Positions 1-64,000 of a DNA stretch of 64,000 nt are shown here, in pieces (within the stretch, counting starts at the first letter, position 1; each line of letters opens with the position of its first letter). The stretch is taken from the NCBI GenBank assembly GCA_010093705.1, contig MU006100.1, positions 346,745 through 410,744 of the forward strand, written 5' to 3'. Both the position numbers and the translations under genes were made by a program. The notes below the pieces were generated by a model. The model was not told the origin of the DNA. It made no database searches and saw nothing but the letters and a program-made list of their open reading frames with translations. The DNA is from Patellaria atrata CBS 101060 (taxonomy: Eukaryota).

Positions 1-1
1 G

Positions 2-109
2 AAGAAGGTTGGCCCAGATGGACGGCGCAAGTTAGGGAGGGAGAGTAAGGTGTTGCTTGAGCGGGTTAGGAAGTTGATGGGGAGTATAAATGATGAGAAA
101 GATGCTTGA
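2..109 (+). CDS. 3' end of an unidentified basic protein running in from the left edge
   Basis: Open frame from base 2 reads KKVGPDGRRKLGRESKVLLERVRKLMGSINDEKDA, ending in TGA at 107-109. It looks protein-like, but I do not recognise the family. Confidence 0.5.
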   Translation, partial: KKVGPDGRRKLGRESKVLLERVRKLMGSINDEKDA

Positions 110-767
110 GGATGAAGGTGTTGGGATTGGTGATGAGGGTTCGTGGAGGGTGGTTCCTGGAGATATCCTGGAAGTTTTAATGGTGCTATGGGTGGGGAGG
201 GTGATTGGTTCGTCTGCGAGATGTTCACAAAAGGACTACATAGTGCCAGAGGAGGAGTTTTGACTTGAGCATACAGATTCTCGAATTCTGTACGAATATG
301 TTTAATTGCTAGTGTCACAATTCACGTAGGGCGAGTGCACAGCGATCGAAGACTGAGCGGGAGGTGCTCCTATAGGAATGTATAAATTCTAGAAATTGTA
401 CAGGATTCTCTACTTGGAGTTGTCCATGCCCGTACAGCGAGTGTACGACGACTGAGGAGCTATCGGGAGGAGCTTAACGTGACTGTAGTGATCGTGCACG
501 TTCCTTATAAATACGTATTAGTATTGCTCCAGCGCCAGTACAGCAACCGAGGAGGTATCAGACACGTCTCCGGCTCAACTTCTCAACCCTCGGAGTTTCC
601 ATAACACGGCAAAGTTGACCTTCCGCCATACCTGTACCAAAAGTGGACCTCGATCTCCGAATGCCAATTCTATCAAACGGGCGAGCAAAATATAAACACA
701 AAACGTAGATACGATCTATTTCAACGTCCACTCCTTCTCCAATCTCAAACTTCGCCGTCCCATATGC

Positions 768-1166
768 TTACTCCGGTCTCTCTTCTTCACCTCGGGTGCA
801 CCTAATACTCCCCCAACCCACTGCTTCTCCCTCTCCACTCAAATCATCACTGAACGGGAATCCGAGCTTCAACTCGCTCCCTGTGCAGTTTGTGAATGAG
901 AAGAGAAAGCAGGCGGTCCCATCGTTGGCAATAAAGCTTTGGATGGTGGAGAGGGGTTTGGGAATGGGATGACAGGTGTTTGAGGGGATGAGGATATGCT
1001 GACAGGATTGGAAGAAGGGCTGGGTGCACAGGTAGGCTATGTGCATTCTGGGAGTGGTGTGAACGGTGGTGTGGACTTTGATCGAAGGATTTAGGGTGGG
1101 GAAGGCGGTTATGGAATGAGAGAATAGTAGAAGATATTGAAGTGGTGGGACATGAAGTGGGATCAT
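768..1166 (-). CDS. Small secreted cysteine-rich protein, beta/gamma-crystallin-like
   Basis: Intronless 132-aa ORF with a hydrophobic N-terminus (LQYLLLFSHSITAFP). The mature part has 6 Cys in the pattern YLCT..F..C...C...SF....TACFLF...CTG...P.SDDL...W.SIRC, resembling fungal secreted crystallin-fold proteins. Confidence 0.65.
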   Translation of the reverse strand: MIPLHVPPLQYLLLFSHSITAFPTLNPSIKVHTTVHTTPRMHIAYLCTQPFFQSCQHILIPSNTCHPIPKPLSTIQSFIANDGTACFLFSFTNCTGSELKLGFPFSDDLSGEGEAVGWGSIRCTRGEEERPE

Positions 1167-2172
1167 TTTTCAGGGTTTATGGATGAGACGAAATAGTTAT
1201 AGATAAGGAGTTTGGAGAGAAGTCGGGAATGAGTATCGTGGGCCGGGTGGAAAGATGGTTGACCGCGATTTGACCGCAATTTGAATTCATGGTTGTCTTT
1301 TTGGGTCATTCTTTGGGGGCATTGGTTCTTTGTTAGGGATGAGCGAGCAGAGGGATGATGAAAATAGAAAGACCTTGCTTTGTAGTATGCTTTTGCTTTC
1401 TTGTTGACGCCTTTGAGTACTATAGGGAATAGATGAGGAAAAGGTGAAGTAGATTAGAGAATAGAAGGAGTTGTAAGCTACCAATGTCCACAAGAACTTA
1501 CTATTTCTCATACTCGTCCATATATATTTGAATCATCATTCTAGAGGAGGATACTTCTAGCTAAAGTGGCACGTGTTTTTGCCCTTGATGAATAATTTTG
1601 GAGAAAGATGAGTCAATCTAAAACATCGAACCTTTGTCATACACAATTCTCATACGGGAATTTCTCTCCAACATAGAATTATAACTTTCGTGACTCATGT
1701 TTAGACGAACTCATGGTGTGTAACGATGAAACGATGAGTCTGTTGCGGTCAATGACTGTATAGGACATCTGGAGTAGGTATGGTGATGCTGATGATGGTT
1801 AGGGGACCTGGTAGTGCTGGATATTGGGCAAATATTTTGCCTATCGCCGGGTCTTGGCTCCGATTTCGAGCTAGACTTGAATAAGCGAACCCCACTAATC
1901 ACTCGGTGGGCAGCAAGAAATCCATCACCTCCACCAAACCCTCACCCAACTCTCTCTTTTCTCCCCTCATCCACCAATTTCGAAGGTGTGAAGGCTTTTT
2001 TCTCAAGCCTTTATAAAGTCCTCGCATTTCTTGCTTCAGTCTGCCTGAAAAGGCTTACATTGACAGTAAAACCCACGCCCTCAGAGCGTCTTAACCTACG
2101 AAGCGGGGTACTTTTACACCCTCTATACTATCGCAAATTTTTCAAGAGAACAACAGGACATCAACCGCAATC

Positions 2173-5064
2173 ATGGTTAAGTAAGTAGAATATCTATTTT
2201 CATCGTCCCTATGGGATAGAAGTATCATAATGCTTCTTCTTCATCTATTTCAATTTCAGAGTCGATTCCCGTCTGATGATGGAAAATGCTGACATATCAC
2301 CCCACAGCTTCACGGTCGAAGAGGTATGTTCTTGAATGGCATAGTGGTGGAGCTATTGGTGATATTTGAGGGATCTCGGGGTGCTGACAATGTTTAAAGA
2401 TTCGCGCCCTTATGGACAAGGCGGCCAATATCCGTAATATGTCAGTTATTGCGCATGGTGAGTTTGTCCTTGATGCCTACGTGTCAGAACCATTGCTAAC
2501 GGTATCGCCACCTAGTCGACCACGGAAAGTCCACCCTCACCGATTCCCTCGTACAGCGTGCTGGTATTATCTCGGCTGCGAAAGCAGGAGATGCCCGGTT
2601 TACCGATACTCGACCGGATGAGCAGGAACGTGGTGTCACAATCAAGTCGACGGCCATCTCCCTGTATGGTAAACTCACAGACGAGGAGGACTTGAAGGAC
2701 GTACCCGTCAAGGTCGACAAGAATGATTTCTTGATCAACTTGATTGACTCGCCGGGTCACGTCGATTTCTCGTCTGAGGTCACAGCTGCGTTACGTGTCA
2801 CTGACGGTGCGCTCGTCGTCGTCGACACCATCGAAGGTGTATGCGTGCAGACCGAGACCGTGCTCAGACAAGCTCTTGGTGAACGTATCAAGCCAGTCTT
2901 GATCATCAACAAGGTCGACCGCGCTCTTTTGGAGCTACAACTCTCGAAGGAAGATTTGTATCAGAACTTCTGTCGCGCCATCGAGTCCGTCAACGTCGTT
3001 ATCGCTACTTACTTCGACAAGGCTCTCGGTGATGTCCAGGTCTACCCAGACAAGGGAACCATCGCTTTCGGATCCGGTCTTCACGGCTGGGCCTTTACCG
3101 TCCGTCAGTTCGCTAACCGATACGCCAAGAAATTCGGTGTCGACAAGAACAAGATGATGGAGAGGCTATGGGTAAGTTTCTTTATACTTTTCTCGAAATG
3201 TGATGAGACTAACGATGTTTTTACAGGGTGATAACTACTTCAACCCGAAGACCAAGAAGTGGACCAAGAACGCTGATGCAGGTGAACGTGCCTTCAATCA
3301 GTTCATCTTGGACCCCATCTTCAAAATCTTCGCCTCTGTTATGAACTTCAAGAAGGATGATACCACTAAGATCCTCGAAAAGCTTGAGATCAAGCTTACC
3401 AACGAGGAGAAGGAGCTCGAGGGCAAGCAGCTTCTAAAGGTCGTCATGAGGAAGTTCCTCCCCGCTGCCGATGCTCTATTGGAGATGATGATTCTTCATT
3501 TACCATCTCCCATCCAGGCTCAGAAGTACCGTATGGAAACTCTGTACGAGGGTCCTCCCGATGACGAGAATGCCATTGCCATCCGTGATTGTGACCCCAA
3601 AGGACCTCTCATGTTGTACGTGTCTAAAATGGTGCCGACATCCGATAAGGGACGTTTCTATGCTTTTGGTCGTGTCTTCGCTGGTACCGTTCGCTCTGGT
3701 CTTAAGGTCCGTATCCAAGGCCCTAACTATACTCCCGGTAAGAAGGAAGATCTATTCGTCAAGGCTGTTCAGCGAACCATCCTCATGATGGGTCGCTACG
3801 TTGAACCCATCGAGGATGTACCCGCTGGTAACATTCTTGGTCTTGTCGGTGTTGATCAATTCTTGCTCAAGTCCGGTACCTTGACAACCAACGAAACTGC
3901 CCACAACTTAAAGGTCATGAAGTTCTCCGTGTCTCCAGTCGTCCAACGTTCCGTTGAAGTTAAGAATGCCAACGACCTACCAAAGTTGGTCGAAGGTCTT
4001 AAGCGTTTGTCGAAGTCTGATCCTTGCGTCTTGACTTTCATCAACGAGTCTGGTGAACACATCGTCGCTGGCGCCGGTGAATTGCACTTGGAAATTTGCT
4101 TGAAGGATTTGGAGGAAGACCATGCTGGTGTACCTCTCCGTGTATCCGACCCTGTCGTCCAGTACCGTGAATCCGTCTCCGCCAAGTCTAGCATCACCGC
4201 TCTTTCCAAGTCACCCAACAAGCACAACCGCCTTTATGTTATTGCAGAACCTCTTTCTGAGGAGGTTTCGAAAGAAATCGAAGCCGGCAAGATTGGCCCA
4301 CGTGATGATTTCAAGGCGCGTGCTCGTGTTCTTGCTGACGAGCACGGTTGGGATGTGACTGATGCCCGAAAGATCTGGGCTTTCGGTCCAGATACCACTG
4401 GTGCCAACTTGGTCGTTGATCAAACAAAGGCTGTGCAATACTTGAACGAAATCAAAGACTCTGTCGTGTCCGGTTTCCAGTGGGCGACCAAGGAAGGTCC
4501 AGTTGCGGAAGAACCCATGAGGTCTATTCGCTTCAACATCATGGATGTCACCCTCCATGCTGATGCTATTCATCGTGGTGGTGGCCAGATCATTCCTACC
4601 GCGCGTCGTGTGCTCTATGCTGCGACTCTTCTTGCTGATCCTTGCTTGCTTGAGCCTGTGTATCTTGTAGAGATCCAGGTGCCAGAGCAAGCTATGGGTG
4701 GTATCTACGGTGTCTTGACCCGTAGGAGAGGTCACGTTTTTGAGGAGGCACAACGTCCCGGTACTCCTCTGTTCAACATCAAGGCGTATCTACCTGTCAA
4801 TGAGTCCTTCGGTTTCACTGCCGATCTTCGTTCAAATACTGCTGGTCAAGCGTTCCCTCAATCTGTGTTCGATCATTGGCAACAACTTTCCGGTGGATCA
4901 CCGCTTGATAAGACCAGCAAACCAGGTCAAATTGTCGAGGAAATGCGCAAGAGGAAGGGTATTAAACCTGAAGTTCCGGGTGTTGAAAACGTAAGTCACA
5001 TTGCGATGCATTGGACTGAGATATGGCTGCTAACACGAAGATTTAGTACTATGATAAGCTATAA
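2173..5064 (+). CDS. EFT2: Translation elongation factor 2 (eEF2)
   Basis: Exons 2173-2180, 2308-2323, 2400-2457, 2516-3171, 3227-4990, 5047-5064. Starts MVNFTVEE and ends YYDKL*. Contains AHVDHGKST, DSPGH, NKVD and the diphthamide motif [11 protein letters not shown]. Confidence 0.98.
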
Positions 5065-5698
5065 ACGAATTACATCAGAAGTGATGAATTTCTTTGCGCT
5101 CAAAAACCTGTTCAAGACCGCGAGTCGCACAAAAGCCTCGATGATGTTAGGATGAATGGTTAGCCGATCTTGATATATTTATATCCTTAAGGGGCATGCG
5201 ACGCGATCGCGGTGGGATATCTAGAACGGGATCATAGAAGGACATGCTTGATCCCTCTCTTGTTTTGCATCCTTCCCTTTGTGTGTAGCTATGGAGTTAG
5301 AAAATGAACGACATTACCACAAATGTGATCCGTGATATTAAAATTTTTGAGTTGTAATGGAAGTTGATTGTGATATGTTCCGTATAATAAGGATGAGTGA
5401 TGACGATGGGAGTGTCTGATGTCTCCTCGATGCACTGATGGTCTGTGCGCCGCCTTCACGTCTGCCCGGCGCGACCAAGCATTATAATTTCTGTATGCAA
5501 CCCTTCGACCATTTATTCTTGACAACAACGCTTGATTAAATATTTAAACCCATCAGATTGAGTACTCTTTTGGTATTCTGATCTTTAGGCCAACTCCACC
5601 CTAATAACATCGATCGAACGCAATCTTCTTTTCACAGCTAGAACAACTCAACCTTCAACTTATCTTTGGTCGACGCTTGCTGCAACGACATCGCCACG

Positions 5699-8355
5699 AT
5701 GCATGTCAGTGACGATGACACCCCGGAGTTGAAGAAATGGATTGTTAAGCGATTAGAAGACATGTGAAGTTCCCAATAATCATATTCTTGTGTTCGAGTT
5801 TGCCGCTAACACAATCTTAGATCGGACGCGGACTCTGATGTTTTAGCAGATTATGTCCTCGCGCTCGTCAAATCAGAAGATCCAGATGACGAAGTGAAGA
5901 AGAATTGCCTAGAGAACTTGGAGGACTTTCTAAAAGAGCGTACGGAATCAGCTTGTGCCAGTGACATCTATGATACGCTAACTGTGATGATTGTAGACAC
6001 CAGCGGTTTTGTCGATGAGATCCTCGAAGCAATACGCCTGAAGTCATACCTCCCGGGATACGTCCCTATCGCCACTGCGCCTCCTAAAGGACCCTCTTTC
6101 AATCCGCCATCAGGCCCTGCTTTCAACCCTCCAAGCAAACCTTCTGGAGCTTCCCACCCTCGATCAAACGCACAAGGATATCAGAACGGCTCATACGGAG
6201 CTGGACAATCGCGAAAACGAGCTTTCAATGATCGAGAAACTAGTGAACCTCGAGATGTTCGGGATCCTCATTACGGGCGAGGTGCGGGTGGAGACAGGTC
6301 AGGGAAACAGATGAGAAGAGGAGATGGAACACGAGGTCATGGTCAACATGGACGCAACGGAAGACACGGCGCACCTGGGACGCAAAATATTAACATGCCA
6401 GGGCTTCCACCAGGTCTTGGTTCACTACAAGTACCTAATATGTCCAACATGCCGCCTATGCCCACTCCACCGCCCGGATTTCCTCCTATCGATCCTAATA
6501 ACCCCCTTTCAGCTATGCTCGCAATGCAAGCAATGGGATTTCCATTTCCTGGATTACCTGCTCCAACTGCGACCGGTTCTATAAACTTGAACAGACCAAA
6601 CTCGCGGGATTCTCCTCATCGTCGGAGAAATAAGGGGCAAAGGTGTGAGGCTTGGGATAATGCAGGATTTTGCCCTCTAGGAATGAATTGCCCTCGTGAG
6701 CATCTCACAGATGCGCAGTCTGGTGCGGTTGATGGTAATATAATACAAACGAATGGTGCAGAATTATTTTGCTAATGATATTGCAGAATATGACCCTACG
6801 AGTGCTTCTATCACGGTTAGTCCAAAAGCGAACGGACATTCCTCACCCCGAGGCAGAGGTAGAGGTAGGAGTGACAGAAGCGGCGGTCGGAATGTCCGTG
6901 CATCGTTCTCTTTAGCAGGTCCAAATAATAATCGATCCATCACTTCAGTCGTGGTTGAACAAATACCGGAAGAGAACTTTGACGAGAAACAAGTCCGCGA
7001 ATTCTTCTCTCCATTTGGGGAGATCGAATCGGTCGATATGCAACCGTACAAGCGGTTAGCAGTCGTCAAGTTTACAGATTATTATGCTGCGCGAGCGGCA
7101 TACGATAGCCCAAAAGTCATTTTCGACAATCGCTTCGTAAAGGTCTACTGGTACAAACCTGATACCTTTTCGAAGCCTCCCGATAACGGAAGTCTTGGAG
7201 CGAACGATATCGTCAAGAAGGACGAAGATGAAGAGATGATCGATCCGGTTGAGTTTGAAAAGAAGCAAGCGGAAGCTCAAAAGGCGCACGAGGAGAAGCA
7301 GAAGAAGCTGAAAGAGGCAGAAGCGGCTCGCGCAGCTCTTGAGGAGAAGTTGAAGGCGCAAACTGAGGAGCGGAAGAAGCTCCTTGAGAAATTGGCCGCG
7401 AAGACGGGCGATATGAGCATTAGACAGGAAAACGGCACGACTTCTCACAATGACACGAACGGAAATGCGGACGGCGTCGGAGCCAAACCAGTAGAGGAGA
7501 GGAAGAAATCCACGACCGATGCACTGAAAGCTAAGTTGGCCGAACTGCAGGCCGAAGCGGAAAGTATGGGACTCCCGGACGAAGAATCTCCCGCTTACTA
7601 TTCCGGACGCGGCAGAGGTAGTTATAGAGGACGTGGCGGCTATGGCGGCGGCTACGGTACTCGCGGTAGGGGCTATGACCCGTATTACGGCAGTTCCTAT
7701 AGGGGCCGTGGTGGACATTTCGGCGGTCCCAGAGCTGGCGGTGTAAAGAGGCTTGACAATCGGCCGAAGAAGGTAGAGGTCAAGGGCGTGGAGCAGGGGA
7801 CGCCGAGGGATGAAGCATTGCGGCAGTATCTTTTCGTGAGTTGAACCCCCCGTCGATGGAACTCAGATATACTAATATCCACGCCGTAGAATCAATTCGA
7901 ATTCGAGTCCCTCGAACCTCATCCTGAACATAAGGATAGCATGGTCGTCACGTTCAAGGAACGATATGTTGCGGAATCTGTAAGTTCATCCCTTTTTCTT
8001 CTTCTACTTTCCGCGGTTGGGACTCCTTTCATCCTCTCCACACCAAATCTCAGATCGTAAAACTAACACTATGAACTAGTTCATCGCAAACCCAGATATC
8101 CCCAACCTCGGCCGCGTCGATCTCGCTTGGGTCACTTCTCCAACCACAAATGCGACCCCCACAACCACCCCTATCCCCACAATACCGAAACCCGAAAAAC
8201 AAACCCCGGCTTTATCGGCTACCGCGCCGTCTTTCGTGCCCGCCGCGAAGACGGAAGTAAGGGATGCCGATATGCGGGAGGTGGAGAAGGGAGAGGTGGA
8301 GGATGTTGTGTACGATGACGATGTGGCGGATGATGAGGATAGGTGGATACAGTGA
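5699..8355 (+). CDS. PWI / CCCH zinc finger / RRM RNA-binding protein (RBM26/27, Rmn1-like)
   Basis: Introns 5764-5820, 5940-5996, 6735-6786, 7836-7889, 7980-8079. Contains a PWI-like segment (LKKWIVKRLEDISDADSDVLADYVLAL), a CCCH finger (CEAWDNAGFCPLGMNCPREH), an RRM ending IFDNRFVKVYW, a coiled coil, RGG boxes and a second RRM after LDNRP. Confidence 0.9.
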
Positions 8356-8656
8356 TTTGGGTGAGGAGTTTCTACAGGCAGACGAATAGGGACGGGGATA
8401 GAATGCATAGGCACAAGTGTGGGGAAGGCGGATAATGTATGGAGGATCCTTCATATCAGACTCACTCAAGAGTAAACTCCGGTGCTTAATGCTGTAATGT
8501 GAATACTAATTCATTGGATGAGACCCGTTGCGTTGTGTACCGGACCTGGTTTTTGTGACAAAGATGATGGATGTTGTGTTGGTGCTGACGGGGGTTCAGC
8601 TCCTGTGGTGTTGCTCTCTTTCACGTGCTAATGCTACACGGGGTGTTATAACTGTA

Positions 8657-8705
8657 AGGCTGAGCATGTGTTTAAAGCTGAGCATGTGTTTAAAGCTGAG
8701 CATGT
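8657..8705. repeat. 18-bp tandem repeat, ~2.7 copies (aagctgagcatgtgttta)
   Basis: gctgagcatgt recurs three times at 18-bp spacing. Confidence 0.85.
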
Positions 8706-9339
8706 CCCCCTCATCGTTCATCCCTAAGGTACCGTACCGCTTATCGTTGAGTTGATTCCCTTTAAGATGTGTGAGGTGTGGTTTTCGACCCCCCATATTC
8801 CGTAACCCTACCTTAGCCCAGCCTGAAGCGGAACTACCTACCTTACCTTCAACATGTAGGTATATGTGGTCTTCTTCCCACTATGACAATGGAACACTCC
8901 ATACCTTACAGTACGAGAACGATATACGAGTACCTTACCCTGTCCCCTCGTTCATCCTGACGGTTCTGCTCTACTGGACTCCAAGGCACTGTACCTAATG
9001 ACGGGATACACCAATACAAGCGTCCAAGTCCCCTCAGCCAAAGCAAAAGCGAAAGAGATAGAGTGATATCAAGATTAAAGAGACTATATATATATATGCA
9101 GAACCCTCTATCAAGAGTTCCTATTAAGTTTTAAAACCTAACGTGATGATATGGTATTAAATCTTCCCTTTTTTCGATGTTCCATCGGTTTCCTCGTCTC
9201 GGTCTGATATATACTACCTTACCCTGGATCTCTCTCTGGAACGAGGTACCGTACGCGGATAGGAACTAGCCCACCCTACGTATCCGTCACCTGACTGCTC
9301 CTACCTCAACCGCGAACTCCCCCGTCACCCCCCACTCCC

Positions 9340-11122
9340 CTAATCCCTAACCCCAAAGCTCAAAAAACAATCATCCTGCGGGAAAATCGTGGCAAAGACC
9401 TTAATCTTCTCACTAAGCTCCGTAGGATGATGTTCCCAGTTCAAAAACATGCTCGCCTTGCCCAGCATGGCCATGAGGTTTAGCTGCGCGTAGGTCTGGC
9501 CGAGACAGTAGTGCGGGCCTGTGCCGAAGACGAGCCAGTTCTTAGTCTGCTTATCGGCGTCGCCAGAGATCCAGCGGTCTGGGTCGTAGGTGTCTGGGTT
9601 CGGGTAGGCTTCGGGGTCGTGCAGGGCGGGGTACGTTGTTGGGATGACCATTGAGCCTGCGGGGGTTTTAGTATAGGGTTTGATTTTGTGCGGAAAGGGG
9701 GAAGGGAGGCAGGGGATTGGAAGTACCTTTGGGCGCGGTGTAGGTGTCTGTGATGGGGAAATCTTTTTTCACGATGTAAGGGACCATTATCACGGGGGGA
9801 CGGTAGCGGAGTGTCTCCTTGACCATCGCTCTCGTCTCCACCATCGACTCGAGCAGATCCATGGAGAAGCGCTTGTTACGGTCGCCGCCGCGCAGTCTCA
9901 TGTTTTCCTCTCGCACGCGGTCGAGGAAGTGCGGGTTATCGGCCATGATTTGGAAGAGCCAGGTGCAAGCGCTGCTGGTGGCGTCCTGCGAGGCGAAGAG
10001 AAACGTGAAGAGGGTCATGGAGATTTCGAAGTCGGTGAACTCGCGAAGGAGCGGAGTGGGCTTCTCAGACTGGTCGACCTCTTCGCCGCTGGCGACCTTT
10101 TGGCGCCACTTGTCGGATGCGATCATCTGGCAGACCCACTGGTCAAGGATACTGTCGGGCTTTCCGCCGGCTGCCATGCGGACCTTGCTCTTTGCGGCAC
10201 ACTTGGAGAATTCGACGAGGACCATATCTGCGGCTTTCTTTCCGTACCAGGTCTTGGTGAAGGGAATGATGATGGGGAAGTTCACCAATTCCAATGCAGC
10301 TGTGATCAGATAGTAATCGTCGGCGATCTTCTTGACGGCTTCTTCGGACATATAGTGGCCAACGAAAGTGCGGCAAGAGACGGCGCATTGGAGTTCACGG
10401 AAGACGGGCATGAATTGCACGGGCTTTCCGTTGTTCTCCTTTGTGATGGCAACGAACTTCTCAAAGTACTTGTCATACACCTCCTCTTGACCGGGCAAGT
10501 ATAGCTCGAGCGCTTGACGGGTGAAAAGGCCATTGAGTCCCTTACGATAGTCCACGTGCTCCTTACCATCCAGAAAAACCCAATTCTTCGGCCTAAGGAG
10601 TTTGTAGGCGATATCGACGACGCAGGGTTTGACGAATGCTGGCGCATTGAAGACCCTTCGTGCCATGTCGCGGGTGGAAGCGATAACTACGAACCTGAAC
10701 GCAACATGTCAGTCTCAGTTTGCGATTGAACAATTATCTATTATCTAGCGCTTACTTGTGGAAAACAGAGACACAGCTCAGAGGAGCGCTGTACCATTTT
10801 GCATGGTAGACCTCGAACTTCGGGTATACCGATTCGAGAAAGGGGCCAATGAAGGGCGCTTTCCACGATGGACCGACTATACTACCTTTATTGTAAATAT
10901 ATTTGACTGAATGAAGTGTCAGTAGCTGTGTGGGAGCGCATTAGAGTATTATCACAAACATTGATCGTATGCGACGCAAACAAGGAGTATAGTCAGTGAA
11001 ATTGACCACCAGGTAGCATTTTCCAAAGTCCTCGTGAGCAGACCTGCTACAGAATCGGCATCAATAGGAAGGGCGAGTTTCGCGTCCGCGGAAGGCGAGG
11101 CAAAGCTTGCATCGACCGCCAT
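9340..11122 (-). CDS. ERG5: Sterol C-22 desaturase, cytochrome P450 CYP61
   Basis: Exons 11122-10960, 10906-10756, 10694-9727, 9656-9340. Motifs FTFLFASQDATS, ETLRYRPP, heme motif FGTGPHYCLG and the C-terminal FATIFPQDDC. Confidence 0.96.
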
Positions 11123-14100
11123 TGCGAAAGAATCTTGAGGTTGTAGAGGCGAGGAGTGAGGTTTGCGGGTGGAAGTAGTCTTTTTTTTTTGTTGACTTGG
11201 GTAATTAAACGGCTTGCTTCTTTGAGCTGCTGCTAATCCCGGGCCAATCCCCGATCCGAATGCGATTTCCTTAAGAGAAAAGTGAAAAGCTCCTTCCAAA
11301 AGTACAGTACAGTAGATGATACACAACAGTGACAACACTCTCCTATAAGCAAAACAAATGGTTGTGCCGCCTGCGAGCGGCGTGTTTCTTATTCCAAAGC
11401 TTCCCCTTCCCCTTCCCAGACACAGCTGGGGCAAAGCGGATGAGGTCGAGATTGAATGAGCACATCTACACGCATCGGTTGATTGGTGAGAGCTCGGAAT
11501 TAAGACTTCCGTGCAATGATCGCTTCGGCTTGACCCTTTGGGCTGCTGCAGCTCATCCTCTTTTCTCTCCAAATCAACATCATCACATACATATCGCTCA
11601 ATTCTCCTCAATCCAGTCGATCCTTTACCTTTTCCTTTAACCTTGACCGCCTCGCTTACATCTGAGACTTGAGGAGAAATCTGCTTTTCTTAAGACGGAA
11701 CAAAACCACCTCAAACCGCTCAATTTCGATCACAGCTTACCACAGTACAGTTAACAAGTCACTTATCAGAGTCCCCTGCCAAGTGATGGGAGAAGATCTT
11801 CATCAGTCCCTTTCGAGACATCATCACCGTATCTCGGCTTGATCTTATCTCATCTCATCATCCCTCTTTCCCAACCCTTTACCCCGCTACGTCTTCATGC
11901 CCTCAATACACGAGCACGACATACTTTGCTTGCATACCTATGTGATCCTTAGAAACATGAGGAGTCTCCCCTTTTGTCTCCCGGATGTTACCGTATTAGC
12001 CATCTGCGACTGCACCAGTGGAGCGGAACTCACTCTTAGGCCAATATGGGAAGTACCGACTTGAAGGCATATGCCGCGGGGATGGAACATACCGTACTCT
12101 ATAGGAAACCGGAAGATGGAAACTACCGTTTACCGATACAGTTCAACCAGTTTTTCTTACGAATCGGTATCTATCGCGCATTTGAAGACCTATAGGTATT
12201 GCTTACGCTGTACTTTGTATGCATGGGAGAGAATAATATAAGATGTACTACGGACCAGACTTATATCTCCTCCTTCTTTGTTACTATTGGTAGTTCCGGA
12301 TCACTGTATCCCCGCTGTCCTCAACATGCTTACTATCAGATACGGCTCCGTATGTGAGCGTACAGGTCTGTACAACCCAGGTCTGGGTATCTCTTGTTAT
12401 AAGTTCAAAGGTACCCTTGATAACTTCGGAATGGACCAGACAAACATCCCCGATAAAAGCAATACTCGGACGTTGAGGATGTCTATGTCGCGGAAAAACC
12501 CTGAACTACTCTAGAGAAGACCACACCCCATGGTATGATAAATTAATCACAAGCGTGCAAAACAGAATACCATGGGACATGATTGTTCTCTATCCCACTT
12601 TATCATAGCCTCTATTTCCGGATAAACCCCCCCCCCCCCCCTTTCTCTCCCCCGGCCCCTCTCGTGGTGTACACAGAGATGCATACTATGCGATAGGACT
12701 CCGCGTGTTAACTTGAAGGTCTGTATAGCTCAGGTCGCAGGTTATCTCTTTGTAACCGTACAGTCTCTCAAAAGCAGACCAATAGGTGGAGAGAACACTA
12801 CGATCATTTATTAAGACCGGACATGGTAGGCTTTATGTTCTCCTTCATCACGGTACGCATTGGTAGCGTACAACACTTGCTGTGTAGATCACGGGACGAC
12901 TGTATATCTACTCTGTTGAAATCCAACGCATGTAGTTTGACTTGGGAGTCTTGTGCTTGTAAGTTCACATTTCCCTGAAGTTACGGCGATGTAGGGGGAA
13001 CAGAGACATCAAACCAGTAAACGCTCGAGTTCAATAATGTCCGCATCGCACAGGACGCTTCGAATAATCTAGCTCACCATATACCAGGAGTACAATGGAC
13101 GCATGGGAGGTGTTGTATGTAACTATTGGCGAGAACATAAGATATATAACTTTTACTTATCTCCTACTGATTATGGTATACAAATTCTTTAATTATAGTC
13201 TTCAAACTGTCTCTCTCATCTTAGAGGCTGATACAATCCGGAGCAAGTCAATCTGAAGCATAGGGATGGTCTCATTTTGATATTGAACAACCATAAACCT
13301 TCAAATATCGGACGATAAACACGAGTTTCCTATCGTTAGACCCGTCACCAACATTTCTGATATCTTCTCACTCTTCATACTTTGCAAGTTCACCGATCAA
13401 TTCTGGGTAAGTATAATGTAACGGAATCCCCACACAGTCAGCTGGTTGTCTTGTCCTAGTCCCCCAGTCTCCGTTCACAAATTTGAGAATTCGTGGGATG
13501 TCTCCCCCGGACATTGCACGCTTACTATACCCACAAAAAGGCTTACTCTCAGATCTGCATTCACCGGCATCAACTAAACAGGATTGAAGCAATTGAGATG
13601 GTGAGTCTCGAATACATGCATAGGTCGACGGGATGAAGTAACTTTTAGGGTGATAATGTTCGATTCTTGTGTGAGATGTCAATTGGTGTTATGGCTCCCT
13701 TTATGGATCGTTTTAGGGAAGGAACGAAGTATGATTAGGTAAGAGCACTACAAGAGGGAAGAGTGCAGGGACTAAAGGTACATCGCTCTCTCAACCTCGC
13801 ACGCAACTTTATGATACCCCTAGATTCTAAAATCGAAATGTCGCCGCAAACTTTCATCAATTCAAGGGGCAATCGACTCATTGTTGAGTCGAGTAAGATG
13901 AAGATAGTAAAAGATATAAATTGGCAGAAAATCTAACAAAATCACTTGTCTTCAATCATGTCCTCGTTTACTTGCCAACTATTTTCGATCATCATCCTTA
14001 CGCATATTTTCAGCTCCATTCCACTTTTTCACTTATTCTTCAGGATTGCAATCGGTTATGGATCATACACTCGATCAAGCTCATTCCTGCAAAGGAACGT

Positions 14101-15830
14101 ATTCTGCGCTGCTCAATTAACATCTTTCCAAAGATACCCTAATGAGAATATAACTAAGGGCAGCCGCATCCTACCCAGATAGAGTACCAAGCGAGGTGGT
14201 ATCCACGGCTTTGGTAGATATTACTATTTTAACTAAAGCAAAAACCTCCGCTGACCACAAAACGGAGTTGAATCAATTCATACAAACCCAGTCACCTTGA
14301 CTCGACCAGCAAGATCTTACAGTTCTCTATAACCTACGGCTATTATAGCATTTCGAACCATAGAAATGTAAGAGGGTACCCCTGGAAGCAAGATCCCAGA
14401 CCATTCATTGCTTTACTCTCGCGAGGATCGAGTAAGAGGAGGAATTCAGAAAGCTGTCAGCACCCTTATCTGAAAGTCACCTGCTGATATGCTATTTCAA
14501 CTGCTGCCCGAGCTAGCATCTTCTCGCATAGTAGGGTAGGCTCAAGTAATAGTTAAGTATATTGAGAGGATGGGCTGGGGAGGTATATGGAGTTCTTCGA
14601 TATCTCCAGTATACCTGACTCAATTTTCCAAATCACTGGACTTTAAGCTCCGGAGGATTGCTGGGCTCGGCAGATGGACTGATAGTATGAAGCACGAGGG
14701 CGGCTACTGCAATTCGGTTGTCTGCTACTCCAACCTAATGACCCTTCAATTCCTGCTCACACACGGAGAGTGACGATCATAACTTACCAACGCCCCTTTT
14801 AAGGCTGTTCGACAATGTTGCTGGTATCTCGATCTCCTATTTTCTTCACGGCCAAAATCACTCATGCTTGCCTAAGTAATTCTTGACTTTTTCTGGAGAT
14901 AGGAGCAGAGGATAAAGGGGGCAAATAATTACGAATAACGGTCTCAGTTCGTTTAAGCTATGATGGCTGATGGCCAGACTGCTGAACAAACTGTTGTCTA
15001 AACGATTAGAGTGGAAGGGATATAACGGATTCGAAGAAAATATTAGGTTGGAAAATGGCTCGACATTTCATCTTTCCGACCCTTCGCCCGGTGTTAACGA
15101 TCCTATTCATTTTCAGAATCCTGTCTTTCGCAGCATGTTTCGTTGCGGTACTCTCCCATAACCATTGGCTTCACGAGTATCCCTTCGCCCTGTTAAAACG
15201 CTTTGATCCCATATCAGTAAGTTATTCACGGGTTGCATAACTAGGTACCCCGATGTGTTCCTCTCAGCCCTACAATATAGACTTTGCCTATACCCACGAC
15301 TGCCACTATTCTACGCTGTTCAATTGGCTCTCCGGATACCCGCAGGAACATATAAACCCTTCGACTTCCCCAACTACCAGGAATAATAAGGTGAAAGCAT
15401 GTCTACCCATTCCCTTGGTTAGTAGTTACTTTCAGGAGAACTGGCGCGTCATTACTCCTACACGGTGGATTGCTATTAGTAATAACTCACTCACTGTCGA
15501 CTGTGATACTCCCCGGATACACATCCCAATTACTCAAACTTGGAAGGGATACCATCGTTCCTGGGGAAAAGTACTGTGGTCGCTTCGACACGAAGGACCT
15601 TCACCGCACACGCTCTAGAAGTTCAGAAAAGCGAAAGATATGAAAGATAGTAGGAACAGAGAAGCATGACGATATGAACCAGCTTAGAAAGGATAGAAAA
15701 ATCCAAGACAACTTTAGAAACCTGAGAAGAATCGCGCTGTATTCGAGTTTGAATTTGGCTTATGGCGGAGAGTGGGCTTTCAGTGCTTTGACGGCATCCC
15801 CTTTCCCTCAAGTCTTCTAAAGCATCCTCG

Positions 15831-15858
15831 AAAAATAAAATAAAATAAAATAAAATAA
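15831..15858. repeat. (AAAAT)n microsatellite
   Basis: About five AAAAT units. Confidence 0.8.
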
Positions 15859-16983
15859 GAAACGTATGTATATGCCGAACTTATGGATATCATGAAACAC
15901 AGTTAACGAATCTCCCGCGTTTTGGTCCAAGCGGTTTCCATCTCAACTCATGCCGCGCACATCCAGATCCTGATACAACAGTTTTGTCTACAGGAATAGA
16001 AATCGATGGCCAAAACCCGTGTCTATCCCCTCAAATTCGTTCATCTTAATCATACCTCCCAGCGTAAGTTGTCAGCTTCATATTCATCATTCACAGTCCG
16101 CACATAGCTTTCTACACAGTCTGGGACACATGAGATGAATGTAGCGAGCGGAGGGAGGAGGGGATGCGTCACGCACTAGAACAGGATGTTCAGCTAAGGA
16201 CAGGGTAGGAGTTTGAGAGAGAGTTTTGAGGGTAGCGTGCGTATTTGCGTTTTTGGAAAGGTTTGAAATGGTTGAAAGGTGGTGATACTTGGGTAATAGG
16301 TGGGTAGTTGGGAATGACCGGATTCGGGAGTCTGGAAGAGAGGTTGGAGTTTGTCCTTCCTGGATATGATGGCGCGGTGAGAAGAGATGGTGTTTCCGTT
16401 ATACTATATGGGGTTGTATCGTCGGATGAATTATTGATATTTCTCACTGGTTATCATCTTATGAATATACCACCTCATACCTTCTCCCTCGCACTGTATC
16501 TTAGAACTACAGTACCCCTAGTTCTACCTAAAACCCCATCAACCGCATCTCGCGCGGTGTCGGGTTCTCGATCCTCGCACTCGACTAAGTTATCTAGCTT
16601 CCACACCGTAGCGTCGCATTTTGGTTCTACGTCATCCTTCAATGATTTCCCGGTTCCCCTCTCGTTCGCCAGAACCTCTGGTGAATAAGTAAGAGAAACA
16701 ACTCTAAAATTTAATCACACATCTTTCGATGGGCCGCTTGGTATGGTACCCTACCCAGTCCAACCACTATCCACCTCAACGAACAATCACCGAAACCGAA
16801 AGCGAGATGGCTGCAAACACACATGCGCGCAAAAGTCATTTAGCACCGAGGTACATACTCCGCGGGAATCATCCGATCCATCCGTTTGAGCGTTGAAGGG
16901 TTGAATGCTGCGGTATTTTAGATCTGTTTGTTTGTCTGGTTTGGGGCAGGAGGTAGTACGTGGAGGGGATATGGAGAGGATAT

Positions 16984-17005
16984 GGGTAGGGTAGGGTAGG
17001 GTAGG
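16984..17005 (+). repeat. (GGGTA)4 repeat, G-quadruplex-compatible
   Basis: gggtagggtagggtagggtagg gives four GGG tracts with 2-nt loops. Confidence 0.8.
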
Positions 17006-20000
17006 TTTGATGGGCGGAAAAAGAGGGAGGGAGGACGTGGGGCTCTGGGGGGAATGGAGAGTTGATGGTAGTATGGGAAGGGGAGGAGGGTTTGGGGGGT
17101 ATGGGAAGTGGTAGATGAGGAGGAGAGGAAGGCGGTGGATTGTGAGGAGAATGGAAGGCTAAAGGATGATAAGAGATGGTGCGTTACCGGGCGATTTGCT
17201 AATGCAGAGACAGCGGTACTGGTGGTAAGATTTTACTGCATGCGAATGGAAGAACGATGACTCCATTTTTACGGTATTAAGGTAGATATTTGAGAGCTTC
17301 TGAACTTGAACTTACCTACGGTACGTATTTGGGATGAAGCTGAAAATGGAGAGTGCGATGGGCTTGCCACTAACGAATGGGGACCAATAGCCGGAAAGGG
17401 AAAGTGCGAATACCTTAGTTAGGTATCTATACCGACTTCCATTGACGGTAACAACCAGAAAGCTACTTTGAACAATACCGAATAGGTTAGGTACCTTAGG
17501 AAATCATACAAAGAAATGGCCCGGCGATTCTTTGCATCCGCATCTCGTAAGGTAGTTCTACGAGCATGTTTGCGGCATACTCGATCATGAGTACACGCAT
17601 AACACATATCTTTGCATAGTGTAGAACTACTTATCCTAATATCCTCGAGGTTAGTTGTATCCTCAGCAGAAAGTTTCGTGCACACTATGGTGGTTACTAA
17701 GCTGTCAGAAGACGGCGACGTTCAACATAGACGGTTGCACCACCCTCGGGTAACATCCGCACAGATCTGTTGTCGCACATTCTTTTCCAGATGACGAGAT
17801 CGACTTTCCGCGCGGTTAGACTTATTACTATTGAGTGATCTTTCAAGCCATAACGCATGACGTGGCGAAGGGTGGTGGATGAGGGTCTTGGGTAAGGTAC
17901 TTGAGATCCGGCGGTAATATCCATTTGACCTGCAGATCGGGGGAAGGAAGTTCTGTGTGTCAAAATTGCTTTGAGGGTATATACCTTAGAGTCTCTATGC
18001 CATTCTTTTTCAAAAGGTTTGTGAATGTGTGACCCCCCCGATGAGCCGGTAAAAACATGTCGTTATCCACTCCGTCCTCCATACCTAGGCTCAACGTAGC
18101 ATCAATGGACTCTTTGATTTCTTTTATTTATACAGGTTCTGTCGTTGATGAGATAGTTGCTTTTGGAGTTTCATCTATCTGATCGATAGTCTATAATAAC
18201 CCAATCGAGCAGAGTTTAGCGAAAGACTTCGGCGAATAGACATTGTAAGGGTAAAGGGTGATTCTTACTGTCCAAAGAAAGAAAGAAAGAGTTGAGGCTC
18301 TAACATAAAGTTATTCTCCGACGATGTCCGATCGTAGTGCCGTTGCACGAACCGAACGCATAGAAATTCACAAGTCTTTCTTGCCATCGATGACCATGAA
18401 GCCACAACGCTCTTTTCTGTACGCCGAGCAGACGTTGTGATACAAGTCAGGATCCAAAGGTCACACAACCGGAAGGCGGGATCTGTGAAACGCAAGCATC
18501 TACATTTTACAAAAGGAAAAGGCGGGTGTGACCATCCAAAAGTACATATTCGAAACAGGATCAAGGCCGATAGCGGGATGACACGATCAACCGATCTTGT
18601 CCCTTGGATGATGATGAAGAATCGAGATCCGATCGGCTCGGAGGTCTCGGCAGTCTACCCTATCGCGGCATTGACCGTTTCCAGCTTAAATTTCTTAGAT
18701 TTCTCCTAGGTGATGAGGAGGCTTTACAAGGCGTTCTCTCAAGTCACTAACTGACTGTAGGCGGGAAATCTTCTGCACTCGCTTTACGCCACAGAAACCA
18801 TGCGAGAATCGTCGCACACTGTTCAGCTGAAGCCTGGTTGTTGGTTAATCATGCAGAATCACAAGATACTCAGGTACTGTGATATTGTAACCTTGCAGGC
18901 TTGCATTGATGCATCATTCTGACTCTTCGAAGGTAGCTGGCTGCATATCTTCGCATGGAGTTTTCCAAGGGGGGAAACGGAGCGGTTGGGGAAGTTCGAA
19001 GAGTCGTGAGAGTCCATCGAAGAATTTGCGGAAGGATGACCAAATCGCTCTAAGAGGAGGGTTGAGTCTTGGGTGGCTTGAGTATATCCGTAAATAAGGG
19101 CTCGAGAAGAGCTAACCTGGCTGGAATATTCCGTAAGCAGTGTTAGTTCTAAGCTAGTTATGGCGTTTCAAATATTCAACAAACAAGCGTTGAAAACTTG
19201 AAAGAGGTATTCAGCCAATGATGGTAGAATGGTGTTATCTTCAAATATCATGTATGGATCGGATGCTGGAAGGAAAGGACTGAAAGGGCTGAATGATTGT
19301 GGGTCTATCCCATTTCATCAGACTCCAATAATCGAGCAGAAGAGAATGGGTGGGATTTTCCTTTTATCATGCTATATGCATAGTAGCGAAAGGGTAAACA
19401 GTAGAAGTCAAAATTAGGGCATCATATAGCAGAATGAAGTAAGTAGTACAAACGAATGCTTGTTCTCATATGCTCTCGCTTGCGTTCTTGTACAGAACGT
19501 ACAGGGCTAATAGGCTGTACAGCGAAGGGTATTAATTGCTGATTTCTTGTTAACGAGACATGGGAGTGGGAGAAAGGAGCGATGTGCATACCACGGCAGC
19601 GGGTCCCTGCTAACGTTCGCTACGGCACCTGCAAACCGCCTATTCGGTCTCCTAAACCCCCATGATCCCCCATGATCCCCCCATGAAGGTTGATCATGAA
19701 ACGCCCCCGCCTGCTGAACAACGACCTTTCTTCTTCCACTGCCCATACCCAAAAGCGTCCAAAGCGTCTGCCACTTTACGGCGGGGAAAAGAATAAATAA
19801 AAAAATCCCTACAACCCTTTTCTGTACTGGGCCAACCGTCGTCCCAAGCCATGCAGACAGCAGTCCATTGAACAAGATGCGAGCTGGAAAACCCCTGGAA
19901 TCGCTTCTGCGTTGTCATCGTCACCCAAGAAAGGCCTGGCCTGACGATGACGGAGGGTGAAACGGTCAAGTTGTTTCTGACATATAAACAATCAATAGCA

Positions 20001-21529
20001 GCCGACATATATTGAACTTATTTCTTCTTCGTATGGTCTTGATATCCGGATCAGACCGCCAGAATCACTGATCCATCTTCGAAATTCTGAATCATGTCAA
20101 TCCGAGAAATCTAAGCCGTAAACGCTCAAACTAAGTGTGACGGCGTCATAGCAACATCCCACTAAGATCGTAGTCTCGTAGGAACAATTCTGAATCTATT
20201 CCATGCTGATCGATTGGCTTTGCATATGGTCGGATGTTCCTACCGAGAAGAAACGTCTCTCCCAAGCCTCACCGGTAGCTCTGCATCAGGTTGAAGTTTT
20301 AGGGGGCCCTTTCAAAAAGGCCAATATCAACGTGCGTCAGCCAGCCATGCTCTTCAAAATCCTCCAGAGAATTCTAGGCCACTCATGCGGCTCTGAGAGG
20401 ATCAACGCCTTTTTCCAGGGGAGCCATTCATCGTCACTCTTTAACCACTTCAGTCGTTGAAGATAGTTGTGCATGAAACGTTGAGTACGCCAATACAGCA
20501 ATGACCACACTTTGATATCATCACCATAGGCACGCACGACACGACACGGCTTGTCAAAAGAAGAATCAGTATAACTAACGAATCAAATAAAACAGACTTG
20601 GACGCTTCGTTGCAACAGGGGTCAGTTACCTCGCACTGGAGCTGAAACCCACGACCGCGGAATCGGGGTACTCGGCCCATTTAGCAATTTCAGCCCTAGT
20701 TTGACAAGTTTCTCGAGAGATCTCCATTTCAGACAGAAAGGGTGATTTTGGTGGAGAGGACGGTGAGGTAGAGTAGCAAATCGAACTTATCACTTTGACC
20801 TTCCGTTGCACAAGACGGTGTGTATACTTCTGTTTCTGTCCAAGGCATATCCACAATTGGCCCGGTGTCCGCAAGTCTACAATTACTATCACGGCACATT
20901 TTGTCACTTTGAGCATAGGGATGCTACAGTTTGACGGGAGAGGTGACTCTCAGTTTCACGGATCCAGTGGATAGTGGAGCAAATGGAAGGGCAGTGAATT
21001 GCAGGAAGAAGAGTCAAGACGTGTTATGTGAAGGTGTTAATGAGTGACAGATATAAAGACGTGCTGCTTCCTCAATCTGCCACGCCTGCAAAATCCAAAG
21101 GACTCAACAGTTCCTTTCATCAAATTGTTTTTGAACATTTGGACTGACGTCGATCACCTTGGATACAAAAGCCCTGAATCAATCACCACCGCCTTGGACC
21201 AGTACTTAATCAAGTGTACCGAGTCTCCTTTTCTTTTTCTTTCACCCGCACCTCAACCTACCACACAACTGTCAGCCAACCCATCAACACAACCAATCAT
21301 CATACCAGCACCCACGTTTCTCAGAGCAGCCGTTCAGTAAGGTAAGTGTTGTGTAAAAGGAGCAATGTCTCAACTATTTATGAAATTGACTTCCTCGCTC
21401 ACGCATCTTTCGAAATTGTAGCTCTTTATCCAGCCAGAAACATTTTCGAAGTACTTTTCTTGTACTCAGTTCTTCGTCGACTCTCTATCCCGTAAACTCC
21501 ACCGAATTCGCTCTCTCGACACTCTCACT

Positions 21530-21694
21530 ATGGCTGTCCCCGGTAGCTGTACTCATCGCTTCAAGTATATCAAGTCAGACACCAACTTGATCATGTGGAG
21601 TTGCAACCTATGTCACAGTGGTCCTCACTGGACCATCTGGGAATGCGAGTTATGCCGGCTAAAGACTTGCACGCCGTGCTGCAACAAGGCATAG
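21530..21694 (+). CDS. 54-aa Cys/His-rich zinc-binding microprotein
   Basis: MAVPGSCTHRFKYIKSDTNLIMWSCNLCHSGPHWTIWECELCRLKTCTPCCNKA*, with CxH plus three CxxC motifs. It is preceded by a candidate 5'-UTR intron at 21342-21421 (GTAAGT...TAG) and a pyrimidine-rich leader. Confidence 0.8.
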   Translation: MAVPGSCTHRFKYIKSDTNLIMWSCNLCHSGPHWTIWECELCRLKTCTPCCNKA

Positions 21695-24600
21695 GCGCAT
21701 CAATCCAGTCGATATCCTTGTGAGAATCATTCTTAGGTACGTTAAATTCGTCAGTTCTTTTTCGTTGTTTAAAAATGCAAGAAAATGCAAGAACCGTTGG
21801 TCGCATTAAATCCTTCAACATTACTTGTCGAATTTTCGCGATTTCATCACAGACTACTGTTGTTCCTGCATGTTGTTGCTCGGTGAAATCGTTCCAATCA
21901 AGATCTCGGGAGCGCCCTTGTAACCGATGCAGATAAAATCCTTTAGTCGATTACCAGTAAAATTCTAACACAGCATTTTGACAGGTTGTGCGAGAGGAAA
22001 ATAAAAAAGGAAAAAAGATTCAAAGCGAATATCGAACGGCCGTAACTTGACGGGAGGTGCTTGTTACTCATTTTCTTTACGCGACCGACGATCATTCGAA
22101 AAGGGAAATTTCCTTGTTGCACAACATGCTTACCGAGGAGCTTTTCGGCTGTGTCCCCAACCCGGAGGTTCCAGAGCTTCAGCATTACCCTAACTTTACT
22201 TACTTTACCCAGTATCTTTCCCTGCCGATAATCATCGAACTTTGCCCTTTTTTCTAACTACTTCGCATCTTCGCATCCAGACACGGCACACGATCACCTA
22301 AAACAGCAAAAACATTCGACAAGGGATCATAATCCTTCAACTTTTCCCCCAACTGTTCATGGCGTTACCCCTCAGGCAGCAACCCTAATCACTCTACCTT
22401 TTCCAATAATATCGGAGTCTCATGCGGTATTAATCATCGATACTAACCTCAGGCGGCATATCTAAACTTTTCCTTTCTTGTAGCTAATTCTCCCCCATCT
22501 TCCGGTCTCTTCCACAAAACGGAAAAACTCACAGATTTCGTCGTTAAAACGGATCGAAAAGCAATTGATTTCAGCAATGATATCCTAGACATGGGCATCA
22601 GGCGCTATGGTCGGTGGCTTGTGGGGCGCACTTTCTGGGAATCGTTCCGTTTGGTTTTCCTGGCTATCCGAAAGTAGCTCTTCTTGGGGGTATAATAGGT
22701 TCTCCTATTCAAAAATGGGGTAGAATTTGTCCAGTTTTCAAGCTCGGCGGCTTTCTTACATTCTCAGCTTTCTGCTGGAAGTACGTAACGATTTCTATTA
22801 TCGTCTCTCAAACATGTTATCTGGCTGTTGTCTGTTTCTTCGGCTACAATATGTATCGGTTACAGCCATAAGTTAGCACATATGGTCGGATCGACATGGC
22901 AAAAATAGGAAACAGCTGTCTTTCGACGACACGCCACTTTTGATATTGCAGAAATAGAATTCATGGTGTTGAAACGGAACGGACTTTCTTCAACATGGGT
23001 CGGCATTTTTTCAGTTTGCTTATTTCAGAACATGGGTAATCAATGGTCGATTTTCCCCCTTTCCTTTCTGTACGAATATTCCTTTATGCAAATAGTAAGG
23101 TAGACCACCATACAAAATCCGAAATTTTCTGGAATCAACTTCCTCATGAATCATGTCCTGGCCGTTTGCACGCTTAGCAGTAATCCATGCTAATTGGACC
23201 CGTGTGGTCTCGTGGCTGAGAATCCTATGAAAAATTGACCGCTCGAGATACCGTCCCGTCTGCTCTCCCGATTGGTGTAACCCGAAACGCCTCCGTAACC
23301 GTGTCTATATGTCTGAAAAAGGGACTATAGTAATTGACTTTTCGCCTTACTCACGTGATCATTCTCGCCGTTATCTGTTGCGTCGAGACATCCACACTCC
23401 CAGAGGCATCTTCCGCACGGCAGGAACATCCGTCTCGTCGGCTCCTTCGGAGGGAAAGAGCAAATACTTGAGCGCACCGTCCCGTCTTCGCCCCTTCTTC
23501 GGGATGAGATCATGAGAAAAGACGCGGAGTGATTGATATTAAGGCATTTCCCATGAGCTAACCATCACTCCATCTCATCATCCTTCGCATGAGTCGCGTC
23601 CGCAGCTTCTCAACGTCCATCCATCTGCAACCACGGCAGCAGACATCTACCTGAAAAACTGATATTGTGAGATACACATCATTGAAGGATTCGAGCTAGA
23701 GAGTAGATTTATAGTATTTGAAATTCCACATCAGAGATGCATACCTTAGACTAACCATACCTCCAAGACATCACCAAGCGAAAGGAGTACATTAGATATG
23801 ACTTGCAGATATTGTATCAGCACGAGCTTCCCAGCGTTCAACACGTCGTTCAAAGCTCCCAACACCAAATGTAAATCTCAACAGATCAGCATAGGCGACA
23901 AGCAACCCCTGCCGCATGGTCGAGAACTTGATCGACGTACCTGAAGAACCAACACCCATGCCCGTTCCTGAATATCTGCAACCATCAGCCACCATGCGAG
24001 GAGGGAAGAAGCAGTATTTTCACTTCTATCACACTCACCGTCCATGTTTAAACGGTCAAGCATCCCACCTTTCTCACATGCAACAAAAGGACCGAATTCC
24101 CCACTTCTGCACTTCTGCGTCACTCCTGTCCTGATCGACCTTGCAGTGTACAACTCATCAACCTTTTTCTGTTCTTATCAAGTGTACAACTTCAAAATCC
24201 AACAACCGCATCCTACGTCAGGTCCTTCGTCGAGTTCATGGACTCGAGACATCAATCTTCAAGTATGGAAATTTTCACGCTCACCGCCCAGTCAGCGGTC
24301 ACGATAGTGAGTCCATGCCCGTACAGCCCTACCTGGCTCTTCAGATATCTCCGACATCGCACGGAATCCCCATAGGGTATTGCATCCGACAGAACCACGA
24401 CGAAGAGGCAAAGACGGCAGGTTCAAGCACTCGAATCCTTCTCAAGGAGCAGGTAAAAAAAGCTGAAAGTGACGTAGAGCAGAGAAGTCTAGGTATTGCG
24501 CAGATCTATATACCTCATCCTTCATCTTTACTCTTGCAGGTTGTCTTTTATCCTGGATCATCTTTTCTAAACAGTCGGTATTTCTTTCCCTAATTAGATA

Positions 24601-27600
24601 ACCCCCACACCAACCGCCTCCGCGGCCGCTAACCTCACTATCAGGAGTAGAGCTAAGCTCCCTCCATTTTCAGTCCTTTCTTAGTATCCGGCTTTCCTAT
24701 CCTAACACGAACTGGACGGTGAGAGAGCAGAAGTCTGTAAGTGACTTCAATGAGATCACTGTGGGTTCTGCGTGGCTTTCGTAGGGTCTACCTCACTTCC
24801 TGCTGGATCCCAATCTGATTCCTTTCATTCGCCTCATGCTCTTCCTCCAAGTTCTTTACTTTGCTACTTTGAAGGTCCATACTTCGCATTCTACATTACA
24901 CTCCACCATTGACCCAATCTTTGATCTCAGTACCATTCCCCATGCCCTCATTTCTCCTCCTAGCATCCCCCAGCCAAGGAGAAGACAAGTAACTGTAAGT
25001 GATCTCAAGCGAAGCGAACTTGAGATCAATTCTGGGTATCACTATCTTGTAGTTTCAACACCATCTTTGACGTCTAATTACTTTGTCAAAGTCTTCTCTT
25101 GACTGGTTCTCGATTTTTCTGTCCTAGTCACTTCTCCATCTTTACAATACTATATCTTTAACTCTATCCTTCCTCGCTCACTCATGCCATTCCTCCATCC
25201 TATATATATTTCTAGTATCCTTTCCCTGTTCTTCCTATACCATTTCCCTCTTCTTCCGCCTCATTCCCCTTCGTCACCCCTTATTTCCACCTTCCCTCGC
25301 CCTTATTTTCTCTCTATCTACACCCATCCTCCTGGTCCCTCTCATTTCCTGCTCTCGGTGGTCGCCTTCGGCACAATTTATCCATTTCCGCATCTACCCT
25401 TAGACCACCTCTTCCAGCAGGTGTGCTCCTATCTGACCGTAACGTATCTATCACACATACCTAGCACATGCGACCATCGTCGTGAACCAAGGGTTACATT
25501 TGAGTAGTAAGGTAATCCCATCTTGACTCCTCTACCTACGCTAACAGGGGGGGATGTAATACTCTCTTAACAAGAAAAGTGTGGGCGGAAAGTCAAGGTA
25601 GTCCAGATAAAGGGTTCCTGCTTTTAGTATAGGACATCGGTATAGGTTCACTAGTTCACGATGAATCGAAAATACAAATTTGCAGTCGTATATGCGTTTT
25701 ACTTAAAGTGGTACCGGACGTGCGAGGAGATATATAACTGCCCCCGGTAAAGGGGAGTAAATGTGATGACGCTAAGGTAGTGAGTGATCAATTCTCTAAC
25801 CTCCTTGTCGTAGACTCGCCTTGATGATCGTCGTTGATGGTCCGTTGGCCGTAGCTGTCGCCTAGTAGTCGTTGGGACTGCATGAACAAAGGGGAGAAGA
25901 AGGGGAAGGGAGGGATGGAGATCGAGCTCACTCAGTATAAGGAGTAATGAAAGGGATGATACGCAGGTGAGAGACGCTGGGGAAAAACTACAGTACCACA
26001 TATGGAGTTGAAGTCAACCTCTTCTACTTTATTTCCCGATGGGGAGATTCAGTGCAACAGTGATCGCACGCGGATTGAAGAAAATCGAGGGGAAAGAAAC
26101 CGGGTTGGAGTAGTTGCACGTTCGGGGTTGTGGTATGGGTATGGGCGAGGCTGAAATGTGTACTTGCGGTGAAGTGGTACATCATAGTACCGCACCCCCT
26201 TCCTTCCGCCATGTCGCCAAAAGGGGTACAGGTAGCATAGACGAAGCGGTACACGTACGGTACCGCTCCCGCTCAGAAGCACTTCAGGAGTGAAGTATCG
26301 GTAAGATATCTATTCGTATCGCTCCGCTTATGCTCGGTTCACGGTGAAGAATACAATACAGGAGCAGCTGAACAAAGTAATTTGGGGCAAGAGGGTAGAA
26401 AGGGGTATATTCAGCACGACTAACGAAGCCCATCCATCCTATCGTCCCATCCAATACGTTGCTATAATCCATACACCTCTCATCCCCCTCTAACCCCCTC
26501 CTCGACCTATCCCCATCCTCTACCCCCTCAAAATCCCGTAAACTCCCAACCACAACCCCCCAAAAGCCCCTCGGGGGAAAAGGTGTATGTACAGGACGTT
26601 CTCTAACCCCACACCCATCTCGCTCCAAACCAGAGAACGAACCCCAGCCCGAAAGCGGGTGTTGAGCCTTCTATTCCCGCACCTCCCCCCTATTTCAAGA
26701 AAAACTCAGAAAAAAGGAGGAAGGTGAATATTTTACTCTCCCAGCGCTCCGTTAGTCGCGACAATAGTAGATTGACGTTGTCGTGCCTGCAGACCTTGCG
26801 TCTGCATCGCTGGTTTTTTTGGTTTGAGGGGGAAGGGAGAGAGGGTTTGGGGTGGGGATAGGGGGGATGAGGGAAAATGGGTATGAAAGAGAGGAAGGGA
26901 AGGATAAGAGAGGGGATATGTAAAGGTAGGGGAGTATTTGTACTTTACTTTGGAGCTGAAATCAGATCTATCCTCCCATCTCCATGCGTCTCTCGTCTCT
27001 GGCTCTTTGACTTCGTTATTGAAAACCAGACTCCCCACGTATTTTTTTTCTGATCATCAATACCTTTATACCAGGGTCTCTCACTTGATGAACAAATCTA
27101 GTTAGTTGGAGGACCGCATCGAAAAATACCTTTGGAACCGGTACGAGGGGCTGGTTCGAAAAAAACAGACCAGTCCGGTACCTTAGCATCAAGGTTGGCA
27201 TGAAGACCCAACGAAATGACAAGTCTGGAGTGGTGGATTCGAGGATACCGTGTGATGATAGGTAGTCCGGTAAGTCTCTTCTCCGTGTACAGTTTGTGTC
27301 CTTAAGTTCGGTATCGGTGCTGAACGAATACCGGTGGACTGCTGAGTTAGAAAAAGCACCAGATGTACGAACTGTACGGTTAAGAGCTGCGTACGATTGG
27401 AGCTCTTCCATACGTTTTGACGGTTCCAGTACGGTAGGTTAAAAATTCTTTGACACTAAGGGTGCAATAGATGAAAATACCTGGACAGAGTAAGGGATGT
27501 GGGGATACTTAATGTACTAAGCAATCAGGACGCTTTTCTGGTGAAGGAGGCTGAAAAGAGGAAGATATAGAGGGAATAGTCCAGATTGTTGTAATGAAAG

Positions 27601-27857
27601 AAACAAAATGTGACTATAATAAGGAAACAGGATAAAATTGTCAGTCTATCAGTTCAGAGTTACCTGAAAACCGGGGTATACCGATCCCCAACCCCACCGA
27701 TATGATCGATTAGATTCATCATATCAACACCGTAACACCACGCTAAATGCATGTCCACCCTTTGGTGATGGAGTAAAACCGCCTTAGGACAACTCACCTC
27801 GTCAATTTCATGATGAAATCATTTCTTCGTAACAGACATCTTTCAACTTTCAACCAA

Positions 27858-29657
27858 TCAATCATAATGCATGAAGAGAGCACTAATGCTTTCACCATGG
27901 TGATTCCTCCGAATAGCTTCCGCAAGCAGATTCGCAACATCAATAACGACCAACTTCTTAGATCGTACCAATTTGGCTGGAGAGATCGGGAAAGTATTGG
28001 TGACCACGATTTTGTTGATGCAACCGCAATTTTCCAACTCTTCAAGGCATTGTTCGGTACACAAAGCATGCGTAGCCATACAGTATACTTGTGTTGCCTC
28101 ACCCCTCTTGATCACAGTCTCAGCTGCTGCGATCCAACTGCCTGATCTGTCTAGAATATCGTCGACGATGAAAACAGGTCGATCTTTCACATTACCAACT
28201 AATGTAACAGTTGTTTCGAGTTCAGGATTTTCAAGGTCGTCCTCTTCATCTTCAGAAGACTGACCACCCTCAGCAGACCCTCCCAGTGCGTGTTCCGGGC
28301 GGAAAGACGACGCTGTTGACACGAAGGATGACATCATATGCTCAGGTATAGCACTGTCTTCATCGTTGTTACCTCGATAACGGGATCTTCCACTAGGATT
28401 TGAGACAGCGGAAAAAGCTGGGGAAGGGGCGTCATCATCGACAATGTGACCTTGCCTAAGCCGTCCAGTAATAACATTTTGAGCACGCTGAAGACCATTA
28501 GCAGATGGAAAAGTGTTAAGTCTTTCATATTTACCTCATCGGTATACTCGTTTCCGTCACCATCCTCTCCCGGAGTGTGAGGTTCAGGAGCGGTGTTAAC
28601 TCGTGTAGGCCTCAAAGGGGACCTGGGAGGTGATGAACTTGGCGAAGGGCGCCGTGCTGACTTAGCAAGAGGGCTAGATGGGGAGTCGGAGCTACTATTG
28701 ACCATACGTTTGGATAAAGGATTCGATGCTGCTCTAGCTCGATGGGACGGCGTGCGACTATTTTCTTGAGGCGGTGGTTCTTCCGCAACTGGTTCTAAGG
28801 GTGGTAGCGCTGAGATGCTATCAACATCGCCCGATTCTAGTTCATTCGTCCCATCTAACCCGAGCTTGTCAAATATCATGCTCGCATTCATGGGAGAATG
28901 TTGCCCGGGCCTAGAACGATCAGTAGTGACAATGCCAAAGCTAAGCTTCAGAGCATCCGCAAGAGATGTCACCCTCTTTGTACCGCCTGGATTCTTACTG
29001 ACTACAACACCATTTTTCCAATCGGGTACATTGACCTTGATCCATCGCGCAATCAACGGCTCGGCAACAAGATTATCAATGGGACAATGGAAGAATCCTT
29101 GCATCTGGCTCGCGTGCAGGTCGATGGTGATCACATGATTTACACCAGCGACATTTAGGAGGTTGGCAATCATTCTTGCAGTAATAGAGCCCCGATGCGA
29201 CTTCTTTTTGGACTGACGTGAGTAAGGAAAGTATGGCATGACAGCTAGTAGAATAAGCAAGCATCCAGCAGCTATACATCTACTCACTGACCTGTAATCG
29301 ACTTTGCAGAAGCACCTTTGCATGCATTTATCATGATAAGAAGCTCCATGACATTGTCATTGATTCTAAGTTGTTAGCGGTGTGGTGTGACCAGAGCTTG
29401 CAGATCTCACTTCTCACTGCCACTCTGGACGATAAAGATATTCTGGTCTCTGATTGACGTTTCTGAACTCATTAGCCTTCCTGCCACTATTCCCTTGCAA
29501 GCAATCTTACAGTGGGTAACTAACGTATCTGGACGCTTGTCTCTCCATTGCTGAACTTGCGAAGCTCGGCTTTACCAGGTCTTTGACCTAGTCGCTCGCA
29601 GATACCATCCACAAGCGCAGGGTGTGATGAGCCTGAAAATATCAGACTTTGGCGCAT
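27858..29657 (-). CDS. PRS1: Ribose-phosphate pyrophosphokinase, PRS1-type with long central insertion
   Basis: Exons 29657-29525, 29462-29411, 29365-29292, 29244-28535, 28487-27858. Motifs FSNGET, PYFPYSRQ, DLHASQMQGFF, VVSKNPGGTKRV, VDDILD and RRNHHGESIS, plus a Ser/Pro-rich non-homologous region. Confidence 0.93.
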
Positions 29658-30142
29658 GATGAGTGATGAATTGACAGTTGTAGAACTGTTTGATGGGATG
29701 AGCTGGTGAGAAGGTGTAAGTGTAAAGATCAGACGGAGTTCTACCAAATTTTTCGACGAGCGTAGTAGCGTGGGCTGGCTAACTGGAACTGGGCTTGTGA
29801 CGATCGCAAACCCCCGCCGTCCAAGGGCCGAGGATCCCCCTGCCATGCCAGTAATCAGCCGATCAAAGTAGCTTTTCTGTTTACGGCAGCGATAAGAGTA
29901 CATGATCTATAGATAGAATCTCAAAGGACTTGAGCAAAAGCTGATGTATATGTATAATTACCCTGTGCTCTAACCATGACCGTATCTAGGTCAAGTACCG
30001 TCATAAAGATTGCGGCGAAGCATTACTCGCGCTCTGGTCTCTGCATAGAAAGATAGTTAACCTACAGCTTCCATTGTGGGAACTGAAATAACTGTATGTT
30101 GACTTCCCAGTATAAGTCCGCCGTACCTCTCTACTTACCCTA

Positions 30143-30867
30143 ATGGCAAACCCACGCCCAAACCCATCCTACACCCTCCGCCCCGCCCTCCCCTCCGACA
30201 TCCCCTCCATAACCTCCCTACTCGCCTGGTACATCACCAACACCGTCATAACCCTCGCCCACACCCCGCAAGCCCCAGAACAAATTCTATCAGCCTACAA
30301 CACCATCAAATCCCAACACCTCCCTTACATTGTAGCCTGCAACGACCAGGATCCAGGGGAGATCTACGGGTACATCTACTGTTCCGGTTTCCGCGCCGCC
30401 AGAGCGGGATACAAGCATACCGTCGAAGTGAGCCTGTTCTGCCACCAAGAGCACGTAAATAAGGGGATCGGGACCGTGTTGTTGAGGAAGTTGATTGAAG
30501 TCTTGAGGGAGCCGAGGAGATTTCCTGAGTATGGTTGCGCGGAGAGGGCCGAGGGGAGTAAAGTTAGGATTGTGATAGGTAGGTATAGTTGTAGATGTAG
30601 GAGTGTCGGCCATTTGTCTGTTGTGGATTGTCTGGTCTTCGCTAATACTTCACAGCGTGTATGTCTGTGGATGAAACTGCAGCAAGGGGTGGTCTCGCTC
30701 TCAAGGAGTGGTATGAACGTTTCGGTTTCGAGCAAGTGGGACGCTTTCACAAGGTTGGGTATAAGTTTGACCGTTGGTATGTTATTTTTCTTCAGTCTCT
30801 TAGGAAAGAACTGATTTCTCGGTTTCCTAGGGTCGACACGATATATCTGCAGCTCGAGCTCTGGTAG
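30143..30867 (+). CDS. GNAT N-acetyltransferase (phosphinothricin/methionine-sulfoximine acetyltransferase-like)
   Basis: Exons 30143-30578, 30656-30776, 30831-30867. Motifs LRPA, YI.NTVIT, R.GYKHTVEVSLF, KGIG and WYERFGFEQVG..KVGYKFDRW.D. Confidence 0.88.
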
Positions 30868-31085
30868 TATAGTTGTTAGGGTATACATAACACATGGCGC
30901 TCAGAGTATATGGTCTAGGGATCTAGTTTTATTTGTCCGTTAGGACACTTATTTGCTCCAACATCATATCATACTATACACTCATCGTCTCGTAATCCGG
31001 AAAATACGGCCATAGTGTTTTCTGGGAGACCTCTCCACTTTCCGGTAACGCCAAGGACTAATATCTCCAGTGAGAAATAAGCTTC

Positions 31086-32367
31086 TCAAGTGAATTTTGG
31101 TTTTTGACCCGTGACAAAGACGCTGGGTAGTTGTCAGTTCTGAACTCATGAAGTAATAGAAAAGGCTAAAATACTTACGCCTTCGTGTACGAATGCATCT
31201 TATTACTACGAACTTCCTCCCTCACCTTTGCTAAAAGAACTTGAACTTCGGCCGGCTCCCAGCCATTGCGGGTGAATAGAGCCATAGTATAGTTCTCCAT
31301 CCCACCCTCCAGAAGGTGGACTTGATAGTATCGTCCGATTTCTTTCAGTTGTTTGTTCTTTGGCCAAGGTCCAATCGGTACGATTTTCTCCGTCTCCTGT
31401 ACGTCCGTGTAGCCAGCGGCTTCGAGCCACTTTGCCATATATGGAATCTGGTCAAAGTTCAACCCTATTTTGGCCGCAATGTCGTGGAATGTATTCTCCC
31501 ACTGACGCGAATAGGAATCTTCCGGAAACGACCCATCGTCGCAATGAAAATGAGTACGAATTTCAGAGACTTCAATCTTCCCTCCAGGTTTCAGATGCTT
31601 ATACGCTTGGCTCAAGAAGTGTGACCAATGGCTGATTGCGCCTCCAAGAGTCCTAACGTGGATAAAATCGAAACGATCTTCTGGCCAAGTCCAGTCCTGT
31701 GCTAGGTCATCGATCTCGAATTTTATATTAGATGGTACTACAAGGTTTTAATTAGATCACTAGTCGGATGACAAGTGGCAAGAGCTTACTATACCCCAGC
31801 TTGGTTGAATTGGACTTAAGTCAACGCCTGTAACTGTTGCTTGAGGGTATTTGTCCGCGACTATGGTGGATATTTGCGTTAGTATGATCTCGTAGGTATA
31901 GGTTGCGCGCAGTCGTAAGTATTTAACAACTAGACAATTCTGCATGCATACCATCTATGGCCCAGATGCCAGTGCCAGTTCCAGCATCCATAATATCCTG
32001 CGCATGTTCCAAATTGGTCACGCATAGTTCACCTCCTAAACATAACATGAAAATATGATGTTGGAGGTCGAGCCGATCTTGCTCGCTTTCATCGTTGGGA
32101 AGGAGATATTGGCCCGCACGGTAGGCGTGATATGTGTGTCCATTCTCATATGTATAGTTGAATATTGAAGAACTCGCAGATTGAGTTTCGCTCAATACGC
32201 TCTCGTAGTCGGAAGTAAGTGAGACGTTGTCCTGTCATGGATGTTAACATCACTTTATGAGGGAGAGCTCTTAGTCCGTCGGGTATGGGAATAAGAAGAT
32301 CGGCACTTACGTCCGCCTCAATCGGCTGCTGGCTATGGTTCGGCTCTGAATCCTCCATGCCCGTCAT
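31086..32367 (-). CDS. SAM-dependent methyltransferase (LaeA-like / Methyltransf_23)
   Basis: Exons 32367-32311, 32231-31952, 31860-31795, 31737-31179, 31122-31086. Motifs YENG.TYH, PNDESEQDRLDLQH, DAGTGTGIWAID, GVDLSPIQP.WVP.N..FEIDD and PIGPWPK. The start could also be at 32358. Confidence 0.9.
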
Positions 32368-32746
32368 CAGATGAGATGCGCCTCTTGTTGTACTGTAGCA
32401 CGGTTGGCACACCGCTACGGTGCTTTGAATGGAGGAAATGAACAACTCGGTGTGCTCGTATGCTGTATCACAGGTTGAGAGGTAACAGGTGCAAATTCAG
32501 AATTCAAAAGTAGTTACCAGACTCTTTAGCGGCACTTGTCAGCTACTTTCCTCACGGAGGATGCCGTTCTTGGGGAGCTCCTGGCGGGCTTGGTGGTTGA
32601 ATTCAGGGCCGACAACCCCACACGCTACCCCTTGACCTCTTCCAGATTATACGGGCAGAGTTACCGTCGGTTGGCCCTCTGTAATTACACAAGATGTTGC
32701 ACGATTCTTGATTGATGTACTTGTACGGCATATGCAGTGTGACACC

Positions 32747-34502
32747 ATGATCAAATCTCTTCTTCAAAGGTAACGTGAACCTTTAACCCCCAACGGCATA
32801 CGCAGTCGCATACCGGACAACGCGCCGATATCTGGAATTGATGTGCTTCGACCCGAGCTTACGGTCGGCAGTCCCAATCGCCTGGTCTTCGGTCCCTTCT
32901 TTCTTTTCCTCCTCCTGATTTTCGTGAAACGACGTTATTTCTCCCCGATCAGTGATATACCGGGTCCGTTTTCAGCATCTTTTGGTCATTGGTGGCAATG
33001 GAGACGGACGCTGAAAGGAGGAACTGAGAAAGAGACTATTGCGCTCCATCAAAAGCATGGTATACTAGTATTATCCTTTTATATACAACAGAGACTAACT
33101 GGTTTGCGATTGTAGGGAATTTTGTTCGAATCAGCCATAAGGAGGTCAGCATAGGCCATCCTGATGCGATCAAGGCACTTCTTGTTGCGCCTTTACCAAA
33201 GGTATTCCAATCCGGGATTGACCGAAATGATTGGAAGCTGATTGGTTTGTAGGGGAGCTGGTATCAAGTATTCAATCTTCCTGACAAGAGATATGTGAAC
33301 CAAATGGGAGAGTTGGATCCAACGCGTCATATCCACAAGGCCAGAAATGTTGCGCCAGGGTACGCATTTTCCAATGTGATCAAATCTGAACCCTACGTCG
33401 ATGAGGCTATTCGAACTCTTGAGGATCAGCTTGGAAAGTTGTCCCAGGATAATAAAGAAGTGGATTTCTCGCAATGGTTCAATTGGTATGGGTTCGATAT
33501 CCTAGGCGAGGTCACATTCTCGAAGAGTTTTGGGTTTCTAAAGGAAGGGCGTGATGTCGGTGACTCTGTCGCAAATACCGCTATATTGGCTGTTTATATA
33601 TGTATTATTGGACATGTGTATTGGCTCCATTCATGGCTCCTCGCGAATCCCTTGATTGACAAATTCAACCTACGACCGTCACTCCACATTCTGGATACCT
33701 GCTTCGCAGCTCTTGACGCTCGGAAGAAGAGCGGTGAGGCTAGAAAAGATATGGTCGAGCAATGGAAAGAAACAAGAGCAAAACACCCGGATCGTATGGA
33801 AGAAAAAGAGATTCTGGCTGGATGTCTTGTCAACATCGGCGCTGGCGCTGATACAATCAGCTCTGCATTGCAAGCATTTTTCTATCACGCAATACGGACT
33901 CCAGGAGTGTATAATCAATTGCGAAAAGAGGTAGATGAAGCACAAGCACGAGGAGAATTGTCAGCGGTAGTATCGCATGCTGAAGCGCAGAACCTACCAT
34001 ATCTTCAGGCGACAATCAAAGAAGCCCTGAGGTTTCACACTCCCATCGGCTTTGGATTCCCTCGCGTCGCACCGGCAGGCGGCATAACAATCCTCGATCG
34101 CCACTTTCCGGAAGGCGTAACGCTAAGCGTGAACCCATGGGTGATCCACCGCAACAAGGAACTCTTTGGAGATGATGCTGATGTCTTCAATCCTGATCGG
34201 TGGATGGATGCTGAGCGCGCGAAGGAGATGAATAAGTACATGATTCCAGTAAGTACTAGAAGGAAAGTTGTATCTATGACCGTGTGACTGATCTGATGCC
34301 TCAATAGTTTGGTGCTGGTTACAATCAATGCCCAGGTCGCCACCTTGCACATATGGAACTTTCTAAGCTCACGGCTACACTGGTAAGAGATTTCGATATC
34401 GTCCAGGTAAATCCGAAGCAGGAGTGGAAGTTTGAAACGCACTTCACGGCTGTGCCGTATGGGTGGCCTTGCAAAGTAAGGAGACGCAACCGGGGAACTT
34501 GA
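32747..34502 (+). CDS. Cytochrome P450 (pisatin demethylase-like group)
   Basis: Exons 32747-32769 (tentative), 32806-33059, 33116-33201, 33253-34248, 34308-34502. Contains a TM helix followed by IPGP, AGADT, KEALR, FNPDRW and the heme motif FGAGYNQCPG. Confidence 0.9.
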
Positions 34503-35949
34503 ACTTTGACAGTGAGAAAGAGCTGGATGAATAAGATGCCGTTGACAGTTTTGACTTTTGGATTATAATATCGTAATTAGAGGATCAGGTCATTGTCGTC
34601 TGATACGAGGACAGTATGGTGGTATTTTAGAAGTATTCAAGATTTGTTAGAATAAGGTATCTTAGGAAGCTGGAGATATTGGATCAGTCTTAGGTTTTAC
34701 GCAAATTATACCCGACCTCAAAGGAGATGCTCATATGTGGTAAGGTCGGGTATGACTACGGTGCCTATTAAGGGAGGAGCAAACAGCTCTTCTCGTTCCT
34801 TCTATCACGGGCCGGTAGAGGTCCCTGATCGGTTAGTTCCTAACCCAACCTGCCTTACCATCATCTTAACTTCTCCGCTGTGTTCGAGTCGATGATCAAG
34901 GGAGCTTGATGGCATAACGTAGTTCTTGTTTCTACTGTTACTTTTGACGACTTGCACACAGTCTTACGAAGGAGAGATCTGGCTACGCATCGAGCGCCTT
35001 TTTTTCATTATTCAGAGTTCACATTCTACTTGAATAGAAGGTCTTAGAGCAATTATGGGATACAACTTTTGGCGATGCTGGTGCTGGACGACATCTTGTG
35101 GTGAAATTACCTTGCGCGCGGAGATGGTGATAAGGAGGAGAAAATGATATTATGAAGATGAAGCGCAGCGCGCACTGAGGTGCACATGAGGAAATAGATA
35201 CTAATCACCTGCGTAATATGTCTCTTTGCTTCATTTGACCCGTTATTCGGATGTGCTTATTAGCTGTTTTTCATGTAACTCGTATCGCATGGAAGAATGG
35301 CACTGTACAGAGAATTTACTAAAATCAGTTGTTCAGCAGCTGCAGCACAGGCATCACAAAACCACTTTATGAAGTCTTTGCTGTGCTTTCGTGCATTACT
35401 AATATAAATACTAACTTTTGCTCATCCTAAAGAGTCCATAAGTCGCCGATGAAGAGTGATATGAATGAGTCCTGTGATTCATTGAACCTGTACCTGCTGC
35501 AGATGCTGATTTTCCAAACCAAAGGGAATAGGAAATGATAAGAATTTGTAAATTTTTAGAATTAGGAGAAAGATGGAAGGGATGAAAGAGAAGAAATTAG
35601 GGAAGAAGTTAGAAGAAGGGATAGTTTTCAGCAACAATGGAATAAGAGTTAGACCGGAAAGGAGGTGAAAGGTGAAAGGTATGAAATAGAAATTATTACT
35701 AGCTGTACCTCAGTGCATATGAAAAGAGGGAATGGGGTATGAAAGGTGATAGGTAAAAATCAAATTTGGAGTATAACGCACCATACCCCAACTGCGGCAA
35801 TCTATCAGCAGTATGCCGACTGTGAGGAGATGAAGCGCTAAATATCGTGATCAGTCGGAACCCTAGACTGAACCTCACCGACTTAGCCACACCATCGTTG
35901 CAAGTGACTAAGCTTCCTACCCAGAAAATCATGATCCAGAAGAGCATCA

Positions 35950-37041
35950 TCAAATCTGATGAAACCTCTTCGCAACTCCTTCAGCGGAGAACCTCATGCC
36001 GGTTTTATCAGCCAACCTCCTAGCAACAATAACCCAAAGCTCTTCTGTAACTTCCCCATAAGCCTCAACCAGAATCTCATCCATCCTAGCATTCCACTTC
36101 TCTTGAAATGTATCACCCTCAGCCTCACCATCCTTCATCTTCCCACGTCCCCAACCACCACCAGTCAAGAACCTACGTTCTTTCTCCTTGACGCGCAAGT
36201 GCATGTAGTCCCTAGGATCAAAATCGGTATCGCCCTCGCGAGCGGCGATGCGGGGACCATTGCGCACAAAGCGCCCGTAGACTGCGGCCTCGGTGAAGGA
36301 CGGTTCTTTGCCAGCTTTGATGCGCTCGTGGTTCATGTGCCTGACAATGCCGTTCCAGGACATCCTCTTGACGACACGGAGGTGCTTGATGAGATGGTTC
36401 TCAGGGTCATCTTCAGGCATGGGACGACGCTCACGCGGATGGGGAATAGATGTACCGGCAATCCCAGGAGTGAGGTTAAGCGCCATCTTCATCTTGTGCG
36501 CTTGGGTTGGTGGTGGGAGGTTGTTACGGTCGCGACTGAATGGGGGAGGGGAAACACGACGGCGGGTTTGCGAGTTGGAGGATCCTGGTTGCTGAGGTGA
36601 ATTCGCAAATGGGTCAGGGAAGTAAGGACTTTGTGTAGTTGTTGGTGTGCCTGGAGGTTCAAAAAGAGGAGAAGGTTCAGTGATACGAGGACGAATGGGA
36701 GTTGGAGGTCCGTCGAATTGATCTGGGGCATCGGTTGTCATTGTCTCTTCTCGATCGAAGCGGAAGCGGGCATTGTGAAATGGGACAATTTGTCGAATTC
36801 CAGTGCCCGGATTGAACTGTTTGCCCATGAGATGGGGACGTTTCTCGCTGCTAGGAGGCGAGAGGTGCTCATTGTTGCGCTTGGTGGATGGAGGCGTGCG
36901 CACGCGGGTATGGTTGGCGGCAACATTATTTGAAGGGTGAGCTGGTTGCATTGGAGTGCTCGGCTCTGGTGGAGGCTGGTCCGTATATTGTAGGTGAGAG
37001 TTGGTGTTACCGCCGAAGTTATCGTAATCGTTGGGATTCAT
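35950..37041 (-). CDS. Hypothetical protein with Pro-rich N-terminus and Myb/SANT-like C-terminal helical repeats
   Basis: Intronless 363-aa ORF with segments DPENHLIKHLR...SW..I...MN...TEAAVYGRFVRN and W....DE.LVEAY......W..VA.RL...G..F......KRF. Confidence 0.75.
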   Translation of the reverse strand: MNPNDYDNFGGNTNSHLQYTDQPPPEPSTPMQPAHPSNNVAANHTRVRTPPSTKRNNEHLSPPSSEKRPHLMGKQFNPGTGIRQIVPFHNARFRFDREETMTTDAPDQFDGPPTPIRPRITEPSPLFEPPGTPTTTQSPYFPDPFANSPQQPGSSNSQTRRRVSPPPFSRDRNNLPPPTQAHKMKMALNLTPGIAGTSIPHPRERRPMPEDDPENHLIKHLRVVKRMSWNGIVRHMNHERIKAGKEPSFTEAAVYGRFVRNGPRIAAREGDTDFDPRDYMHLRVKEKERRFLTGGGWGRGKMKDGEAEGDTFQEKWNARMDEILVEAYGEVTEELWVIVARRLADKTGMRFSAEGVAKRFHQI

Positions 37042-38239
37042 GATGATCAGAGGTTCTCTGCATTTTGGAGTGTTAGTCCTAGTTGGAGGTTTGCTGATAA
37101 GCAGTAAGGATATGGAGGTTATTGGAGTTTGCTTTGAAAGTGATGCATCGGTGATGTCACAACATCATCAAAACAACTCGAGACAGGCAACTCTTTTGAT
37201 GACTCGCAATACAGAGATCAACTTACCAATGGTCAGAGGCGACGAGTATCCTCAGCTGCGTCACCTACTGCTTTGCGCGTCTCACAGTTCTGGTCGCAAG
37301 GCTCTTTGAGAATTGTCTTACTTACTGCCGACCGAGCTGGGGGAGAGGAACGTCGATTGATACTTGTCAAGAGTGAGGTGTAGAAAAGTTCGTTGAGATG
37401 TCAAAGTTGACTTTATAACAAAGCGGGAACTAGCGGTGGAAGTTGTTGTGTGCGTGTGTAGAGGGACAGATGATATTTTGCATCCGGATGCGCTGCTGGG
37501 CTCATTCAAGAGACGTCGGTGAAGACCACCGATGCATCAAATCCTCGCCGAATTAGGAAATGCGGGATTTCTAGCCACTTGATTGGAGGAGTAGGCCGCA
37601 TACGGTAAGACACAGGACTAAAAGTGCAGGAAGAGACATATTGTTCCTATTGTAGGAGCAGCCATAGAATATGATCATGCTTGATGATGCTCGACGCCTG
37701 CTGCTATTGAGGTCCTGGTTGAATTTCCGGATTTTTCAACGACGTCTATCACCGTGAGCTATTCCATCTTCGACTTCGACGCCTTCTACTAACGGGAGCG
37801 AACCGGATGTTAGTATGATATCTTACCTAGAAGCGTAGGCGCTGGAAGTCGACAGTTGATATGAAGTTCCGTTCTTTGATAAAGGGTGAACCCGAGTGAA
37901 GGAAGACAGCACATGTGGATACTACACGAGAGAACCAAAGAATAGATTAGGATTGCGAGGAGGTACTTGAAAAATCTACACGAAAACGTCCGATAAAAAA
38001 GATCCCGAAATCAGAGGTTACCGCCGTCAAGGTCGAGCAAATTCATCCCCGCCTCCTCCCAAACGCCGTTTCATGCCTGTATTCCTCTCAATGCCGTAAC
38101 TCCTAAGTGCGATGACGTCCTTATTGAAACCGTATTTGTTTTAAAAGGCCTTACAGTCCGCTTCCCACTAGCAGAGGCGAAGAAGACATCCATGACTGCA
38201 ATATTTTCCGTAAAGTCGTAGTGTTGAGATAGCTAGAGT

Positions 38240-38440
38240 CTAGCGGATGGCCATGTATGTTGCTGTTATCTCCTGGTGGGCTGCGCGGGCGAGATGCTTG
38301 GTTTCCCTCTCCTGAGGAGCTTGGAGCTTCTTTGTTGGCTTATCTCTCCTGAACATGGATTGGAGGAGGGCCCTAGTGGAGCTATGCGACGATGTTGTAT
38401 GCATAGAAGCAGAGTCAGAGGTGCTCGACGAAGAGTACAT
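38240..38440 (-). CDS. 66-aa small protein (Ser-rich N-terminus, basic middle, C-terminal EITATYMAIR)
   Basis: Good start context (acaATG) and a TATATAAG box about 150 bp upstream (38589-38596). The layout resembles fungal small proteins ending in EA.A.Y.A.R, recalled rather than searched. Confidence 0.65.
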   Translation of the reverse strand: MYSSSSTSDSASMHTTSSHSSTRALLQSMFRRDKPTKKLQAPQERETKHLARAAHQEITATYMAIR

Positions 38441-39312
38441 TGTGGAAAGTTTGTATCTTTTTATGACTGATGTGATGTTGCTGACGATAGGATTGCTCAG
38501 GATGTCGACGAAGGATTCAGACTGTGAGGAGATAAGAGTGATTGATGTGATGAGGGATGAGAAGTATGAAAAGGGGACCTGAGGGTTCCTTATATAGACA
38601 AGACATCAACTCAGCCATTACGGTCAACACCCATAAAGCCATAGACTCATCATTGGATATCCCGCTATAGCTAGCACATATCACAGCATGCACCCTACAA
38701 TGGAGCCAGCCTATACAGGAGGTTCTACCAATGAAAGTTTGAGTCCCTCACCGATAATCCCGAGGGGATAAAACCGAGCATCCTTTCCCGAGCGCCGTTC
38801 TGCAGGTGGGATTCAGTTGTTGACCCGTTGCTATCATTAGACGGGGGCTTTTAGCATCGGTGAACGCGGTAAAACACATATACGAAATGATTGATAATCT
38901 CATCCTGGACAACAAAGTTTAAACACAACGAGTACTGATTTTAGTTTGGACATAAGGCGCGGTGGTGTCGATTAGCAGAAGGAAAGGAGTTGACGTTAGG
39001 AAGAACGGTGTTCAGTGCTCGGGTGACTCAGAGCAAGGGAAGGAAGTGGCTTAAGCCAAAGGAAGAAAAGTCGGTTCCCCGAAAAGGAAATCGGCTTGAC
39101 CATATCTAGACACCTTGAGGTGGTTTTTTTGAAGCGCTTCACAGCCGCATTCATCGCGTACAACTGCGGCTTTTGAGGCAGCAATTTATCTATATCTTCA
39201 GTCCGTGCATCTACACGACTAAAATTCAGGAAAAAAAAAAAAAAAAACAATCACTGTCTGTCATAGGGTGTAAATCATTCACGGATTAGTTAGGTTCTAC
39301 TACCTTAGCATT

Positions 39313-39561
39313 TCTCGGATTGCTACGGTAGCTGAAAAGATGCATGCTTGATTCTTAAAGAGTGGTTCTATCTAGCTGTTATATACTACAGGTGTGTACT
39401 AAAAAGACGGAACAGTATGAAATCTGCGTCTTAGAAAATAACGAAAATAGTACCAACAGTAAGAACTAAAAGATAGTGCTGTATCAGATTAGTAACCCTG
39501 GTTATTCCGATACCATAGTCCGTGGCGAAATAAGCGAGCAGCACGTTAATCCTGGTTGCCG
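39313..39561 (-). repeat. 3' LTR of the copia element
   Basis: Direct repeat of 44847-45096, with about 12 substitutions and 1 indel over ~250 bp by hand count. Confidence 0.92.
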
Positions 39562-39563
39562 AT

Positions 39564-39896
39564 TGTCAGATATATGAATAGCTGATAGATTGAAGAATGT
39601 CGCTTGATTCTACAAATGAGAGCTGCAGAGAGCTGATTATATACAACAGTATTGTCCCAAGACGAACGTTCCGTAACAGACGGGACGGAGACATACTAAT
39701 CGTACTAAACACGACTAAGAGACGATGTTATCGTGTTTTCTATCTCTTTCGGTTAGACGATACAAAAGAGGGTAAGTGACCACGCTATGCTAGGGTCAGT
39801 GGTCGGCGATCAGCACGACCGATCAGAATAAAGGATGGGAGAAACACAACTGCCACCACTGCCACCACTACCACCACCAGGATATCTAGTCTGACA
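39564..39896. mobile_element. Nested solo LTR A (333 bp)
   Basis: Inverted termini TGTCAGA...TCTGACA, with a perfect TSD CCGAT at 39559-39563 and 39897-39901. Confidence 0.88.
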
Positions 39897-40456
39897 CCGA
39901 TACCCAAGTTGTTTAAGGAAGATCTGGTGTTTCTGAGGGTGAAGTATCTTAGTTGATCCGTCAGCTGGCATCTTTGCTGTAGGTTTCCAACCGATCTTTA
40001 TATTCCTTAATTGAACCTCTTGACGTAGCCAGTGCTGGTGTATATCTACGTGTCGAAGCTTGGTTGATAGTCTAGGTGTATCTGTCTGAAGGAGGCGTAT
40101 AGTTTGCAGATTATCACAAAGGATAGATATCTCGTGCTCTGGGTCAAAAGCTATTCGTTCAAAGAGTCTCTTCCACGAGATCAGCTCTCTAGCAGTCAGT
40201 AAGAGAGCAAGTAGCTCAGCTTCAGTGCTAGAGGTGGTGACTGTATTCTTCTTCGTAGCTTTCCAGTCAACAGCACCTCCAAACAGTAGGAACAAATACC
40301 CCTAAGAACTTTTTCTATCCGTAGTATCGTCAGCAAAGGAGGCGTCTGAAGCGCATTCTAAGATAGTAGTATTGACTCTGTTTGAATACTGCATAGTTAG
40401 GTATCTACAATCTACTAGATATCTGATCGTCTGCCTAGCGGCATCTATGTGCCGTT

Positions 40457-40620
40457 TGTAACAGGCTAGAGCCTAGTGGTATGAGCGCGCCCTGCATCCG
40501 AAGATCAGCCAGTAATATTTTCCTCAAACCTGCCTTCAGACTCTTCTCTTCTTCTTTATCTTGATTGTAGATAGCATCTGGACTAGATAGTTGGAACACA
40601 ATTACTAGAGGCCGCTCATA
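40457..40620. mobile_element. Nested solo LTR-like insertion B (164 bp) in copia pol
   Basis: Starts TGTAAC and has TSD CCGTT at 40452-40456 and 40621-40625. Removing it restores the pol reading FLTNPSERHIDAARQTIRYL. Confidence 0.85.
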
Positions 40621-42187
40621 CCGTTCTGACGGGTTAGTGAGAAATTTCGACAGGTCGGAGGCTGCTTTGGCTACTTCAGGCCGAGTGGCAACGCTGGCTT
40701 CTAAGCCTCAAGATCTCGTACTACACGGATGCCTAGGAAGTACTGGAGATCTCCAAGGTCTTTCATAGGATATCTAATCATCAAATTTGCTTTAAACTCC
40801 TCTAGTCGATCTGTATCTTCAGGAGAGTACTAGATCATCGACGTAGAAGAATACCGTGAGCCAGCTGTTAGAGTATAAGCAGTTGACTCCTGAGACCTCC
40901 GAGAGGCCCATCTCTTCGAGAGTAGCGGAGAGCAATTTCCACCAGAGTAAAGGGGATCTCTTCAGTTCATATAAGGCTCTCTTCAGTTTTATAACATGCT
41001 CAAGGCTGGAAAGCCATCTGGTGGGAGCAGTACACTTCTTCGTCAAGTATACTGTTCACGAATGCGTTCACCGCGTCTAGATGTGTAGCTTTCAAGCTAA
41101 AAGCAGCTGCAATCGATAGCAGGGTTCTCATAGTACGTAGGGCTAGAGTAGCAGCAAAGGTATCCAGTTGGGTGTGTTGTAGATCACCTCGTACGCAAAG
41201 CCTTGCTTTGAATTTATGGAGGAGTTCATTCTCATCAAATTTGTATGTGAACACCCGTCTTAGTGGCACTATTTCTACGCCAGGAGCTAGGTCGGATCTC
41301 CTAACCATTTCAAAGGTGCCCCTCTCTTTTAGCTCACTGTATTCACGGGTTGCTGCTGCAATCCACTGGTCTCTGGAGTTGTTTGAGAGCTTGCTTCCAG
41401 TGGTCCGGTGGAGCTGGTAGTTCAACATGACGAGAACGACCTGAGGACTTGAGCTCCTTTTTAATTGATGCTAAAAACGTCGCAAACATAGCGTCGTGAC
41501 TTCTTCTCGTGGTCATTCGAAGCTTAAGCTCTCTCCCGAACTATTCCTTGAGCTAGTTCTTGAGATAGCTGCTCCTCTGGAGCGTCAAAATAAGGTTCAC
41601 CTAGTGACTCAATAGGTGGCTGACCTGAAGAGCTGACCTCTGATGGTGGCTCTGTTCTGCTAGGGCTTTCATCTGGTGTAGTTCGTGGAGTAAGCATCTG
41701 TACTGGAGTTTCAATTTGGTTGTCCGTAGCTGGTGACTTAGTTAAGGAGGAGCCAGGGGCTGATCTAGGGGCTATTTTCTCCCCTTTTTGAGCAGGATAA
41801 TCATCCTCATCTAGGACAACCGGATACTCAGCTTGCATAGCCATTACTCTGAGTGCTGGGGGTATCTCCACAAGCTCAATCACCTCTTCAATGGCATCGC
41901 GTAGCACGTGTCCTATATCTAGAGCTTTGAGATCGTAGAACTCATTCTCAGTAAAACGTACGTCTCTGGAAGAGATCACTCTTTTTCGGATTGGAATCCA
42001 GATTCTGAAGATGTTTGACGAGTCGTATCCGACGAGATATCCAATATGGGCTCTAGGATCTATCTTATTAAGCTTTGGTATATTCTTATTCAGCACGTAG
42101 GCTTTGTAACCGTATACTTTCAGGTGGCTGAGGTTAGGTTTACGACCAGTCACCATCTCGAAAGGGGTCTTCCAGTTGAGCCGCTTC

Positions 42188-42802
42188 NNNNNNNNNNNNN
42201 NNNNNNNNNNNNNNNNNNNNNNNNNNNNNNNNNNNNNNNNNNNNNNNNNNNNNNNNNNNNNNNNNNNNNNNNNNNNNNNNNNNNNNNNNNNNNNNNNNNN
42301 NNNNNNNNNNNNNNNNNNNNNNNNNNNNNNNNNNNNNNNNNNNNNNNNNNNNNNNNNNNNNNNNNNNNNNNNNNNNNNNNNNNNNNNNNNNNNNNNNNNN
42401 NNNNNNNNNNNNNNNNNNNNNNNNNNNNNNNNNNNNNNNNNNNNNNNNNNNNNNNNNNNNNNNNNNNNNNNNNNNNNNNNNNNNNNNNNNNNNNNNNNNN
42501 NNNNNNNNNNNNNNNNNNNNNNNNNNNNNNNNNNNNNNNNNNNNNNNNNNNNNNNNNNNNNNNNNNNNNNNNNNNNNNNNNNNNNNNNNNNNNNNNNNNN
42601 NNNNNNNNNNNNNNNNNNNNNNNNNNNNNNNNNNNNNNNNNNNNNNNNNNNNNNNNNNNNNNNNNNNNNNNNNNNNNNNNNNNNNNNNNNNNNNNNNNNN
42701 NNNNNNNNNNNNNNNNNNNNNNNNNNNNNNNNNNNNNNNNNNNNNNNNNNNNNNNNNNNNNNNNNNNNNNNNNNNNNNNNNNNNNNNNNNNNNNNNNNNN
42801 NN
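42188..42802. other. Assembly gap (615 N)
   Basis: Run of N. Confidence 1.
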
Positions 42803-43095
42803 AATAAGATAGATCCTAGAGCCCATATTGGATATCTCGTCGGATACGACTCGTCAAACATCTTCAGAATCTGGATTCCAATCCGAAAAAGAGTGATCTC
42901 TTCCAGAGACGTACGTTTTACTGAGAATGAGTTCTACGATCTCAAAGCTCTAGATATAGGACACGTGCTACGCGATGCCATTGAAGAGGTGATTGAGCTT
43001 GTGGAGATACCCCCAGCACTCAGAGTAATGGCTATGCAAGCTGAGTATCCGGTTGTCCTAGATGAGGATGATTATCCTGCTCAAAAAGGGGAGAA
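42803..43095 (+). repeat. Inverted duplicate of 41777-42069 (copia integrase C-terminal region)
   Basis: 293-bp reverse complement. The identical peptide NKIDPRAHIGYLVGY...PAQKGE is read on both strands. Confidence 0.95.
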
Positions 43096-43668
43096 TATAG
43101 TGCCCGTCGATTAGCTTCACGTTATAGATAGGGGTCTCATTTTGGTTCTCTAGGACCCTCCGCGCATTGTGGAAGATGCCTCCTTTTTCTCCTCTACTCT
43201 GTGAGACAAGGGAGGTCTTGAAGCTGGATACTAGGTAGGCCTCTGTCAGGGTGATGTACGTTCTCTGGCCGCTAGGTCTAATAACTGGCACGTCGAATTC
43301 TCTAATCGCGTCAACTGGAAGTATGAAATCTCCAGCAATGAGTCGAGCATCTAGATCAACCCTCTTAATTCTGAAGATACTCGGATCATTGCAAACGTGT
43401 ATATTAGCTCCTCCGTCAAGCATAACAGATGCTGTAAATTTGTATGGTGTTGGATCTTCAAAGGCGGAGGCTATAAAGATAGCTCCAGGGTCATGGGAGG
43501 TGGTGGCATTAGAGGATGATCTATTATGTTGCTCCTTTCTTTGTCCTCCCTGGTGATCACTTTCTTCTCTAATCCTCCTTACTACATTCTTAATACTCTG
43601 TGGAGCGGCTTCAATCTTTCGTTCAACTTCTTGTTGCTTCTCTGTGGTCCAGTCTTCAGGCCTGGATA

Positions 43669-43841
43669 TGTCACGGGTTAGACCCGATAGGTATAAGTGC
43701 CTTAGATGATCCAGCGGCTTAATAATACTGTTCTGTAGCAGAACAGCATATGCTGTCTCAACACTTTCTTTCCTTAAGTTTAAGCTTCATGTACGTATAG
43801 CAATATACTTTTCAGCTTCCATCTGAGGTTGAGCCATAACA
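43669..43841. mobile_element. Nested solo LTR C (173 bp) in copia gag
   Basis: Termini TGTCAC...ATAACA with TSD GGATA/GGACA (4/5). Removing it restores the gag frame. Same family as 62374-62653, in the opposite orientation. Confidence 0.88.
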
Positions 43842-44835
43842 GGACACTCTTGGATGATTCACGTAACCGCAGTGTTCAAATCTATGAACCTTGCCACAGA
43901 AGCAGGGGTGTTTCTTCTTTATGGCCCCCTTATTAGATTTCCCCTCTGGTGTATGTTGCTCCCCTTGAAAACTGACGAAAGCTGATCCAGTAGCACGGCT
44001 GCTGTACTTGCTATCAGTCAGCTCCAGGGCTCGGGAGTGGATATCGAAAGCCTGGATTATATCTAGGACATCGTCAACTCCGGGCGGGGTAATTTCTTGC
44101 TCCCGTGCGACCTCTTCGTCAGTTTCTCGGGCAGCTGTGGTAGCCACAATCAGCTGCTGGTCTAGTAGCATCTCTCTTACTGATGCCCAGTATGGATCTA
44201 TCTTTTTGAGTGCTTCCAGTAGCTCATACTCAATCATGGAATTGTAGATGAGAGGAATCTTATAACGCACACATTCTCTATATGTTTTTCTAAAGTCAAC
44301 TAACCACCCTTGAATTCCTGTTTTGGTAATGGTGTTTCTATAGCCTCTAATCCGTTTCGTAAGTTCTAGGACGCGTGCTCTATCCGAAGGCTTGAGCCTC
44401 TTCTTAAGCTCAACTAGCCGGCCGTGAACAGTGTCTATATCTTCAATCAAATCTTGGTTGTGAGCGGCTATAGTCTTGATCATTAAGGTGGTTATTTTAT
44501 CTAGGCCGTCTAACTTCCTAAAATAGATGGTCTTTTCTCTTTTGTACTCCACGGTCTCTAAGTCCCCTTGGAGGGTGGGATGCTCCAAGGTTGGTGGCTC
44601 CGCAACGTCCGGATTAATATATTGCTATAGGTCGTATACTACCGCCTTCTTTCGGATAGTTGCAATCCACCGGTTCCAATCGTATGGGCTATCAAGAGAG
44701 ATAACCTTTGTGGAGATTGATTTTGAAGTCATGCCTGCAGCGGTGCGTTTCAAATATGACTAACTGTAATAGGTAGTGGGAGATAGAGGTTTAAAAGATA
44801 ACTCAGATATTATTTAAAAGGCTTAAAGGCAGGCC

Positions 44836-44846
44836 GGGCTTATAAC
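44836..44846 (-). other. Primer-binding site of the copia element
   Basis: GTTATAAGCCC lies immediately inside the 5' LTR. It is one transition from the GTTATGAGCCC half-tRNAi-Met PBS of Ty5-type elements. Confidence 0.75.
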
Positions 44847-45096
44847 TGTCGGAATGCTGCGGTAGTTGAAAAGATGCATGCTTGATTCTTAAAGAGTGGT
44901 TCTATCTTGCTGTTATGTACTGCAAATGTGTACTAAAAAGGACGGAACAGTATGAAATCTGCGTCTTAGAAAATAACGAAAATAGTACCAACAGTAAGAA
45001 CTAAAAGATAGTGCTGTATCAGATTAGTAACCCTGGTTATTCCGATACCATAGTCCGTGGCGAAATAAGCGAGCAACACGTCAATCCTGGTTGCCA
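44847..45096 (-). repeat. 5' LTR of the copia element
   Basis: Termini TG...CA, repeat of 39313-39561, adjacent to the PBS. Confidence 0.92.
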
Positions 45097-45382
45097 GTAC
45101 TCTAAACAGCTTTTAACCTCGGAATCGGCCATCTAGATATGACTCTGGTCAGGATCACTTCGGTACTATCAATAGATTACCAGTTCACAGTTGTAGGCCG
45201 GATGGAAATCCTTCCGCAGGATGCGCAGCATCTGTCTTCCCGGTACTTATTGTTCACATCTAGGTGTGTAGCGTGTATATTTCCAGTACATGTTGTTGTT
45301 CAAATCTAGATCTACTGTACTGTACAGCCAGGCATCCATATCCACGAAGCCACTACCACCCCCCAATTTACCGCTCACTCAG

Positions 45383-46868
45383 TTAACCGGGGAATGGATA
45401 TGTCGCAGGACTCTTGTATCCATTGATCCCCACAGCCCTAATGCCGAATATTACATTATCCTTGCTCAATGAAACTGTGACAGTCCCCACGTTGCCGACG
45501 AAAAGTGAGTGAGTCCACAGCGGCGCTGTAGTACTTCTCCAGACCAACTCGTAACCGGCTACGTCGGTGGAGTCGCTCTTGACCCAAGAGAATTGACTGT
45601 CATTACCCAGGAGAGACGCGTTAACCGTTACGTTTTGGACTTTTCCTGGAGCATTTGCGAGAGACCAGAAGGTAACCAAGTTAACTTTGGCAACCCTTGC
45701 CACGTACTCATAATCCACAAATTCTGGAAGATCTCCGTACTGGGTGCCATCTTCAACTCGAATGTTTTGATGCTGGTGATCGAAATTCTCATTTGGTTCA
45801 GTAAACCTGATAGCCGCGTAACCCTGTTGCAGAAAGGCCGAATGATCCCCTCCTCGTAGAAATCTGTCGAGACGATAGATCACAGCTATGTTCATCTCCG
45901 TAGCATCATTCGCAGCAACCTCAACCGCAAAACGGCCAAGTTCTCTCGCTGGTGAATCATTTTCTCCACCAATCTGCAGCCGCTGAGAGGCTCTTTGCGT
46001 TGTCTCAGTTAAAGGTGGTCCTTGAGCAAACAAACGGATAGTATAGGGCTCTCTTTGCCCTCTATCACCAGTCGAGCTTCCTATGATGTCATTGCTAACC
46101 ATACCTTCTACGTTAGTGCTTGAGTTCCTGTACGTCTGAGCTAAGAATGCTGCTCCGTAAAGACCCTGCTCTTCTCCAGCAACCGCACCGAAAACCATTG
46201 TCGCTCTCGGTTTCCTTGTTGCCACTATACGTGCAAGCTCCATAGAGACTAGGACCTGTTAGCACGGCAAAGCCTAAACAAAGAAGAGCAATACCTGCTA
46301 CACCCGAAGCATCATCATTCGCACCCGGAGCGTCGTCTTCGTAATTCATCACATCGGTAACTCTACTGTCATAGTGTCCAGTAATAACATATACTCTTCC
46401 TGGGTCGGTGGTACCCTCAACCGTAGCAAGGACGTTGCTAATGAGCACTGGAAACGAAATCCTATTTGCAATTCCCTGTACATAACCCGGAACAGTGACC
46501 TTCATGCGTCCCTCGGATTCGGCAGCATATTTGCGCATTTCGGATGCTATCCAGTCCCGCGCCGCACCAATACCTCGTGTGGTACTGTTCTGGGTAGATA
46601 ACGTGTGCCGTGTCCCGAATGAAACCAGTTTTGCAATGATAGCTTTGATACGCTCTGGATCTATTTCATTGATCATCTCCCGTAACTCATCATCTGGAGC
46701 TTGTGGCACCAGTTCCTCTCCAACATCTGAAGGTGGCCATGCTGCGTTCGCACAATCCGTGTAAGTTGAGTCGTTCGCCGCAATTGGGGCTGGGAGATCC
46801 CGCGGAAAAAATATCTCATTCGCCCAGATAGGCACAATCGCAAGGCCAAGTAATAACCAAGTACGCAT
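45383..46868 (-). CDS. Secreted M28 family zinc peptidase
   Basis: Exons 46868-46295 and 46248-45383. Signal peptide, then [34 protein letters not shown] and HQH. Confidence 0.92.
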
Positions 46869-48162
46869 TTTCTTTTTTTAAATTTGCTGTTGCTGATATG
46901 GTACTCTCAGTAGTATCATGGTCGCTGCTGGATTATATATTCTCTGCAGGTACATGATACCAAGTTAGAGAGAATCCTGGTATTCACTTAGGGACTTTCT
47001 ATATCAGAATATCGTCATTATTTTACCCCTCAGCATAATGTCATGCTTGGAGGAGTACTCGCGCCGCACTGGTATCCGTTGAGATCTTGCATATTAATGC
47101 TTGTACGAAGTTAATATGTGGTTCGTAGACAATATGAGGGGACGATAGCTTGCTACTCGGTTAGGAAGGTCGATATGTGTGCATATCTTTAATTACCGGG
47201 TACGTGTCACTACTACATTTCGATTAGTCCCAAGATATTATAAGTCAGCACACAAGACTTCCTAAGATCAGAATTAACCAGTTACCCACCTTTAAATCAC
47301 TGGACGCTTAGTATTGCTTCGTGCAAAGTGCACACTCCTTTAAAAGCTGTTTCCCTGTCCGTTCTATTGAGTTCAGTTGGTGAGAAAGGACTTAGGAGGT
47401 ATGAAGAACTGTCTGTACGGAATCGCGTGTACATTTTGAACCTTAGTGCAAGTAGCTGTATCCAAAAAAAAGACTTGATGAGAACTCATTCCAAAATTTG
47501 GTGGAAAGATACAGTAGTAACTCACGTCTAGCAGAACGCATAGAATATCATCGTTTGCTAGACGTTCAAACAAGTCGATGTCAAACCTATACTACCATCT
47601 CTACACTACAAAGTAGGCTAGTCTCGTGGACGGATGTAGATATTTCCAAATGATTATCTGATGAGAGGCCAACGATTTCGGCTCGATTCGGAGCCGTCAA
47701 ACCTACTAAGGCATACCTCGACTAGAGAAAGCTTCGATTCCGTTAAGGATTGATGCTCTAATGCCTATATTAACTACACCGTTCGATGTCAGGAAGACTT
47801 CCATGGACCAGAGCTGTTATGTTCTCATGCTATCAATGCACTTTTGGGCTTCAGAGTGAATATATCCCCCAGGTATCCAACCCTGGAAATCAAAGCGATA
47901 TTGTGATGGGATATCTTGAGGAAACTATGGAAATAGTCAAGATTCATACCGCAACATCGAATGTGATATATTTGCCATGGCTGTTTATTCCAAAAGTGCT
48001 TGTCACACTGCGCCCTGCTGTGTCACCATCTTCGCGGGAAATCCCATAATTTTTCTCTTCAATCCACACTTTCATTCTCCGATAAAAAATAAGGCCACGA
48101 TGACCAAGCTCGAGAGTATTCATTGAACCGTGTCGTCTCAATACAGCGGACCACTAACACTT

Positions 48163-49409
48163 ATGACAAATGCTAGCACACTTGGATCCGTCGTAGATCG
48201 TTTTAGACCCGATCTTGCTCCATTCGAAAACTTCTACCGCTGCCTTCATCAGCACCCCGAACTTTCGACCAAGGAGTCTCGCACGGCATCGGCCGTCGCT
48301 GCAAAACTTAGAAGCATTGGCATTCCCGAAGTCCTGAAACCATCGGAGGATACGGCCTTGTCGCTGTTTTCAACAATGGGCCGGGAAAAACTGTTCTCAT
48401 TCGCTCCGAGCTAGATGCTCTTCCAGTCTGCGAGAAATCCGATGGACTACATGCTAGTAAAGTTCGGATGACAGATGCCTGAGGTACTGAGAGGCCAGTC
48501 ATGCGTGCTTGCGCTCATGACATGCACATCACTTGTATTCTAGCAGCTTCTGCACTCCTTCTCTCTTCTAAAGATGAGTGGTCCGGCACACTCTTGGTTC
48601 TGTTTCAACCAAACGAGGAGTATCTAGGTGATGCCCAAGTCAAGATTAAGGATGGCCTCTACGATAAGGTGCCAGTCCTTGATGTTGTTTTAGACCAACA
48701 TATTGTCCCCTTGAAATCAGGACACTCGCTCTTTCTACGGGACCAATCCTCGCTGCTGCCGATAGCATCGATATCCGGATTAACAGCAGCGGCCCTGGAG
48801 TAAATCCACAAGATAATATGGAACCTACCCTCATCGCCGCTCACGTCTTGGTACATCTGCATACGATGGATATCGATGCGAAGGAAATGGTGGTTCTTGA
48901 ATGCCGCCAACTCCACAGCGGATGACCAGGAGCAGACTTCAGGCCGTATGTCGATTTGAACGTCGATATCAAGACCTACAATCCCCCCGTCAGAGAAAAG
49001 ACTCTGAGTATATTACAAGGTTCGTAGAGGCGGAGTGTTCGGCTTCTAGCATCAGTGACAAACCAGAAATTAAGCAAAGGGTGAGAGCGCCCCTGACTAG
49101 CTCTACACCAAAGTTGGTTCACAAAGTCCGGGACGCGTTTTCTACTCATCTGAAAGCCACTTTGGTTGAGCAGAAACCGTTAACATCTTGCGAGGATTTC
49201 TCCATACTTGCAACATCAATGGTCTACCATATGCTTATTGGACTGTTGGTGGTATCGACACTGAACTCTGAGATATGGCACAAAAGAGCTATACTCCCGA
49301 AGCGTTGATTCCCAATAACCATTCACCTTATTTTACTCCTGTGATATAGCCGACCATACTGATTGGGATGGATGCAATGGCGTTAGCGGTTCTGACATTT
49401 CTGAGTTAA
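48163..49409 (+). pseudogene. M20 amidohydrolase (hippurate hydrolase-like) pseudogene
   Basis: Motifs LHQHPELS, GPGKTVLIRSELDALPV, MRACAHDMH, FQPNEE, SCEDFS and NHSPYF are spread over different frames. Frameshift near 48335, in-frame stop at 48480, and further lesions downstream. Confidence 0.88.
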
Positions 49410-49921
49410 AAGATATGAATCGTCATAGCGGTTTTTGCGAATGAAATCAACACACCATAGATAGCCAAATAATAGTTCTGATGGAGGTGCGAGAGAATTT
49501 CAAGTGTGTCAATATTAACTTCGTGTATCGAAATTGATAGAACGAGTCCAAACTTGCATGTATACTAGAAGCGTGGTATCTGATGTTGCAAGACCGGATC
49601 AGCGAGATGCGTATACCGTCAAATATAATGTTTATGATCCTTGAATACTCTTTAGAGCGGTAGTAAGATAATAACAACTCATGCAATAGAAAACGAGAAG
49701 AAACAATAGTCCAAGGGAGAGTTCAAATTCCTGGACATGAACCAATGCCAAGGCTGACATTTATCGATAAGAAAATCAGAACACAGTTGAAACTCTTCAC
49801 CATATCAAGCCTAAATTTGAGAGGAGCTTGTACACATCTGCCCTACGCTACAACTATTAAACATACGATCAATTTTCCCCTCGCTCTTTCGTCCTTACTC
49901 CAGGTGTGATATTCGGCAACT

Positions 49922-50832
49922 ATGGTATTCTACCTTCCCCTATATTTCAAAACTGCTGGCTCACATACCTAGAACGTCCTCTTCAACTCAGCTCTCCGGC
50001 AATCAAGCGCCATACGCCGTGACCTAGATGCCTTCGCAGAATCTTCGACCTCCTCTCCCGCACTGCTAGGTAAGTTCTATCAGCTATCGTCCGTTACTAT
50101 GTAAATCGTCTATAAACACGCCATCAGGCCAAATCAACGCCTCGCTCACCTCCTTTAACCGCACCATTGACGACTACAACAAGCTCGCAAAGCAAGAACT
50201 CGTTCCCGAAAAGCAACGAAAAGCGCAAGAGCGCGTAAAGACCTTCCGTACAGAACTAGCCGATTATCGCGACCACTTCTCACGGTTAAAGCAGGAGACC
50301 GAGGCACGGGTATTACTCCTTTATCCTTCCCCTATTCTCCTTCCAAATACGCAATATGAGACCTGAGACCTGATGAACCCAGCAACACACTCAACAACAC
50401 GCTGAACTCCTCGGCCGTCGTCCCCACCACACTTCCACCCCGGAAAATCCATACTCGCGCCCCAACCCGTCTTCCACTTACACCTCCCCTTTCGGCCAGG
50501 GCCCAGGTTCCGAGTCTGTATTTGGGACTTCCCCAGCAGATGCAACCCGAGAATCGCACGCACTCCGCGAACAATCCTTCTTCTCCCGTACCAACGCGCA
50601 ACTAGACGAGTACCTAGACCGGGGGCGTGCGGTATTAGGGGACCTGGGAGAACAGAGGGAGATGCTGAAGGGGACACAGAAGACGCTTTATAACGCGGCG
50701 AATACACTGGGGATCAGTGGAGATACGATTAGGATGGTGGAGAGAAGGGCGAGGCAGGATAAATGGATTTTTTTTGTTGGTGTGATCGTGTTTTTCTTGT
50801 TTTGTTACCTGGTGTTGAAATGGCTGAGGTGA
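49922..50832 (+). CDS. BOS1: ER-Golgi Qb-SNARE Bos1/membrin
   Basis: Exons 49922-49924 (ATG only), 49973-50069, 50128-50309, 50383-50832. Reads MNVLFNSALRQ, ELLGRRPHHTSTPENPY, a SNARE helix (LDEYLDRG..VL.DL.EQREMLKG), RRARQDKWIF and a C-terminal TM. Not in the ORF track. Confidence 0.92.
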
Positions 50833-51430
50833 TGTGAAGCCATAGTTCAGGAGGCGGATGAGTGGAGGTTCCATGTGAACAGTTAATCGGGAAGAAAAAC
50901 TGCGTTTAGAGCTTGGTTCGCATATTAGCGCGGCGTTTAGGAGTAAGCTTTAGATAACAACTTTTGAGTCTTTTTTGTTAATCCAGAATTAGTAGGACTG
51001 AATTAGAGGCATTCCACAGCTCGTTCGTTGTCACAAATGAGACGATACACTACGCTCACTGGTACGGGACAATAGCTCTCCGGCCAATGAAATAAGTGCA
51101 GATCTTCAACGAGAAGTACATCAACACCCTGAGAGACTTCTCTTTCTGGGATCAGGCGGGACAGTACGTATACAGCATATTCGTTCGACCAATGAGCAAG
51201 GATGTGTACAGACGTTCAACGGATTTTGTTCCACCTACCCAATAATCACTGTTCGGGAGTCTAGTGCTTATTCACACCACGTGGGATATTTCGACCGCCT
51301 GACCATCCGGAGCCTTATTCAAGTGGATAGAAAATGCACAACTTGACATGATAAGACGGACCACGTGTTCTTTAACTATTTCCTATCCCTATTCGTTCCA
51401 TACAACTCAATCAGACGCCTTCCCCCAGCC

Positions 51431-53587
51431 CTATCCCACCAAAGCCGCCTTCCCACCCCCAAACTTCCCCTCCGGCCCCTCCAAATGCGCATCCAAAACC
51501 GCACTCCTCCCCTCCCTCACCCACGCCACCGCCTCCGCCAACCTCCCCTCCAACTCCTCCACCGTCCCCGCCGTGCCGGCCCACACGTCCCCGCCCCCGG
51601 CGGCCCGCGCAATCCCCGCGTAGTCCGGCGTCGGCGCAAAGCTGATGTTCAGCTCCTCCGGTGTGGCTTTGCTGCCGGCGCCGTCGGGGTGCACGAGCAG
51701 CAGGCTGCGGCGCGGCGCGTGCCAGCCGCGATTGTTGAGCACGATCGTCAGGATCGGGATCTGGTATCGCGCGGAGATCCAGTAGACGGAGCCCGGGATC
51801 GAGAAGAGGTAGGTCCCGTCGCCGACGATTTGGGTTATGAAGCGGGGGGTGCCGGCGGCTTGGGTGGCGAGGCGGATGCCGAGGGCCTTGGGGGGGTTGT
51901 TAGTCCGGTTACGGAGGAGTACAACGTGTTTTACTAAAGGTATCGAGAGAGGAGGGTAAAAGATGGTGCGAGGGAGGGGATGAGGAGTTGTGAGCAAAGG
52001 GAGATTGAGGACTTACTGCTCCACCACTCCATCCTAATCCGCCACCTCCGCAATTGATCCATGAGCCCGGCAGTGTGGCTTGAATTTGATCAGCAACGAA
52101 ACCGGTATTTGTTACTGCTTCGATAACCCAGATTGTGTCCTTGGGACAATGTTTCCGTAGTTGGGCGCAGAGATACGAAGCATTATAATGTTCATTTTCA
52201 CTAGGTTTCGCTAGAGTAGCGATAGTGTCTAGACGAGCTTGGTAACTTTCTCCCAATGTTCTCCACCGTTCATCGAATTCGACGCCTTGGATTTTCTGGT
52301 TGAGAGACTCGTTCGACTGAACGAAAGTATGCAGTTGATTTATAGCCGTGTAGCAGTCTGCTCGATACCGTGCTAATGCATTGATATAAAAGACCGGCAT
52401 TTGCTGCTTCAGTGGGTCAATATCGATGTGGTATATCTTGACGTCTTCCTTAGGTAGGCACTGGGTGTTGATCCAGGGGACGTCGCAGTCGACTACCAAT
52501 ATCACATCCGCCGTTTTGATTGCGTCCTCAACACCATATCTCAAACCTAGCCACGCTCTATGATCCGCGGGAAAGCACATATCGGAGCCTCCTGTGTCTA
52601 GCACCCGAAGGCCCCTTATGGTATCAGCAAGCTTGATCAGCTCCCCAACAGCGGCGTGATTTCTCCCAGCGTAGCCAGTGATGAGTAACGGTTCTTCTGC
52701 ATCAACGAGAGCTTTACCAATGATTTCAACTGCACGTTGGGCAAGTGCTGTTGGTTCCACCGGGTTCCAGAAAGCTTGATTTAGCGAATATGGTGTCAAA
52801 TCTTCTTCTATGGACTCTCTAGCACCGTAGAGATAAACGGGACCTTTTGGATCAGACATAGCAAATGATAAGGCCCGGTTGACCATTTGCTGCAGTGCAA
52901 AATGTCAGATGTTGCTTTTCGAGCATTCTTTTGGAAAATGCATAAAAAGATTACGAACCTTGACATTCTTTCCGCTCTTGATCTCTCCCGTATACCTACA
53001 ATACTGGCTCACAATCTGTTTCTGATCCGGTACATCTTGAATCCAATGGATATACTCTGTTCTACTACCCCTCATTTCTCCTTCAATGGTATATGGCGAA
53101 AGTCCCGCGAATATCAAGACGGGACACCGCCCACAAGAAGCATTGTGGACTGCGGCCGCGAGACCCTGAGTACCGACATCAACATGGACAACTACGCACT
53201 GGGGCTGTCCGGTTAGACGAGCATATCCATCCGCCATGGAGAGGGCGACCATCTAATCCGAAGTCGTTAGATCTGATAATGATCGACGAAGGAATTGAAA
53301 ACATACCTCATTGGGGCACGTGATAATCTTCGGGAATTGGCCTTTCTTTTCATTCTGCCCTTTGACAATTGCTTCGATAATCGAAGGGTGATCGGAGCCC
53401 AGGTTAACGAAGCACTGTAGTAGGTATCAATCTCAGGGGTTCTCTGAATATACTACTGTCAATAGCCCTTACGTGGGTAATCCCGGCTTCCCAGATGGCT
53501 TCAAAGAATGCAAACGAAGCTGTATATACCCTGATATAACATTAGCATATATTACTGGACTTGAAAAGAAGTATGATGATCTCACAT
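51431..53587 (-). CDS. Thiamine-pyrophosphate-dependent enzyme (acetolactate synthase / decarboxylase-like)
   Basis: Exons 53587-53586 (AT), 53530-53473, 53414-53307, 53252-52959, 52889-52017, 51886-51431. Motifs FVNLGSDHP, PNEMVA, HVDVGT, GGGGLGWSGG and the TPP motif GDG...LNN.GW. Confidence 0.92.
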
Positions 53588-54001
53588 GTTTCTTGGAATC
53601 AATATAATTGTAGGATAAGAAAGGTTATAGGGAAGAAAGGCTACGTTAAGACGCGACAATAGAAGAAAACAAACATATCCATGCCATCAGAAACGTCATG
53701 TTACCCAATTCCCCACATGGATAGCTGCGGGGGGAGCTCTCCGCAGTCGTCAATCTACCGTAAAGTTGATCAAACAATGTTTCCCTTGTACCATCAAGGA
53801 GTACCGGCAGGGAGGGGTTCTTCAAGGCCCCGGCAATCATCGGCTGCGATCGGAATTTTCGTAGAACCTTTCAATACCGTAGGTCTAGCGTCTGAGAATA
53901 GAAGTTTGAAGGAAGCAAAACTAATAGAGATCATAATACACGGAACTCAAATTCAAAACAAAAAAAAAGATTGGAATAAAAAGCGAAAAGACAAAATATA
54001 A

Positions 54002-54082
54002 CGACACCTGAGAGATTCGAACTCTCGCTCCCGAAGGAACCGGCTTAGCAGGCCGGCGCGTTAACCACTCCGCCAAAGTGCC
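54002..54082 (-). tRNA. tRNA-Ser (anticodon GCT), intronless
   Basis: GGCACTT/AGGTGTC acceptor stem, TGGCGGAGTGG A box, CCGGC-CTGCTAA-GCCGG anticodon arm, long variable arm, GTTCGAATC B box and downstream T runs. Confidence 0.96.
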
Positions 54083-55071
54083 AGGTGATAATATAGTATG
54101 ATCGATATGACATACTGGCTTATATTCACAACGTCAATTGCATATTACGTCAACATTTTTGCAGTCACGCACAACGCTTAGTTCTAATCTAACCGTAATT
54201 GTCTAGCGTGACTACCTCACCTTCGTCTGCCCTGGGCTGGATTATTTCTCACCACACATAGCCCAAGCTTTATCATATCTTGAGTATACTTCTGTTGTTC
54301 TATCTGACAGTTTGTATGAGGTGGTCAATATAATGGCCTCAGTATTGGCTTTCTTCGGTTATGACGTACCACCTAAAGCAGAGGGAGGCTGATCTCCGTT
54401 ACGTTGGGAAGGAAATTCAGGACATCTGGGAAATGAAATTGTGAAAATGGGCCAGATCTACTAGTTCTGTGCGGTTACTGTTCTTTCCATGACATATTTG
54501 ACTGTACGATTTGTCACAAACTGTTCTAAATGCTTAACCGTACGCAGATCGTATTGAACTCTTTGAATCGGAAATACAGCAGGATCAAAGTGTAGAATTT
54601 CCTTGGTCGACCGGAATCTTGAAAATTTATCGAAAGGTCGTGGGTATGCAGGTGTAATTATATCGAGAACCGACGCTCGAAATAGTACAGCAAAAGCCCG
54701 GAACTGTCGCCCGTAGTACGATATGCGGTACGTTTACAAGTTCGACATATACCGCAAATGATTTTCAATTCACAGAAGTTTGAGTGTCCTTCGAGGAGTA
54801 TTATTCTTTATCAGATAATTCTGAATTCTAGTAAGTCATGATTGAAGTAAATCTGTACGCCTTATAATCGAAATCAGGGGTATCATTTCCGCCGTATTAA
54901 TGCTCATACAGAATTACCCAAACAGCCCACCCGGAACTCCTTCCAATATGAAAATATGCCAAAGCTCCTGGGCCGTAAAAGGCTGTAATATAGTGAATGT
55001 ACTGATATGTCAATTCCACTCTTGCTTACCATGTGCAATAACCTTAGACTAGTATACACCAGCTTAGGACC

Positions 55072-56031
55072 TCAGATCTCCAAGCTATCCCAGTCATACT
55101 CTGCATCCATCATTCTCTTGGTTGTCCTCACGAACCTCTCCCTTCTCTACGCTGCGCGCTTTCTCTTCGCCAATATCTCCTTCTCGTAGACTAGTTTAGC
55201 CGGTTCCGGGGCTTCCCCCATCACCACCGCGGCTAGCTTCCTCGCAAACGTTTGATCGATCTGGCCTTCGATGCGCACAGGTGGGACGCGCAGATTGATT
55301 AATAGTCCCAGAGCATATTGAAACGCTTCTAGAGCCGTCATACATCGCCCCGGGTAAAATTCAATACAGGCGTACGATATCTAATATCGGTCGATCTGAA
55401 ATAAACTCTGCTGCACAACTAGCTTCAAGCGATTAAGACTTCCATCGCCGAATACCGAGGCCAGACGGATAGCCCACTTGCAGATCCTCCTGATGCGATT
55501 CGAATTCGTGATGCTCGTGAAGTCACCATTTAAATCTCTAACAGAAACTTTCTCCCCAATGAAGATGTCCACTTTCTTAAGCTTCTTTCCGAGATGAGCG
55601 GGAATGAAGTTCAGGCTGTTCAGCTCCCCGTCGCCAGCACCCGGCCTCAGGTTAATCATATGGAACCTAAATGTATTTGAGCCGAACAGTACCGCTTCAG
55701 CGTCGGCACGGAGTGCAGGATCCGTACAGATGAGAGCTCGAAAGGCCTTGGGGTCCCAATTTGATAAGAAACAACTAACCAGATAGGAAGACGGAGAGGC
55801 CCACAGCGCTCCAGGTGTGCAAATGTGGTCGGATCCTACGTCGGTGGGCGTTTCGTGAGGGAGGGGGTGTTTCAGAACCTTGAATCGAGGTTCGGAGGGG
55901 AGGGAGAAGAATCTGAAAGGCAGGGCTTCTGTTGTTGAGGATTCTGAACCATCCTCAATGACCGAGGGTATGTAGCCGAGTGTGAGGAATCTATGTCCGT
56001 CTTGATAAAATGCGGCTGTGGGTGATTGCAT
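55072..56031 (-). pseudogene. F-box-like (F..LP.E.R) fungal hypothetical protein gene interrupted by two in-frame TAG stops
   Basis: PFRFFSLPSEPR...EAVLFGSNTFRF. The frame continues through TAG at 55381 and at 55147 to YDWDSLEI-TGA at 55072. Confidence 0.7.
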
Positions 56032-58000
56032 AATTGTTTCAACTTGGTGATTTTTTTGTCTTGTTTTTAAGGAAAATATTGTATTTGGGGATGTTCGTCA
56101 TAATTAAAGGGAAGGAAAGATTTTGGAAATTACGAATGCTTTATATAAGAGCTTTGGGGGACCTTAGTCAAAAACCTTAATACTCGAATAAAGGAAGGAA
56201 CATCCGGTGTCCTGGGTGGCCTTAACAGGTTTATTTTTTCCTCGGTGGTAAAAGAACGTATCGTGGGTTTGTTAACGAGAATTCCATAGCCATAGAAGTC
56301 TTGATGATGAGCAGATCCCATAAGTTTTATCTTCAATGTACACTGTCACAAATTTGACTACGGATGGCTGAATTGTAAAACTACTCGTAAATGCACACAA
56401 TGTATACATTGTCTTGCGGGAAACGAATACTTATTAGAGAGTAGAAAGTGAGGTTAGTTCTTTCATGAATTTGAATGTTGTGAAAGTCTCAAATTTACCA
56501 AATGGTCACAATTTTTTAAGAACTTCTTCAAGCGAACAGGCATCCACGCTCAAACAAGAGTACCGTGTAACAAAACATAACGTTGCTGCTCTCCGATATA
56601 GCACCATTATTTTCGAACTAGAGAAGGCTATCTTACCTTCAAGACACAATGCAGTGCTGGAGTTTCTGCTAAAAGAGTAACCGACACCCCTGTGGTACTG
56701 GATAAGCGATGAGGAATCTGGTGACTGTAAATATAAATGCTAGTATTCTGTACAGCAGCTAATAACGGTCATGGACGGTCTCAGTGAAATGATATACAGT
56801 TCTAGTTTCCGAACTCTTTCAGTTCGCTAGGACTTGAATCTTAAATGGAGTAACGGATTGATAGAATAGATAGACTCTTATGCGGAAAAGTTTGAGGGTT
56901 TGGACCTCCTTATGATTTTCCTGATAGTTCGATCTACGACTGACCAATCTGAAGGAAGGTTGACCAATTGCACATATATAAGTTTTTCGAAAACCTGAAA
57001 CGGCTTTCAGATCTATTGGATTGGAACTTCTCTAGAGATCTACATTGGTAGAACTAATCGATGACAGGCTCAGTCTAAGCAAGAATAATCGGAAGACTAT
57101 AACATGTGCCACATGAATAGTATATATCAGAACAGAGCTCTTGTAGTGAAGCCTTACCTTGGCTGGTAGCCTAACAAAAGGGTTGAAGGGCAGAGACTAA
57201 AGGTGTAAGCGAGGGGCAAGGAGTCTGAAATAAATCACGAACGCACCGTATGATTTTGATTGTCTTAAGGATGCAATCCAGTCTGGGTTCGTTGACGAAT
57301 ATTCAAAGAACAAAATGCTATGGACTATTTCTGTGCGTATAACGGTTCTAAATCGGTGATCTTAACGTCGTGTGTGATATTGAGTACAGACGAGATTCCG
57401 TCAGAGTTTGGGTACTTTTAGGACCTTTGTAAAATGGAAAATGGATAAAGAACCCAACTCCTTTGGGGATATGGACCAATAATAAACGCTTAGTACGGTC
57501 TGTATGGAATGGAAGCTGATTTATCCTAAGCTTGCCATTTAAACTTTTGAAATTGTATTTTACGCCACAGTTACCTCTATTTGAACCAAACAGTCCCCAT
57601 TTAGCCCCATTCAACAATAGAAATGGAGCTCAAATAGAGCATCATATTTGCAACCAAACAGGCCCTTATCGTTCACACTGGGCCTACCCTGGGAACCTGT
57701 GACGCGCGGCTGTCTGCCTGTGCAGTTCTTTGGGAGAACCTACCCTAAGGTACATTTTGCACTGCCTAATACCCCAAAGTGAAAATTTTAATGTCTCTTT
57801 TCTACCCTACCTTTCTTCTACTCTTAAGTTACTTTTACTAAACTATGGTTACTTAAATACTTCTCCAAACCCATCACAGCAATAATGACAAGCCCTTCTA
57901 CTTCGTCATTCATTTCTCTTAGACTTCTTTACTACTATAGGAGACGGAACACACACAAACACACATAATAAACTGAAGCCTCGCCTCAGCCTTGTTCGAT

Positions 58001-58323
58001 ATGAAAACCCTCTCTCTTCGGTCTCTCTCTAGCAACGATAATAGCACGAATATCATATTCGGCATACTGACTGCGGTTCTCTCGACTATTTCAATTCTCG
58101 TAGGCGCTTGGCCGCCTGGCGCGAACACCGGAAGAATGCTACACGACGTGAGTCCACCTCGAAATTGAACGCTTTCACTTCATAACAGGGGACTTATTGG
58201 TTGAGAGAGATGTAGGAGTCGATTCGGACCTCGCAGCTAGGACGGATCATGGCGACGTTGAACTACGAGTCCTCCTATCGCGACAGGGGACACGAGTCGC
58301 TACCTAGCATGAAACTCCTCTAG
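58001..58323 (+). pseudogene. Small single-pass membrane protein gene, frameshifted paralog of 60890-61168
   Basis: MKTLSLRSLSSNDNSTNIIFGILTAVLSTISILVG. A 1-nt shift near 58107 gives LAAWREHRK. Intron 58148-58188, then ...DVELRVLL...TAG. Confidence 0.65.
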
Positions 58324-58571
58324 AACATAAGCTATTGATGATTCGAGGGGCGGTGACGGGTAAGGCGTTGATGAACAGGAGCCTACTTTGATGAGAACAA
58401 CAATTGAAGGATAAAAGAAGCGAAGGAGAAGGGAGGTTGGAACAAAGTCGTAGTCTTACAGGAGCGATGTGGGGTCTACCCTCATGTGGAATAGTTGTTG
58501 CATTATCCTGGGCTAGAGCTTTCGGCTGGGACGATCTCGATTAGATGAACTACTGTAGTGTCAAATTTCTA

Positions 58572-59050
58572 GGGGCTGTCGTTTTCACGACCCCTCCTTA
58601 CTACGGTACATTGACACCCCACTAAAAAAGGGAAGGGGTATAACCCAAAGCGGTAGTCGAACTTTTCGTTGCAAATAGCGTGCAAAACTAATATCTTATA
58701 GCAGTAAAATCTAAACGCTAGTATAGCTAAACTCAGGTATACTATTGCAAAGATACTAGGTGAATTTAAGGCCGTATTTGACTGAACACGAATTTAAGCC
58801 GTATCTGACAGTCTGACGCCGTATCTGAGCACGAATCTGAATTACCGCCATAAATTTGAGCAGAAGTATTCAAATTTATCATAAAATCTTGATACTATAC
58901 TAACAGTGTCCGGAAGGGGCCCGGCTAGGTAAGGTATACTGAATTCGACTACCCCTTTAGGTTAGTCTCCTTCCACTTTTAGAAAGGGTGTCAATGTAGT
59001 AAGGATGGGATATCAATGTATAATAAAGGGGTGTCCAAATAACGGCTATC
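58572..59050. mobile_element. MITE-like element with long imperfect inverted repeats
   Basis: 58607-58661 pairs with 58944-58998 (tacattgacaccc...gtagtcgaa). Weaker outer arms extend to 58572 and 59050, with TA on both flanks and internal gccgtat(c/t)tga repeats. Confidence 0.75.
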
Positions 59051-60889
59051 TAAAGTAGAGCTAAGTTGCTATTTAAAACTGTAATGATCGTTGTGAAGCA
59101 TTTGAAAATGTTTTGCGATCGACGTGGAGCATTGTCATGGCGAGTATCTTCTGATGCGAGCTGACCACAACGATACTACTATTGACGAAGAACAACAAGT
59201 TGAGGAGCTATCTACGTGGTGGTAGGGGAAGATATATCTACATGCGCGCCAAGGTGGGCCGATGTTTATCCGTCGTGCTATCAACCACTATTACGATCCA
59301 GATCGTGACAAGCATTCAAAACCATTACTCTATAAACCAGCGATGCCACAGTCGAGCATTTGTCTTGGCACAACTACTATGGAGATTACCCCCAAAAGTA
59401 TTTACAACACCTGCACTACTGCTAAACTGCTTCTAAAAAGTGTAGATATATTCAAAAAAAAGTCGCTAATTATAGTGCAGCTTTTAAAATTGTATTTGCC
59501 ACTTCCGAAGCAATTGATAAACTCACTTTTCTCTTGAACTATTTTATTCTGATTTTTGTAGACGTTCGACGAAACTTTTGCTCGCTGCAGGCTTCCGTTT
59601 TGGGGTTAGTTCGCGTGGCGATCCCGGTACGCCACGTGAAGCAGGTAACAACGGCCTAATCCAAAATCAAAACCATTTCTTCATTTCTTCCAATAATGAA
59701 TTCTGATGATGCGACACATTGAGCAAACCCCAGCATGCCTCCCGTCAAGCACTCGGGAAAATGCACAGTACAGTACATCCCGTAGCAGAGCGATGCCGAC
59801 CCTAGGATGGATTTTGAAGTACCTCCAATTCTCCTTCAGCAAATTGACGGCTTCTACGTCCAACGAGGTCTCGAAATTCGAAATCGTCATGTCCAAAGCA
59901 ATTCGAAGGCAACGTTTCTTCATCTAAAGGAATCTAGGTAGGCTACATGTCATGGGTATTTTCAAACGCATATCGCATATACCTCTGTGGCGTACATGCT
60001 GATGGTGATACTTTAGGGTTAGGTACCAAACCAAAGTGAACAACGCAACAACGGTTACAAACACTCTAAAAATAATGTTTATTCTCTCCCCGATAGCTAG
60101 TCCCTAGCCTCTGTTAGGCCGTAACCTGTCTTTGATGCATGCGACGTAGTACAGTACCTTATGGCTGTACTAAGGGTCAAGACCGAACGACCAGGTAATA
60201 GAAAAATTTTGAGCAGACTTTTGAAATTTAGGACTAATCCTGCATAGAGACCTTTATTTCTAAGTGAGCTGAGGGCGCAAGCTAGGTACTTGAAGTCTTT
60301 TTTGCCAGGTGAAGCTCAGTATTATTGGTCAAATAGTAAAAAGTAAAGTGCAAGGGCAGGAAAGGTAAATAATTATGTAGCCTCACTTCTCCTGGGTAAA
60401 CCTGGTGTCGGACTGGAGATACGGGCGGATTGATTTAATTTCCTATTTCATTACTTCAATCATCATCGTACCACCAGTATCCCTTATTACCTCGCTATTG
60501 CTTGATCGTTCCCTGAAGCTTTTCTATATACTTAACAAGGAGTTCGGCGCATATGACTTATCATTTGAAGAAAGAGAAAATCGCACAATATGAATGCGAT
60601 ACCCCCAGAGACGGAGCAACGAGCGCTCGAGGATAGTATCCGAGCGTCGAGTGAATCGAGAATCCAACCTCCATTTTGCATATCGAAGAAAGTTTTGGGG
60701 AAGGAATCCATTCCTAAGGCCTACCGATCCAGAGAAATTTTTGATTAGAGCACAACCAAATCCAACAGGTGCCAGCGGACATGTTTCATCATGTTCTGTC
60801 ATCAGATAAGTTAGCAACAGTCTCCTATTCAAATGCGTTTACCTTACCGTAATACGTCAACTAAGCTTTCTTACAGAGCAACTTCACCT

Positions 60890-61168
60890 TCACCTCTCCG
60901 TAGTCCTTCCAACCAGGACCCGAAACTCAATGTCATCGTCCCTCCTAGTACCATGTGTATGGGTACCTACCTCTAGTTAATATCATTCGACTTGCTTGAG
61001 TGTCAAACAGGACAGCAACACACCTTGCTGACGGACGAGACGACGATGAGAAGATAAAGTCAAGAAGCCGACGACTATAGAGAGTACTGCAAGCAATGAC
61101 CCGAAGATTCCAAACGCAATAGCAATATTATCGTTCGTTGATAGGGCACGAGGCTGGATGGATGCCAT
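60890..61168 (-). CDS. 75-aa single-pass membrane microprotein
   Basis: Exons 61168-61024 and 60972-60890. MASIQPRALSTNDNIAIAFGIFGSLLAVLSIVVGFLTLSSHRRLVRQQEVGTHTHGTRRDDDIEFRVLVGRTTER*. TATATAAA box at ~61331-61338. Confidence 0.7.
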
Positions 61169-61442
61169 GGCCCCAAGGCGAAATTGATGCGAGTGGTTAC
61201 TGTGCAGGGGGAGATAATTTTCGTAAGGTGAATAAGAGATACGAGAGATGAGATAAATGATGAAGATTGAGCTGATAGATTAGAATATGTAGCTGATTAA
61301 ATGTATCATGAGAAAAGAAAATAGCAGCATTTTATATATCTACAGCGTCGAGGTTGTTCCTGGGCGCCAACTTAACAGAGTGAGCGATTGCGGGGAGGAG
61401 GATTCAAATGTACAGCCTCTTAAATTCCTTGATGTGGGCTGA

Positions 61443-63856
61443 ACGTAGTAAGAACCTTGTGCAGGTCGTGCATGGTTTCAGACCGTGCACAGTCGCCCCC
61501 CAAAAATCGCACCCCATAGAGTGATTTTGAAAATGATGCAACTTGCTCCATATTGGATATATCTATACTAAATTTTATGATGCTGTGAATAAGAAGCTGT
61601 ACTTTCCGTCTATCTACATATCAGGGCTCTGAAATCTCTGTGGCAGTCGTGGTTGCCGTCGGGGCCGACCAGTCGTGGGATTGACCGTTTCTACCTCTAC
61701 TACCTCAATAATATTATCTAAGAGTTCTATAGCTGGTGGTATAACAATCTGCATTTTCTGCTTCGGTTTTTGAGGGGGTCTAAGTGTTTTTTGAGCTTTT
61801 TGTTTAGCTTGTTTGGCTTCTACAGTAATTTGTTGCTGAGCGTTTTTTGCCTCAGCTACCCTCTCCCTCTCCTCCTTATCTTTTTGTCGTTGAAGCTTGC
61901 GCTCTTTAGCTTGTTCTTCTTTCTCCTCTCTACGTAGCTGTTGCTGAAACTTATTATTTACTTGACGAGCCTCTTCTGCAGCTTCATCCTCCTCCTTTTG
62001 CCGTAGGAAATCGCGCGCTTGGGTAATTTTTTGAGGGCTCCAAAACACCGCGCCACCATCCGCTATGCTAATTACTCGTTGTAAAAGAGGCTTCTGCCGT
62101 TTACGTCGCTTCTTCTAGCCCTCAAGAGCCTTAATTAAACCGAAGTTCTGTTGTTGGAGGATAGTATTAGAGGCAGAGAGGAATTGAAATTCGCCTTCAG
62201 TTCTTCGACGACAGGTTGCATTACATCAGAAACAACGGTCTCTAGTTTCTTCTCTATACGTTTCCAATCTTTCTCCGATAACACTGATTAAGCTGATTCA
62301 CTTGAGCTTGGTCTACCACCTATTTGACTAACTGGTTGCCTCTCCGGCTTTGCTAATCCTTGTAGCACTTCACTGTCAAGGCTCAACCTCAGATGAGAGC
62401 TGAAATGTATATTGCTGTATGTACATGAAGCTTAAACTTAAGGAAAGAAAGTAAAAGAGAGTATCAGAACAGCGTGAGCTGTTCTATTAAAGTACAACAT
62501 GACTAAGCTACTGGATCATGCATGCGGCTTAAACTTAAGGAAAGAATGTAAGAGAAAGTGCCAGAACAACGTAAGTTGTTCTATTTAAGTATAGCATAGC
62601 TAAGCCGCTGGATCATCCAAGACACTTATACCTATCGGGTCTAACCCGTGACATTCACTCGGATTATATGGAGAGATACCTGTTTTTTTAAAGCTCCCGA
62701 GGATGTTTTTTTCTGTAAAAGCCTTCTGGTAAGCGGGCCAAAATATCTCAAAAAAGTTCCGTTTTGCAATATTCGATATGCCCTGTGATCGGCTCAAAAA
62801 GTCGTCGAGATTTTGACTGTAATACGTGGCGAGAGGAGAGAATAAGGAGACGTCGAGGGGCTGCAATCTGTGCGTAGAGTGAGGAGGATAGTTGGCTAAT
62901 ATGATCTTATTGCTTATACAATACTCCAAAAATGGCATATTGATATGGGAGCCATGGCCATCGACGATAAGAAGTCTCCAAGCTCGACCAGCTTTGGTTT
63001 TAGTAGAACGGTCAAAAACGGTCTCCAACCACCTCAATCCGAGCTCGTCATTAGTCCATCCTGTCGGCGAAGCAGTAGAAAAACACTCCTGCTCTTCCGG
63101 TCGATAGCCCTCTAACCACGTATCGTGTATCGCTCCTGATACCGAGGGGTGGATGATCCCATGAGGGATAGTTGTTCCATCTGCACAGATTGTAGCTAAG
63201 ACCGTAATCCACTCCCGATTTCCGTCCTGTGCGATTCCCTTGACCCTCCCACTTTCAAAAGTAGCTTTGCTGTAAATCCTACGTGACTTTTTAAGCATAC
63301 CTATGAGGAAGCCCTTTTCATCCATATTGTACGTATTTTCTGGTAGGATACTAAACTTATCGAGCTTACGCCCAAGGAGCTCAAGATAGAGCTTGTAAAA
63401 CGGTCCCTGATCGACCTTATGACGGGCTAAATCAATAGGACTGAGATTGCCAGATTTGAGCTGATGTCCATAGCGCCCATACCACCTCGTAACCCAGCTA
63501 TTTCCAGGTCTTTTCCAACGATATGGCCGGCCAGATTTCGTACAGTTGCAGGCGTAGGAGGGAAAACATGATCAGTTAATCGATTGATATATTTAATAAG
63601 TGTTTTAGACTGCGCCTCGGTCATTAATTTAGAGTTTTCGATTGCTACCTCGCGGAAAACAGTGACATTACGAAAACGCCGCGACAACGTCGTGCGGTCG
63701 TAATTATACTCTTTTGCAGTTTGCGTTATATTAGGAGTATCTTGAAGCTTTAGACTCTCAAGCGCGGCCTCAATAGGAGTCATATTGGTGGTGGTGGAGT
63801 AAGAAGTAGTCATTATTCTGAAACCGTGTACGGCCTGAACAAGACCCTTAGTCAAT
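61443..63856 (-). mobile_element. Decayed pogo/Fot1 (Tc1-mariner superfamily) DNA transposon
   Basis: Imperfect ~40-bp TIRs at 61443-61482 and 63817-63856. Transposase from ~63783 to 61614 with HTH, MDEKGF, LLIVDGHGSH and PPHSTHRLQPLDV. Frameshifts and stops are present. Confidence 0.93.
62374..62653. mobile_element. Solo LTR (280 bp, family C) inserted in the transposase
   Basis: Termini TGTCA...TGACA with perfect TSD TTCAC at 62369-62373 and 62654-62658. Removing it restores the reading YNPSEVLQG. Confidence 0.92.
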
Positions 63857-64000
63857 AAAAGTCTTAGTGCGATTTAGGTAAGGAATAGTCGCTCTTCCGG
63901 TATTCCCTCTTCGATCGGGATTTGAGAATTCACTTTTTCCATAACAACTGTCACCCGCCTACGAGGTTTCGCTCCATTCGTGGGGTGGCACCCTAGCCAA

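Follow-up and report, generated by a model that had tools for sequence, protein, structure and literature searches.

Two small convergent reading frames in the Patellaria atrata CBS 101060 genome, one starting at position 58001 on the plus strand (copy A) and the other at 61168 on the minus strand (copy B) of the 64,000-nt stretch of DNA analysed here (the window), raise the question of whether they belong to one family of membrane microproteins, and what has become of them. Each of these positions is the first in-frame ATG of its copy in the ORF listing. The encoded peptides have R7, L9, S10, NDN, FGI, SI.VG and D[IV]E[LF]RVL in common, and the original prediction took the genes to be related on the basis of such motifs, naming an alignment no better than that of shuffled transmembrane (TM) peptides among the findings that would speak against it. 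The alignment is far better than the shuffles. The local BLOSUM62 score of A against B is 102; whole-sequence shuffles score 25.4 ± 4.7 (maximum 49), shuffles confined to the N-terminal, TM and tail segments score 33.1 ± 7.8 (maximum 80), and 0 of 2000 reach 102 under either scheme.

At the DNA level, blastn of the A region against the B region finds no significant similarity (best E=1.2), which indicates that the copies are old and rules out a recent inverted duplication as their origin. Together with a third copy described below, the copies are saturated with synonymous differences (pS 0.80–0.82) at a pN of 0.41–0.48. Transversions exceed transitions among these differences, which are thus not the result of RIP damage. 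RIP indices at 58001–59000 are raised only mildly. The three copies are paralogous members of one family with a phase-1 intron in common, and their divergence is ancient and took place under amino-acid constraint.

Copy B, predicted to be intact, does form an intact two-exon gene of 75 aa on the minus strand (coding 61168–60893). Exon 1 (61024..61168, minus strand, 145 nt) starts with the Met codon and carries the R-x-L-S-x-NDN head, then the TM helix and finally a basic HRR stretch; it is followed by a candidate phase-1 intron (60973..61023, minus strand, 51 nt, GTGTGT...TTAACTAG; 3′ end TTAAC..TAG), the size of which agrees with that of calibrated introns in housekeeping genes of the window (an EF2-like gene has one of 55 nt). 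Exon 2 (60890..60972, minus strand; coding 60972–60893, EVGTHTHGTRRDDDIEFRVLVGRTTER) holds the core motif DIEFRV and ends at a TGA stop (60892–60890), giving a predicted spliced product with the C-terminal end ...DDDIEFRVLVGRTTER. All five residues of the small-residue stripe discussed below are kept (G20, G23, A27, S30 and G34), and position 16, which is Asn in 19 of 21 database modules, is Ala, as it is in the second module of the database protein P0001. A word-based protein search with exon 1 gave zero candidates, no words being shared. Copy B itself is in neither of the two protein libraries searched (the best match in the exhaustive search reaches 41.9 bits, whereas a self-match scores about 109 bits), and the annotation of this genome therefore probably lacks it. 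Splicing and expression of the window copies we infer from their relatives.

Copy A (58001–58307, plus strand) has the layout of copy B with a frame change at 58106–58107. Exon 1 (58001..58147, plus strand, 147 nt) encodes, in frame 0 up to 58105, an intact head and TM helix with all five stripe residues (G, T, S, S and G at a +1 offset) and Asn16; the family-like reading then quits frame 0 after G35 (58105) and picks up in frame 2 at 58108 (LAAWREHRK...). The candidate intron (58148..58188, plus strand, 41 nt, GTGAGT...ATAACAG) is in phase 1 when the frame break is allowed for, and exon 2 (58189..58307, plus strand; coding 58189–58304, ..DHGDVELRVLLSRQGTRVAT) runs in the shifted frame to a TAG stop at 58305–58307. 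The break had been predicted to be a 1-nt frameshift. Loss of a single base would account for it, and so would the gain of two (GC); by our reading the gain fits slightly better with the spacing seen in the family, which puts a His seven residues past the final small one, as B does. Logan contigs from two runs of one sample cover 57801–59182 and about 59220–61400 with zero differences and zero gaps relative to the window, and the sequence at the frame break, where a check of the reads at about 58107 had been proposed, is identical in both runs; these contigs are probably the source data of the assembly, however, and for that reason do not confirm the frameshift independently. Being probably derived from DNA, they show no splice joints. 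Copy A is probably a pseudogene whose frame was broken recently, immediately past the membrane helix.

Between A and B lies a decayed third copy, which is absent from the original prediction (copy C, 60103–59805, minus strand). Its exon-1 relic (59983..60103, minus strand; GLAIGERINIIFRVFVTVVALFTLVWYLTLKYHHQHVRHR) has no ATG and is immediately preceded by a TAG, and is detected at E=0.0013. Only two of the five small residues of the stripe are left, with G20 replaced by R, and Asn16 is kept. A candidate phase-1 intron (59924..59982, minus strand, 59 nt, GTATAT...CCTTTAG) is found at the position aligned with that of B, followed by an exon-2 relic (59805..59923, minus strand; DEETLPSNCFGHDDFEFRDLVGRRSRQ...). 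Across the six-frame translation of the window (103,425 residues), the 11-residue tail motif of B (DDIEFRVLVGR) has only two other matches with at least 6 of 11 identities, namely the exon-2 relic of C (9/11) and A (6/11). With its start codon gone and its helix degraded, copy C is probably the older relic of the two broken copies. One intact, one frameshifted and one decayed copy fit the birth-and-death evolution that had been proposed for the pair.

The transposon relics among which the genes were said to sit are indeed present: a MITE-like element between A and C (58607..58998, strand undesignated), with 55-nt terminal inverted repeats that are 78% complementary and 282 nt apart, a high-copy repeat in the Logan contig comparison (59121–59240) and a DDE_1 transposase remnant near the cluster (62600–63571). 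The family is not a transposon passenger, as judged from the L001–L005 relative, which is flanked by DUF3807 and HVSL/USB1-type housekeeping genes.

The profile search suggested in the original prediction retrieves relatives in other fungi. An exhaustive HMMER search among 1.84 billion proteins gave 11 at E≤0.001, nine of which are 55–90 aa long, and 17 proteins were found at E≤0.01. The members that carry an organism name fall in two fungal classes and number three, K441DRAFT_653211 of Cenococcum geophilum (OCK98857.1, 78 aa), K452DRAFT_291790 of Aplosporella prunicola (KAF2137136.1, 68 aa) and N431DRAFT_465959 of Stipitochalara longipes (KAE9373681.1), all hypothetical proteins. The family had been called unannotated, which probably holds for copy B in this genome but not for the family as a whole, of which at least three fungal genomes have members on deposit under the label of hypothetical protein. 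We define the family from 21 database modules, with the Cenococcum protein K441DRAFT_653211 as reference member. A profile of the head and TM helix (N-module), built from database members alone with the window sequences left out, recovers all three copies (B at E=9e-16, A at E=7.3e-12 and C at E=2.4e-4). Language-model neighbours at 0.90–0.92 are leads only, and it is on these that any wider family size rests. In a Pfam scan of the window peptides and 20 members, all matches were under the cut-off and scattered across 17 unrelated families, and among solved structures in the PDB there was no significant match (best E=0.34). Among the papers listed on fungal microproteins and single-pass proteins, judged by their titles and abstract openings, we found no description of the family; member accessions and locus tags led to no paper, and motif strings to unrelated ones.

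That a phase-1 intron sits at a matching position, predicted for A and B, extends to C and to two environmental relatives, L001 and L004, in which it follows the basic stretch; in A (after the frame break), B, C, L001 and L004 the candidate GT..AG phase-1 introns lie 13–17 residues past the last stripe residue. The TM exons of L001 and L004 are of equal length (153 nt) and 76% identical, and the tail motif of L004 is in a different frame than its TM exon and can thus be reached only through splicing. The gene model P0016 stops where the intron of L004 begins, the junction being near-identical in L004.

Small residues occupy helix positions 20, 23, 27, 30 and 34 in 21 of 21 database modules, and together with N16 (19/21) they all fall within helical angles of 20–100 degrees, that is, on one helix face, with the heptad-spaced consensus N16-G20-[AST]23-[GSA]27-[SAT]30-[GA]34. 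The TM segments have a mean Kyte-Doolittle hydropathy of 1.9–2.5, flanked by a net charge of −3 to +1 on the N-terminal side and a mostly positive charge on the C-terminal side. The AlphaFold2 model of P0008 predicts one helix at residues 11–46 (pLDDT 90–98) and an unstructured tail (pLDDT 53–64); a two-copy prediction of P0008 scored 0.01, which speaks neither for nor against self-association.

The tail ends in what may be a conserved six-residue core, [DE]-hydrophobic-[ET]-hydrophobic-R-hydrophobic. A regular expression for this core, written post hoc, matches A, B and four outside tails (L001, L004, P0007 and P0008), with four other matches per 103,425 window residues as background; P0008 has the form DFEIRIGR and P0010 the related FEFAIRVGR. 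When six outside tails were made into a C-terminal profile, no tail of the window matched it significantly (E=7.9 for B and E=1.3 for C, with A outside the top 15). An acidic/leucine sorting signal, which had been suggested as a possible function of the tail, is not conserved, as [DE]xxxL[LI] occurs in one of three window tails, that of the broken copy A (ELRVLL), and in 0 of 22 outside tails.

We consider it probable that the three copies in the window form a local cluster and belong to a conserved, undescribed Pezizomycotina family of single-pass membrane proteins of about 70–100 aa, that among these copies B is intact, A a pseudogene and C an older relic, and that the protein is a helix-packing subunit with a tail tag. 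Judged from its sequence, it would most likely have its N terminus outside, its basic tail in the cytosol and its helix packed tightly against another helix. In such an arrangement the short N-terminal head (R-x-L-S-x-D-N) would be translocated and the strongly hydrophobic helix would span the membrane, with the basic W/R/H stretch expected to keep the C-terminal tail cytosolic according to the positive-inside rule. The face carrying the small-residue stripe could then pack against the TM helix of a partner protein or of the protein itself, and we predict the protein to be a small subunit with an accessory or regulatory role. Its tail, His-rich and otherwise disordered, is predicted to end in a short strand-like motif in which hydrophobic and charged residues alternate, [DE]-hydrophobic-[ET]-hydrophobic-R-hydrophobic-(G-R), which is probably a cytosolic docking or trafficking tag. 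More tentatively, and with a good deal less confidence, we can imagine a Pezizomycotina-wide family of possibly hundreds of obligate helix-packing microproteins, whose invariant stripe would mark them as dedicated subunits or regulators of a conserved membrane machine or as a self-assembling pore, and which gene callers would routinely truncate or miss because of the small second exon.

Two alternatives would change the meaning of the cluster. All copies including B could be dead or dying here, the family having been functional in ancestors and being so still in other fungi, and this locus could be decaying, transposon-invaded DNA that makes no protein. Both A and C are broken, transposon relics flank and interrupt the cluster, and B is missing from the protein libraries and lacks the near-invariant Asn16. 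Against these points, B has retained its start codon, reading frame, splice signals, five stripe residues, basic stretch and tail motif despite saturated synonymous divergence, and we think it improbable that it is dead. Somewhat less probable still is that the protein forms a homo-oligomeric pore in the style of viroporins or phospholamban, with the small-residue/Asn face lining or sealing a bundle of identical helices. An unbroken small-residue stripe accompanied by a polar Asn is characteristic of helices that self-associate, single-pass channel formers of type III have a similar architecture, and influenza M2 is among the language-model neighbours. The latter appears at 0.76 only, however, which falls in the stated chance range of that comparison, and apart from N16 and S/T30 there is no conserved ladder of polar residues to line a pore.

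The gene models themselves can also be questioned. If the short reading frames were first exons or domains of larger proteins, the two-exon microprotein model would be wrong, and two of the database matches are in fact longer, namely the two-module protein P0001 (279 aa) and P0011 (140 aa). P0001, however, resembles two tandem copies fused by the gene caller and P0011 resembles the P0008 model over-extended at its N terminus, while most of the best matches are of microprotein size and stop codons follow the tail motif in A, B, L001 and L004; that none of the proteins of 159–2000 aa is found at E≤0.01 among 8000 candidates is weak evidence in the same direction. We regard a larger protein as very unlikely. 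Mere chance likeness between hydrophobic reading frames in non-coding DNA had to be considered, as we are dealing with short peptides of low complexity, as frames, introns and frameshift had been picked in the original prediction to maximise similarity, and as blastn sees no likeness in the DNA, but this is effectively refuted by the failure of all 2000 segment shuffles to reach the observed score and by the independent profile from other fungi (E from 9e-16 to 7e-12).

The small membrane proteins of fungi are the least well annotated part of their genomes, and database models of this family often end at the intron, as P0016 does. The locus described here supplies a testable definition of the family, consisting of the head motif, the five-position small-residue stripe, the phase-1 intron and the tail motif, and it presents an example of local gene turnover in which intact, freshly broken and long-dead copies adjoin one another. 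Should the stripe be a dedicated interface for a partner, the family might point the way to a hitherto unknown subunit in one of the membrane complexes of fungi.

The closest known proteins are those of Cenococcum, Aplosporella and Stipitochalara, for which we found no described function, Pfam family or paper. With the window copies they have in common the R-x-L-S-x-D head, the I-N-I-x-F-G segment, the stripe at five positions, a basic stretch of W/R/H and probably a C-terminal tail motif, whereas the residue before the tail core is Asp in the window copies and Tyr (mostly) or Phe in the relatives, and B differs by its Ala16. Yeast Pmp1/Pmp2 and animal phospholamban, sarcolipin and FXYD are single-pass regulatory microproteins of membrane pumps. 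They appear similar in architecture, being tiny proteins that act through helix-helix packing and have a single hydrophobic helix with a basic juxtamembrane stretch on the cytosolic side, but no sequence relation to them was detected and no such Pfam family appears in the 20 members scanned. The likeness is one of analogy only. Pmp3/UPF0057 (PF01679) proteins are, like the window family, small hydrophobic fungal membrane proteins. PF01679 touches 1 of the 20 members (E=0.003), short of the gathering cut-off, and no window peptide. Pmp3 proteins have two helices, in contrast to the single helix of the P0008 AlphaFold2 model, and the Pmp3/UPF0057 name that the source gives to the relative P0014 is probably a mislabel. 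The small-xxx-small motifs of the Glycophorin A type resemble the stripe in forming a conserved Gly/Ala/Ser face on a single-pass helix. Matches to the Glycophorin_A Pfam family in 2 of the 20 members (best E=0.0032) and to PDB entries 1afo and 2kpf (E=0.66–0.85) are below threshold and reflect composition rather than homology, and the window family differs from Glycophorin A in that its small residues follow a heptad-like spacing (3,4,3,4) over the whole helix instead of a single GxxxG.

Copies A and B resemble each other beyond chance. Their local alignment score of 102 was reached by none of 2000 shuffles that kept the head, helix and tail segments intact (33.1 ± 7.8, maximum 80), which sets aside the concern that the two peptides align no better than shuffled ones. 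At the DNA level no match between them was found by blastn (best E = 1.2). Differences have reached saturation at synonymous sites (pS about 0.8) but are lower at non-synonymous ones (0.41–0.48), and transversions exceed transitions; the copies are therefore old paralogues that have diverged under amino-acid constraint. A recent inverted duplication is ruled out by the lost DNA match and the saturated synonymous sites. As transversions outnumber transitions, RIP damage is ruled out as the source of the copy differences. Among the 1-kb bins around the cluster, 58001–59000 alone exceeds the commonly used limits for both simple RIP indices, with TpA/ApT of 1.18 and (CpA+TpG)/(ApC+GpT) of 0.81.

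The window is DNA of a filamentous ascomycete, and intron-bearing P450, EF2-like and PRPP-synthetase genes are present in it. The two small open reading frames are found at 58001 and 61168, exactly where the original prediction placed them. In copy B, on the minus strand, a 145-nt first exon read as an open frame from 61168 is followed by a 51-nt candidate GT..AG intron (61023–60973) with a TTAAC branch-like site and by a second exon that ends at 60893 before a TGA, giving a predicted spliced product of 75 aa. Copy A, on the plus strand, has a 147-nt first exon from 58001, a 41-nt candidate intron (58148–58188) and a second exon with a TAG stop at 58305–58307. Its family-like reading is in frame 0 up to 58105 and in frame 2 from 58108; the proposed loss of 1 nt is one way to explain the break. 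Another is a gained GC dinucleotide, a reading in which the distance from H-R-K to the helix end is identical to that from H-R-R in B. Contigs from two runs of one sample match the cluster region with 0 differences at A, B and C, so the break was not introduced by this one assembly, although the runs are probably the assembly's own data.

The claim of two paralogous copies can be extended to a third. A profile of the A and B first exons, run against 2652 six-frame ORFs, hit a site at 60103–59927 on the minus strand (E = 0.0013; next match 0.28). This copy C retains I-N-I-I-F plus a hydrophobic stretch, and a 59-nt candidate GT..AG intron (59982–59924, minus strand) has the same aligned place and phase as in the other copies. 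Its second exon carries DDFEFRDLVGR, identical at 9 of 11 residues to DDIEFRVLVGR of B; when the window is translated in six frames (103,425 residues), only C and A match this 11-mer of B at six or more identities. Copy C has no start codon, a TAG lies just upstream and three of five conserved small residues are lost, and it is therefore a relic.

The cluster runs in the order A (+), MITE-like element, high-copy repeat, C (−), B (−). The MITE-like element (58607–58998) has 55-nt terminal inverted repeats, 78% complementary, with 282 nt between them. At 59121–59240 contig depth is roughly ten times that of the flanks, with many contig ends and variant letters; this sequence is evidently a dispersed repeat present in many copies in the genome. 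Elsewhere in the window, a DDE_1 (pogo/Tc5-type) transposase remnant occupies 62600–63571 on the minus strand, abutted by a 97-nt tandem duplication (62424–62617; 81% identity), and a retroelement relic with an SH3_retrovirus domain occupies 41524–44624, also on the minus strand. The latter lies in a strongly AT-rich part, the only one in the window (GC 0.31 at 42001–44000), where the RIP indices are not extreme.

A word-based protein search with copy B gave no match. HMMER, run exhaustively against 1.84 billion representatives, yielded 11 proteins at E ≤ 0.001, nine of them 55–90 aa long, and a profile search raised the family to 17 at E ≤ 0.01. The named members, from Cenococcum geophilum and Aplosporella prunicola (Dothideomycetes) and Stipitochalara longipes (Leotiomycetes), are all labeled hypothetical. 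A profile built from database proteins only detects all three window copies (E = 9e-16 for B, 7.3e-12 for A and 2.4e-4 for C). Pfam gave only scattered sub-threshold touches to 17 unrelated families, the best PDB match had E = 0.34, and no literature on the family was found. The language-model neighbors of the Cenococcum protein (scores 0.92–0.90) are three clusters from Ascomycota, with 63, 315 and 254 members, all hypothetical proteins; this is a lead, although not proof, that the family is large. The 279-aa Stipitochalara model, P0001, holds two complete head-plus-helix modules (residues 32–75 and 194–237); a gene caller has probably joined two adjacent tandem genes here, which hints at tandem family arrays in other fungi too. 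A separate search among longer proteins gave no member, a weak negative.

Five metagenome loci with relatives represent two distinct genes; in both, the basic stretch is followed by a candidate GT..AG intron of phase 1 and by a tail exon that ends in GYEWTLRVGRNH or GYELTLRLGKQ.... In locus L004 the tail is in another frame than the helix exon, so that the two can be joined by splicing alone. In one subfamily a further phase-1 intron of 50 nt lies three to five codons past the ATG (L001 1063–1112; L004 85–134), which the database models P0016 and P0017 read through, giving false N-terminal extensions. P0016 moreover ends where the second intron starts in L004, a relative with a near-identical junction, so that gene models predicted automatically for this family are often cut short. 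The L001-type gene is flanked by a DUF3807 gene and an HVSL/USB1-type gene, a housekeeping neighborhood (L003 1159–1860 and L005 463–1587, both minus strand), and the possibility that the family is transposon cargo is thereby ruled out.

AlphaFold2 models the Cenococcum member (P0008) as a single helix at residues 11–46 (pLDDT 90–98) with an unstructured tail. Each of the 21 database modules has Gly, Ala, Ser or Thr at positions 20, 23, 27, 30 and 34, with G20 invariant and N16, I17 and F19 almost invariant. On a helical wheel these five positions and position 16 fall within 20–100 degrees, and the five stripe residues are all kept in B and A (two of five in C). Small residues that form a stripe along the full helix in 3–4 spacing are the signature of a helix packed close against another helix, and from sequence we suggest that the family helix would pack in this way. 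The helix is very hydrophobic, with a mean hydropathy of about 1.9–2.5; on its N side the flank is nearly neutral, on its C side basic and rich in His. The positive-inside rule would then place the head outside and the tail in the cytosol.

The His-rich post-helix region is seen in P0001, P0003, P0008, P0011, P0018, copy B (60972–60893) and copy C, with His making up 26 of 315 residues across the 15-residue C flanks, in runs such as HHHH or HxH (HTH in B, HQH in C, HQHIH and HEHTH in P0001). Such tails may serve in metal or pH sensing. At its end the tail carries a motif of alternating residues, [DE]-hydrophobic-[ET]-hydrophobic-R-hydrophobic, which a post hoc regular expression finds in A, B, L001, L004, P0007 and P0008, against four further matches in the six-frame translation of the entire window; a profile of outside tails alone had no significant match in the window. 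We read the motif as a short, strand-like tag for docking or trafficking, the weakest part of our reading. The acidic/leucine sorting signal proposed earlier ([DE]xxxL[LI]) occurs in the broken copy A only.

In conclusion, the interpretation of a real family undergoing turnover stands; the proposed sorting signal is not supported, and the family is not wholly unannotated. The family is a new, uncharacterized one within a known kind, the single-pass membrane microproteins, and its helix-packing signature is unusually clear.
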